A stretch of DNA of 64,000 bases, from positions 62,001 to 126,000 of the forward strand of contig NW_026865315.1 of the NCBI RefSeq assembly GCF_026571515.1, written 5' to 3'. Under the pieces are notes generated by a model, which did no database searches, was not told the DNA's origin, and was given only the letters and a program-made list of their open reading frames with translations. Source of the DNA: Ruditapes philippinarum (lineage: Eukaryota). Shown one piece after another: positions 1 to 64,000 of the stretch (position 1 is the first letter of the stretch; every line of letters starts with the position of its first letter). A program made the translations under genes and the position numbers.

Positions 1-946
1 TAAAATACCCGTGATAAATAAGTCAACAGGTTCATCTCGCAATATATTTATAAGCAATAGAAGATTAAACTTTGGCAGAGAAAAGGGAAATTTTACATTT
101 TTGCAAAGAGTAGAAAAAAATGAAAATGTGTAATTAAAGTAGCTTCGGGTCTCGAGTCATTTTACATTATATAATAAAATGTTTGAATGCATGTGGTTGA
201 AAAAGTAAAATAATACAATTTTGTGTAACAGTATACACCCCATTTTCAATCATTCGGTATTTTGATACATTCGCACACTGTCAGATAATATCAAAATACT
301 AGTATCACATATCATGTATTGTTTTATTACTTTGACGTAAGACCGTCGCAAAGAGTACGGGTAACCCCCGTTAGCGAATAAATGTAAAGAAGAGGAGTAA
401 ACATTAAAAGAATACATGCTTCTGCAAATAAAGTGAATATATATGTTTCTACGATGTATAAATGTGGTCACTAGCAATTTATACGTTGTATACGGCAACG
501 GCTTTTTTGAATACAACTGGATGGGGTATCTAAATTTACGTCATTTAGTTATTCTTGTCCTTTATATGATACTGACGCTTTAGGGATACATTAAGATTCA
601 GTCAGTATTGTTTTGAAATGTAATCATTGTAACATTATTATTACGTCAAACAAATATGAAAACAGCAAGTCAAAATGTTCAGTTGGGGTGAACTTTGAGT
701 GTCATCGTTCTATTCTAACACAATTAATTGTTATGTAAGTCCGTTACTTATTTATAGAGAGTTAAACACAGTTACAGTTAGTAATGGCTCATTTTTTTGA
801 ATACCTAACTGGAATTAAAAAAAAATGTATTAAGCACACGTCAGTTACAAAAATTATACCAAGTTGGATGCCATCTTCTATTCACATGGCATCATATTTG
901 GAATCGCTGTTATCATTATGAAATGGAAAAATCCTTTGCACCCTTA

Positions 947-1538
947 AGCCCCAGTCACACTAGAGCTTACGACCATTGAAGACCAGTTCACGATCACCAG
1001 TGACCTCTGGTCGCAGACAATCTTTAAAACGTCTTACGACGGTCATCGGTGATCTTTGGCAGTCGCAGGTTATCTTATTTAGGTCCCGCGACCAATTTCA
1101 GTCGTAAAGAGGTTTTTGAGCTTGCACAAAAACCTCCTTGCGATCAAACAGGTCGCTAGTGATCTTATAAGGTCTTAAGGCTGTCGCACGATGGTCGTTC
1201 GGAAGTGCGACAATCTTACGACAGTCATTAAAAATTGCCACTAGTCACTGATAATCCTAAGTAGTCTTTAGTAATCGTGTGATGGTCGTACGACAAGTTG
1301 TAGGTGATCGCATGTTATGACACGGGTAGTCGTAAGTAATCCCAGGCAATCTTGAGACCATCGTACGTTTACTTATGACCTGTCGTACGATTGTCAATGA
1401 TGATTTGTCTTACGATACTCGCAAACGTAAATTTATCTCTGCATAAATGGTTTTGGTCGCAGACAATCGCTGATAATTGTCAGTTTTACAAGTCGCCGGT
1501 GGTCGCAAGTAATCGTAAGCTCTAGTGTGACTGGGGTT
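947..1538. mobile_element. Non-autonomous PIF/Harbinger-like MITE
   Basis: TIR AGCCCCAGTCACACTAGAGCTTACGA... / ...TCGTAAGCTCTAGTGTGACTGGGGTT; TTA on both sides (944-946, 1539-1541); interior full of short GTCG(T/C)A / TACGAC subrepeats; no ORF. Confidence 0.8.
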
Positions 1539-4500
1539 TTAACTAGTTCCTTCATAAAATACAAGCGCAAGTCGTTACGGTTTTATGATTTTAAGACCAC
1601 TTATACTTTTAAGAAATGTCGTTTACAATATACAAAATACGCAATTTGCAACAAGGGTCCGTGCGTACTTGCTGTAAGGTTGACCTATATTGTGAACCCG
1701 TTTTGATAGACATTGTCATATAATAGGGCAACGTATAAAAAAGGTTATTATTTGCGGCTTACGTATAACTTTTAAGTTATTTGTCTTTTTTTCTAAACAC
1801 CTAAACAATGTGTTGGATTGGATAAAATTTGTAGTTTTAAACATACATGGTTACAGCGTTTCTACGTAAATATTTCATTCATAAAACATAGTAATAAAAA
1901 TATAAAAGGAAGTTCACCCTGTTAACATACCGGCTAAGTCGCTAACTTAGCGACAGGAGATATATTTACTAAGTTGTAATACAAAATCACTGATTTTTCT
2001 ACCTTATGACTTCAAGATTAATTGAAAACCCGATTTATATCGATTCAAGCATTTACAATGAAGTTTATATCTATGAAAAGATTACATTCATGCCATTTAA
2101 TATAGTTTACTCTGTTCGTAAATCAATCCATCAGTTAGTAAAATAGTTTTAAAAAATATAATAAAGTGTCTATAATTATAATTATTGTGATGCTTTTAAA
2201 CGAAAATCATCTATAATAATACAGTTTGACATCAATCAGATATTAAATAGAACGTTAAAATATACTCAGTTGTGTGGATATGGGACATTTTGTTATACTT
2301 ATTGAATGAAAGTATTAGTTTATTTGATATCAAAATTTGTAAACAAAATAACATTTAATTAAAATTTGACAAATTAACACAATGTTGTTTTACAAGTAGC
2401 TATCGGTCATAATTGAAAGATGCATACTTGGAAGTTTGTTATGATGCTTTTGCCTTTTGTTATAATAATTATTGAATGGGACACCAGTCAGGTCAATGCA
2501 GTGTCGAACATTGTTTTCTGAACAGTAGAATAGGTTGATCCAACGGATCCTGATTATTTTTCATATAACTTTAGAATTACCCTTTCGCTGTAAAGGTAAG
2601 CACAATTCAGTTAGTAATTAAATTTCAAAGACATGTAGACCATTGTGTAGTAACTATAATCTGCAAAACGTGACATCAAACATGCTAATATTGTACTCAA
2701 GTTAGTTTACAGAATCTCAACGTAACCAAGTGCACATTTTCTTTGGCTATTTAAAAGTACTATTCGAGAAGAATGAAAATCTTTTATGATAATTAAGACT
2801 ACATATTTAACGACGACGAACACAAACCAGCAAATTCAAATTGTGAAAAAAGTACTTTGATTATGCTACCACGTGTTTTGTGTCTAATCATGCTTTCCTC
2901 TCGTGTTTGCCGACGTGGTTGTTTTTCCTTTTATATTTTATTTGTTTTGGTTTGTTCTTTTTCATATATTGACGATTTTATTATTTTGTTCATTGAATCG
3001 TTCCGAAAGTTGAAACACTGTCAAAAAACTATTTTAAGAACCCTATGATATCAAATAAATGAAAGTGTATGATAACCTTCACAGTGGAGGTATATTTGGA
3101 ATTTGCCCTTGTTCAGAAAAAATGACTGCAGGATAAAATATCTGTACTATTACTTGTGTCAACTCATACCCTATTATTTGATGTCTTGAATATACTCCAC
3201 AATGTCAGACTTATCCGTATGAAAATGAAAGCTTTCTTAAACAGTATAATATTCAACCAACAGTTTGAGTTTAAAAGAGAACTTTAAGCTTGTGCGTATG
3301 TAAAAATCTAACTTTCTTAAACCGTATTAAATAGAAGTAAAAGTTTGAGACTATCTTTTCTCTGCATAGCTTTCAGATGGATGTATTAGTTTGTGATATA
3401 TTTAAACTGATTACAATTCTCATTTCATCTGAGTTGACACAAAATAGTCAAAATACATTATACATGTATATTAAGATCAATAAAAGTAAAAAAAATCACT
3501 TTTTATCAGGAGATTTACAAGAAATTTGTGAATAATGTTTTAAGAATACAGTAAATAAGGTCTAAAGGTACAACATATTAGGCCTAAACCTAACATAGGC
3601 ACAACCTTTAACACATCCTCTTAAATCGGCCTTAGCTTTTTGTAGTAAAAATGTATCATATAAAGATATAGGAAGAATTAAATGTCTAGTAAGTGTAACA
3701 TACCACTGTTGACAAGGAAGATCTGAGTTTTTTTATAATGTGATATAAAGGCTTTCACTTAATAAGCGTGTATAAACAATAAAGCAGGCTTTTTTTCCCT
3801 CGTTATGGAGGTATTACACTATCCACGTACTAAGTATTTCATTCATAAAACGTAGTAAGACCAGTTTATGGCTATTTACTTGAAATTATTTTTTTCCTGT
3901 TCACGATTAAAAATTTTACAAACACCATGCTTTCTTGGTTGTGAAGCTTATTATCTTTTTTCTGGAAAGACAGACATTTTGACTTGTTTACAAACGTTAA
4001 AATCTTTTTAATGACAGTCTTGCATTAGGACGTTACCAGTAGGTACCTATATGTGACCAACAAATTGTTTTTTTCTAAGATTTATGTATTTATTTTACTG
4101 ATAACATCGTTTACTTCCTTAAGAAAACACAGATATCGAACGTGTAGTCAGGTTCAAAGAAACTAACATCAAGGTCAATTTGACTTGCCTAACATATTTA
4201 AATTAGCACATGCTTTGATTACCAATATATTCTTAACTATAAACCACTCGAAATCAATGTGTGTTACTTTAGTGGATTACATCAACCGAACATGTATCTT
4301 TAAAGGCAAAAGCAAAAAATGCTTACATATATCTGTTATGATTTATTGACCAAGTAAAGTGAATGAAAAGTTTATCTAATGACCAAGGTATTGTCTTTAT
4401 TTATCTTACTCTTATATTATACATGTAACAACTGGCGTGTTAGTCATTGAATCATACTGTAATCTTTTAATTACATAAGTTTTTTTTTTATATAAATTTT

Positions 4501-6772
4501 AAGGTTAAGGTATATTAACCTCCTTCTGCATAACGACGAGAAAATATTTAGAACTAACCTATAAAAATACACTGAAAAGGTTTCCTGAACCGGTATATTA
4601 TTTTTTATAAATCAAACTACATTATTTGCTGTCTCATTTTTGTTACGTTATACCTTTTCAAAACTGTGTAATACCGTCGTTAAACTAGTATCAATTGAAT
4701 CAGAACGAGACAGATAATTTAAATATAAATTTTACGTCATTCACTCTTTCTTTATAGATGATGTTTATTGAAATTATGATACTAATAAATACTAGGGGGA
4801 AAAAGTTTTTTAGGACACACGTATTTTATATAAGCCAGTAACTTTAATACAGAAATAGATGTTTACAGATTGTAACACTCATTAATGGTTGAACTATGTG
4901 TCTTTTCATTTTGAAGGGCTATAAAATACTAAAAATGAAAAATGCAGTTTGTGTTTGTAATAGATATCAACTATATAACGACTTACGTTTGATTTTAAAT
5001 TATGGTTAACTTTCGAACACTTAAAGTGCTGGAAGTTTAACTGTCACGTGTGTTTCATATGTCTCACTTGACAACTTGACCTATTATTATTTAACCCTTT
5101 AAAGTGCAATCAAGTTGTTGTCATACTTTTCTATTTCATCATACCGAGCAGGAAACTTAAACAGTATAGAGATGATAAAATACTGTCACGGCTTAGATAA
5201 GAATCATTTCAGTGTGCAAAAAATACTTCAGTATGTTTTTTTTTCTATATTTGTGTGTTTGTCAAAGTTTCTGTTATACGGTTTACCGTTTCCAGTTGTT
5301 TCTTTTTTTACGTCAAACATGTTTTGTCAGTACATTACATGTACATTTCACAAGTTGTACTTGTTCCATATTAAATGATACAGTGTTCTCAATTTTGAAT
5401 GAATTTCCTTACTATGTTGAAATTTGTAAATGTATAGTCTCCATCCTTGCCCTGCTTGTATTCGTAACTTCGCTTTGCGCCTTACCGATGATCCGTTGTG
5501 GTGGTAAGTAATATTTTGGGTGGGGGAAGTTTAGGGCAAGATTGGTTGTGTGGTCGGAGGGTCGCTCTCCCGTGTTGTTCTTAATTTTCATAGTTTATAT
5601 TGTTTGAATTCACACATGAACCTTCATATACATATATTGAAACATACCCAAGAACACACAAATGCACCAGCACATACATACGCACGCACGCGCATACACT
5701 CGAAAACATTTTTGTTACATATACGATTATTCATAGATCTATATAAGTTGCACATTACCACGTTTCTATGACGTTAACAAACATGTTTTGATATAGATGT
5801 CATACATATACTACAGTTAAAGAATTGCATGTCGGGAAACCTTTTTCCTGTGGTCTGTGCACCATATCATGTCATATATGTCTTCAATATTGTCAGAAAG
5901 TTTGAATTTTTAACCACAATTTACTTCTTATATCAACAAATTATAACGATTAAATAGTAGTAGTATTTAAGACCGCGGTAAGGGGAAATTTTGTAAATGA
6001 ATAATTTGTGTTCAATTTTTAAGATTACGCGTCCTGTTTCTGTGTGTTTTTTTTTCATTCAGATATTATTTTTTCCTACTGTTATTTAAACAATTTCTTT
6101 TCCCTGGGAATTTGATTAAGTTTACGTACTAGAATTAACCAATCCTTTATTGCTGTCTATACTTGTGTGTGTATATACATGTATGTATGTCGAAAAAATG
6201 TTTAAACCATGTAAAGATGGTTTTACGTTTTATTCACGAGCATGGTACATAATATGAGGACTTTGTTTGTATTAAATGACAAATCTGTACTTTTCTTTAA
6301 TTGTTTTTGAAACGCTTTTTTACTTATGAAAATAGTGTGATGAATATTACATAAAATTAACATTAAGTCTGTCTTTATTGCAAGGAAGTATTTTTTATCA
6401 TGTACTTTATCAGAATAAATATTTCAAGCATTTAATTTATAACTGCTCTTCAAAATTCAAGTGTCGGCGTTCTTCCATAAACTGATTCAACACTAATCCA
6501 ATAGAGTTTTTATGTAATAGCTTTTTTTTAAAAATTAGCGAGATAAGTGTTTACATGAATGAGTGAAAAATTTAAAACCGTGTTGACCTTTGGTTTATAT
6601 TAAACATGAACATAGATAAGTCGAGGAAAGATTATTTTCATCAATAGCAATAAGGAAGCTTACGTCCGTTTCCTGATTGGCTGAACTGAATGAAAATTAA
6701 TATATAACATATATCTTATCTTGTGTGTATTATGCTGTATCTTTTTATACTTCATACACGACAAAAACAAAT

Positions 6773-7004
6773 TAGCCGCGTCACGACAAAACCAACATAA
6801 TGGGTTTGCGACCAGCATGGATCCTGACCAGCCTGCTCCACGCAGTCTGATCAGGATCCATGCTGTTCGCTTACAAACCTTATTACAATTAGAGAAACTG
6901 ATAGCGAACATTATGGATCCTGATCAGACTTCGCGGATGCGCAGGCTGGTCTGGATCCATGCTGGTCGCAAACTCATTATGTTGGTTTTGTCTTGACGCG
7001 GCTC
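6773..7004. mobile_element. Palindromic (foldback) MITE, possibly Sola-like; copy 1
   Basis: About 95-bp arms (AGCCGCGTCACGACAAAACCAACATAATG...CATTATGTTGGTTTTGTCTTGACGCGGCTC), AAAT on both sides; second copy at 29854-30046. Confidence 0.8.
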
Positions 7005-8404
7005 AAATACAGTTAAGTGTAATTGGTTTTTCAAAATTTACTAATACTTTCGTAATAACATGATAGTCTCTCACAATAACATAAAAGGGAGATAAAATCT
7101 TTAATGTATTATTCAATTAATAAAATAATATAATTTAAAGAGTTGCATGTTTCATAAAAGTCGCCCAACTCATCAGGGAAGAAACTCTGATGTATATAAT
7201 AGTTAACCTTACAGTTTCTGTTTGTTTACGCTCATCCTAAAAGAAAACATACAAAGTACATTCAGAGGCACTTACATTTTTCGGTTTGTGAACGGATTTT
7301 ATATACAAAATTCAACATATCATACTTACTACTAAGCATTTTATTTACAATTCATTGACAAGAAAGGAGAGAAAATAACAAAACAAATATTCTACTGCAA
7401 AATGAAAAATCATTGAATGTCTGTAAATATCGTAACAAAATGAAAATACAGTATCACTATCACTAAATCTGTATGTTAACCAGTTTATACAGAAAAATGT
7501 AAGTGTCGGGTTACAAGTGTCTCTGAGTGCAGCTGTCATGCTGACGTTAATTTTTTAATTGATCTTAATTCTCAAAGTTCATATTACTGAATATTCGTTT
7601 AAATGCTCGTTATGTCTCAGAAATTATCTTATTTTGATTTCTCAAAAGATTTTTAATGTTGGTGTGCTTTTATAGTAACTACAATGTATCCAAAAAGTAA
7701 CATTACCTGAACAACCTTTTTTATTTGTTGCTTTTTATAAATTAGTACAGTTATATTGATCTTTTTTATTTTGTATGAAGTCACAGTAACGTTACTACAA
7801 ATGTACTTTGTTTTCCCTCTTTTAGGAAATTTATTGTACATTTATTGCTATACTTCCTTCAGATAACAAGCATCTAAACTTCTTTTCAATTTTTATTTAA
7901 CATTATAAAATTCATATTAATTCTACCTTTCTAATGAAGTAAAAAAAACTTTGTTTTTCACAAGCCGCTAAATTAAGGAATAAATAACACTAGGATAGAA
8001 TAAAATAGCTTTTTCCCTTTTACAGCCAGTTCTAAATTCATAATTATTTTTACCGAAAAGTAATATATTTATAGTGTTTTAATGATCTAGAAATTTGTTT
8101 AACATTTTACCGAGTGACAAAATGTCGATTAGCTTTATGTTAATCGGGAAAATTAAAAGTGAATTTTTCATATATTTTTTAGATTTTTCCATAAGACAAA
8201 CAGATAAACAAGTTAGAGTAGTGTTACTCATATTTCAAGCGTTTATGACGCAATCACACATATATTCGTGTATATTGTCAAAAGAGCTGTCCCATATTTG
8301 TTTTTCTTTAAAAAATGTTGACAATAAATAATTAATGTTATCTATTTGATAAAACCTGCAAGTTAATTGTTTAGATTGAAGTAATGCATCATACACTACT
8401 TCCA

Positions 8405-8790
8405 TATATTATTCGTAATAAAGTTTTTGGCAGGTTATATGGCCCTATATAAACGGTTGTTTGCATATATAACCCGAACCGCTTATATAACGCCATATAA
8501 TCTGTTATTAATCTTTATAGAGAATTCATAATATAGCAAACTTCTTTTTTAGAGAAAAAGGTGAGATTTTTTCGTAAATTGACAGCAGTCGTGTATATAA
8601 TTAGTTATAAAGATCGTTGACAGGCTATATGGCCCTATAGCCGCTAGGCCGTGTATATAAATCTATATAAACGTCACGATTATCCAATGAAAAATGACGT
8701 TACAAACGTGCAGTATCATAAAAAAATATAAACGTCACGACTGTCCAATGAACAGGAACGCTACAAACGTACCGTATCATAAAATTAATG
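8405..8790 (+). mobile_element. Foldback non-autonomous element (family H), with a partial second copy inside it
   Basis: CAGGTTATATGGCCCTATATAAACGG...ATATAACCCGA motif also found at 45510-47060, about 9430-9680 and 22925-22980; a restart of the family 5' end (TTAGTTATAAAGATCGTTGACAGG) occurs at 8601 right after GTGTATATA. Confidence 0.6.
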
Positions 8791-10215
8791 ACAGATATTT
8801 TGGAAAGACATATACACTTTGTTTTCATAATTAGTTGGTGCAATATTTTTTTTATATTTACTTATACCTTGTTCTATATAATAACATTGTTGAGATTAAT
8901 AAATCATTAAAAAATAACCTAAAAAACAACAACAACAAAGCTAAAAAAAAATCAGAACTGTTATTTTGGCAGTTCAGCTGTGTGAAGTACAAAGCTTTGT
9001 ATAAATCTTATACCTCTTTCTATCATTTACGTTTATTTTTTTAAAGATAGATAAATCGCACGTTTGACCAAGATAATGAATATTTATTTTTTGATTGGCA
9101 TGCTTATATGAAATGCGAATCTACTGATGTGGGATGAAAGTAGGACAAATTATTTGCAAACTTTATCATTTGTCATTTTTCAAGCAGCATAATTTAAGAC
9201 AATCAAAATTGGACATTTCCTTTGTTGTTATCAATATTTAAATTACCAACGGATAAAACGCCCATTGTAGACCTATTAACTTTAATCGAGACTCTTTTCA
9301 ACAGCCCTAGTGACTGTGAGATAACGGCAGTCGAAAGTACTTTTTTAAATATATGAGGCAATTCAAAGGTCAGAGAGTATCTGTAAAATAGCTAGGATAT
9401 AGTCATGTTTAAGCTGACGTGGATATTATTAGTTATAACGATTCTTGACAAGTTATATGACTTAAATAAACGGTTGTTTGGAAATATACCCAGACGCTGG
9501 GTTTAAAATTTTCATACGGCCTTAAAAACCTTCAAAAAATTTTTAAAGAATGTAATACAGAAAGCATAAATTTTTTTAGAAAAAAAGGGCTTCTACAAAA
9601 TAAAACATTATCGTGAATACGTAAAACAATTAAATCAAAATTTAAAAAAAACGACTTTGCAAACGTGCGCTATAAATTTTTTAAATTTTTTTGTATTTTT
9701 ACAATTTTTTTAATACTAAAAGATCATATCATTACCGATGAAAAGAGCGTTAAGGGCGTTGGAGGGTAAACACTATTTCGTAGAAATTAATCTGCGTCAA
9801 ATGTGGTTTTTACACAAAGCTAAAAAATAGATTCAAACTCTAGATTAGATATATATTAATGTACAGGTGTACTCTATTATCTTTCTTGTCTTTTTTTAAA
9901 CAGTATTGACGTACTTAAGAGGTTTTTAGATTCAATCAGTATTGTTTAAAAAATTACTAACTGAACTATAGCTATTTTAAGATTTGTATGACGTCAAGAT
10001 TTGCCAGATATATCAGTGGGGGTAAACCTGGAGTGTACTAATAAACAACTTTACTTAATATAGTGATCTTAGTACTCGATTATGCTTTCTTTACAATTAG
10101 TCATCGTAGGACTGATTTTTTTGTAGGACATTCATAAAATGTTTTGTGAAAATTGACGTAAATATATCCCCAAGTATGAGGTTACTTATATTACAAAACT
10201 GGTGGGTCTTTAAGA

Positions 10216-10577
10216 TATAGAGGATATTGAATGAGTGTAGTTTAATACTAAATTTATTGAACGAGTTGAATAAAATCATATTATGCGAGCCTCTGGTGAG
10301 CATAATATTGTTTTATTCAACGAGTTCAATAAATTTAGTATTGAATCTGCACGAATATAATATTCTTTTTATCACATATATAAAATAAGAACAGTAAATT
10401 GTTAAAATGAGTAATTTTTCAATGACGCGCCTATAGTGTAACGCTAACATTAGTGCGCTTTAACGCTATGTTTCTATATAGCGCAATTGACGTCACGTCA
10501 AAGTGTTATTACACTAGTGTAATATCGTTTTTATTAAATGGCTTTATTACACTCCTGCGCCGCGTTTTATGTGATAA
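10216..10577 (+). mobile_element. Foldback non-autonomous element (Crypton-like architecture)
   Basis: Starts TATAGAG; long hairpin (AATACTAAATTTATTGAACGAGTTGAATAAAA / TTTTATTCAACGAGTTCAATAAATTTAGTATT) centred on GAGCCTCTGGTGAG; TTTATCACATA near 10368 pairs with terminal TATGTGATAA. Confidence 0.65.
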
Positions 10578-11158
10578 TTTTATTTATTTCCGTTGCAAAA
10601 ACATAATTATTCTACAACGAATTTATATTTCTGATTTATTAATGTTTGTAGTATTTTCATTCTGTAACATGAGACGTATTCTCAAACCAAGGGAATTCAT
10701 CTTAAGCATGATAAACAAAGCAATTAAACACATCACAAGAACATCCATTTGCAGTCTTTTTACATGAGTTGTTTGTTAAAAACCTGCAATGTTTAACCTT
10801 CAGAACAAAAGTGTTTCAACCATAGAAACATGGAAAGAGCTAAACAAAACTTTTAGTTTCACAGGTCCAAATTTCTGACTCGGTTATGTTGATTCTGTTT
10901 TGATTATGAGCTAAATATGTGCAACTTAACAATAAAGTCATATTCGATAGCGTAGTGTAGAGCTGTTTTAACACTAAAATATTAGAATATTTCTCTTCTG
11001 TTCTTACGTACTAAAAATAATTTGCTGTAAGCATGGTCCAAATTAATTTTACCGTTTCAGCAGTTTTTGCTAACTCGTTTTAAATGTTTAAAAAGATTAG
11101 ATAATAACATGTTAATGAGCGTGTTGTTTTACCACAAAGGATGTTTACATGGACGAAT

Positions 11159-11530
11159 CCTATCTACATAAGTATTTCATTCATAAAACATATTAGCAAG
11201 ATTTAATAGGGAATTTTCTTTAAGAAAACATTTCGTGTAAGGTGTTTCTGACTTTTCAATTTTGTCGTGTACAGTAGACTTGGGAAATCTATCTGGTGTA
11301 ACACTTACTATGTTGATGGGAGTTGATAACAGTCCTTCTGACACATTTGATGTCAAATGACGGCAAACCTATCTACATAAGTATTTCATTCATAAAACAT
11401 TAAAGCAAGATTAAAATAGGGAATTTTCTTTAAGAGAACATTTCCTGTAAGGTGTTTCACAAGCCTGACCATTCAATTTTGTCTAAACAGTAGACTTGGG
11501 AGATATATCTGATGGAACACCAACTATAAT
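11159..11530 (+). repeat. Diverged local duplication, about 150-bp unit, 209-bp spacing
   Basis: CCTATCTACATAAGTATTTCATTCATAAAACAT...AGGGAATTTTCTTTAAG...ACAGTAGACTTGGGA at both 11159 and 11368. Confidence 0.85.
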
Positions 11531-11762
11531 GGTCATATGGTGACGTACCAGCTTTACTGGTGGAGGAAGACCTCAGGTGCCCTTCCGTGCATTATTTCAG
11601 GCACGAACGGGCACCTGAGTAGAACCACTGGCGTTCCGTAAGCTAGCTGGATAGCTTCCTCATATGAAAGAATCCAAAGTTCCTGTCGGGATTCGAACCC
11701 ACAGCGGTGAGAGGCAAGTTGTTTGAAGTCTACAACTTCAACCACTCGGCAAGGGACGCCCC
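11531..11762 (-). mobile_element. tRNA-derived SINE (molluscan conserved-core type), 3' tail missing
   Basis: Minus strand has A-box-like GCCGAGTGGT and B-box GGTTCGAATCC; body closely matches 15288-15558. Confidence 0.85.
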
Positions 11763-14700
11763 ACACTTTTACATAAAATATTAGGTTTAATCTTTAGTGT
11801 GTTATCCTTTTATTTAAAATGCCCAAGCTTTGTGATTGAATGAATACATTTTGAAATATATTTCATAGTAATTTGATGTAACATTTGTGTGCCTACAACA
11901 GTAAACATATCATTGATTTATTATTAATACTGATTGTATTAATAGTCTAAAGTATTTTTGTCTTAGCAAAAAAGCATGTTATGATTGTATTGGTGACACG
12001 GCAGATAATCAAATGATTTAACAACTTTTATAGCTCAAAAGAGGGCGAAATATATTTGTTCAGTTCTTTCAACATTGAATTACAATCAATCATGCAATAT
12101 TGGAGGAACAAAAAAAGATCACTTAAACAAGTACATTATATTCTAAAGAGTACATGACTTGCATTAATTGTAAATAAAGGAAAAGACTAGTAACAAATTG
12201 ATCGATTTTAAAAGCAACAGGTAAAATGATCCATAGTTTCTCTTTCCTATGAAGAAATAAGATGCAAATATATTTATTTAATATCGAAACGGTCCTAAAA
12301 ATTTACATTTTGAATTAAGAATGTTACCGGTACAATCACATGCTTATACGTAACCAACCTCAGAAGAATTTTAAAGTTGTGTCGTAACTCACGAGACAAG
12401 CAATTTGAAGTCAGTAATAGTAATAATGCTTCTTATCATATATTAATATAATTATTTAACCACCATATTACAATGTTCTCCTGACGAATATTTATATAAT
12501 CGCATTTCAAAATTACATGATGACAATATAAATCTCATGTAACTGTATCATATCACATGTGTCATTTTTTTACTTTCTACTAATTTTCTTTATATACTTG
12601 TATGATTATACATAATTGTATGATTGTATGTATGACTTTCCAATAAAACGGATCAACATTTGGACCCGAATCTGAAAAAAAAGTTTCTTGAGTGATACAA
12701 TTTACACTTTCGGCATGTACACATTTTGTTAAAAATTTTGTTTTGCCTTGACGTTTCATGCTGTCTAATAAATAAAATACTAGGAAAGAAAAGTGGCACT
12801 TATGGTTAAGGTTTAATTTAACAAAAATAAGCTACAAATCATTTCTGATTGTATCAATAGAGAGCGAAGTTAAATAGCTGAATTAGGACATAATGCAAAC
12901 ATAAAATGTTAATAAAAAAACTCTTATAATTGCTTACTGATTGGCCTTGTAGTAACATATTTCATGTTATAGTATTGCTATTGCAGGCAGTTCAAAAATG
13001 CAGTCACGTATATATCAAATGGATCATTTGACCTCAATCTTTTTATAACTTTTAAGTGCAAACTAAAGTTGTTATTGTAATATATATAGTTATCATACAA
13101 GTTGTTCATTTCATCATATAGAATAGGAAGCATGTGATAATGTAGAAAATAAGCTCTTGTTAATTGACATAGTTTATAATTATTTCAGTTTGTGATACAT
13201 ACAAACACTTGTATGGTAGAGGGTAATATATATTTAGTATCATGTCAATATAAGCAGTGTAACTTAATAAACTGTATAATTCTACTCATCATTTTTTTTA
13301 AATTTGTCAAGCAATATAGTGCTATTAAAAATAAGGTTGTCATTTTATTTTCTTACAGCAGTTATTAACAGTTCTGTACCGTGTTTTGCCATTATCGCTG
13401 CAAAAATAAGGAGAGCATCGGTCAAGTAATCCAAAAGTCGCTAGTTCAAGCCTTGGACCATGCAAAACAATGTGGCAATTGATCTCGGATTTTGAGTGTA
13501 ATAGTCGAATGTTACCGGCAGAGAACTTTGTAATTACTAGTTTGTTATCCAGGAAAACCGGTTAGGTATATGTAAGTGCTTTATGTGAAACATATCTCCA
13601 CTATGTTGTCCATAGCAAAAAGTACAGATTGGGATGAAAGGAACTGTCACATAGGTGGTTTCATAGCAAATTTTCGAATGTTTATTATTTTTTGATAACA
13701 CAATTTTCATATTTATATATAGGTTAGTGTTTTTTGTAAGCATTTACACAATTAAATTGGTCACGTCTAACCGATTCAATTTGGTAAAATGCTTACTTAT
13801 AATAACACCTACTAATTTTTGTTTGAAGTTACAAATGTACTTTTATCAACAGTCGATTTACTTTACTGATTTATTGTTTTTCTATTTGCCAATTGAAAGT
13901 AAATGTGTTACGATTAATTTCAAATACTGCAATCCTATTGGACAAAAAAGTAGTTTTAAACACTAAATATATATATACATGTAAATGATTTCTTCACATG
14001 CGTGATTCATATGTTATTGCTGAAGTTATGGATAAACATTACCTACTATCTGTAACAAAAAGTTACCGTTTTCTCTGAATATTTCACAAACGGTGTTTTC
14101 TTTAAAGAAATACTTTATTATTTTTATTACTAATATTTGGTAATATAATAATAAATAACTGATTTGTTCAGTTAAAAAAAATAACATTATAATGTAATTA
14201 TAGTACGTTCTGAATCCTTACAACTGTTGATAGTATTGTCTTGTCTTATTTTAATCAATCGTTCAAGTATTAAAGTTAATTGTGTCAACTAAATCACATA
14301 TTTCTACTCAACATACCAATCTGCTTATCTACGCGTGCATTCAAGGCTGGTCCAATTGAATGGAAGTGTTTATCAAACGCAAACATGAAATAAACTTCTA
14401 TATAAACGTTCATCAGTAGTAAAAGGATGTCTTAAAAATATATAAGGAAATGCATGTCCACTTCCTGTTAAATATATCATATAATATATCATTAAACATT
14501 CGATTGGTTAAACTGAAGACGCCTAGTGTATACGAAAAGATAATAAAATATTTTTTTTTCAAATATCAATGAATCGAAAATATCATTTACATTAGTTTCG
14601 TATAAATTATTTGTAAGCATTTAAGATTTAATTCAAAATGTAGGCCTGCTATGTCCAAACTTGAAACATCTTTTCTCTTTTGTTTTCTTTTGCATTTGAA

Positions 14701-15287
14701 TATAGTCGTAACTCGTTGTTTTGTCTTTGATATAATATTATAATTGAACTGTGTGGTGTGTAAGAAATGCGCAGAACATAGTAAAGCTCATGAAATAAAA
14801 AATAATCTAGCGAAACATTCAATGATTTTTCAACGTTTTTGAATATATCCTTTCATTGATTTTGGTGGGTGCGACTTATAAGTTTAAATTTAATGTATAT
14901 TGATCGTAACACTAATCTTTCAAAATGACAGTATAGTAATCCATGTTGTATTTGTAATACATACTATTGGTTGATTGCGATATCCAATGAACGTATAGGA
15001 CAAAGAGTAATAAAAAATACAAGGGGGAAAGGGGTCTGTTAAAACAATTTTACTTTTGCACTATAATAAAATTTTGGCTGAATCTATAAATTTGGGCTTC
15101 ACATTATGATCAAAATTTGTTATTTTTGTGTATTTAAAGACCCAGAAATTATGACTCAAAAATGCTTTCATTTTTATTTTTCAAAAACATAGATTTTTTT
15201 TTCGTTATTCGTTATAGTCTCCATAAAAAGGTACTCATTTGCCATATAATTATGTGAACACACTTTTGTTTCTTTTGCTCTGTTTGT

Positions 15288-15558
15288 TTGTTTGTTTTGG
15301 GTTTTACGTCACTTCGACACAGTATAGGTCATATCGCGACGTTCCAGCTTTACTGGTGGAGGAAGACCTCAGGTGCCCTTCCGTACATTATTTCAGGCAC
15401 GAACGGGCACCTGAGTAGAACCACCGACGTTCCGTAAGCTAGTTGGATAGCTTCCTCACATGAAAGAATCGAAAGTCCCTGTCGGGATTCGAACCCACAG
15501 CGGTGAGGGGCAAGTGGTTTGAAGTCAACGACCTTAACCACTCGGCCACGGACGCCCC
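15288..15558 (-). mobile_element. Full-length tRNA-derived SINE with (AAAC)n tail and 13-bp TSD
   Basis: A-box TGGCCGAGTGG, B-box GGTTCGAATCC; TSD TTGCTCTGTTTGT at 15275-15287 and 15559-15571. Confidence 0.92.
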
Positions 15559-18430
15559 TTGCTCTGTTTGTAATTGGTACAACTTTAGGGAATCATTATT
15601 TGTAAGGAAGTCAAATTACCACTTGATTGATTACATTTTGTTACCTTAACGACAGATGGTGGCTGAAAGGTCATTTGTTAAACTCCATTATTTAAACATT
15701 ATCAAACACCTGTTTAAGATTTCTAAAGAATTTCAAAACAAAAATGGACTTCTGAGCATAATGTGCGTTTATTGAAAGAAAATCAAATAATAGTTAATAT
15801 CATAACAATATTATGTTGTTATGCAAACGGCTGTTGCAGTTTGTATATGCATATATTTGTAAATAAAACTTTTATTACCTGATAGATTTCCGTGATTGGT
15901 AATGAAATAGGCAATGCAGCTGAAGTCCAATAGCACCGGCATGAACATTAGCCTAAATTTGGGAGCTTTAAATGAAGTACGGGCATTATTTAAGATCTTT
16001 ATCTAATCTGTCGTCTGATAATGTATTTTATTCTATTTATCATAAAAAGACAAGTTTCGAAAATATTGTGTTCTTTATGTTATAGTGCAAAGAAAGATAT
16101 CATGTTTTTAAGCAGCACTCATCATTACTGTTTGATATTGATCAACATTGTAAATATCAATAAATAGGCTGATCAAGAGCTAGGGAGTTCCACCGGAGAA
16201 CAATAAATGAAATGTAAATGTTTAAATTCCTGACCTATTAATATAGTCAAGTATGCGATAAAAAAAAGAAACCAAACCGTTTCCGTTGTTTCAATGTAAT
16301 TTTGCTTTTACGATCCCAAATTGATAGCGACGTAGCCATTTTACAATAATTTTGATTCGAGACTTATCTTTTCAAGTGTGAAATATGCTGATAAACCGAG
16401 ACAAATAAACAAATACTTAACCTAGACACTTAATGCGTTTTAGAAACCGAACGTTTGAACATTGATAAATGCCATTTTGATCAAATTTATTTTGTCCTAT
16501 TCATGTAGTGCTAAAATAAACACCTTAAAAACACTCCTTTCTATTATAGACAAGTTTATTTTTTTTTATATCTAATGGCCTCGAGTATCAATCAGGTATC
16601 CACTTTGAGGTCAGCAGACGAACATGGAAACACCGAGCTAAAGATATATTTAATCAATCTTACACGTGATTATGAGTACATATAGTGTACTTATGTGTCT
16701 CATTTCGACGGATAACATCTCTAAATTGACCAGTTTGTATAACCACAAGGTTATAACCAAATGACATGCATATGTTTATCATTATGCAATGGTACGAAAA
16801 GTAACAAATAATAACTCAATTGATGTCGTTCTCAAGACAGGAACTATATTTCTTTCTTTCTTTATTCCTATTGTCAGAAAACCTTACTTTGCAATGAGGA
16901 AAGTGAACATTTGTTAACATGTGCTTTGCATTTATTGATATATTTAAGAATGATGTTTTTGATCGCAACCTTCGGTGTTTCGCATCATTTTCTTTATATA
17001 ATTATGTGGTGATTCTGTCTTTAGGACGCCTATCTACTGTAGAAGGCAAAGGCGGATATCATATGAACAATACAATATAATTTCCTATTATTAGATTTAG
17101 ATATACAAACTATGTCAATATGGGCTAAGCGTCATAAAAGATAATCTGGGTGTAAACTCGGGCAAAATATTTGTTTTGTAAATGTTTACTTTTCATTTTA
17201 TAAAAACAACTTTTAAATTACAAAAATAGACACTGAATACGGAAATACAGATGTATTAACACCTTCATGTTAAACGTGTAGGACAGAAATAGATTATTAA
17301 CCTAAAATAGAATCGGGTATTTACTAAAAAAAAAATAGTTATTAGTACATTCAAATACAATACGTTGACGCATCGGCCTATTTATTACGTATGAACTTAA
17401 AAACATGTAAACATATCACAAGGACATCGCAACTTAAGCCTAGATACATAAATAAATCAAAGCACAGAAGGCGCTGAATTTGTTTGGGTTTCAGAATGTC
17501 AGAAAGGTGGAGGTTGTGAGATTATAAAACAATTTGTTTTTGTATAGTACCATCAATGCTTTCTAGCGTTTTAATTGTAGTAGATTGGCTATAAGACTAA
17601 TTGCAACACTGATATTCGATCCAATGTTTATTTGACTTAAACAATTTGAAAAAAAAAAACGTGTTGCCTTTACTGGGATTTGAACTCCAGTTCTGTCGCA
17701 TCCTAAGCGAGTGCGCAAACCCCTCGACCACAGTGGATTTACATATTTACGGTCTGAAGAAAATCATATTACATGTATTCTAGTTACGGTTTGTAACGAC
17801 GCTAACTGTTGTTTAACACTTTTGTAAATAATCATGGCGCTTACTATAAGCATGTATATCTATAAAGAATAAAACAATATTAGAAATCTTCGACTATTCG
17901 GGAATTATTTTGCTTGAAAATTAATCCGCCTGTCATGTGACCATATTTACGCAGTGATCTCCCCTAAATTTTTCGGCCTAAGTGTTACATATAAAGGGTA
18001 GTAACCGCTTCAAAAAAGCGGACTACTTTCGGCAGTTGCAATTAACAGCATTAGAGTTTGAAATTTCGCTACCATTATTTGTTTGGTCTGACGACCCAAA
18101 CAAATAAAAACAAACATAAATGGTTTAGAGAATACAATCAGCTATATTTTGTCCTTCAATAATAAATTGATATCTTTTATTTAAAGAAGAACCGTTGCAA
18201 TGGACATATTCAAGTCTCATTATTTTGACTACTTGCTCATTCAAGCGTTATTTATTGAGTTATTGAGTAGATCAAATTGCTAGGCGTATACGCACATAAA
18301 TGTTTATGTTAATATCTATAAAGTACATAATATACAATTGTAAGCATAGTAGTCTTTATATTATAAAGTTGATACATTAGCGTGTGTATATGTAGACCAT
18401 TTAACTATATCTTAAACAATATCGACTCGT

Positions 18431-18715
18431 ATTTTATCATATTGCTGTATGATAAAATATATGATAGCGCCGTACTTAGCCAAGACGTAAAACCCATGGT
18501 TTTATCACGGCTTGATATTCGTTCAGAAGATAAACATATCCACATAACAAAGCCTGAGGTTTACGATATAACTATAATAATGATTATAGAATTAAGTTGC
18601 GGTCAATATATATATAAATTTTTTATCGTAAACCACAGGCTCTGTGATGAAGATATGTTTATCTTTTGAAAGAATATCAAACCGTGATAAAAGCATTGAG
18701 CAATAACGCTGATAA
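18431..18715 (-). mobile_element. Foldback non-autonomous element (same architecture as 10216-10577)
   Basis: Arms TTTTATCACGGCTTGATATTC...GGTTTACGATA / TATCGTAAACC...GAATATCAAACCGTGATAAAA; terminal small palindrome TTTTATCATA-TTGCTG-TATGATAAAA. Confidence 0.65.
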
Positions 18716-20127
18716 TATGTTTATTTGACACATGTGTTGTGTATTTGTATATATCTGATCGATTGTCAAAGCAAGAATAAATACTGGCTATATTGTTTCA
18801 ACGATAATTTAATATGGCAATTAAAGTTTATAATGATGCAAATATTCCATTCATAACCTAACTGACAATAGGCTTTTTCTATAGAGCTTTATAATTTGTT
18901 ACTCATTTTAAAGCAATAGGATGTAAACGATTCTTTCATTTATTGAAAGTGTATTTTAAATTATTAAATGTAACGGTATGTCTCTAAAAATAGTTTGAAT
19001 GGCTTTTACTGAAATTAAAAAATGTGTTCTGTAATATTTGGAAAATGTACACAATTTACGTTTTACTGTTCTTATAATATATATATATATGAATTATTTA
19101 GTAATACGTTGATGAGCACCTGTGTTTGTCTTGTATTCCTAGTCTGTTTACAGAGCCAAAGTTCGGCATTTTAAGATCGTGCTTTTTCGTAATTTGTCAT
19201 ATTTGTACCAGGTACGTGTTGCTTGTAATATTTGTACCAGAATGTTGAGCCTGTGGATTCTTTTTGGAACTGTCGAGTACTAGTTAAGTGGCTGTGCCAA
19301 CTTTGCAATAATTATACAAGTGTGTGCATGTATTTTGTCCATTTGAAAATTATGGATAAAACTTATTCAGTGGTTAATTGATAAATTGGTTCAGTAATAA
19401 TGTAGTCCGATGATTGCATGTGTAAATTAGTAATACATAATGTAACATCAAGCGAATTTGTCACTTAAATTAATAATTTGTGTTCAAACATTTAAACGTA
19501 TAATTTGAAATATATGATTTAATATGCCGTGCGTCAATGTTGATCACGACATGGGTAGCATTAATGAAGTTCATAGAATAGAACTGATTATTCAAATGAT
19601 CTTTTTTGTATTTCGGAACAAATGAAAGTAGTAAGTAAGACCAAATTTACTCAGCTGGAAGACAATACAACCTTTTAAGTAATTCTTCAGCAAACATTTT
19701 AATGTGTTATAATCTGAAAAATAAATCTGGCCGCTAAAATGTCAAAGTTTGATGGTCATGGCTGATTAACTTGTTACGTAATATGAAATACATAATCATG
19801 TTAATGGTTCAGCCGTGGGTATCCGACGATGTAAAATGGTTCAAAAATGAAATGAAACTCAAGCTACATTTTGTATCTAGTTTACAAAATAAGCACTGGT
19901 CTTTATGTTAAAAGGTTTCATTACAAAGATAGAAATCTTGTACATACTAATAAAACTGATAATAAGCAATATGATTTTAACTGTAGACAACCCGTGCACA
20001 ATAAATGTAAATGAATGATTATTTGTTCATTTGATTGTTGTTGTTTTGTTTTTTTTGGTAAGAAATTGGTCATGTACTGTTTACATATTAAGCTAGTCTA
20101 GTCGCAGTAGGCTTCTGAACATATTAC

Positions 20128-20340
20128 ACCGCCCGGTTAGCCCATTATTCTAGAGCATTAGCCTGTGATTCGGGCGATCGGGGTTTGATTCCCAGACGTT
20201 GCAAGTCACTTTCGTTTAGTTCGATCATGCCATCTTTTCTAAGATTATTCGCACTGTAACTCTGCTTTGTCATACACAAAAGTAACTAGTTGTTCCTTGC
20301 GAAAAATGAATACATCTGGTACATGATAAACTGCTTGACA
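20128..20340 (+). mobile_element. Degenerate tRNA-headed SINE remnant
   Basis: Decayed A/B boxes (TAGCCC...TAGAGC; GGTTTGATTCCC); TGTGATTCGGGCGATCGGGGT resembles TGTGAATCGGGCGACCCGGGT near 23655. Confidence 0.5.
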
Positions 20341-20952
20341 ACTTGTGCATATATTATGCTCGTTAGTACAGGTATTGCATTTCTGCATCCTTGTTTAAAG
20401 TCAACAATTAATTGCCTTTAATACATGTTTAAAACGTGACTATGTTTTTGCCTCCCATTGGCAAAAACGCGAAAAATTATCACGATTGTGGCACACTTTT
20501 ATTGATAAAATTTATACGGGTGAGTACCTTTATAGCTTTAACAGTCTATTTGCGATAAAGTTGGGTATTTACCCAACTGACGTAAATGCAAAAAATGATA
20601 TTTCAACCTACTTTGAAATTGTTAAGGACGGGTGTAAATAATATATTAAAAGTATGAATATGTTTGCATGGTCGGTTTTCACGTGAAGCTGTATATATAA
20701 ATTAATGGTCTAGTATACAAACATTTACAACATAAATGACGAGCTATTGATTCAAATTAATGTAATGTTATTAAAAATGACAATTCTTTAAAATATGTTT
20801 TTTCTTGCAAACATACCCACTCAATATATAATTACGTTTTTAGGCTTTAGTGCACTTGAGTAATCCAGAATGTGCGAGAAATGCCTCAATTATGCATAAT
20901 TTGATCACAGTCTGACAATATTTGCTTCAAAGAAAATGTCCTAACATATGAC

Positions 20953-22559
20953 TGCCCCGGTCACATATTCACGGATAATGCCACGGAAGAGCTACGGTCT
21001 AATCGTTCACGGATTACTACGGATAAGTGAAATTCCGTATTCCGCTACGGTTCCAGTACGGACACACAACGGTATGAGTACGGAGTCCGACTGATTTACC
21101 ACCAAAAGCCCCCGGAGAGACACGGATTGTTACGGACCGACACGGTTTGATACGGAGCGACACGAATCAGGACGGACGCACTACGGATACACTACGGATT
21201 GCTACGGTATAAGCACGGGTTAGTACGAATAAGTACGGTCTGACACGGAGAAGAACGTATTGATACGGAGAAGAACGAATTGCCACGGATCTATACGGAC
21301 CTAATACATCCGTCCACAACCTCTTGCTTGCTCATTTTCAAAATGCCTCAGAAGAAAAGAACACCTAGAAAACGAACTGTAGCGTTCAATGATTTTGGCG
21401 GAGAGAATTCAGCCTAATCGCGTCCGAACCCCGAGACACATCAGGTCCAATTAAAGTGAATTTCTTGAAGAACGCTGGATCCTCAACAATTTCGGCCATG
21501 GGCGCCTCATTCTCTTCGTAAAAGCCCATCTCTAGTCCACCATCTCGTCTGTCTTCCCTTACCTGATTAGATATGGACTAGTAATCATGAATGAAAACTG
21601 TTGATCAATACTGCTTCTCTTTTAATTTTGAGATTTGCTGTTCATCTTACAATTACATTCATAATCGTGATGTTTATTTTTAAAATATGTAAAAAGCTTG
21701 TTAATTAATCTTATTATCACTCAATAGCCAGTGTCCGAGGCTTATGAGACACTTCGTTTTATGTACCTATTTACTCCATTTTCACGATCCAATGTTTGTA
21801 ACATATGTAACATTAAATGTTATTCTATTTCTTATGAATTGTAGTACGATATTAGTATAAATTTACTTCTATGCATGTCATCAAGCAGCTCGACCACTGC
21901 CTCCGCATTCTGAGCCATTTCAATATAAAGTTGCAGCCAGTAAATGGCAATTATCATTTATTATATGTTCCTGCAAATATATATGTCTGTTTTTAACAAG
22001 AAGGTAGTATTTATACCCTTGAAAAAGTACATGATACTTAATTAATCCGTACTAAACAGTGGTGGGCCGTACCATTCCGTACCGTTTCGTGCTGCAACGC
22101 AAAAAACCGTATAAGGCCGTGCTAATCCTTGCCTCTCCGTAGTACAACGTATTACTATCGTGGCTTTCCGTGACAATGCCGTAATAATCTGTATTAAAAC
22201 CGTAGCTTATACGTAGGGTAACCGTTCAAATACGTAGTTCTCCGTACCAAACCGTGGAAATCCTTGACAAGTTGGTGGACTACGAATCAGTACGGACTAT
22301 TACGGTTTTCGTACGGACCAGTACGTATCAGTACGGATTAATACGGACTAGTAGGGATGAGCTACGGTTGATTTTTCCGTAGCAAATTTTTGTGCATGTT
22401 CAAAAATTGTCAAGGATCGCTACGGATATACAGGGACTACTACGATTGATTACGGTTACAATACGGAGAGCTACTGACCAGTACGGGTAGCTACGGAAGA
22501 TGCCGGAATTAATCCGTGGCTCTTCCGTGGGCGTATTCCGTGAATATGTGACCGGGGTA
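20953..22559. mobile_element. Internally deleted PIF/Harbinger-type DNA transposon with subterminal TACGG repeat arrays
   Basis: TIR CCCCGGTCACATATTCACGGA...CCACGGAAGAGC / GCTCTTCCGTGG...TCCGTGAATATGTGACCGGGG; TTA after the right end; minus-strand remnant RQTRWWTRDGLLRRE*GAH...EDPAFFKKF (about 21455-21555) resembles a Harbinger transposase N-terminus. Confidence 0.75.
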
Positions 22560-23114
22560 TTATGTTAACAGACTCTTCAATTTCTGAATAGCGATTCAGA
22601 CGAACATTCACACATTACAGATAGAAGCGCATGCCATTGTTTTTTGTAACTTTTCTCATGAGAATGAATAAGATGAAAGTATTTATTGAAACGGTCTTTT
22701 GTTATTGTTATATTTTGTCATAAGGACACACTTAAGACTTTCTTGAACATTGACTTCTTTTTTCATTATTTTGTGTGATAGATAAAATGTGTTGATTACT
22801 TGTAGTATTTACTGATTTTTGAGAATGGTACAAAAATAAATAGATTGAGACCCTTCAGCAAATAGAATTAAAACTTATGATTATTATATATTTGTCTCAG
22901 CACAATTATAAGTGCGGGCTTGCGTCACGGGTTATATATAAAAAAACGCCGTTTGTATAGGGCCATATAGCCTGTCAAAATTTTAGATATTACCCCGCAC
23001 ATTGACCATTTAATCTTAAACGATTTCATGTCTTGTTTCATATTTTCTTAAGTTATTGCCTTTGGTGAGCAAAGCAATACTGACAGAGTTTATAAATAAG
23101 CACCTTTTTGCTTA

Positions 23115-23135
23115 ATACCCCGGTCACATATTCAC
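23115..23135 (+). repeat. Orphan TIR of the 20953-22559 element
   Basis: ATACCCCGGTCACATATTCAC, the exact reverse complement of the right TIR, preceded by TTA. Confidence 0.75.
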
Positions 23136-24029
23136 ATATCCAGTACATTGTATACATGTATAGCGTATTTCTTATAATTTAAACGTTATTGTTGCTATAA
23201 CATATAGCTTATGCATATGCTATAGCAATTGATATACATTGTATTTCGATAATCATACTACGTACAACAAACAATCTAAATCATAAACTGCCTTAAATCT
23301 AAATAATGGGAGATAACTGAAATATAATAAAAAAGAAGACCCGAGGAGTTATCACACGTTTAAATAAGAACGAATAGGCGCTTTGTTGATAACATGAATT
23401 TACAAACTTTATGATAAAATTGTATAATTTCCCCTCACCTAACATACTAGGCCTTGTTAAATAGGCCTTTATAAATAAATTTTAGATTACAAAAATGGGG
23501 GATCTTCGAACGCAATGAAAACAAATTTGATGAAATTGCAGATAATGATAGGCGCAAACACCTCTCACGTCTCCCTGTCACCAACTACAGAAGGTTACAT
23601 ATAACAATTCTCAAAATAAGTCATCAGGTTATCCGAATATCTAAAGCGTTGGACTGTGAATCGGGCGACCCGGGTCCAATTTTTGGAAAGTGTAGGTCAC
23701 TTTCATGTACAGAAGTTACCTGTTACTTCCGAAAGGGAAGGGAACTAGTACTGGTTAACCGCTGGACACCCTGCCCAGGAACTATGCTTTGGCTGATCTT
23801 TGCTTTGTGAAATTCAATGTAGCTTTCTGCCATTGTCCGGAGAGAAAACTACCAATGTCACAAATTCCTTAAATAGTGCAACAAATGCTGTCACAAAATA
23901 ATCATCAACTGGATTAAGAATCAGTAGTATCCAATCTCATTTGAAAAATAGAATCATGCATAAAACGTTTAACAATTTTAAACAAATTTATTTCAGTTCG
24001 ATTGTGTTGAAAGCTATATTACACTCTCA

Positions 24030-24165
24030 AATCATTACCTTGAACCAACCAGTACTAAGCAATGAATGTCAAGTTTCTTGCTCGCGGAAACAGCGGCTTG
24101 CCCACGCGGTCAGCAATCCTGTGATTACTAGTCCGACGCGTGAACCACTCGGGCACGCCGCCACT
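24030..24165 (-). mobile_element. Degenerate CORE-type tRNA SINE fragment
   Basis: AACCAGTACTAAGCAATG...AAGTTTCTTGCTC-like core, followed by a decayed tRNA head (AGTCCGACGCGTGAACCACTCGG) on the minus strand. Confidence 0.55.
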
Positions 24166-25233
24166 TCTTTACATAAGTGATATGTAGTATAGATAGATCA
24201 TATTAACCAATAGGAGGTTGCCTCCATTTATGTTTAAAAACATGATTTTCAATAATTTGTTAATTTAGCTTTATGAAAGATGTTTCATGTTTTATAATAC
24301 GATATAAACGTAGTCAGTTTATGCTATTAAAACAATAAAACATACTTAAAATGTTAGTCATCAATTACGATTTACTAAACTTAACAAGGTATGATCTTAT
24401 TTTAAATTTTACTCCTAATTACTAAAAAAAAAGGAAAGGTATCATCTACGACGACAGTGATATGTACAGATTAGACAATATGAAGATGGTTATTCTGCTT
24501 GTATAATTAAGACAATTTATTACTGCCTAAGTTGGTGCATGGGATGTGTACAACAATTTTCAATTAAAAGTATTTGTGTCAGTGGATATCTAAAATATTG
24601 CTCTATTAAACAAACAAAGAGACTGCCGAACATATGAATGTTGTTCTACATAAATTTTGAAACTTAAAAACATAGAAATTGAATAAATTTTCGAATTACC
24701 TCCCTTGTAGTTTAAACAGTAATACTTCACGTCAGCAGATGTCAAATGACGTGAGTTGCCTCTACTTCACTTCAGTGTTGTTATATTTTTGTTCCCTTGG
24801 GATGATTCAAGTACATAAGGTGTTAAAATTGAATACCGCTTAAGTCGGTGTTGCACTATTCCATTACCCCTCATAAACACTCAATCAAACCAAATTTGCA
24901 TTTTGATGTACTTGGGATGTTTTTATCGCGTTTTAGGAATGTCCCTTTTCCCCATTTTGTTAAAATAAGACATGTGTACAGTATTTTGTATTTCCAGCTT
25001 ATCAGCTTTTTCTCTTTAAACGCAAATGACCTTAATTGTCACGCAATACAGATTTAACGTCATTTGCAGTTATTCATTTGCTCGATTAAATTGGAAAAAA
25101 AGTTTTAAGAAAGTTGTTTCCGTTATAAAATACGAAATAAGGTCAATAATACAATTAAAAAAATGTTTCTAAAAATAACATTTTCAATCGTCAATAAAAT
25201 TAATACGACAGAACGATGCCAATAAAATCCCTG

Positions 25234-26294
25234 TTACTCCAAAAAATCGAAGGTTGCTTTCGTTTCTTCTCCAGTTGTATTGTGCACTGCCCTTACTTCT
25301 AGTTCCGTTCCTCCAAAAATAAGACCTACAGATGCACTTCCAATCTTTCCATGTCGGTCTCTACAATCAACGCTAACCTCACCAATTGAAATACATTCCG
25401 GCTCGTCAACGAATATTGGATCCCTTTTAGGTGATGCAAACAGTTTTATACAGAAAGCACTTTCTCCATCAGTAGGGTGATATGACATCATTTTAGATTG
25501 GTCAATTTCTGACACACTTTGTCCAACCTCTACAAGCTTTGAAAAACTACCCCTCACTTCTTTCCCGCCGCATTTGTTATAGATAACTCTTTCCTTTGGA
25601 TGTATAGAAGGATCAAATTCACTGTAGCATTTTAAACCATATGTAAACTTCGCAATGCGTGAAGTTATGATATTGCTGTCATGGCCAAAAATAACAGCGC
25701 CCTTTAAAACCGCCAATCCAGCCTCGTGTGGAATAATCACACGAGCATTTGGAAACGATGTTTCCACGGCGTGACGCAACATAGGTGACTCAGAAAATCC
25801 ACCCACCATGAGAATTGACGATATACCTTGCGCTACTGGTAAGCTTAATATGTTTTGTAGATGCTTAGTGATTGTATCATTTGTTTGTGCAAACAGTGCT
25901 TTTACAGTGTCTGCTTCAACTCTCATCTTATCACCGGCAAACGTAACCTTTCCTTCTAAAGTAGGAATCTTGCGAACGGCGTCTCGTATCTCTCCGTCAT
26001 TTACATCTCTATAAAGCTCGTGGAGGGTTATCGGTATCTTAAATGTTACCTTTGAGTCCATGTCAGGCTTGACTGTTCGTTTCTTTATCTCGAATTCTCT
26101 GAGTAGATCAATGAAGTCGTCTTTGTGATCTTCCTGGAACCTTAAAATTACTTTTTCTCCAGTTATAGCTTGAATAAAGCGCATAAAAGCTTCGTCAATA
26201 GTTGTGCCGCCCCAGGCTCCACCATTTGCTTTATAGAGTTCTTTTAACTTTCCATTTTGTATAACTTCATGCACGGTAATATCTACGGTTCCTC
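25234..26294 (-). CDS. HSPA12: HSP70 family member 12-like, coding exon 4 (last)
   Basis: Acceptor TTTCAG (AG at 26296-26295); phase 1 completes DAGGGTVD; motifs GGAWGGT.ID and LMVGGFSESP, AVLKGAV; stop at 25234. Confidence 0.93.
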
Positions 26295-26761
26295 CTGAAA
26301 TTTGATATAACACTCTTTTGATTTCATATTTCTATATTTCAAAATAGCATTTTAAACACATTTTAACAAAAGAGGGCGATCTATTCATTTCCTTTCATTT
26401 AATGAATATATATCATAATATTCAATATATAGAATATATTACATATTTTATTTTATATTTATTATTTTATCAAACGAATGACGGCAAGCCATTTGTATCA
26501 CATTAATTGTATAGCATTATTGACTGTTCACCGTTTTTAGTTGTGCTAAATAATTTAGAAATGTATGCAGAGTTACAACTTTACTATAACACACTAGAAC
26601 AAAATAGGGGAATGCATATATATTGTGTAATTTGTGAACACAATGTTGAGTTATTTGCACTTCATGTTTTGAAAATATTTTGAAAGTATGGCTATAAAAT
26701 GTTTAAGTTTTGATTTTCTTTATGCTGATTCAATGTCGAAACATAGCTATTTTGGCTATAC

Positions 26762-26918
26762 CTCCTGCATCAAGAACAAGGTACTTTGACTTTGGTTGAA
26801 AGCAAGTTATTTTCTTGTCTGCAGATCCCATCATTCGTTCAACCGGAAGATATCTGCAAAACATTGAAGCTGCTTCCGGTTCTAGTGCAAGTTTTAGGTA
26901 CTCTCCGGGTATTCCAGC
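26762..26918 (-). CDS. HSPA12: HSP70 family member 12-like, coding exon 3 (absent from the ORF track)
   Basis: AG/GT-bounded 157-nt exon encoding AGIPGEYLKLALEPEAASMFCRYL...KYLVLDAG; phases 0/1 match the neighbouring exons. Confidence 0.92.
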
Positions 26919-27854
26919 CTAATTATAATAGTTAAAATTAAAATAAAATATATTTAAGATATACTGAGGGCTATGTTGAACTTCATCTTTGAGTAAAATA
27001 TTTTTATTGAAGAAATTGATTGAAATCTATAAAATTCTTATTGAATATGTCTAATTTAGATATTTGATGTACAAACTATGCATGGGAGTCCGCGTTCCTT
27101 ATTATGGGTCTGCAACTTTTTTTATTGACACTATATATTCATAGTGTGTCCACTTATAGTGTGTAGGATTTAAAACATAACATATCTACTAAGTGTGAAG
27201 TCATATCATGTTATATTATATTTACAAAAAGACTGTGAAGCTATCATCAGTATTTTCAAATATCAAATTTGAGCATAGTTTGTCAATATTTTATATTCAT
27301 AACACTTTATGCGTAAATTTTTTGAACCCTACCCGATCAAATAATTATGATGGTATAATCTTTTAAAGTGAATTGGTCTATATTGGAACTTCCGTGATAC
27401 AACACATATTTACGTTGATAGTATACACATATATCAGCAGCAAACTAAGCAACACAAATGTGTACGCCGTTAGCTAGTGTGAAACATATGGTTCGATATT
27501 ACTTACCCTTATATTGCAGATAATGAATGTTCTAGAACAAAATATTATAATTCATATCATCAAAGAAATGTTCATACTAAATCACTTAGAACTTCTTACA
27601 AGATTTTACAAGAATATCCCTGTTATAAACTTCTATTGTTCTTTTATACCAATATTTAAGTACATCTATAAGAAGTACTTTTTGGTGAGCAATCTACTTT
27701 AAAGTCTATGCTTAAAATTATTGACAAAATGCATAAGCATATTCCATTCACAATCCTTTACATCCTTTTTTTAATATTATGTTTCTTGGGTTTTTACTCA
27801 CATCATTTTTTTTCTAAATTGAAATCATTAACATCATGGTTTGTATCTGCATAC

Positions 27855-28079
27855 CTTTAATGCAGCTTCTCTCATAAACTGTTTAGCCGCATCATCCCAA
27901 ATTGCAGGAACTGTCAATACCCATCGAATGTCGTGTAAGTTCATGTCACCCCCGTACATTCTCTCGGTGCAAGACTGCATCATATGATCTTTTAAATAGC
28001 GGATGCCAGCAGCAAAAACTTCCATTGCTGGTAATTCCTTTCCTGTCTCATCTTTTATCAAAGATGTCCTGTGTACATC
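27855..28079 (-). CDS. HSPA12: HSP70 family member 12-like, coding exon 2
   Basis: 225-nt phase 0/0 exon, AAG/GTATGC donor; encodes IRWVLTVPAIWDDAAKQFMREAA. Confidence 0.92.
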
Positions 28080-28962
28080 CTTGAACAATAATTACATGGA
28101 ATATATTAAGATTTTGGAAAAAAAAAGATTTTTTTATCATTAAAATAGAGAGACATAAAGAATCCTTAAAGAACGCACAAAACGACAAAATTGTAAACAT
28201 TCCACGCTAGGTTTGATTGAGCCTGTTCATGGGCGGTAATGACAGTGGAAGTTACCGTACACGCCCCCTAGCACCGCCATGAGGCAGAATGAAACATTTA
28301 ATCATGATGATGGTGAAATTTTGCATTTAGAAACCGCCGTTAGTAAACTGTAGATGCTGTATTTACATGTGCAATAAATTATCGAAAGCAAAATAAAAAT
28401 GAACAAATTCAAGTTGAAGGAAAAAAACACCAAAAGAGTACGGTCTTTGACACTGGTGATCTTGATATTTCACAGTTTTCTTTCTTAGTGGGCCTAGCGA
28501 TTTGAGCTGAAGAATAATTTTTACTTTACGATAAATGTGAGAATGTTATGACAGATATGAACACAAACCATCTATCGATCAGGTGGCGTTAAATGGAATA
28601 TCCTCTTCGTGCTGAATATAAAACTTATTTAATGATATTTACTTATTTTCACCTCTCTTTTATAAAATCAAAAGGTGTAACATTAGCTTATTAAACAGCA
28701 ACTGTAATTAAATTCTATTCTGATTGAAACATCATAGCTTTATCAAGTCGTCATATTTTGGTCTAGTTTAAACATAGTAATTTTCCGAATATATACATTT
28801 ACATTATATACATATGCAATACAATTCAAACAGTTTTATATTCAAGAAAAGTATGAGAACGGAAGAATAACTCTTGTAAAATTATTTTGCTTTGTGTTGG
28901 CATGAATAAAGACCTACAATTGTTTTTATTTTTTGATAATAGAAACATTTAAAGATGCAAAC

Positions 28963-29271
28963 CTTTGAACTGTACAACATCATCTTAAATCTTCTGAAGT
29001 AGTACCAATCACGGTGCTCATCGTCAAGGGCAAGGTCACTGTATTTGTCCTCAGCTTCGAATCCAAATGAGTCAAACTGACGGTTTGGCTTAAACAGAAT
29101 CGTGGAAGACGTCTTCAGAGAAATTGACACTCTAGATCCGGTCGTCCAGGAGCTGGCACAAACCTTCAGAGGATCTTGCTCAAACTCATGCCGAAACGAA
29201 AAAGCATATCCAGAGTAGGTGGTACCAAAATCAATGGCTGCCACAAGAAGTGCTTGGTTGCCCTTTGACAT
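28963..29271 (-). CDS. HSPA12: HSP70 family member 12-like, coding exon 1; spliced CDS 1752 nt, 583 aa
   Basis: VAAIDFGTTYSGYAFS phosphate-1 motif; donor AAG/GTTTGC at 28962; acceptor TTTATAG 19 nt above the ATG implies an upstream non-coding exon (candidate donor ACG/GTAAGC near 30079). Confidence 0.92.
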
Positions 29272-29853
29272 GACACTTTTTTAACTTGAGCTATAAAAAT
29301 TCAGAAAAATATATGTTTAAAAGGGCTTTTAATCTTAATTGTTTATTGTGTAAAAATAGTTAAAAGAATGTAATTTATGTGATGGTAGGATGATGGTTTC
29401 CGAAAGACACATCTTAAACTATAGCATGAGAGATTACACACAGGATGGTTCGTACAGAAACATCGCCTTTACATATAGTTTAAGCGTTTTCATTTTCAAA
29501 AATGCAAAGTCGATCGTTTAATTTTTAAACACCAAATAAGGACAATTTCTGCAATTTGTATTAGAAAAATCAGAAAAAGCTTCTTCTTCTTATCTTTCTT
29601 TAAACAGCTTCATAATTGATAAGTATATATAAACATCTTTGAGATCTTTAAGTCCAACATTGCTGTTGTGTCTGTTGTAATTTTAGTTTTTTTTTAAAAT
29701 GTCACCATTTTCATGGTTGAATGTTGAATTCTGCTTAAGCTAGTGCTAGGGGCGTGGATGGTAGTTAGCACTTGACTGTGCCCTTAACGAACCATTTTGC
29801 TGTTCAATGTGGGCGTTATAGACCTTTTGTAAGGATTCCTATTTTCTCTATAA

Positions 29854-30046
29854 GAGCCGCGTCACTACAAAACCAACATAGTGCGTTTGTGACCAGCATG
29901 GATCCAGATCAGGATCCATGCTGTTCGCTATCAGTTTCTCTACTTGCGAACAGCATGGATCCTGGTCAGACTGCGCGGATGCACAGGCTGGTCTGGATCA
30001 ATGCTGGTCGCAAACCCATTATGTTGGTTTTGTCGTGACGCGGCTC
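29854..30046. mobile_element. Palindromic MITE, copy 2 (internal deletions), probably in the HSPA12 5' UTR intron
   Basis: GAGCCGCGTCAC...GTGACGCGGCTC termini; same family as 6773-7004. Confidence 0.8.
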
Positions 30047-30405
30047 ATTTATTTTTTAAAACAATAGCGCAATGCTTACCGTATTAAAACCTTAACATAA
30101 AAAATTGTTCATGAATGAGGATATGTTACAAGTATCTACCTGTACAAATGATTGAGTTGTATGTTAAGGATGTGAAACAACTTCCTTGTTTGTTTCTCGT
30201 TAAAAAAATTTATTCTCTGAATATAAATATCTTCCTGGTCTGAAGCTAATCCCAATCGTAACTCAAATCTTTACAACTATGACCTTAAAATTACGTATAT
30301 TAACTTTTTAACAAATTTTCTATTCCGTTTGTGCTACCAAATATTCAAATACTGCATTTGTTTAGAAAACCTTTGAAACTTCTAAACGTATGGTATGTTT
30401 TGTTT

Positions 30406-30439
30406 ACTTTCGGTTTTCAGAACGCTTACTTTCGCTTTT
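30406..30439 (-). promoter_or_regulatory. Pair of IRF/ISRE-like elements upstream of HSPA12
   Basis: Minus-strand GAAAACCGAAAGT (30406-30418) and AAAAGCGAAAGT (30428-30439), 22 bp apart; match the IRF consensus AAA-NN-GAAA. Confidence 0.5.
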
Positions 30440-31590
30440 AAGAACGGAAAACAGAAGTATTGGTTCTAGCAATGAACATGATAACATAAAAGAACTAGCT
30501 TGATTTAACATTTTAAGATCCATTTAATTTGGTAAAATACATCTACAATATAAAATATCTCTACTCCAGTCTGAACATTTTAAACAAACTGGAAGGCTTT
30601 CAGTCGGAAATAGAATCATCGTAGTTACTGTCATATCATATGATTATTTTAATTTAATAATCTACAATAAATCCCCCATTTAAACAAGTTAATCTACCTT
30701 GTTATGTTGAAATATATTATTATGACTTACGCGCTGCCACCGTTGAAATGATATCTAATTTACTTCCTATTTTACGACTTCTACGAAACCGCCAAGGTAT
30801 TTATCAATAACGAAACCATAAATAAAGTGGCAACGTCGCATATTAGTAGTTTAATGTAAACCTTGTGTAAAATCGGGTTTAAAATGTTATTTAATCAATA
30901 TTAAAGCTTTCGAATTTATACAATGACTTTTTTACATTGAAAATAGTATTTGAAAGATATACTTATGTCAAGACTTCATGACATGCATTTCCAATTTTAA
31001 AATCATGTCAAATGTTTAAGCTAATATAATAGTATTGTCAATTTTAAAAGTAAGAAATAAAATAAGAATTATATTCAAAATTATATGATTAGATTGGTAA
31101 TTACAGTAATTTTATATTTATAACATACTTTAAAAATCATCCTTATTGATCTTGTATCATTTATCTTCGTAAACAAGTATACTTGTAAAACTAATTACAA
31201 GTAATTCATAACACTTATGGTAGCTGTGAATCGAGATATATATAATAATGTTTATATATTATGTAATTACCTTATTAAAATTATACTTATAATTAGATAC
31301 TCTTAAAGAATTTTGCACTATGGTACAGTTAAGGGACACTATTGAGAAAAAAAACGAAACAAAAAATGTATAGGATTTTTATTCAAGTGTATTTTATGAT
31401 AAATTCCGTCGGACTGGTAAATCAAAACTGTCCATTGTTGACAGATTTCTTACAATGAAGAGATACGAAAGTTTTGCTTTCAAATATCGAACCTAAGCAA
31501 TGCAATACAAGACAGGCGTGTTTTGATGTCTTTTTTATTCAAGTATGATACCAACAAACTTTCTTTAAAGGCAATGCATACATACTACAG

Positions 31591-31814
31591 AAATGTATTT
31601 TATGTGTCATAAAATTATTTATATGCAAGACAACATAATTCTTAATATCATTCACTTTACTTTTCTGTAAATCCGCATATATCTTATGCACTGCAGATAG
31701 AGGTCCGCATACCGAAGTTTCGTTACCGACAAATAAACGGTGCATTTATAATTAGCCTACGTCACTTCGCGTACCTCAGTGAACAGTGAACAAAGAAACT
31801 CGCATTTGCTTTTC
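31591..31814 (+). repeat. Split direct repeat A1
   Basis: Matches 42703-42920 except for a 1-nt indel and a 7-nt CAGTGAA duplication. Confidence 0.95.
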
Positions 31815-32246
31815 TCTCAATCAAATTGTGTATTACTTTTGTTTTTCTACATTTACATTTAAATAATCAGCGGAATTGTATCATCGACGTCTTTGGGTAT
31901 TATATTTCACCGTGTTTACGTGGATATAAACTTATCTAGACTGCTTACGAAGGATTTTTATCGACCAAAATTTTCAAACAAAGGAAGTAGGTCAACAGGG
32001 ACGCTTCAACCGAACAACTATCTATCTATCTCTGGATACTGCCAACCCCTCTTACGAGTGTTAAAGGCAGGAATTTAGTGCACGTCGGATTGTTAGTAAA
32101 AGGTGAAGAGAAAAGCTAAAAAGAAAAGTCCAAACATTGACATGCTTGGAAGGTGAGACTGAGAATGTATTCTAGTCATGGTTAAAATGTTAATAGTGAA
32201 ACAAGATGATAAGAGATAAAATAGTTTAAAAACACTGGGAGTAAGA

Positions 32247-35200
32247 CTAGTACTGCAAACCCACCACTGCCTGTTTGAACTGACTCAGGTTGGGCAGGGT
32301 GGCAATGTTACTAGGAAGTTTATTCCATAGTATAATGCTATGAGGGAAGAAAGAGTACTTATGGTAGTCGGAGGATACCTGTATTTGACGTAGGGATAAG
32401 GGATGCATATGTCTGGTTAATCTATGTGGGGTTTGAACATAAGTTGGGAGATTAATTGCAACTAGGTTATGGTATATCTTATAAAACATTATCAGTCTAC
32501 AGTCCAGTCTGCGATGTTCAAGGGATCGCCAGCCCAGTTCTTCCTGCATGGCTGTGACACTAGAGTGAGGGGAGTAATCCCTTTTAACCCATCTTATTGC
32601 ACGTCTCTGGATCATCTCAACTTTGTCAATATTGGTTTTAGCATAAGGAGACCAAATAGATGAGGCATATTCAACCTGTGGGCGGACCAGGGACTTGTAT
32701 GCTAGTTCTTTTACTTTCTCATTTTTAGTGATGACATTTCTTTTAATAAAGCCAAGGGATCTGTTTGCATTGGAAGTTATTCGAGATATATGTGTATTAA
32801 ATTTAAGGTCAGCAGATAGATCTAGTCCGAGATATTTAGCATTTGTAACAGACTCTAGGATTTGGCCATGGAGCATATATTTGTGTTTAATTATGGTCTT
32901 ATTTTTGGTGATATGGATGACTTGGCATTTTGAAGGGTTAAACTCCATGTCCCACTGCTTCTCCCACAGAACCATATTGTCTAGATCATGTTGGAGAGTT
33001 GGGGGGTCTGAGGAGGAATTGATGGTTAGGTATACAGCAGTGTCGTCTGCAAATAATCTGACTTGGGATTTGAGGACAGAAGATGGTAACTTGTTGATAT
33101 ATAGAAGGAAACAGAGGGGCCCTAGGACCGAGCCTTGGGGCACTCCAGAGGTAACTGGGACTTCAGATGAGCAGTCACTATCCACAACTACTGTCTGTCT
33201 ACGGCCAATAAGGAATGACTGTATCCAGTTTAGAATTTGAGGACAAACACCATGTTCTTGCAGGGTATCTAGGAGTTTAAGATGGTTTACTTTATCGAAA
33301 GCTTTGGAGAAGTCAAGAAGTATGAGATCTGTTTGTTTGCCATTTGAAAGGTTGTTCACAAAGTAATCAGTAAGTTCAATGAGTTGTGTCTCACATGATC
33401 GTCTTACTCTGAATCCATGCTGAAGATCAAAGAGTATGTTGTGGGTGGTAAAGTGAGAGGATAGTTGAGAGGCAACTATATGTTCGAGTGTTTTACAGAG
33501 GATGCATGTAAGGGAAATTGGGCGATAGTTTGCTGGATCACTTGTATCACCTTTTTTGTAGACAGGGCATACGTTTGCACGGGTCCAGTCATTGGGAATA
33601 TTACCGGTGGTCAGGGATTTTTGGAAAAGAACTGCAACGATGTCAGCAATCTCTTCTCTCAGCTCCTTCAGGACAATTGGTCTAATGTTGTCAGGGCCGG
33701 CAGCTTTGTTGGCATTGAGGTTGGCGAGGAGCTTTAGTACACCTGCCCTACCGATGATGATGTCATTCATTTGTGGGTACTGACAATACTTTCTGGGATC
33801 CATGAGTCTCAGTTTTTGTATACATTGATCTTTAAGTGTGAGTGGTATAATTGGTGAGAAAACTGATTGAAATTGTTTGTTAAGAATGTTTGCTTTTTCA
33901 GTGTTATTAATTTTGAGAGAACCTGACTTTTGATCTTTTAATGGAGACACACTTTGTGAATCTTGTTTAGAGTTTTTTATAAGTGAGTATAGTTTTTTGG
34001 TACAAACTTTACTTTGTGTATTAGTTTCATCATCATCATCTGCAAGGTTCAGGATGTTTTCTAAGTAAGCTTCATATGATTGTTTAATTCTAGCTTTTAT
34101 TTGCGATTTCAAATTTTTAAATTTTAGCCATTGATCATGATCAGATTTATTTTTATTTGTTTTTGGTTTTTTAATATTTTTATAGAGCTGATCTCTTTTA
34201 TGAATTAATTTTTTAATGGATTTTGTTATCCAGGGCAAAGATGGTTTAGCTGTAATTCTTTTAGTGGGTATGAATTTTGATATGCCATCCTCAAGTGTGT
34301 GTTTGAACTGCGACCAAAGTTCTTCAACAGACAAAGATTCAGCTTTTTGAAGTATTTCAGATGTTGAGGTTTTAATGAAGGTTTTCAACTCAGTCCAATT
34401 TGCCTTTTTATACAAGGTGCAAGTACGAGGTTTTTGTTTGAGGAGGGTAGGCCTAGAAGATATTTCTGTGGATATGATGTCATGATCTGATATGCCAGGT
34501 ATGACCTTGACATTGTTAACAAGAGTGTGGTTTGAAATGAGCAATAGGTCAAGAATATTGTCATTTCGTGTACTTTCATTGACCATTTGTACGAGGTTAT
34601 GATCATCAATGATCTTCAGGAATTTATCATACACAGGACTTGTGTTTAAGCCTTCTTTAAGATATGGTGTATGTTCAGAGTCCCAATTTAATTTTGGGAG
34701 GTTAAAATCGCCAAGGATTAACTTTGTACCTTTTAAGTTACGCACAAGTTCAAGGGATTTTTCAAATTCTAAAATACTATTCATATCAAGTTCGTGTGGT
34801 TTGTAATAAGATGCCAGAAAGAGTGACTTACTACCTTTGATTTCTATTTTTATCCATATTATTTCACAATCGGTGTTCAGTTTTGGTTGTTCACTTGGTA
34901 GGAGGTTGTTTTTAACAAGGATAAACACTCCACCGCCCTTACCTTTGAGTCTGTCACGGCGAAAAACTGTGTAGCCGAGTTCAGGTGGGAAAATTTCACT
35001 GTTATAGTGTTCTTTATTTAGCCATGACTCTGTGGCTGTAACAATATCTGGGTTTTGATCTATTAATAAATTTTGAAATTCATGTTTTTTGTTGACTATT
35101 GACTGGCAGTTTATGCATATAATTTTCAGTTTGGATACATAATCAATTTGTTTTTGTTTTGGATTTTTGGGATTTATAGAGCTAGGTGTATCTGTATTTT

Positions 35201-35735
35201 CATCTACTAGAGGTGAGAAGCTGTTATGTGATGAGATTGAGAGGATGCTTGAAATATTCGAAAGATTTGATTCATCACATATTGTACATGTCCATGCAAA
35301 GGATGTATTGCTATTGGTTAGATCTTGGTACCATGTGCTGTTCAACCCTTGACATTGTATGTGGAACCACATACAGCAATTATCACATTCAACAGCATGG
35401 TCAGAATCTTTGACCTCAGACCCACAGCTTCCACAAGGATAATCCGGGCCAGGGTTCCGTTCAACATCGCATGAAATAGACAGCAGTAGTATGACTAGAT
35501 GTGATAAGGTCTTACTTCTATGAATTTTGGTGGGAATTTGGTGGCGTCTAAACCTAAGTTTCAGGTTGCCTACAATAATTCCACACGAGGAGATTTTTGA
35601 CGGCGACATTGCGTTTGGCAGGATGGAGGGCCTAGGATGTAGGGTAATGTTGGTTCTGATGAAATTATCTGGTACATTCACCATATAAAGTAATGTCGAG
35701 AGAAAAAGAAGGGATATAAAAATACCTACAAACAT
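32247..35735 (-). CDS. LINE polyprotein: hydrophobic leader, 2A-like motif, PHD finger, APE endonuclease, reverse transcriptase (1162 aa from the first ATG)
   Basis: PHD CGSC...CDNC..WFH..C...WTCTIC; APE motifs NCQS, TESW, GDFN, SDH; RT motifs YRPISL, QHGFR, DFSKAFD, GVPQGSVLGP, LFADD; no stops. Confidence 0.95.
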   Translation of the reverse strand: MFVGIFISLLFLSTLLYMVNVPDNFIRTNITLHPRPSILPNAMSPSKISSCGIIVGNLKLRFRRHQIPTKIHRSKTLSHLVILLLSISCDVERNPGPDYPCGSCGSEVKDSDHAVECDNCCMWFHIQCQGLNSTWYQDLTNSNTSFAWTCTICDESNLSNISSILSISSHNSFSPLVDENTDTPSSINPKNPKQKQIDYVSKLKIICINCQSIVNKKHEFQNLLIDQNPDIVTATESWLNKEHYNSEIFPPELGYTVFRRDRLKGKGGGVFILVKNNLLPSEQPKLNTDCEIIWIKIEIKGSKSLFLASYYKPHELDMNSILEFEKSLELVRNLKGTKLILGDFNLPKLNWDSEHTPYLKEGLNTSPVYDKFLKIIDDHNLVQMVNESTRNDNILDLLLISNHTLVNNVKVIPGISDHDIISTEISSRPTLLKQKPRTCTLYKKANWTELKTFIKTSTSEILQKAESLSVEELWSQFKHTLEDGISKFIPTKRITAKPSLPWITKSIKKLIHKRDQLYKNIKKPKTNKNKSDHDQWLKFKNLKSQIKARIKQSYEAYLENILNLADDDDETNTQSKVCTKKLYSLIKNSKQDSQSVSPLKDQKSGSLKINNTEKANILNKQFQSVFSPIIPLTLKDQCIQKLRLMDPRKYCQYPQMNDIIIGRAGVLKLLANLNANKAAGPDNIRPIVLKELREEIADIVAVLFQKSLTTGNIPNDWTRANVCPVYKKGDTSDPANYRPISLTCILCKTLEHIVASQLSSHFTTHNILFDLQHGFRVRRSCETQLIELTDYFVNNLSNGKQTDLILLDFSKAFDKVNHLKLLDTLQEHGVCPQILNWIQSFLIGRRQTVVVDSDCSSEVPVTSGVPQGSVLGPLCFLLYINKLPSSVLKSQVRLFADDTAVYLTINSSSDPPTLQHDLDNMVLWEKQWDMEFNPSKCQVIHITKNKTIIKHKYMLHGQILESVTNAKYLGLDLSADLKFNTHISRITSNANRSLGFIKRNVITKNEKVKELAYKSLVRPQVEYASSIWSPYAKTNIDKVEMIQRRAIRWVKRDYSPHSSVTAMQEELGWRSLEHRRLDCRLIMFYKIYHNLVAINLPTYVQTPHRLTRHMHPLSLRQIQVSSDYHKYSFFPHSIILWNKLPSNIATLPNLSQFKQAVVGLQY
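35445..35468 (-). other. 2A-like ribosomal stop-go motif DVERNPG/P
   Basis: LVILLLSISC-DVERNPGP fits D(V/I)ExNPGP with the usual upstream hydrophobic helix. Confidence 0.85.
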
Positions 35736-36007
35736 ATTGTTTACCTTTTTCTCCCACCGGAAGTTGGACAATAAAAGGTCAAGGTTGGTCTGGCGGGAAA
35801 ATTTTTTGACAGAATAGATACCTGTGACTATACTTTGGGTGTTAATTTAACAATGGATGAATGAAACTTTCATTAGATTTCTTCATTCAACGTTCTGAAC
35901 AGCAGCAGAAATGCAGTAACAGTCCGAAACACAGTGTTTACAGAGTTTTTTATGAGAGCTACGGAAATCAGCTGTTAGCAATCCGACGCATGCGCACAAC
36001 TACAACT

Positions 36008-36613
36008 ATGTCAACAACAAAGGTTTTATTATATGGTCATTCATTTGTGTCTCATTTAAAACTTTTCATTCGGAATGAACATGATCTTTCGTATTCATTT
36101 AATTTGGACCCAGCTCATTACATGGTGCAGTTTTCTGCATTCCCAGGATCAACCGTGTCGAAATTGGCTCGAAGCAGCTCGTTGGAAATTGTGAAGGATT
36201 TTGAACCTGACATTGTGCTTTTAATGATAGGAACGTGTGATCTTTACCAAACGGGCAATTATCCAGAACGTATAGCACAGGACATATGCATTCTTACGGA
36301 AAAACTATACAATGTGTACAAAGTGAAATATGTGGTCGTTTTACAAACATTACACAGAATAACCCCACGTGTTTTGTTTAAATATCCGGTGGACTGCAAA
36401 TTATTTAACAGTCAGGTGGACACATTCAACCATCATTTACATTCCCATTTGCCTAAAGGATACTCCAGATTGTGGCGATTGAAAGGCTTTTGGACAGAAA
36501 CAAATCAACAGAGGGTATTTGCTGCAGACGGCACACACTTATCTCCCCTGGGGAACAGAAAACTGTACAACAATGTTAGAGCAGCCATTATCAGTGTAAC
36601 AAAGGATTTATAA
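36008..36613 (+). CDS. SGNH/GDSL hydrolase ORF of the YR retrotransposon (native start probably MSTTKVLLYGHSF)
   Basis: Block I YGHSF, block II FPG, block III IGTCDL, block V ADGTHLS. The 49 codons upstream in the ORF track lie almost entirely inside the LINE 5' UTR. Confidence 0.85.
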   Translation: MSTTKVLLYGHSFVSHLKLFIRNEHDLSYSFNLDPAHYMVQFSAFPGSTVSKLARSSSLEIVKDFEPDIVLLMIGTCDLYQTGNYPERIAQDICILTEKLYNVYKVKYVVVLQTLHRITPRVLFKYPVDCKLFNSQVDTFNHHLHSHLPKGYSRLWRLKGFWTETNQQRVFAADGTHLSPLGNRKLYNNVRAAIISVTKDL

Positions 36614-37092
36614 ATCAAGATATGTATACATTCCATACACTGCTAGATTTTTTTTTTTTTTTCTTTAAATATCTTATCTCTCAAGACTTATAATGTCTTT
36701 ATCAAATCATTATTATCAGGATTTGAAACTGTATATCATACTATATAGCAATAGCTACATATACATAAATTTTTTTTATATTTTCTAGAGGCTTATGTAC
36801 ATGTAGATCTACTAGCTTAAAGAACCACAAGTAAAATTTACCTTATGATCCGTACATGTATTTTTCACATATACATATTTTAATTCATTTAAGTGCAGTC
36901 ATACAGCATTTATTTAGTATATCTTCTGATGTTCTAGATTCCCTCAAGGATTTAATTTACCTTTGGAATCTAATGACCCAGAATATTTTAGTTTCACACT
37001 ATAGTAAGAGTGTTTCATAGACAAAACATATTTCAGTACAGTTTATATATTTGATGAGCTAGATCATGCACTTGGGCTGGTCTGATGTTCCA

Positions 37093-37378
37093 ATATAGTA
37101 ATAGATTATGCCTGATGGCGATGATTACATTAACTCTATAGTAACAGAGTATGCCATATAAATGGCGATGATTACATTAACTCTATAGTAACAGAGTATG
37201 CCTTAAAAATGGCGATGATTACATTAACTCTATAGTAACAGAGTATGCCTTATAAATGGCGATGATAACATTTACTCTATAGTAACAGAGTATGCCTTAT
37301 AAATGGCGATGATTACACTTACTCTATAGTCGCCTTATTGCGATGATTAACACTAATATATAGTAACAGTGTTATTGT
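37093..37378 (+). repeat. 47-bp tandem array (about 6 copies) between SGNH and gag
   Basis: ATGGCGATGATTACATTAACTCTATAGTAACAGAGTATGCC units start at 37115, 37162, 37209, 37256, 37303, with degenerate ends. Confidence 0.95.
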
Positions 37379-37869
37379 ACATTACTAATAACAAATGTAT
37401 ATATTTTTTGATGAACCAGATCAATTTATAGGTAAATTTCCTAATTTGGTCCGATGTTCCAAAATTTTTCTACTTTCTACTTTCTTTTACAGAGTACATG
37501 TATAATGTACATACATATCTAAAGTAATACATAAAGTTCATTTCATATACAAATCTCCTCCGCAAACATTTTTAGTCTTAAATAATAATCAAATTTCTGG
37601 AACGACAAACAGATTTCATTAACGTTAATATATTACTTTAAACCTGATTGTATAGGTTTTTATATATACTATATTTATATTATATTAAAAAATATTTTCA
37701 ATACATCTTTGTAGTGGTACTGCTTTTTACTACTTATCTAATTTACTGTATTATACAAGAATATTCATATATTATACCTAGAGAGGGTTATCTTTTATTT
37801 TTATTAAGATATTTGTTCTTTGTTTTAATGTTTTATAAATTTTTGTAGGTAAAACGGACCCGGTCAGGC

Positions 37870-39015
37870 ATGGAGGCTAGTACAGAAGCCTCTGATAGCC
37901 GAGCTCAGAAAAGGAAATCAACTAAAATACAGACAAAACGAGGACAGAGAAAATCTTCCTCTACCAATGTAAAATCGCTTTTAAAAACAGGAACTAAAAT
38001 CGGTTCAAATAAAGACATTAATAGAAGCAGAAGAGCACCCCCTCCCAGAAAGAAGGCTAAGAGTAAGAACCAATCAATGCCGGTAGACCCCACAGAAGAT
38101 GATATCTCAGTGGAAACTGACCAAGAATCCTCAACATCCAGTGATGGTTCAGATTCAGACATGGATGATGTGAATTTCAGTCAAATTACGGCTAATCACA
38201 CAAATAATTTCTTTCAAAATGGTGGGTATGATGGCACTCTTCTAAATACACCCATTTCTACCCCTATTTCCCCACAGATTAACAAAAAACTAAAGAATAA
38301 AATCTGGTCTGACGCATACATTGATATGGCAGACCTTCTACCAATGCAACCCTCATCCACCAATACCAATCAATTTACGCTTCAAATAAACAACTTCGCC
38401 TCAAATAACGTAAGCCTAGCTCCATCTCACAAACCCAGAAAAATTTTCAACATTGAGACTTGGACAACTGCCTTTCTGCGATTTGTAGCTGTTTATTCGG
38501 AAAAATTTCCATACTTAACAGCTGCTCTGATGAAATATGCTGAAGTAGTCCGGGATATATCAACCCGTCGACCAGGACTGGCGTGGCAAAATTATGACAC
38601 ACAGTTCCGATTACTGAAATCCCAGATGGGCATGCCTTGGGATACAATGCATTACGAACTTTGGTTAAAGGCATGCACCGATCCAACTCCCTATACGCAG
38701 TCAAGTCCCCGGCCCTTTCGTTCAGAATTCCCATCAAATAGACGCTGGAACAAACCTAAACCTTCCCAACCCTTGTCAAAGTTTTGGCCAAATACATGCT
38801 GGCCTTACAATAGACAAGACTGCAGGTCAACTAACTGCACATTACCCCATGTCTGTGGTTTCTGTAAAGGTACCCATCATGCAGGCCAGTGCCATTATCG
38901 AAACAGAGAGCATGCAGCTCAATCCCTCCTCGGCCAAAACCAAGGGAAACAATCCAATTTCACCAAACCACAGTCTGTTAAATATGTGCAAAAACCAGCT
39001 TCCCACCCCCATTGA
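37870..39015 (+). CDS. Gag-like ORF of the YR retrotransposon
   Basis: Basic then acidic N-terminus; YIDMADLL, WTTAFLRF, WQNYDTQFR; C-terminal CCCH plus CCHC-type Cys/His cluster (CWPYN...C....C..PHVCGFCKGTHHAGQC). Confidence 0.88.
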   Translation: MEASTEASDSRAQKRKSTKIQTKRGQRKSSSTNVKSLLKTGTKIGSNKDINRSRRAPPPRKKAKSKNQSMPVDPTEDDISVETDQESSTSSDGSDSDMDDVNFSQITANHTNNFFQNGGYDGTLLNTPISTPISPQINKKLKNKIWSDAYIDMADLLPMQPSSTNTNQFTLQINNFASNNVSLAPSHKPRKIFNIETWTTAFLRFVAVYSEKFPYLTAALMKYAEVVRDISTRRPGLAWQNYDTQFRLLKSQMGMPWDTMHYELWLKACTDPTPYTQSSPRPFRSEFPSNRRWNKPKPSQPLSKFWPNTCWPYNRQDCRSTNCTLPHVCGFCKGTHHAGQCHYRNREHAAQSLLGQNQGKQSNFTKPQSVKYVQKPASHPH

Positions 39016-40564
39016 AATTCAACCCCTCATTTCCTTATTACAAGGTTATAACGACATAAACTACATAAAAAATGGTTTCCAAGAGGGTTTCATTTAGGTT
39101 ATATAGGTGATAGGTCAGCATGCGATAGTAGAAATTTGAAATCTTGCATGGAATATCCAGAAATTGTAGAAAGAAAACTGGAAGCCGAGAAAAAACATAA
39201 TAGAATTGCTGGTCCATTTGAAGTATCTCCCTTCGATAATTTAAAAATTAGCCCAATAGGAGTTGTTGAAAAGAAAACACCAGGTCAATACCGTCTTATT
39301 CATCATTTAAGTTACCCAGCAGGTTCTTCAGTAAACGATTTTATAGATCCTTCATTATCAACAGTAAGTTACACATCATTTGATGATGCCGTCAACCTCC
39401 TCATTAAGTTGGGCCCTGGTTCCCTGTTCAGTAAAACAGATATTGCAGATGCCTATAGATTAATACCCATTCATCCAGATGATCATAGCTTGTTAGGTTT
39501 CAAATTCAAAGACCAAATTTATTTTGACAAATGTCTGCCTATGGGAGCTTCCAGCAGTTGTGCCATCTTCGAACGGTTTAGCTCTAGCCTTGAGTGGATT
39601 GCAAAGAAAAATTGCTAATTCCACATATAATACACATTTTAGATGATTTTCTCATTATGGGCCCTCCAAAGTCAAATACATGTAAGCTCCATTTAGATAA
39701 ATTTTTGTCCATGTGTAATTCAATTGGGTACAAATTAAATCTGAAAAGACCAGCAACCATGTAATATCATTACATTTATGGGCTTAGAATTAGACTCTGT
39801 GCAAATGGTGGCCAGACTACCACAAAGATAAGCTTATTAAATTAAGACAGTTGCTATCATTTTATATCAAACGTAGGAAAATAACTCTTAAAGACATGCA
39901 AAGCTTAATTGGTCTTCTAAACTTCTGTTGCTATGTAGTCACACCTGGCAGATGTTTTCTTAGAAGATAAATTGATCTTACTAAAAAGGTCAATAAACCG
40001 AACCACCGCATTACACTTAATGCTTAAAGCCGAAAAGATATTAAAGCCTGGCAAATATTTGTGGAACATTTTAATGGAAAAAATTTACTGTTAGATGGAA
40101 AATGGTTGACAGATGAACAATTAAATTTGTTCACTGATGCATCCGGAATTTTAGGGTTTGGAGCAATATTTGGGCAACATTGGTTCTATGGTACTTGGCC
40201 GGAAAGTCTATCAAATATGGCCATTACCTTTAAAGAAATGTTCCCTATAGTAATAGCAATTGAGGTTTGGGGGCAAAAATTATGCCATAAATGCCTCGTT
40301 CTTCATTCTGATAATGAAGCTGTGGTATATATTTTAAACAAACAAACTTCCAAAAACCCTTTAGTAATGCGTTTAGTTAGACGCTTTGTATTACTTTGTA
40401 TGAAATATAATATTCTCATTAAAGCTGTCCATATCAGTGGTAAATTGAATTATCTCCCTGATCTTTTATCACGTTTACAGATAAACCAATTCAAAACAGT
40501 AGCACAACAGCACATGGATCCAGACCCCACAGACGTAACATCAATCGTGTCCGATCTCACTTAG
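38985..40564 (+). pseudogene. DIRS-type RT/RNase H ORF, disrupted in the RT and connection region
   Basis: LPTPI...GF..GF, YRLIHHLS, KTDIADAYR, LPMGASSS, HILDDF, LIGLLNF; RNase H FTDAS, KEM, SDN, DLLSR. Five +/-1 frameshifts (about 39090, 39610, 39729, 39751, 39826) and in-frame TAA at 39968 and 40025. Confidence 0.9.
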
Positions 40565-40584
40565 ACCAAACGGTCTTAGACCTC

Positions 40585-41478
40585 TTGGATAATTCTTTGT
40601 CATTGTCAACCAAACACTCATATCAACATTCATTAAAACATTTTTTCACATTTATGCAAAGTACCTACCCGGGAAAAACACATTTCCCTGTCTCTGAGTA
40701 TAAAATTGCGCAATATATAGCATACTGTTTCGAACAAGGTTACCGCTATTCCACTATACGCACTAAAATATCAGCCATTGCTTATTTACACAAAATTCAT
40801 AAATATCGCAATCCTACAGACTCATTTGTCATTTCGAAAATGTTGTATTCAATAAGAACAACCTCCACCCCGTCTGACAGTAGGCTTCCAATGACTATCC
40901 CTATATTGAAATCAATTATTCAAGCCCTTGACACGATAGTGCCCTCATCATATGACAAACTCTTGTACAGGGCTATTTTCATAGTGTCTTTCTTTGGCCT
41001 CTTAAGGATTGGGGAAATAACACTCACACCAACAGGTTCTACTAATGTCATACAAAGTAATAACCTCACTCTCCACAGGTCAAAGTCCACCCGTAAAATC
41101 AATAAAGCAACAATTTATATGCCGAAGTACAAACATTTTGATGGTAAAACCTCCACAATTATACTGAAAAAGAATTCCGATGTTACCATCTGTCCGGTTA
41201 ATGCATTAAAAAGTTACCTTAAGAGAAGGTCAGCACGGTCTGGTCAATTATTCATATGCAGAAATGACCGTACATTATTCAGTTCTACATTTCGCTCATT
41301 GTTGAGAAGTTGTGTGGAACATATAGGTTTGGATCCAACAAAATATACACCTCACTCATTCAGAATAGGTGGCGCCACACACGCTTTCAACTGTCAATAT
41401 ACTCAATTACAAATCCAGAAATTAGGCCGCTGGAAATCCAATGCTTTCAAAGGATATATTCGCCCTGTCAATTTATAA
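40585..41478 (+). CDS. Tyrosine recombinase (true start uncertain)
   Basis: LLRIGE (R), KYK (K), HSFRIG (HxxR), LGRW, FKGYIR (Y); the frame stays open upstream into the RNase H end and has no ATG ahead of the N-terminal domain. Confidence 0.93.
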   Translation: MDNSLSLSTKHSYQHSLKHFFTFMQSTYPGKTHFPVSEYKIAQYIAYCFEQGYRYSTIRTKISAIAYLHKIHKYRNPTDSFVISKMLYSIRTTSTPSDSRLPMTIPILKSIIQALDTIVPSSYDKLLYRAIFIVSFFGLLRIGEITLTPTGSTNVIQSNNLTLHRSKSTRKINKATIYMPKYKHFDGKTSTIILKKNSDVTICPVNALKSYLKRRSARSGQLFICRNDRTLFSSTFRSLLRSCVEHIGLDPTKYTPHSFRIGGATHAFNCQYTQLQIQKLGRWKSNAFKGYIRPVNL

Positions 41479-41552
41479 TACGAAAAAGTTTATGCCATAT
41501 AAAAGCTAGTGCCATCATACTACCTAGAGTGATTGTTTTGTTGTTCGCAACG

Positions 41553-42140
41553 TCCTGACTGGCTAAGGCAGCAGGATATTTGTAATATTAAATGTTAAGT
41601 AATACTGACATTGATTACTCGTTTTCACAGTTACCTGACTGGCTGAGGCAGCAGGAAATCTGTACATATGAACATTATTCAACTTGCAACTTTAACCTTA
41701 TGAACTTGTTCCTGACTGGCTGAGGCAGCAGGAAATCTGTACATATTGACACTTTTCAACTTACAATTTTTACTCTTGTTAACATGTTCCTGACTGGCTG
41801 AGGCAGCAGGAAATCTGTACATATGAACATTTTTCAACTTGGAATTTTTAACTCTTGTTAACATGTTCCTGACTGGCTTAGGCAGCAGGATATTTGTATG
41901 TATCAACATTTTTCACAACTTATATCTATTACTCTGATCATTTATATTTCCTGACTGGCTTAGGCAGCAGGATATCTGTACATATATGTAAATCTTACAG
42001 TGTATCAGCTTTAACTCTAATTCATATTTTTCTGACTAGTTAAGCAGCTATATATCTGTACATATTTATGACGGTTAATATTTTTACATTTACCTATTTG
42101 TTATTCATATTTTCATGACAGGCTTGGACAACAAGATTTT
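41553..42140 (+). repeat. 77-83-bp tandem array (8 units) with a conserved hairpin core
   Basis: CCTGACTGGCT(G/T/A)AGGCAGCAGGA at 41554, 41634, 41711, 41789, 41868, 41950; degenerate at 42031 and 42114. Confidence 0.95.
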
Positions 42141-42541
42141 AGAACATGAAAACGTTAATTGATACTTTTACATTTTGTTTCCTCATTACATTTAAAATCA
42201 TATTTCTAAATAATCTAATCTAAATTGTTATACAGGACTAAGTTAGGCAAAGGCATAATTATGAAAATATAGTTTATAAACAACAAGCATATTATACAAA
42301 TGTTATGTAGTAATACGATGATTGTTAATATTTACTTTAAACAGTATTATAGTTAAACTGTCTCACGTTACTTAGAAACTACTATGGCCAATTTATGTTT
42401 TTTACTTTTTCAATTTTATTATCATATAAGACATTTCCCATATCTTAACATTATAATTTGATATTTACACCATGTATATATTACTACCAAAAACTCAATT
42501 TTGTCTGGCGGATATGGGTTGGTTTATTGACAACCCATTTA

Positions 42542-43160
42542 TGGCGGTTTTTCCCTGCCAGATATTTCGAAAAATTACCTCATTCTTGTTCATGTTATAC
42601 TTATGGCTTAATAAAGCCCAAATATCAATCTCATAACATGGTTGTTTCTTATTTCTCCATACAAGCTTCAATTGAGTTTTTGGTGGTTGTTGCAGTTAAT
42701 ATAAATGTATTTTATGTGTCATAAAATTATTTATATGGCAAGACAACATAATTCTTAATATCATTCACTTTACTTTTCTGTAAATCCGCATATATCTTAT
42801 GCACTGCAGATAGAGGTCCGCATACCGAAGTTTCGTTACCGACAAATAAACGGTGCATTTATAATTAGCCTACGTCACTTCGCGTACCTCAGTGAACAAA
42901 GAAACTCGCATTTGCTTTTCCCACCCTCCCACCACAATTATAAATTTCCATTACAGTCTTGCAAATAAATGGTTTTGTAACTTCATGCTTATTTTTCTTT
43001 CTAGTCATATACCGATTGTTAATATTGATTTATCATGATATTTCTATTTTCTAGTTGTTATTTGGTGCTGGCGGTTTTTCCCTGCCAGATATTTCGAAAA
43101 ATTACCTCATTCTTGTTCATGTTATACTTATGGCTTAATAAAGCCCAAATATCAATCTCA
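42542..43160 (+). repeat. 3' repeat block B1 (42542-42633), A2 (42703-42920), B2 (43069-43160)
   Basis: B1 and B2 identical over 92 bp and contain AATAAA; C-rich CCACCCTCCCACC follows A2. Confidence 0.95.
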
Positions 43161-45550
43161 ATCTACAGAATGATAATATAGGGTTCCTTTACCATAAGCA
43201 GATGTTAATGTCAGTTAAAAGATTAATTAGCGCTAAACTTGTATATACAAATACATTGGGTAATTTAGCAATGTGTTATAAGTTTCATGTAAGTAAACCG
43301 GTTTCGCCATGCTTTTCAAGTGCTAAAGCGATGCAATTTCACCAACGTTTAAGTTTTTTATAATGAAAGTACAGAGGCAGTCAGTGCAGTCAATTACTTT
43401 TACATAGCTCCCTGTGTGACTCACACAAAAAGAATGCGACAATGGCGCGTGTTCCTGTGATGTTGTCCTTTACTGCATTTTTCGTTCTTTGTAAGGCCGT
43501 TCACTATTAATCAATTAATGATTAATTAATTGTTTTATTTATGTATTTTTAGTTAAGGGTCAAACTTGCAAATTGTAAACCTATTGTATTGACCTTCATG
43601 ATAAAGTATCCGTCATTTATGATTTATGATTATGAAACATACAAACACTTTCATTTCAAATACTACTAAACTGATTTCAATTTCCTTACGGCTATCATTT
43701 TGCTTGTCATAATGCCCAGTCCTGCTCCTCATCAATAATTACTTCAAGTACTGTATCATTTACTTGCAAAACTTGTAGTTTAACATAACCATATTGAAAA
43801 CATAAAGAAAATATATTCACTGACACAACAGTAAACGCAAGTTACAAGACGCTATTTCAAAGCGATTTTTATCATGGAAATTTTCGACTTTGATATTGAC
43901 AAATTTTGACGAATTCAATACGGTTGACACAGGTAGACAAACAAATATGAGGAGATAAACAAAATGCACATATTTATACACGAACAAGATGAAATGATGA
44001 TATAACATAATTAACATGTATTACATGTACGTGCAGTAGAGAAACATAAATATTCAAAAACAGTATCAAATCAATTAGGTGATCAGTAAGTGTAATATCT
44101 GAGATTTGATTTTATTAAATAAACAATATTATTATATCATTGTTATTATTATTATGTTTGACTTAATTCGTATGTAGTTTATGAGACAGCGACTTTTACG
44201 ACTGTTTTATACTTCATACTTATTCATACTTCATTTTAGTACAGACATAAACTTATGTTTTACTTAATAATAATGCAGTTTTAGTATATAAGGCAACTTT
44301 TCTTTAGTTAATGTAATTTCAGTAGAGCAGCAAATCACATGACTGAATAATTAACTGTTCTTTCAAGCTCAGTAATATTGTAATCGTAGAATCATTCCAT
44401 TAATGAAGAAGGAATGCTATTGTCCAAAATTCATCATCAATGTTATGTACCTTACGCTTTCAGCAAAATCTAGTACTGTGGCGCGACTATACTTTTCAGC
44501 GCATTACTTAAATAAATTTTATGAGTACATATTATTACTCAAATACAATGTCAGTTATATGGAATAAGTTTGCCGGAAGTTTGCGAGTAGTGTCAAACGT
44601 ATCCTTACAAAATCTTGCCGTTTGATTGGCGTAAGTCCCATTTAAATGTTGATATATTAACTGAAAAGTGCGTTTAGGTGAATGAATAAATGGACATTGG
44701 TCGTGACAAACTTGCTAATTCATTGATAACTCTTTTTCCCTAGAATTTTAACATGTGAAATATTAAAGCAATGAGTTACACTTTATTAAATTCCTTATCA
44801 CATTCAGTATTTTATGTCAAACATGAAAATAATAATAATCTCATTTTAATGGCATTTCATCCTTTTCATATAACGTTTGCGTGATAATTATAAACCGCTC
44901 TGTCACCGACTCCCAACGCTCCATGTTTACTCATGTAACATTCCCGTTAATGAAATCTATAACAGATTGAGTGAAAGCAGCTATCCGTAATGTCAGGTTG
45001 CTTATCGCGCAACGTTAGTAGTGTCTGACGTACTTGTTACGCTTACTGAATCAGACGACCATGAATTATCGCGGGATAAGGCATGAGCGATTTCGTTTTC
45101 TAATTTCATTCGGAAGATATAAGCTAGGACTATTCCTTAGTACAAGCATTTCTTGAAACGGTTCTGAATTGTAGTCTTATGTTTAAGCATTACGATTTGT
45201 AATGAAACGCAACTCTTGAAGCCTGTAGATATAAAGATGAGTATCTTACTTGTATAACAAAAACCGATTGTCCTACTACTTGTGAATATTTGACAAGCTT
45301 TTCATAGAAATAAAGAAAGGATATAGATTAAACCATTTTGTCATTTTTGAGGAAGAAATATCTAATTTCACACTCGGGGGCCAACACTTCCTTGTTTAAT
45401 TTACTTAAGTGATTTCATTTTTCACATACCGCCTCATCTCGTTAGGACAATTGTATGTGTATGACAGGTATGTGATGAATATTTTATATGTTGATATATA
45501 TATATATATTATTAGTTATAAAGATCGTTGACAGGTTATATGGTCCTATA

Positions 45551-46001
45551 TATAGAGTATATTTGTTTAGTTCAGTGTAAGATCGGAATATATATTTCAC
45601 CGAGTGAGCCCCAAAAGGTATATTTCACGAGTGGCGCAGCCACGAGTGAAATATGAACTTTTGGTGTTCACAAGGTGAAATATATTTCGATCTTACACTA
45701 AACTAAACAAATTTTCTTTTTATTATATGCAAAAAAACGTTTTAAAAAGACATTAAACCTAATACTGAATGAAAAGCGCGCCAAAAAATAATACAACGTG
45801 ACGTCATTTACGACGTCACGTCATTAAGTTGGTACCCAGTTCTGTGCACGCCGGTATTTCACTGAAACAACGTAAGGGGCTTAAATTCAAAACAGTGAAA
45901 TTATCAAAGTGGTAATTTCACTGTTTCAAACAGTGAAATTACCAGTTTTTTATATCACTGATATATTTCAGATCTATAAACCACCGAAAAGCATGTAATA
46001 A
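45551..46001 (+). mobile_element. Nested foldback element 1
   Basis: Starts TATAGAG; arms TTTGTTTAGTTCAGTGTAAGATCG / CGATCTTACACTAAACTAAACAAA; centre GAGTGGCGCAGCCACGAG; TTTATTATATGC pairs with terminal GCATGTAATAAA. Confidence 0.75.
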
Positions 46002-46182
46002 AAACGGCTATTTGTAAATATAACCCGAGCCGTTAGGAGAGGGTTATATTGCAAACAGCCGTTTATATACGGCCATATAACCTGTCAACGATCTTTATAA
46101 CGAATTTATAATACAGCAAGCATCATTTTTATAGAAAAAACGTAAGATTTCTTCATGAATCGACAGCAGCCGTGTATATAAA

Positions 46183-47000
46183 ACTATTTATCCTGTCACT
46201 TGTATCAATTTCGGCCCGATAACAAGGTGCCGTATATTTTTACTGATCTACGGCACTTGATCACGTGGTATGTATGTTTGCCGGACTACTTTTCAAGAAA
46301 AAATATAAAAACTGTCGTTAAATCTTCTGTGTGTAGAATAACGAATTTTGGAAACGTTGATAAAACTTTGTTTGTTTATTTTATTTCACTCTATAATTTT
46401 TCAAGCGAAATAAAAAATATTAAAAGTGAAATAAATGTAAAACTTAACTCGTTTGCGATATTAAAATAGCGTACTCGATTTGATTGTTTTTGCACGTGCT
46501 GTTTGGCGCTACATTGTGACGTCACGTAAACAAAACTTTAAAACGTCTGTACAGCGGTTAACGACTGAATAAAAGATATTGGTGTTCGAATTCATTTTCT
46601 TAGTTAGACCATTTTCTTTCATTCTAGATAGTTTTCACAACAAAATTCGACAAAAAATTGTTTTTATTTATCACATTTTTCAAACAAAATGGCGCTCTCA
46701 ATGTGAAAATACACAGGGAGATAATAAGAACGGCGAGTGCATTGTTGTAGAATAATTAGGGCCTTCTTTGTTTATATAGAAACATTTAAGATAGTGTGAT
46801 TAAAGGTAGTTTGCCAAATAAATTTCTTTAAAAAAACGGTGACAGGATAAAAAGAATAATAGATTGGTGCCGTGGATGGAGAAAGTTTATCTGGCTCTGC
46901 TCCGGATTTTATTGGGTTCGCCTTCGGCTCACCCAATAAATTCCTCCGCCTCGCCAGATAAACTTTCTCCATCCACGGCACCAACCTATTATTCTCTATA
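46183..47000 (-). mobile_element. Nested foldback element 2
   Basis: Minus-strand start TATAGAGAATAATAG; arms TTGGTGCCGTGGATGGAGAAAGTTTATCTGGC / GCCAGATAAACTTTCTCCATCCACGGCACCAA; centre GAGCCGAAGGCGAA; TTTATCCTGTCAC pairs with GTGACAGGATAAA. Confidence 0.75.
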
Positions 47001-47276
47001 TAAACGTCACGGTTATCCAATGAAAAGCGACGTTACAAACGTGCAATATTATAAAGTATAATTATATACATTTTATAAATTCTGCTCATCAACGTGTCTG
47101 ATCTACATAAAGAACATTTATTCATATAATTTTATTTAATATGACAAAGAAAAAATCGTACGTTTTTAACAAACTAAGAACAAACCTTTTTGTCTTTTTC
47201 GTGTTGCTGCTATCTTAGTATATTTTCGCAGCGTTTTTTCTTCGTATTTTGATATTTTCTAAACATTAGAGTCCAT

Positions 47277-47453
47277 NNNNNNNNNNNNNNNNNNNNNNNN
47301 NNNNNNNNNNNNNNNNNNNNNNNNNNNNNNNNNNNNNNNNNNNNNNNNNNNNNNNNNNNNNNNNNNNNNNNNNNNNNNNNNNNNNNNNNNNNNNNNNNNN
47401 NNNNNNNNNNNNNNNNNNNNNNNNNNNNNNNNNNNNNNNNNNNNNNNNNNNNN
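47277..47453. other. Assembly gap (177 N)
   Basis: Run of N. Confidence 1.
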
Positions 47454-47469
47454 TCAAAATACGTCTGCT

Positions 47470-47661
47470 CATCAACAAAAACATAATCAGTGCAATCAAC
47501 ACATATATGGTCATCAGAGTCATCATTAACAGCAACAACATAATCATCATTGCAGTCAAATGATTCTGCTCATCATCACTTTCATCAGCAGAATTATTAT
47601 CACTTCAATAAACACAAATCTGTTCATCATCACCATTATAAACATAATTATCATGATCATG

Positions 47662-47692
<31 letters not shown>

Positions 47693-47840
47693 CAATCAAT
47701 ATATTTGTGCTCATCATCACTTTCATCAACATAGTCATCATCATCATCACAATTAAAATATATTTGTTCATTCATTACTAGTATCATAATCGTTATCACG
47801 AAATCAATATGCTTCTTCTCACCATTGCCATCATCAACAA
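47470..47840. repeat. Degenerate (CAT)n microsatellite region
   Basis: Pure (ATC)n near 47662-47692 within decayed CAT-rich units; explains the poly-H/I/D/M ORFs in the track. Confidence 0.9.
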
Positions 47841-48298
47841 AACAATTATTACCACTTTTCAATACGCTTGGATATCATAGCAACACAGAATACAATGAAA
47901 TTGATATTTGTGAAAAAGTTCGTGTCTCCCTTTTGCTTGTGAGGATGTGTTTCAACAATTCCTAAACATGAGATATAACCAAGGAAAATATCGCTTAAAA
48001 ATGATCTGTATAACGATAAACAAACACAACAGTTAAAATATTTTAGTGAAAACATAAGCTATACTCCCCATATCACACCAAAACATTTTTATTATTGAAG
48101 TCCTTTAAAATTTTAGTAATATGATATTCAAATTGTATCAGGTATGTTTAAGTACATTATATTTTGAGGCTTCTTAAGGATTACCTGGATTATTTTAAAC
48201 ATAAAAAAATAGATACAGCCATACAAAGGTACATACAGCCAAACCAACCAAACTAATACACAGTGAAGTAAGAAGACTGTGATAACTAATTGTATAGT

Positions 48299-49635
48299 CC
48301 CGGGATGCGTTTCATAAAGATTCGTAAGCTTAAAATATAAGACTAAAGATAGGACTGGAATAATATTGCACTTAAGAGCGTTTAAAGAAACTCTCATAAC
48401 TTTTGTATTTAAAATTAGTCCTAACTTTTTACTTAAGACAAAATCTTACTAATGGAGATAAAAAAATAATCACTTGTTCCTTTTCCTGTAATATGTCATT
48501 GACATGTAAAAAAGTGTATAATAGCAGATGATAAAATAAAATAACGCTGAAAAATTTACATTTATATATTAATTTAATATTTCTTATATATGTATTAACT
48601 TGCTTCATATCATTAATGTTATAATTGTAACCTTGGACACTAATAACTTTCTTATAAAATTATTAAATTGCATAAAGTGGACATGTTTCTTGAAAAAATC
48701 GTCCACAATTTTCCCAAACGTAAAAGATCCTCTTAATATTTAGGAAACAAATATCAATTCTGAGTGAATTGTTGTAGTAAAATGCACTTGGCATAAATAT
48801 ACTCACAAAAGCTGATAGGTCTGAGTGATTTATTACAAAGCATTTGAACTATTAACCTTAAATTATTTAATTGTAACGTAAGAAAAATAATATCTATTTC
48901 CATTCTTACATGGAGAATAATCATAAAAACATGTTGAACATTATTGAGCATAATTTATCTTACGTCATTTGGTTTATATGACGTCATATCTTACTTTATA
49001 TTATGTGTTATTCCTCTTTTTTATGTCATGCATAATAAATAAATAAATAATTTTATGTAATAATGCACTTAATTGCCTTATTATTTTATATGGGAATATT
49101 GTGAAGCGTTTTTGAATACAAAATGTTTAAAGAATGTTGCATATTGAAACAAATAAATAAGTCTGTCAAAGCCATAACAATCATGGTTCAGTCATATATT
49201 ATGAATAATGGTATAGAATGAATGCTCTTTTATGAATAAAACCTATCATTTCACTGGTAAGCAACAATAAACGTGTTAATTTTCAGAAAAGTTTGATTTA
49301 TCTTAAAATATATTCAAGTTGTTATCATGTAAAAAAAACAGTGCAATAATAACAAATGTATTGCAGACTAAACACTGTTAATATATATATGCTTTTTCAT
49401 CATTTGTAAACGCCCACCACTTTTACGTTCAGAAATGAAAACAAGATCTGCTATTTTTGTTTAGCACTTGTTTTTGTATTTATAACTTAAGACAAAAGTA
49501 AGGAGTACCCTGAGGCAACTTTAAAGTCCTAAGTTCAGAATTGTACTTGGGACTTTTCTGGAAACGGAGTTTTATCACAGTTTTGCACTTACCACTAAAG
49601 TCGGTCTTAAGATTCTTCATGAAACGCACCCACTG
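48299..49635. mobile_element. Non-autonomous TIR element, about 1.3 kb
   Basis: GGATGCGTTTCATAAAGATTCGTAAG / CTTAAGATTCTTCATGAAACGCACCC; TAGT on both flanks; CTTAAG/CCTAAG-like subterminal motifs. Confidence 0.65.
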
Positions 49636-49959
49636 TAGTCTAATGAATGAAAACTGTTCCTAGTCATATGGAATTTAAAAACATTTAATGCATACTGAAA
49701 TGAAATGAAAATATATTTCAAAATATCTGAATATTTGTCAAAAGTATCTACGTTGTTACATGTCATTATTCTCTGTGCTTCTCCTTCGATTTTGTATTGA
49801 AGGTCTATCAAGGTCTTAGCGGTCAAAGGCCAGTCTAAAATCAGTTCGACTTCCTTAAACATTTAAGGGAAGAACTGAAAATAAAAAGAGTTTTCATTGA
49901 TCCTTTTAAATATTAGGAAATAAAATCTGGGATCCTCATTGGCTATTCTAAAAACACTC

Positions 49960-51600
49960 CGTTCCATAGCTTTTAAACCGCTGACAAAAATGAAATAAAA
50001 AGCTAAAAGTGATCACCATTATAAAATGGTTTGCAAATCCCAATCTTTAAGTTGCTAGATCACTGGTCAAGGTCACACTTAAAGGTCAAGTGTTAAAAAG
50101 TCTACATTGCGTGACCGCTCCATAACTTATAAACTACTTAAAATATTTTGAAATGGCTTGGTAGAAATAATCACCATTATGAGACAATGTGCAAAGCGCT
50201 ATAATCGGATTGCTCCCCTAAGGTCAAGGTTACTCTTGAAGGCCAAGTGTTTGAAAGTCTACATTTTGTGTCCGCTCGATACCATTTAAACCGCTGCAAT
50301 AGTTTTAAGAAAACTTGGCAGAAATAATCACCATTATAATACCATGTACAGGACAAAACAATCAAGTCAATACCGATAAAATTATTTTAGCACAAGTGAT
50401 CATCATAATGAGACGATGTGTCCCCTGTTACAAGTTCAAACTGCTATGAAACTATGAAAAATGCTTCAGTACTAATCAAACTTGGCTCAAATGTTGACTG
50501 GACCATTGCCTTTGTATAGACATGCTCAGCCATTATCTGTTACCATGGCAACGACGGGACATCTCAAAATTGCCAAAAATCACTATCTTGCGTTGATCTT
50601 TTCCATCAAAATTGATTTCAAAGTGCTGCAAATTCTCAATGGATTGAGATTGAGTCAAAGGCTTTTCAGCGTTGGTTACACATTACCTTATGATCGGCAT
50701 GGGGTCATTTTTAGCCTCTAACAAATCCAACATTTTCTTGGCGATGAGGGGGACTACCGCCCACTTCAAACCCCCAAACAGAACGGGGCACATCCACTTT
50801 CTGGCACCCCCCTGATGAACCTTTTTGATAGGGGGCGGCGCCAAAAAGTGATAACCTTTTATTAGCACCATTTCCCAAACGAAAAACAATGTTTTGAGGC
50901 CTATATAGGATAATTTTTCACTGTCCCCTTCAAAAAAGGGTGGGGTCGAAAAGCCGTCAAAGTATGTCTATTTGAAGTAAAGGGTTTAAAGTTCAAGTAT
51001 TAAAAAGTCTACATTTCGTGTCCGCTTCATAACATTTAAACCGCTTTAATGTTTTTGGCAGGTATGAGCACAATTATGATAGCAGGTCAGGGTCACACTC
51101 GAAGGTCCAATGTTAAAACGTATATTTTTCATGTCCACTCTATAAGGTTATTGACAATTCAAAGGTTTTAAAATTACTTGGCACAAACGATCTCCACCAT
51201 GACACAATCTGCAAGTTGCAATATCTAGGTTGCTAACCTCAAGATACATCCAAAATGCTACCCATTTTTCTGTCCGCTGCTTAACTTATAAACTATTGAA
51301 AACAATTTGAATTTTGCCTACAGCATTGTTCAACCAAATATATCAGAAACTTGTCAATACATGAATTCTAAAGTAACCTATAATTACCAAGACCTTTATC
51401 TTATAAATCAAACAAAATAAGGGGATCTACTAAGGTATCCTTCTGTACGAGTATATGAAAGATATAATTATTCAAAAACCGAAACAGACTTTTTTGATGG
51501 GCAAACCTGCTTTTGATATGTATAATGGCACAACATCAATGTCAATATAGGTTAAAGGTCAAGAAGTACATATTTATGTCCGCTGTGGAAACTGATTTGG
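49960..51600 (+). repeat. Decayed roughly 155-bp satellite-like units of the Helentron/HINE-associated type, interrupted by other repeat fragments (about 50420-50980)
   Basis: Recurring GGTCAAGGTCACACTT..AGGTCAA and TTTCGTGTCCGCTCCATAAC-like motifs near 50066, 50221, 51015, 51086, 51270, 51575. Confidence 0.6.
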
Positions 51601-52081
51601 CTGTATTCAGACTACCTTGTTACATTTTCTAGAAATCAGTATTACGTACGAACTTTATTTTACACAAGATCTGAGATTTAAATTTTGTACAAAATGACGA
51701 CAATAACATAATAACTTATCAGGAACCCTATGTTTATGATGTTTAATAAGTGGCGTATATATGATATTATCATTTATATATACATGTTCAATTGATAAAA
51801 TGTTTATGATTCTCAAATATTTAATACCACAAGAAATTATTTTGTCTTTGTTATGCAAGCTATGCTAACATTTCTATATGATTTTGCATGGAAAGCTTAA
51901 AATCTAACATATGCAAGTTAAACCAGTTTTACTTCGGTCGAGTATCTTTTTACAATAATACATGTACTTTACAAATGAAAGCAAAGGTTTTGCTTTGTAA
52001 TCCGCATGAATTTATATGACAAACAAAATGTATTCCTGTCAGATGCAAATGAGTAATAAAAAAGACCATGACTCATATAGA

Positions 52082-52256
52082 AAACAACTTTATAGTCCTA
52101 AAATAGGTGTTCTCAGTTTTTAACATTATTGTTGACGTTTGAATGATCTTTGTAATGTATCTTATATGAAACAACTTAATAGTCCTACAAGAGGTGTTCT
52201 TAGTTTAAAAAACAATGTTGGTGCCGTTTGGATGATCTTTGTAATGTATCTTATAT
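52082..52256 (+). repeat. Two-copy tandem duplication, about 87-bp unit
   Basis: AAACAACTT.ATAGTCCTA...ATGATCTTTGTAATGTATCTTATAT occurs twice. Confidence 0.9.
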
Positions 52257-53268
52257 AAAGTTCGTTTGTACGAAGTATTATTATTATGTGTAGATCTGTA
52301 TTGCAACCATTGTAAATTCATGTTTAAGTTATGACAAAATTAAGTGAAACAAATTGTTATATTGATAATTCTTTATTCTAGCATTAAATTTCTGTTTCCA
52401 TTAAGTTAACCTTTTTTCATTTTTCAAAACAACAGATAGCATTCAATTTGATGGAATAACCCAACACAGCAACCAGCAATTTTAAGACATTTAACTACTG
52501 CATGACATGTGCCCTATGAATGCAAAAAGATGGCACTCACACTATAGATGTAATTGAATTGACGGATAGCAGACACATATTCAATGAAATCCAGCATAAA
52601 GGTATGAATTTAAAATACAATTTTTAGCGATCAATATATTTGGATTATAAAACGATATTCCAACAACTTATAGAACATTCTTTTCACATAATTGAAAAAA
52701 ATCTAAAGTATCTTTCCAAAGTAAGTTATAACAGGATTTCGCTAATTTTCTGTTTCTGTTAATTGAGAAGCAAACTTTTTCAGCTTATTTATTTCTATCA
52801 GTTTGGAAGCAATATCTAGCTCGTAATGATTAGCATGTCCCAATAGTTTTAACGCCACTAAACAAAGTATATTTGACTGCAAATTATAACTTTTGTAATA
52901 TTTTAAATACATGTTTGCAGTTTTGTATGATTAAGGTTCAGACTGCTCAAATGGAAAGGACTTTATCTTTTCCTGACACATATGTGCTTATATAGGACTA
53001 TAAATACATGTTCTACCTTTACCATAGGATTTCATATGATGGATTTAGAGTTGTCAGTTTTTAATTTGATCATTGAAGTTATACATGTATAATTAGCTTA
53101 TACCATATACTTGTAAGCTAATATATACCCAGGTGCTAAAAACAATATAGATATTATTATGTCAATATCAGTTATGTTTTGTTATTTTTCATTACATCGG
53201 AAACGCATCTGTCATATTTAACCTTGCATGGACCTTGCCACATAAAATCAAAGAATAAAGTTTCTATG

Positions 53269-53425
53269 TATAGGTTAGAGTACATATTGGGTGTTCTTCG
53301 TAAATAAGAAAGCTAAAAAGGAGCGGAGCTTGCGAAGCGACTGTAGCTTTCTTATTTACGAAGAACATCCAATATGCACTCTAACCGGCTTAGTGCTCCG
53401 CCCACTTGCGTTTTATAATATAAAA
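53269..53425 (+). mobile_element. Minimal foldback element (same architecture)
   Basis: TATAG start; arms GGTTAGAGTACATATTGGGTGTTCTTCGTAAATAAGAAAGCTA / TAGCTTTCTTATTTACGAAGAACATCCAATATGCACTCTAACC; terminal palindrome TTTTATAATATAAAA. Confidence 0.7.
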
Positions 53426-54556
53426 CGTCCAGTTTATATAAAATCTGTTCTATTAAGATTTGTAACCTGAAAATTTGAAAAATCCTCGTCGGTGATTGGC
53501 TTAAAAAAATAGGCGAGCACTAACTGTTGAAATATAAGATTTTGTAGGATAAGCCAAAGAGACAAGCACATGATTAAAAGAATGAAAAAAAATCTTAAAT
53601 ATAGATTCTGCATTAGCAATTTTAGTTTTGTACTTTAATTATGCCATTTTTGATAAATCTACATGAAAGTTGAAGTCAAGCATGTCAAAGCTTAGCTAAC
53701 TCCAAGATAATTTCCAATTTGTTTAAATACCATTTGCACGAAAATTTTCCTTTTCCAATTCAGACATTTTTGTTTAATCAAAGTTAACTTTCGGAGCAGA
53801 GATAGTAGTAAATTTGAACAATATGTCTAGGGTTTCGTTTAAACAAGAGGTCAATCGTCTTGAAGAATTATAGAATCATCTGCAATTTCTCAATTTAGTG
53901 AATTTCAATATATTTAATAACAATTGTTTAATAAACAGTTAAAATACACCGTTTATGGATTTATAATAATTTTGTTAACGAAACAAAGATAAAATTAATA
54001 ACTTAAATCAGTCAGAAACATGAAATTCTGATTATGTAAGCAGAAATGCATTGTTTTGAAGTATCAAGTGTTTACAAAAGATAAATGTGTGAAAATGTGC
54101 CTTAAATTAAAATGAAAGTGTATATTTTGAAGAAGAAGTATAGTTTTGCATGCAACATTGACATGATTTTGATTTAATCTTTGAGAAGGTAAGTTCTAAC
54201 TTACTAATACACTTTTCTTTTCCTTAACATAAATATCAATCCTTTCCTGTAAGCAGAAAACAGCGAGTTATGTCATTTTATGAACGCTAAGGCAGCTGTC
54301 TCAATAAAGTATTACTACTGTTTTATAAACCCTTGATTAAGAAATTAAATGACAAGTAAATTCATTCAAAGTGTTTATTGCACATTATATTCAATACATA
54401 TTTACAAAAATCATCTTTGAAACTTAAATTATTCTTTGTCTTTTAACAGTAAAATAATGCAACAGTTGTTTTGTTGCTTATATTTTAATAACACAATTAT
54501 CAATATTTTTGTTGTGCACAAATTAGTGATACACTTGAAATATAAGAAGCATGCGG

Positions 54557-55055
54557 AATTCACGAACTCAGGATTTCTACTTCATAAATTATAATATACG
54601 ATTTCGACTCGATAAATTCATGATTTCAACTTCATAGATTAACGATTTTAACTTCACGAATTAATGATATCAACTTCATGAATTCACGATTTCAAGGTCA
54701 CGTATTCAATTTCAGAACTTTATGATTTCAGCTTCGTAAATTCACGATTTTAACTTCGCGAATTCAAGTTTTTAACTTCATTAATTTACGATTCCAACTT
54801 CACGAATTCAACTTCACGAATTCACGATTTTATCTTTGTGAATTCACGAAATTACGATTTCGACTTAATAAAGTTGCAATTGGGAACTTGTGAATTTGAA
54901 ATCATGAATTTGTGAAATTGTGATAGTGGCTTCATGAAATTGAATCATAAATTCCTGAAGTTGAAATCTTAAATTCGTAAAGTTGAATTGTAAATTCGCT
55001 CAGTTAAAATTTTGAATCTACAAAAACGAAATCGGATATTAAAGAAGTTGAAATG
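54557..55055. repeat. Head-to-head array of about 21-bp units (AATTCACGATTTCAACTTCAC)
   Basis: Forward units to about 54870, then reverse-complement units (GAAGTTGAAATC); likely a decayed MITE with subterminal repeats. Confidence 0.8.
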
Positions 55056-58000
55056 ACCACACCCGTCTTTCAAGCATTGGTAACATATTATACGATTTCC
55101 TTAAAATCATATAGCGTCAGATAAACGATAAGACGGCAGAGCATTAGGCAAATTTTCTAAGTCATCGAACATTTTTCCTGTTTTGTTAAGTTTGCAAATG
55201 AAAGTTTATGGTTTTGATCGCATACGCGTACCTTAGGCCACTAAAGATGCTTTAATATTTAAATGTATATATACAGTTTTGAAATAGAGTTCAAATTGAT
55301 GGACATACACCAGCATTTTTATATAAGTATGGCCATCCTAATAACGCTTTGAAAGGAATTGATAAAGGCTAGAACTACAGTTAATTACACTATCAGGAAC
55401 TATATAATTGACAACAATTGCCAGTTATATATCTTAAAGAACACCTGAATGCAAAATTTAACATATGGGTTTCGAGTTATGGAGATTTTTCTTTACTAAT
55501 ACTTGGCTATTAGAATGGCTCCTTTTTGACAAATGAGGAATTCTAAATAATATAGCATTATGAAAAATGCTTTCCCATTGAACATTCAAAGAAACAAATG
55601 ATAGCATTCAACTTACAAATGACAAAAGCAAAATATTTTTCCTACTCAAAATGTTTAAAATATATATAAAATTGTTACCCTACCCCACCCATTTTAAATA
55701 GTTTACCTTTATTCAAAACAGTCTTAAATTTATCAAAATGAGGGGTTGTTTTCAAAGTTTGCCGAATTTTTTTTTAAATGTATATGTTGATCTTATTATA
55801 TATAAAATACTTTTACCGTCTAGTTTTTATTTTATTAGACTTTGCAAATATCAGGTACCATAGTTGATAAAAAAATCATGTCATGATTCAACCAAAAATA
55901 ACGATAATAATTTTATGATTTTAATGAAACATTTTTGACTTTCCAAGTATGCTCCGCGAGACACATAAATAATGTTCAAAGAAAAAAAATAAGTTGACAC
56001 TTCTGGAGCTTGAACCCGCGCCCCTCAGTTTTAATGGAGTTTGCAGTAGTTTTAGCCAATTTGAATACTTTTCAGAATGAAGGTAACGCATTATGTGGGT
56101 CATAGCTTAAACCAAAGAAGGGTTTTTTTTCTATCTTTTTACATGATTTATGTATCTCTCATATCACTTTTGGGAAGAAAAAAAAGCGTGTTATTCTGAT
56201 AAGGTATTTATCTGACCTATGTTGTCAATATTTCAGTTTCTTATAGTGCACGTTAGGGTGGTCATACCATAAAAGCTCTCAAAGAATATATTTTCATTCT
56301 TATTTGAATATTTCTCATATTTCTTAAGAAGTTAAATCACTTTGTTAACAAAGTTGGCGCTTTCAGAAAAAAAGATGAAGTAAAGCGGAATAACATAAAC
56401 GATTCTCGTTTCTACCAATGACGTAAGCGGTTGCGTCCCTTGGCAATCAGATATACCGACTTTTTTATTATAAAGATTTTTTTATATTGGCCCAAATGAA
56501 CAAAAATTATTGTACCATTATTTGCACAAAACATTTTTTAAAATAAAAGCCAAAACATTTGAACTTTACTATAATAGTTATGTACATTTGAACATTTTTT
56601 AGTTTTGCTATTTTTTCTACAAACTTTTGTTTTCTTCTTTGATAAAATGTGTGTAACAGTGTTATCCTTTATGTCAACTTTTGAATATCAAAAGCGAATA
56701 TTCTCTACATGTCAAAGCTATTTAACATCATCTACTGTAAAGGTATAAATTGAGACGTCTACTGCTTAACAACAACAAAAAAGAAAAGGAATAAAATAGA
56801 ATTTCCATGAATTTCCATGAATACTCTCAATGAAATGAAGTGCGTATATGAAAGGAGATAGCAAGAATAACTTTACATGGCAAATGTAGTTGCATTTACT
56901 TCCCTTTAGTTAAAGTAAGGTTATAATAGATAACAGTTTTTAGTGTAAATTGGATATGTTTTGTTATGTATATTATAGAATTTTTTTTAGATAGGAGGTC
57001 TCCGTCTACTTTATCGTTGACCGGAACTCAACCAGAGCACGACCTGGGGGCTAGAAAATCCAATAAGGTCTTTCTGCGATGACACGTATCCCAGGCCGTG
57101 CCAGGTTCACTTTCTATGTAGTATAACCTTTTTTAAGATTCTAAAACAGAAAGCAATCAATTTATGAATGCAGATCAATAAATTTAGCTAGTTGACTCCA
57201 GTAAATAAGGCAAACTTTGACTAATGTTTCCAGAAATTTCAATATACTAGTATTACTAAATTAATGTGTTTATCAAAAGTTTATTAACTTAAATTGTAAA
57301 AATAATGTCTATATGACTTTGCTAATTTGAAATATTTAATAACAATATACCAGAAAAAAAGGTTGTTAAACTGTTTCGATTCTGATGTTGTATTACCTAG
57401 TTTTAGCCAAAAGAAACACTTTATTCTTAATTCAATTTGTAGTATTTGCAGAAAATTAATTATTTTTCTTATTGTTAATTATATTCATATTTATGAAAAT
57501 GGTATTTGTATCTAAAATGATTGTCTGTCTTTTTTACAGTACAAAAAAACAATTTTTATTATTTTTGTTTTGTTTTGTTAATAAATGCGATTCATGTTTT
57601 TTGTTGTTTCTTTACATAGGAAAATACGTTTTAAAGAAAGTATTTCTTAACTTTCGTTGACCAGACAATGAGTGTAGTGTAATTGATCCCAAGTTTCAAC
57701 ATGAAAATATTTTTAATCGCTTATGCGGATAATAAAGTGAGTCTCTTCTGATGTTATGACTTTTTCTTGAAACATGTTTTACATGTACAACAGAGTAACT
57801 TTTTACAACTTTATCCAGATATAAACAATAGAACATACAATCGGGATAAAAACATTTCTGAAAATTGTTGTCTTTTGAATTTCTCGGGGTAACTTAAGAT
57901 TTGTTTATTTCTAAACATTTATACACACAGCTTGATATTTTGAAAAAGGTAAAATATAATTATTAAATGATTATAAATATTCCAGTTTATCTATTTTCAA

Positions 58001-58807
58001 GTTTTAATGTCTTAAATAATCATAACAATGTATATGGAAAATATCTTTCATCTCATTTAAAAAAATAAAACAAGAATCACGGTAAAAGTAATAATTATCT
58101 AATGTTATTTTTGAATCATTTTTTTTTTATCTTTAAAGCAATTTTATTATTTTTGTTTGTTTTAGACAAAATAAGAATCGAGAAACAAATTCGTCATGGT
58201 TTGCACCTATATGATCCTAGACATTGTTGACAAAGAAGAAATTCGTGATCACAAAATATAAATTGGTAATGATTAAAAAATGAAAAAATATAGGAAAGGA
58301 TAAACATTTGCAGACTTTTTATGAAGTTTAACGCCCTGATTTCCTGAATGTATTTCAAAATACAAATTTATAATTCAGGAAAAAAGTCTTGAAAAAAGGG
58401 AACGGAAATCAGTTATAAACGTGAAGATCACGTGAAGAAATATGTTGTTTTGGAGTGTCAAGTGTGAGTGTTAAACGTTTGAAAGTGTGTTTTAAAAGTG
58501 AAAATAAATATTGTGTCAAAGAAGTGTATTTCGGATGTTACTTTTACATGATTTGGATAAGATCCTAGACAAGGACATTTAAGAAGGTAGGCTTTTTTAT
58601 TTTAATACAATTTACTTAACATAATGACCATACACTCTAACCATAACTGCAAATCAAAGCCTTGAACCATCTAGTTTATGCAGTTACCCAGTTTTAGACA
58701 ACTCTTAACGTATGCAGACTAAAGAAAACAGCAGGTTATGTCCTTCTAATAGTTCATATCTAAACTTTGTATACGGACATTTCGATTTACTGTTACTGTT
58801 TTATCAA

Positions 58808-61800
58808 TACCAAAAATAACTACTATTCGCTTTTGCTCATTTGAAATGTGTAATTTTTAAAAATAACATGACTGTATAACAGATAATAAGATTGTTAACA
58901 ATATGATATAGTTCCCCCTCATGTTTTTCAATATTGCATTAATTGCATGAGGTGTCATGGAAAAAAACGTTTATATACAAATACTAGACGGATATTATTT
59001 AAACTGATCTTTAATATGCCATTTGTAAATGCAAAAATTCAGCACGATATTATTTGATATACAGAACAAAGTATAAGACTAACTGGCAATGAAATGCACC
59101 TAGCAATCCAACATAATAATTATAAACATCATGTGAATCATTGTCAATGTTACTCCTTTTCAAAGTATCCTGTCTGTTTAGGAGATTCTTTTGATGTTAG
59201 GCTTCGTCGTTACAGGAGACAAATATACAAACTTTTTTTATGAGGTTCTCAGAAAGGTCATTTTTACAATCTAAAGTTTCTGAGATACCGCAAAAATATT
59301 TGTCTGTCTTCATTAATAATGTTTTCAACTTTCTCAACTGGTCATGATCATCCTATTTATACTTTTTATCGTCATCTGTTTTTAATATTTCTCTAAAGTA
59401 TATCACAAAAAGGTACCATATGACACTTATCGCCTTTATGTCCCAACAATATACAGGCCTAGTATGCCCCAGAAATGTTTTTATTTCTCGAAAGCATTTT
59501 AATTTTACTAAAAACGTGTTTTATGTTAACTCTGAAATTAAAAAAAAATATTTGCATCGTTATATTTGCATGAACAAGAGCGATTACAAGGTCAATCACA
59601 ACCTGGTGGTACGAACTGCATGAAACGAAATTGGACCGTTTAAAGGTATGATTTCTTTCTAAAATTTTAAATTACATTTTGCTGACATAAAATATTTAAT
59701 TTGGTAGACTATTACTTGAGACCCCACATATACATAGTTTACAAAGACATTATATCAGAATATACCAGCCCTGAAATATTTGGAACGCCACGGCATGTCA
59801 TAAATTTAAACAATTTCTGGTACGCTTAATAAAATCACCAAAACAGTAGTTACTCATTTTCATTATAACATTTATTTCTAAACTGTTATTTTAAGGTCTT
59901 TGTGTGATTATTTATTTCAAGCCTCAAGTTTCAAACGATTTTCTGTTTCAAAACTGTTTTTCGGGCTTTTTGACGTATAAGGAAGAAGATTGTACGTATG
60001 ATATACATGTATATTACTGTAAAATAATAAAGACAAATTTCAAAGGGGCAAACAATATGGTATTGTATTATGAATTCAATGAAAAGAAAACAAATTCTTG
60101 TGTGTGCAAAACTTTAATCTATCAAATTCGAATCGTAAATACAAATAAGACTATAATGTAAACATATATGCAATGTTGGGAATTTATGGAAATATATGGA
60201 GAATAACAGAATTTATTTAAACGTCTATGATCATGAGAAAAAAAACATTCAAATCAAGATTGTGGGAGATTACGGGTTTATTTCCAATTTTTATGCCCTT
60301 TAGTTCGATTTTATCCTCAGTAAATGTCAATTCAATGAGCGATTTTAAGCTACCCCAACCTTAAATTTAAAAAAAAAACTTTTTATATTCTACTGTATCG
60401 TATTGATGGGTAAACAGATTCAAATTCAATAATTATTCTCTAGTTACAAAGCCTCGATCATTTCTAAAGGCTTTTAAATTAAAGAAACCATGAAAGCATA
60501 TCAATTCGACATATTGTTGATTTATTGTTCTAATTGCTTGTCTTTAGGGTAATGATTTTTCATTGCATATACAAATATACCTAAACACTTACATTAACAT
60601 ATATACATATTAAAATCTACACAAAATGTTATCTTATTGCACAAGAACCCAACTAACTTGAGATTTCCCCTCTTAGATCTCGAGGTTGACGGTTTGAAAA
60701 CTGTCCACCACAACATGCACATTGCACTTTGTCGCCAACACATTGAATACAGTTACATTATCAATAAAACCTCTATTGTTCAATGATGTACTAGGTATCA
60801 ATATAAATTTAAATAAAATCATTTATCAATTTCATTTTCTTCGTTACATTCCGGTATCTGAAAGTAAATAAATAAATAAAGAAATAAATAAATGTATATA
60901 AATATTGTGTGTGTGTGTGTGTGTTGGTGCGCGTGTGTGTGTTACGTTTTTTTCTGCCTCAAAGAATTCGTAGATTCTTATATTTGAATTACTGATTGTA
61001 TGCGTATGAGAGAGAAATGTTTGTGATTTCACGTTAAGTGTGTTGGCAAAACGTATAAATTTGAAACAGTCTCTAAATATTAGTCAGATTTTACAAACTG
61101 ACATAATGGTTTGTCATCATGTTGTAGAAAATAGTTTTGATAAAATAATGAGGAAGTCTGAAAAAATAACATGTATGCTTCTTTGTTGTTTTTGTTTTGT
61201 TCCTTTTGTTTTTTATGCATCATGTTTTTGAAAAAAGGTTACATATGTATATTTTCGGACAGTAATAAACTGTTTTGTAATCCAGATTTGTTTGACAGTT
61301 TCCATTGTTTAGATTGAATGCTCAATTTACTGTCATTTTGCATTATAATATATTGAATTTAAGCACATAAAATATACGAGAATAATGGTTTTTAGTTTAA
61401 GATAAGATCAATTTTCAGTTTTTGTCTTAATTCAATAAAGCATTTTAGTCATTTCAATAAATCAAATACCATAACTTAATTGTTACAAGAAATATTTACC
61501 AAAAATAACTACTATTCGCTTTTGCTCATTTGAAATGTGTAATTTTTAAAAATAACATGACTGTATAACAGATAATAAGATTGTTAACAATATGATATAG
61601 TTCCCCCTCATGTTTTTCAATATTGCATTAATTGCATGAGGTGTCATGGAAAAAAACGTTTATATACAAATACTAGACGGATATTATTTAAACTGATCTT
61701 TAATATGCCATTTGTAAATGCAAAAATTCAGCACGATATTATTTGATATACAGAACAAAGTATAAGACTAATGAAATGAAATGCACCTAGCAATCCAACA

Positions 61801-63595
61801 TAATAATTATAAACATCATGTGAATCATTGTCAATGTTACTCCTTTTGAAAGTATCCTGTCTGTTTAGGAGATTCTTTTGATGTTAGGCTTCGTCTTTAC
61901 AGGAGACAAATATACAAACTGTCTTTATGAGGTTCTCAGAAAGGTCATTTTTACAATCTAAAGTTTCTGAGATACCGCAAAAATATTTGTCTGTCTTCAT
62001 TAATAATGTTTTCAACTTTCTCAACTGGTCATTATCATCCTATTTATACTTTTCATCGTCATCTGTTTTTAATATTTCTCTAAAGTATATCACAAGAAAG
62101 TACCATATGAAACTTATCGCCTTTATGTCCCAACAATATAAAGGCCTAGTATGCCCCAGAAATGTTTTTATTTCTCAAAAGCATTTTAATTTTACTAAAA
62201 ACGTGTTTTATGTTAACTCTGAAATTAAAAAAAATATTTGCATCGTTATATTTGCATGAACAAGAGCGATTACAAGGTGAATCACAACCTGGTGGTACGA
62301 ACTGCATGAAACGAAAGTGGACCGTTTAAAGGTATGATTTCTTTCTAAAATTTTAAATTACATTTTGCTGACATAAAATATTTAATTTGGTAGACTATTA
62401 CTTGAGACCCCACATATACATAGTTTACAAAGACATTATATCAGAATATACCAGCCCTGAAATATTTTGAACGCCACGGCATGTCATAAATTTAAACAAT
62501 TTCTGGTACGCTTAATAAAATCACCAAAACAGTAGTTACTCATTTTCATTATAACATTTATTTCTAAACTGTTATTTTAAGGTCTTTGTGTGATTATTTA
62601 TTTCAAGCCTCAAGTTTCAAACGATTTTCTGTTTCAAAACTGTTTTTCGGGCTTTTTGACGTATAAGGAAGAAGATTGTACGTATGATATACATGTATAT
62701 TACTGTAAAATAATAAAGACAAATTTCAAAGGGGCAAACAATATGGTATTGTATTATGAATTCAATGAAAAGAAAACAAATTCTTGTGTGTGCAAAACTT
62801 TAATCTATCAAATTCGAATCGTAAATACAAATAAGACTATAATGTAAACATATATGCAATGTTGGGAATTTATGGAAATATATGGAGAATAACAGAATTT
62901 ATTTAAACGTCTATGATCATGAGAAAAAAAACATTCAAATCAAGATTGTGGGAGATTACGGGTTTATTTCCAATTTTTATGCCCTTTAGTTCGATTTTAT
63001 CCTCAGTAAATGTCAATTCAATGAGCGATTTTAAGCTACCCCAACCTTAAATTTAAAAAAAAAAACTTTTTATATTCTACTGTATCGTATTGATGGGTAA
63101 ACAGATTCAAATTCAATAATTATTCTCTAGTTACAAAGCCTCGATCATTTCTAAAGGCTTTTAAATTAAAGAAACCATGAAAGCATATCAATTCGACATA
63201 TTGTTGATTTATTGTTCTAATTGCTTGTCTTTAGTGTAATAATATTTCATTGCATATACAAATATACCTAAACACTTACATTAACATATCTACATATTAA
63301 AATCTACACAAAATGTTATCTAATTGCACAAGAACCCAACTAACTTGAGATTTCGCCTCATAGATCTCCAGGTTGACGGATTGAAAAATGTCCACCACAA
63401 CATGCACATTGCACTTTGTCGACGACACATTGAATACAGTTACATTATCAATAAAACCTCTATTGTTCAATGATGTACTAGGTATCAATATAAATTTAAA
63501 TAAAATCATTTATCAATTTCATTTTCTTCGTGACATTCCGGTATCTGAAAGTAAATAAATAATTAATAAATAAATAAATGTATATATATATTTGT

Positions 63596-63630
<35 letters not shown>

Positions 63631-64000
63631 GGTGCGTATACGCGTGTGTGTGTTACGTTTTTTTCTGCCTCAAAGAATTCGTAGATTCTTATATTTGAAT
63701 TACTGATTGTATGCGTATGAGAGAGAAATGTTTGTGATTTCACGTTAAGTTTGTTGGCAAAACGTATAAATTTGAAACAGTCTCTAAATATTAGTCAGAT
63801 TTTACAAACTGACATAAAGGTTTGTCATCATGTTGTAGAAAATAGTTTTGATAAAATAATGAAGAAGTCTGAAAAAATAACATGTATGCTTCTTTGTTGT
63901 TTTTGTTTTGTTCCTTTTGTTTTTTATGCATCATTTTTTTGAAAAAGGTTACATATGTATATTTTCGGACAGTAATAAACTGTTTTGTAATCCAAATTTG
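58808..64000 (+). repeat. 2689-bp tandem duplication (copy 1 58808-61496; copy 2 from 61497 to the window end)
   Basis: TACCAAAAATAACTACTATTCGC at 58808 and 61497; colinear and highly similar throughout, including a (GT)n tract of different length. Confidence 0.97.

What the first reader, a model, noticed from the sequence alone, without database searches (positions are those of the whole stretch)
31585..43170. YR retrotransposon with an 8-bp target-site duplication and an incomplete left end
Seen: CTACAGAA lies directly left of the element (31585-31592) and 2 nt after B2 (43163-43170). The 69 bp between B1 and the A1-matching part of A2 (42634-42702) are absent from both termini, and B2 stops at CA 18 nt after AATAAA. 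Established: split-repeat YR elements rebuild their ends from the internal B1/A2 junction, circularise and integrate by recombinase, generally without a TSD. Inference: this copy entered by another route. It could be endonuclease-primed reverse transcription (the nested LINE also left an 8-bp TSD), or capture of an unfinished linear cDNA whose extension along A2 stopped about 70 nt short.
Basis: partly seen in the sequence, partly recalled or inferred. Interest (0 to 1): 0.8.

Follow-up and report, generated by a model that had tools for sequence, protein, structure and literature searches.

The report
Ngaro-like retrotransposon copy with real duplication
One copy of a tyrosine-recombinase retrotransposon in this marine animal's genome is flanked by a genuine 8-base duplication and lacks its normal right tip, so it seems to have entered by a route other than the usual recombination.

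Summary
CTACAGAA lies at 31585-31592 and 43163-43170. A contig from another sample (run X5) runs from the left flank through a single CTACAGAA straight into 22 letters of the right flank. That is an empty allele, so the duplication is real and the insertion still segregates.

The "incomplete left end" reading does not hold. All 11 other left ends examined start at the same place. The 69 bp is the outer part of the B repeat: 14 of 20 right ends examined carry it and finish at ...GCAGTTAATATAAAT. This copy lacks its right tip. It stops 18 nt after AATAAA, and three other copies stop 6-15 nt after it.

Normal copies (6 of 6) have no duplication. Some 5'-truncated fragments have duplications of 4-22 bp.

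My best reading is insertion of a linear cDNA that was never circularised and ended at the poly(A) site, joined at a staggered break without normal recombination. LINE-primed copying is less likely: there is no poly(A) tail and no (GATA)n tail like that of the nested LINE family.

Earlier scan notes cover this stretch and the same family on another piece of this genome, but none mentions the duplication.

The parts
31585..31592 (.). Left copy of the 8-bp target-site duplication CTACAGAA
   Evidence: The empty-allele contig of run X5 has it once.
31593..31814 (+). A1, the left terminal repeat. The first 2 nt (AT) are the last letters of the junction motif ATATAAAT, and GTATTTT starts at 31595.
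   Evidence: The start point is the same as in all 11 other left ends examined.
31890..32020 (+). Start of the element's first ORF, which has a weak GDSL/SGNH-hydrolase match. It is cut here by the LINE and continues at 35993-36613. The start coordinate is approximate.
   Evidence: Mapped from L041 ORF 794-1531. The Pfam hits are below the curated cut-offs.
32021..35992 (-). Nested LINE with a 1174-aa ORF carrying PHD, AP-endonuclease and RT domains. Its 3' end is on the left with a (GATA)n tail. It is flanked by ACAACTA (7 exact, or 9 of 10).
   Evidence: It is absent from 4 of 4 other full-length copies.
35993..36613 (+). Rest of the first ORF (GDSL-like)
37094..37349 (+). 47-bp tandem repeats inside the element
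37870..39015 (+). 381-aa ORF with no Pfam match. By its position it could be Gag-like (inferred).
39136..39618 (+). Reverse-transcriptase fragment. The RT-RNase H frame is interrupted in this copy; copy C5461 has one 476-aa ORF.
40061..40564 (+). RNase H part
40585..41478 (+). Tyrosine recombinase ORF (Phage_integrase plus N-terminal SAM-like domain)
41541..42144 (+). Tandem array of about 78 bp in the 3' untranslated part
   Evidence: Also present in the other copies.
42542..42706 (+). Full internal B repeat.
42707..42920 (+). A2, the internal copy of A
42921..43068 (+). X, a unique 148 bp between A2 and B2
43069..43160 (+). B2, truncated. It ends 18 nt after AATAAA (43137-43142) and lacks the distal 69-73 bp that normal right ends have.
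43161..43162 (.). Two letters (AT) between B2 and the duplication. They are either filler or the last two letters of the junction motif.
43163..43170 (.). Right copy of the duplication CTACAGAA

Best explanation
The element is an Ngaro-like tyrosine-recombinase retrotransposon with the layout A1-[ORFs]-B1A2-X-B2. In this family the full B repeat is about 163 bp and contains AATAAA in its middle.

Normal copies end at ...GCAGTTAATATAAAT and start at GTATTTT, behind a flank that also ends in an ATAAAT-like motif. They have no duplication. This fits recombinase crossover between a circle junction (B-A, kept as a template inside the element as B1A2) and a look-alike target.

The window copy is an off-pathway product. 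Its right end is where the RNA is expected to be cut (18 nt after AATAAA). The distal 69-73 bp of B, which must be rebuilt from the internal B1A2 copy before the circle can close, was never added. The linear cDNA was joined to chromosomal DNA at a break with an 8-nt stagger, whose fill-in gave CTACAGAA on both sides.

Shown: the duplication, the empty allele, the missing right tip, and the family's normal ends.
Inferred: that the right end is an RNA 3' end, that the molecule was a linear cDNA, and what made the staggered break.
For: - Empty allele with a single octamer.
- 14 of 20 right ends examined carry the distal B part. Four, including this one, stop 6, 15, 15 and 18 nt after AATAAA. That is a 15-nt zone, whereas random deletions would scatter.
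- Normal complete copies (4) and solo A-X-B units (2) have no flanking repeat, 6 of 6.
- 5'-truncated fragments of the same family carry duplications of 22 bp (exact), 11 bp (10 of 11), 5 bp and 4 bp. The family therefore does sometimes insert without a clean recombinase exchange.
- DIRS-1 makes mostly linear single-stranded cDNA and needs its internal junction copy to finish retrotransposition (PMC7192593, abstract and passages read).
- Apart from AA, neither junction of the window copy resembles the family's junction motif.
Against: - No RNA data were seen. The poly(A) site is inferred from AATAAA and from where four copies end.
- The other three poly(A)-proximal copies show no duplication. 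Their empty sites were not seen, so later deletion is not excluded for them.
- The left end sits exactly at the normal boundary. A plain RNA-length cDNA should do this only if the RNA starts there, or if the recombinase trimmed that end.
- Break capture more often gives deletions or filler than a clean 8-bp duplication (recalled knowledge).
- The X5 contig matches the right flank for 22 letters and then differs.
Confidence: 0.55

Rival explanations
1. A LINE endonuclease and reverse transcriptase copied the retrotransposon's RNA at a nicked target, as happens for processed pseudogenes. This would give the duplication and a right end at the RNA 3' end.
For: - A real 8-bp duplication.
- A right end 18 nt after AATAAA.
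- A very abundant and young LINE family in the genome: 411 candidate loci for its 3' end, many of them 100% identical. One copy sits inside this element with a 7-10-bp duplication.
- 5'-truncated fragments with duplications exist in the retrotransposon family.
Against: - The right end has no poly(A) and no (GATA)n tail. The nested LINE family ends in (GATA)3-5 in 21 of 21 copies read, so its reverse transcriptase probably needs that tail (inferred).
- The 5'-truncated fragments end at the full B end, not at the poly(A) site.
- Those fragments lie next to target DNA that resembles the element's own end. Five of 7 have at least 6 of 8 letters of ATATAAAT, by my reading. This looks like annealing or recombinase targeting rather than a LINE nick.
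- No target motif is shared between the two insertions, with only one example of each.
Confidence: 0.2
2. The element's own recombinase cut both strands of a poor target 8 bp apart, which is its normal stagger. It could not finish the exchange because the incoming DNA lacked a complete junction. Host repair then filled the 8-nt overhangs and joined the linear DNA.
For: - Tyrosine recombinases cut 6-8 bp apart, leaving 5' overhangs (recalled knowledge), and 8 bp fits this.
- The left end of the copy is at the normal recombinase boundary.
- The normal junction is a small dyad, ATATAAA-TGTAT-TTTATGT (read).
Against: - The target shows no dyad and shares only AAT|G with the junction (my reading).
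- Duplications in the truncated fragments vary from 0 to 22 bp, so one fixed stagger does not explain the family.
- There is no biochemical knowledge of this enzyme.
Confidence: 0.15
3. The copy was a normal recombinase insertion that later lost its right tip, and the two octamers match by chance.
For: Three other copies that stop near AATAAA have no duplication. Deletions are common in old repeats.
Against: - The empty allele has one octamer joined directly to the right flank. No flank was lost, and the second octamer arose with the insertion.
- The chance of such an 8-mer is 0.17%.
- Four end points fall within 15 nt.
Confidence: 0.03

Closest known systems
Ngaro retrotransposons (order DIRS), layout A1-[ORFs]-B1A2B2
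   Same: - It has RT/RNase H and tyrosine recombinase ORFs, split direct repeats and no methyltransferase hit.
- It has an extra ORF with a weak SGNH/GDSL hydrolase match.
- Solo A..B units are present, as reported for Cafeteria Ngaros.
Sources; PMC9210276 and PMC8547959, passages read.
   Different: - The hydrolase-like ORF is first here, not after the recombinase as in Xenopus.
- 148 unique bp (X) lie between A2 and B2.
- This copy has an 8-bp duplication and no right tip.
- RT phylogeny was not done.
DIRS-1 replication model (internal complementary region restores the ends; circle; recombination at a 3-bp junction without duplication)
   Same: - An internal copy of the end-to-end junction (B1A2) holds sequence that the RNA should lack.
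- Normal copies share a short junction motif with the target and have no duplication.
Sources; PMC3266345 and PMC7192593, passages read.
   Different: - The repeats here are direct, not inverted.
- The shared junction motif is 4-14 nt rather than 3.
- The window copy skipped the end restoration.
Integrase-independent insertion of Tf1 by single-strand annealing
   Same: It is a side route of a retroelement that bypasses its own integration enzyme. The 5'-truncated fragments here lie next to target DNA that resembles the element's end. Source: PMC11042837, abstract and outline read.
   Different: The window copy shows no such homology beyond 2 nt and has a clean 8-bp duplication. The host factors here are unknown.
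LINE-mediated retrocopies (processed pseudogenes) and cDNA capture at chromosome breaks
   Same: A duplication, a right end at a presumed poly(A) site, and 5'-truncated relatives. The comparison rests on recalled knowledge. PMC4516963 was seen only in a search listing.
   Different: There is no poly(A) or LINE tail. The left end is at the recombinase boundary.

Membership tests
Ngaro (tyrosine-recombinase retrotransposons) | Encodes RT/RNase H and a tyrosine recombinase | tested here: met
   RVT_1, RT_RNaseH, Phage_integrase and Phage_int_SAM_1 hits in the window and in copy L041.
Ngaro (tyrosine-recombinase retrotransposons) | Split direct repeats A1-[ORFs]-B1A2-B2, with the internal repeats downstream of the recombinase | tested here: met
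   A1/A2 and B1/B2 were found. With the distal 69-73 bp counted as part of B, B1 abuts A2. X (148 bp) lies between A2 and B2.
Ngaro (tyrosine-recombinase retrotransposons) | No methyltransferase domain (this separates it from DIRS1-like and PAT-like elements) | tested here: met
   No Dam-type hit at E<=0.01 in any ORF scanned. Only 91 nt lie between the RT-RH ORF and the recombinase ORF in L041. Only ORFs of 100-120 aa or more were scanned.
Ngaro (tyrosine-recombinase retrotransposons) | RT or recombinase groups with Ngaro in a tree | not tested
   No tree was built and no reference Ngaro proteins were fetched.
Recombinase-type insertion (no duplication, short junction motif shared with the target) | No target-site duplication; the flank ends in the junction motif | tested here: not met
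   The window copy has an 8-bp duplication proven by the empty allele. The feature is met by 6 of 6 normal copies of the family.
LINE-mediated retrocopy | Target-site duplication | tested here: met
LINE-mediated retrocopy | 3' poly(A), or the tail of the mobilising LINE | tested here: not met
   The right end is ...ATCAATCTCAAT. The LINE family ends in (GATA)n in 21 of 21 copies.
LINE-mediated retrocopy | Endonuclease target motif shared with the LINE | tested here: inconclusive
   The 21 LINE 3' flanks show no clear motif. The 5' junctions of those LINEs were not collected.
Annealing-based, integrase-independent insertion (Tf1 type) | Target homology to the cDNA end | tested here: not met
   The window copy has only AA at the left junction and none at the right. 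Five of 7 of the 5'-truncated fragments show a match of at least 6 of 8 to ATATAAAT beside the insertion (my reading).

The most novel reading that the evidence does not exclude
The family may replicate with retrovirus-like logic.
- The first 92 bp of B may be an R-like segment. Seven of 10 truncated starts examined lie at -3 to +14 of its start, and four copies end at +80 to +92, just after AATAAA.
- The distal 69 bp may be U5-like.
- The short B-only fragments, whose right end is fixed at ATATAAAT, may be inserted strong-stop-type cDNAs.
- The window copy may be the complementary failure product, a full body without the transferred tip.

Both kinds would then enter the genome by a recombinase-independent route that makes duplications. 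That would give a natural, still-segregating record of replication intermediates for a class whose mechanism is largely unknown.
Probability: 0.2. Interest if true: 0.8.

Novelty: new variant of a known kind. Interest (0 to 1): 0.55.

Why it matters
Tyrosine-recombinase retrotransposons are described as inserting from circles without target-site duplications (PMC3266345, passage read). Their replication has been probed experimentally in the one system I read about, DIRS-1 (PMC7192593).

This locus is a segregating insertion with a proven 8-bp duplication and a right end at the presumed RNA end. Within the same family there are also normal copies and short duplicated fragments. Together they suggest that linear cDNAs of such elements can enter animal chromosomes without a complete recombinase reaction. 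They also mark where the RNA and cDNA ends may lie.

This makes the end-restoration model testable in an animal, by mapping RNA ends and cDNA junctions and by surveying polymorphic insertions. Practically, annotation rules that exclude duplications for DIRS-order elements would misjudge such copies.

Tried and rejected
- Empty allele within the assembly: none. The left flank is unique, and the right flank has only weak partial repeats.
- Ribozyme or another known RNA at the A start that could define the ends: 0 Rfam matches at E<=1 over 31000-43700.
Four of 4 other full-length copies lack it, and only this locus has the junction. That call scored 40 of 411 candidates.
- A LINE target motif to compare with the copy's target: 21 LINE 3' flanks show no clear motif.
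- Symmetry test, asking whether the right flank resembles the A start the way the flanks of truncated fragments resemble the B end: no, about 4 of 12 letters by eye.
- Duplications in the other three poly(A)-proximal copies: none found.
- Literature: three searches and passages of six papers, plus the abstract and outline of a seventh. None of the text I read describes a duplication-flanked, poly(A)-site-ended Ngaro or DIRS copy. Supplements were closed. Supplementary file 1 (sheet 3) of PMC8547959 lists 80 Ngaro insertions and may bear on this.
Full report
OBSERVATION. The octamer CTACAGAA lies at 31585-31592, directly before ATGTATTTT. It lies again at 43163-43170, two letters (AT) after the last base of B2. 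B1 (42542-42633) and B2 (43069-43160) are identical over 92 nt, and A1 and A2 match at 99% over 166 nt. The 69 bp between B1 and A2 (42634-42702) occurs at neither end of this copy. AATAAA is at 43137-43142, and B2 ends 18 nt later. An exact 8-mer within +-3 nt of two random boundaries in this window turned up in 336 of 200000 trials.

WHAT THE ELEMENT IS. On the plus strand the element carries, in order:
- an ORF with weak GDSL/SGNH-hydrolase hits, below Pfam's cut-offs;
- a 381-aa ORF with no Pfam hit;
- reverse transcriptase and RNase H;
- a tyrosine recombinase.

In copy C5461 (L041) the RT-RNase H part is one 476-aa ORF. In the window it is split into pieces of 160 and 167 aa. No methyltransferase hit was found. 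With split direct repeats this is the Ngaro layout described in PMC9210276, PMC8547959 and PMC4157794 (passages read). I did not build a tree.

A LINE on the minus strand (32021-35992) carries PHD, endonuclease and RT domains and interrupts the first ORF. Four of 4 other full-length copies lack it. It is flanked by ACAACTA (7 exact, or 9 of 10). The window's own assembly (1.4 Gb, 15874 contigs) has at least 40 A-repeat matches. An earlier AI note calls the genome that of the Manila clam, which I did not test.

LEFT ENDS. I read 11 other left ends (L001-L011). Two of them share one flank, and one belongs to a solo unit. All 11 start at the same place as the window copy: GTATTTTATG preceded by an (AT)AAAT-like flank. 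In three loci the flank resembles up to 13-14 nt of the distal end of B. C5461 has CAGTTAACATAAAT against the internal CAGTTAATATAAAT, and C1244 and C11115 match with 1-2 nt deletions. The left end of the window copy is therefore complete. Its first two letters (AT) are the last letters of that motif.

RIGHT ENDS. A search with X plus the start of B2 gave 22 loci with an X match. I read 20 of them and left out two divergent or partial ones, C11855 and C4853.
- In 14, the repeat after X runs through the 92 bp and through the 69 bp, and stops at ...GCAGTTAATATAAAT. These are C2867, C1244, C8335, C13352, C10934, C13764, C338, C12165, C9767, C11115, C10294 and C3475, plus C15096 and C3070, which reach it after later insertions of about 220 bp and 1.8 kb.
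- Four stop soon after AATAAA: C5461 at 6 nt, C3795 and C11536 at 15 nt, and the window at 18 nt.
- Two are otherwise broken (C2482, C7334).

The '69-bp spacer' is therefore the distal part of a B repeat of about 163 bp that abuts A2. The window copy lacks its right tip, not its left.

EMPTY ALLELE. The flanks are unique in the assembly and no empty contig exists there. Among public runs of the same species label I laid four on 30400-31900.
- Run X5 comes from another sample and study than the best holder. It has a 102-nt contig (depth 20.4) lying on 31538-31592 that continues with TGATAATATAGGGTTCCTTTAC..., and those 22 letters equal window 43171-43192. The next 8 letters shown differ from the window, and the contig differs at 2 of 55 letters on the left. 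It is a divergent allele or a very close paralogue.
- Run X1, probably the source sample, has a 420-nt contig across the filled junction (31201-31620). Only 28 letters lie on the element side, under the tool's 31-letter rule for bridging.

The insertion is polymorphic. The site had one octamer before it, no flank was lost, and the AT at 43161-43162 came in with the insert.

DUPLICATIONS IN THE FAMILY. I compared the 24 nt on either side of each copy that has both ends.
- Four normal complete copies and two solo A-X-B units have nothing at the boundary (longest shared words of 3-5 nt, not adjacent).
- Seven 5'-truncated fragments end at the normal right end. C13764 has an exact 22-bp duplication, C9141 has 11 bp (10 of 11), C12165 has 5 bp, C7748 has 4 bp, and three have none.
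- Mismatched left/right pairs gave a shared word of 8 or more anywhere in the windows in 5 of 272 pairs.
- In 5 of those 7 fragments the target just left of the duplication ends in an ATATAT/ATAAAT-like string, matching the element's own right end. This is my reading.
- Of 10 truncated starts examined, 7 lie within -3 to +14 of the B start. The 10 are the seven fragments above, C11536, the extra 30-nt B piece behind C3795's right end, and the L035-L037 fragment counted once.
- Of the four poly(A)-proximal copies, only the window has a duplication.

HOW IT MOST LIKELY CAME ABOUT. Normal copies fit the accepted picture. A circle whose B-A junction equals the internal B1A2 recombines with a look-alike target, and no duplication results (PMC3266345, PMC7192593, passages read). 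The RNA should end at the poly(A) site inside B, so the distal part of B has to be restored from the internal copy. That step is inferred, by analogy with the internal complementary region of DIRS-1, which is essential there (PMC7192593).

The window copy ends where the RNA should end, and it has a real 8-bp duplication with no junction-like homology beyond AA. I read it as a linear cDNA that was never completed or circularised and was joined at a break with an 8-nt stagger. DIRS-1 cDNA is mostly linear (PMC7192593). Tf1 also has an integrase-independent side route (PMC11042837, abstract and outline read).

Points against this reading:
- No RNA ends were seen.
- The left end sits exactly at the recombinase boundary.
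- Three sister copies lack duplications.
- A clean 8-bp duplication is more typical of an enzyme than of random breaks.

RIVALS.
- LINE-primed copying would explain the duplication and the RNA-type right end. However, the nested LINE family ends in (GATA)3-5 in 21 of 21 copies read, and its 3' end has 411 candidate loci. The retrotransposon copy has neither that tail nor poly(A).
- A double cut by the element's own recombinase (6-8 bp stagger, recalled knowledge) followed by repair would fit 8 bp and the normal left boundary. The target does not resemble the junction, though, and the duplications of the truncated fragments vary from 0 to 22 bp.
- A normal insertion plus later deletion plus a chance octamer is contradicted by the empty allele.

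NOVELTY. The element is a new member of a known kind, and the family's normal behaviour is as described in the literature. The unusual part is a proven, segregating, duplication-flanked copy that ends at the presumed RNA end, together with duplicated short fragments bounded by the B start and the B end. In three literature searches and the passages I read I found no such description. Supplements were closed. The boldest reading left open is that B acts like a retroviral R region and that the odd copies are inserted replication intermediates. I give that about one chance in five.

Noticed in passing
L046 (G000:C13764:138000-140000), element at 805-1488: A 684-bp 5'-truncated copy runs from 6 nt inside B1 to the normal right end. 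It is flanked by an exact 22-bp duplication, ATCTCTGTTCCTAAATATGTAA. The target just left of the duplication ends in ATAAAT, like the element's own end.
   Followed up: partly
L031, L032, L033, L034, L039 (C9141, C7748, C15203, C8999, C3065): Five independent fragments of 135-165 bp consist only of the full B repeat. They start at -3 to +14 of the B start and end at the fixed ATATAAAT. One has an 11-bp duplication (10 of 11). They resemble strong-stop-type products.
   Followed up: partly
L043 (C3795) 8152-8181: Behind a right end that stops 15 nt after AATAAA lies an extra 30-nt piece equal to B positions 3-32. It looks as if copying jumped from the start of one B template to the end of another.
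   Followed up: no
L044 / L013 (C2867); L018 (C10934): The A-X-B unit is repeated twice in tandem at the right end of the C2867 copy. The right end in C10934 is rearranged and begins with an extra A.
   Followed up: no
L040 (C2675): This fragment starts 41 nt upstream of B1 and ends at the normal B end, directly against the flank, without A2-X-B2. Molecules or copies that end after B1 therefore exist.
   Followed up: no
window 32021-35992 (minus strand): The LINE family is very abundant and young. Its 3' end has 411 candidate loci, many of them 100% identical, all with a (GATA)3-5 tail. The window copy has an open 1174-aa ORF.
   Followed up: partly
window 42690-42726 (the B1/A2 junction): The junction reads as a small dyad, ATATAAA-TGTAT-TTTATGT, and contains a TATA-like TATAAAT. 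The preferred ATAAAT-like targets would recreate that motif in front of A1.
   Followed up: no
window 31777: A1 of this copy has a 7-nt duplication that A2 lacks. High-depth family contigs and 5 of 8 raw reads lack it too (table 4).
   Followed up: no
window 37094-37349 and 41541-42144: There are two internal tandem arrays, of 47 bp and about 78 bp. The 47-bp array has many more units in copy C2867.
   Followed up: no
window 43193 onward, compared with the run X5 contig: The empty-allele contig agrees with the right flank for 22 letters and then differs in the last 8 letters shown. This may be a variant allele, an indel or the end of a short contig.
   Followed up: no
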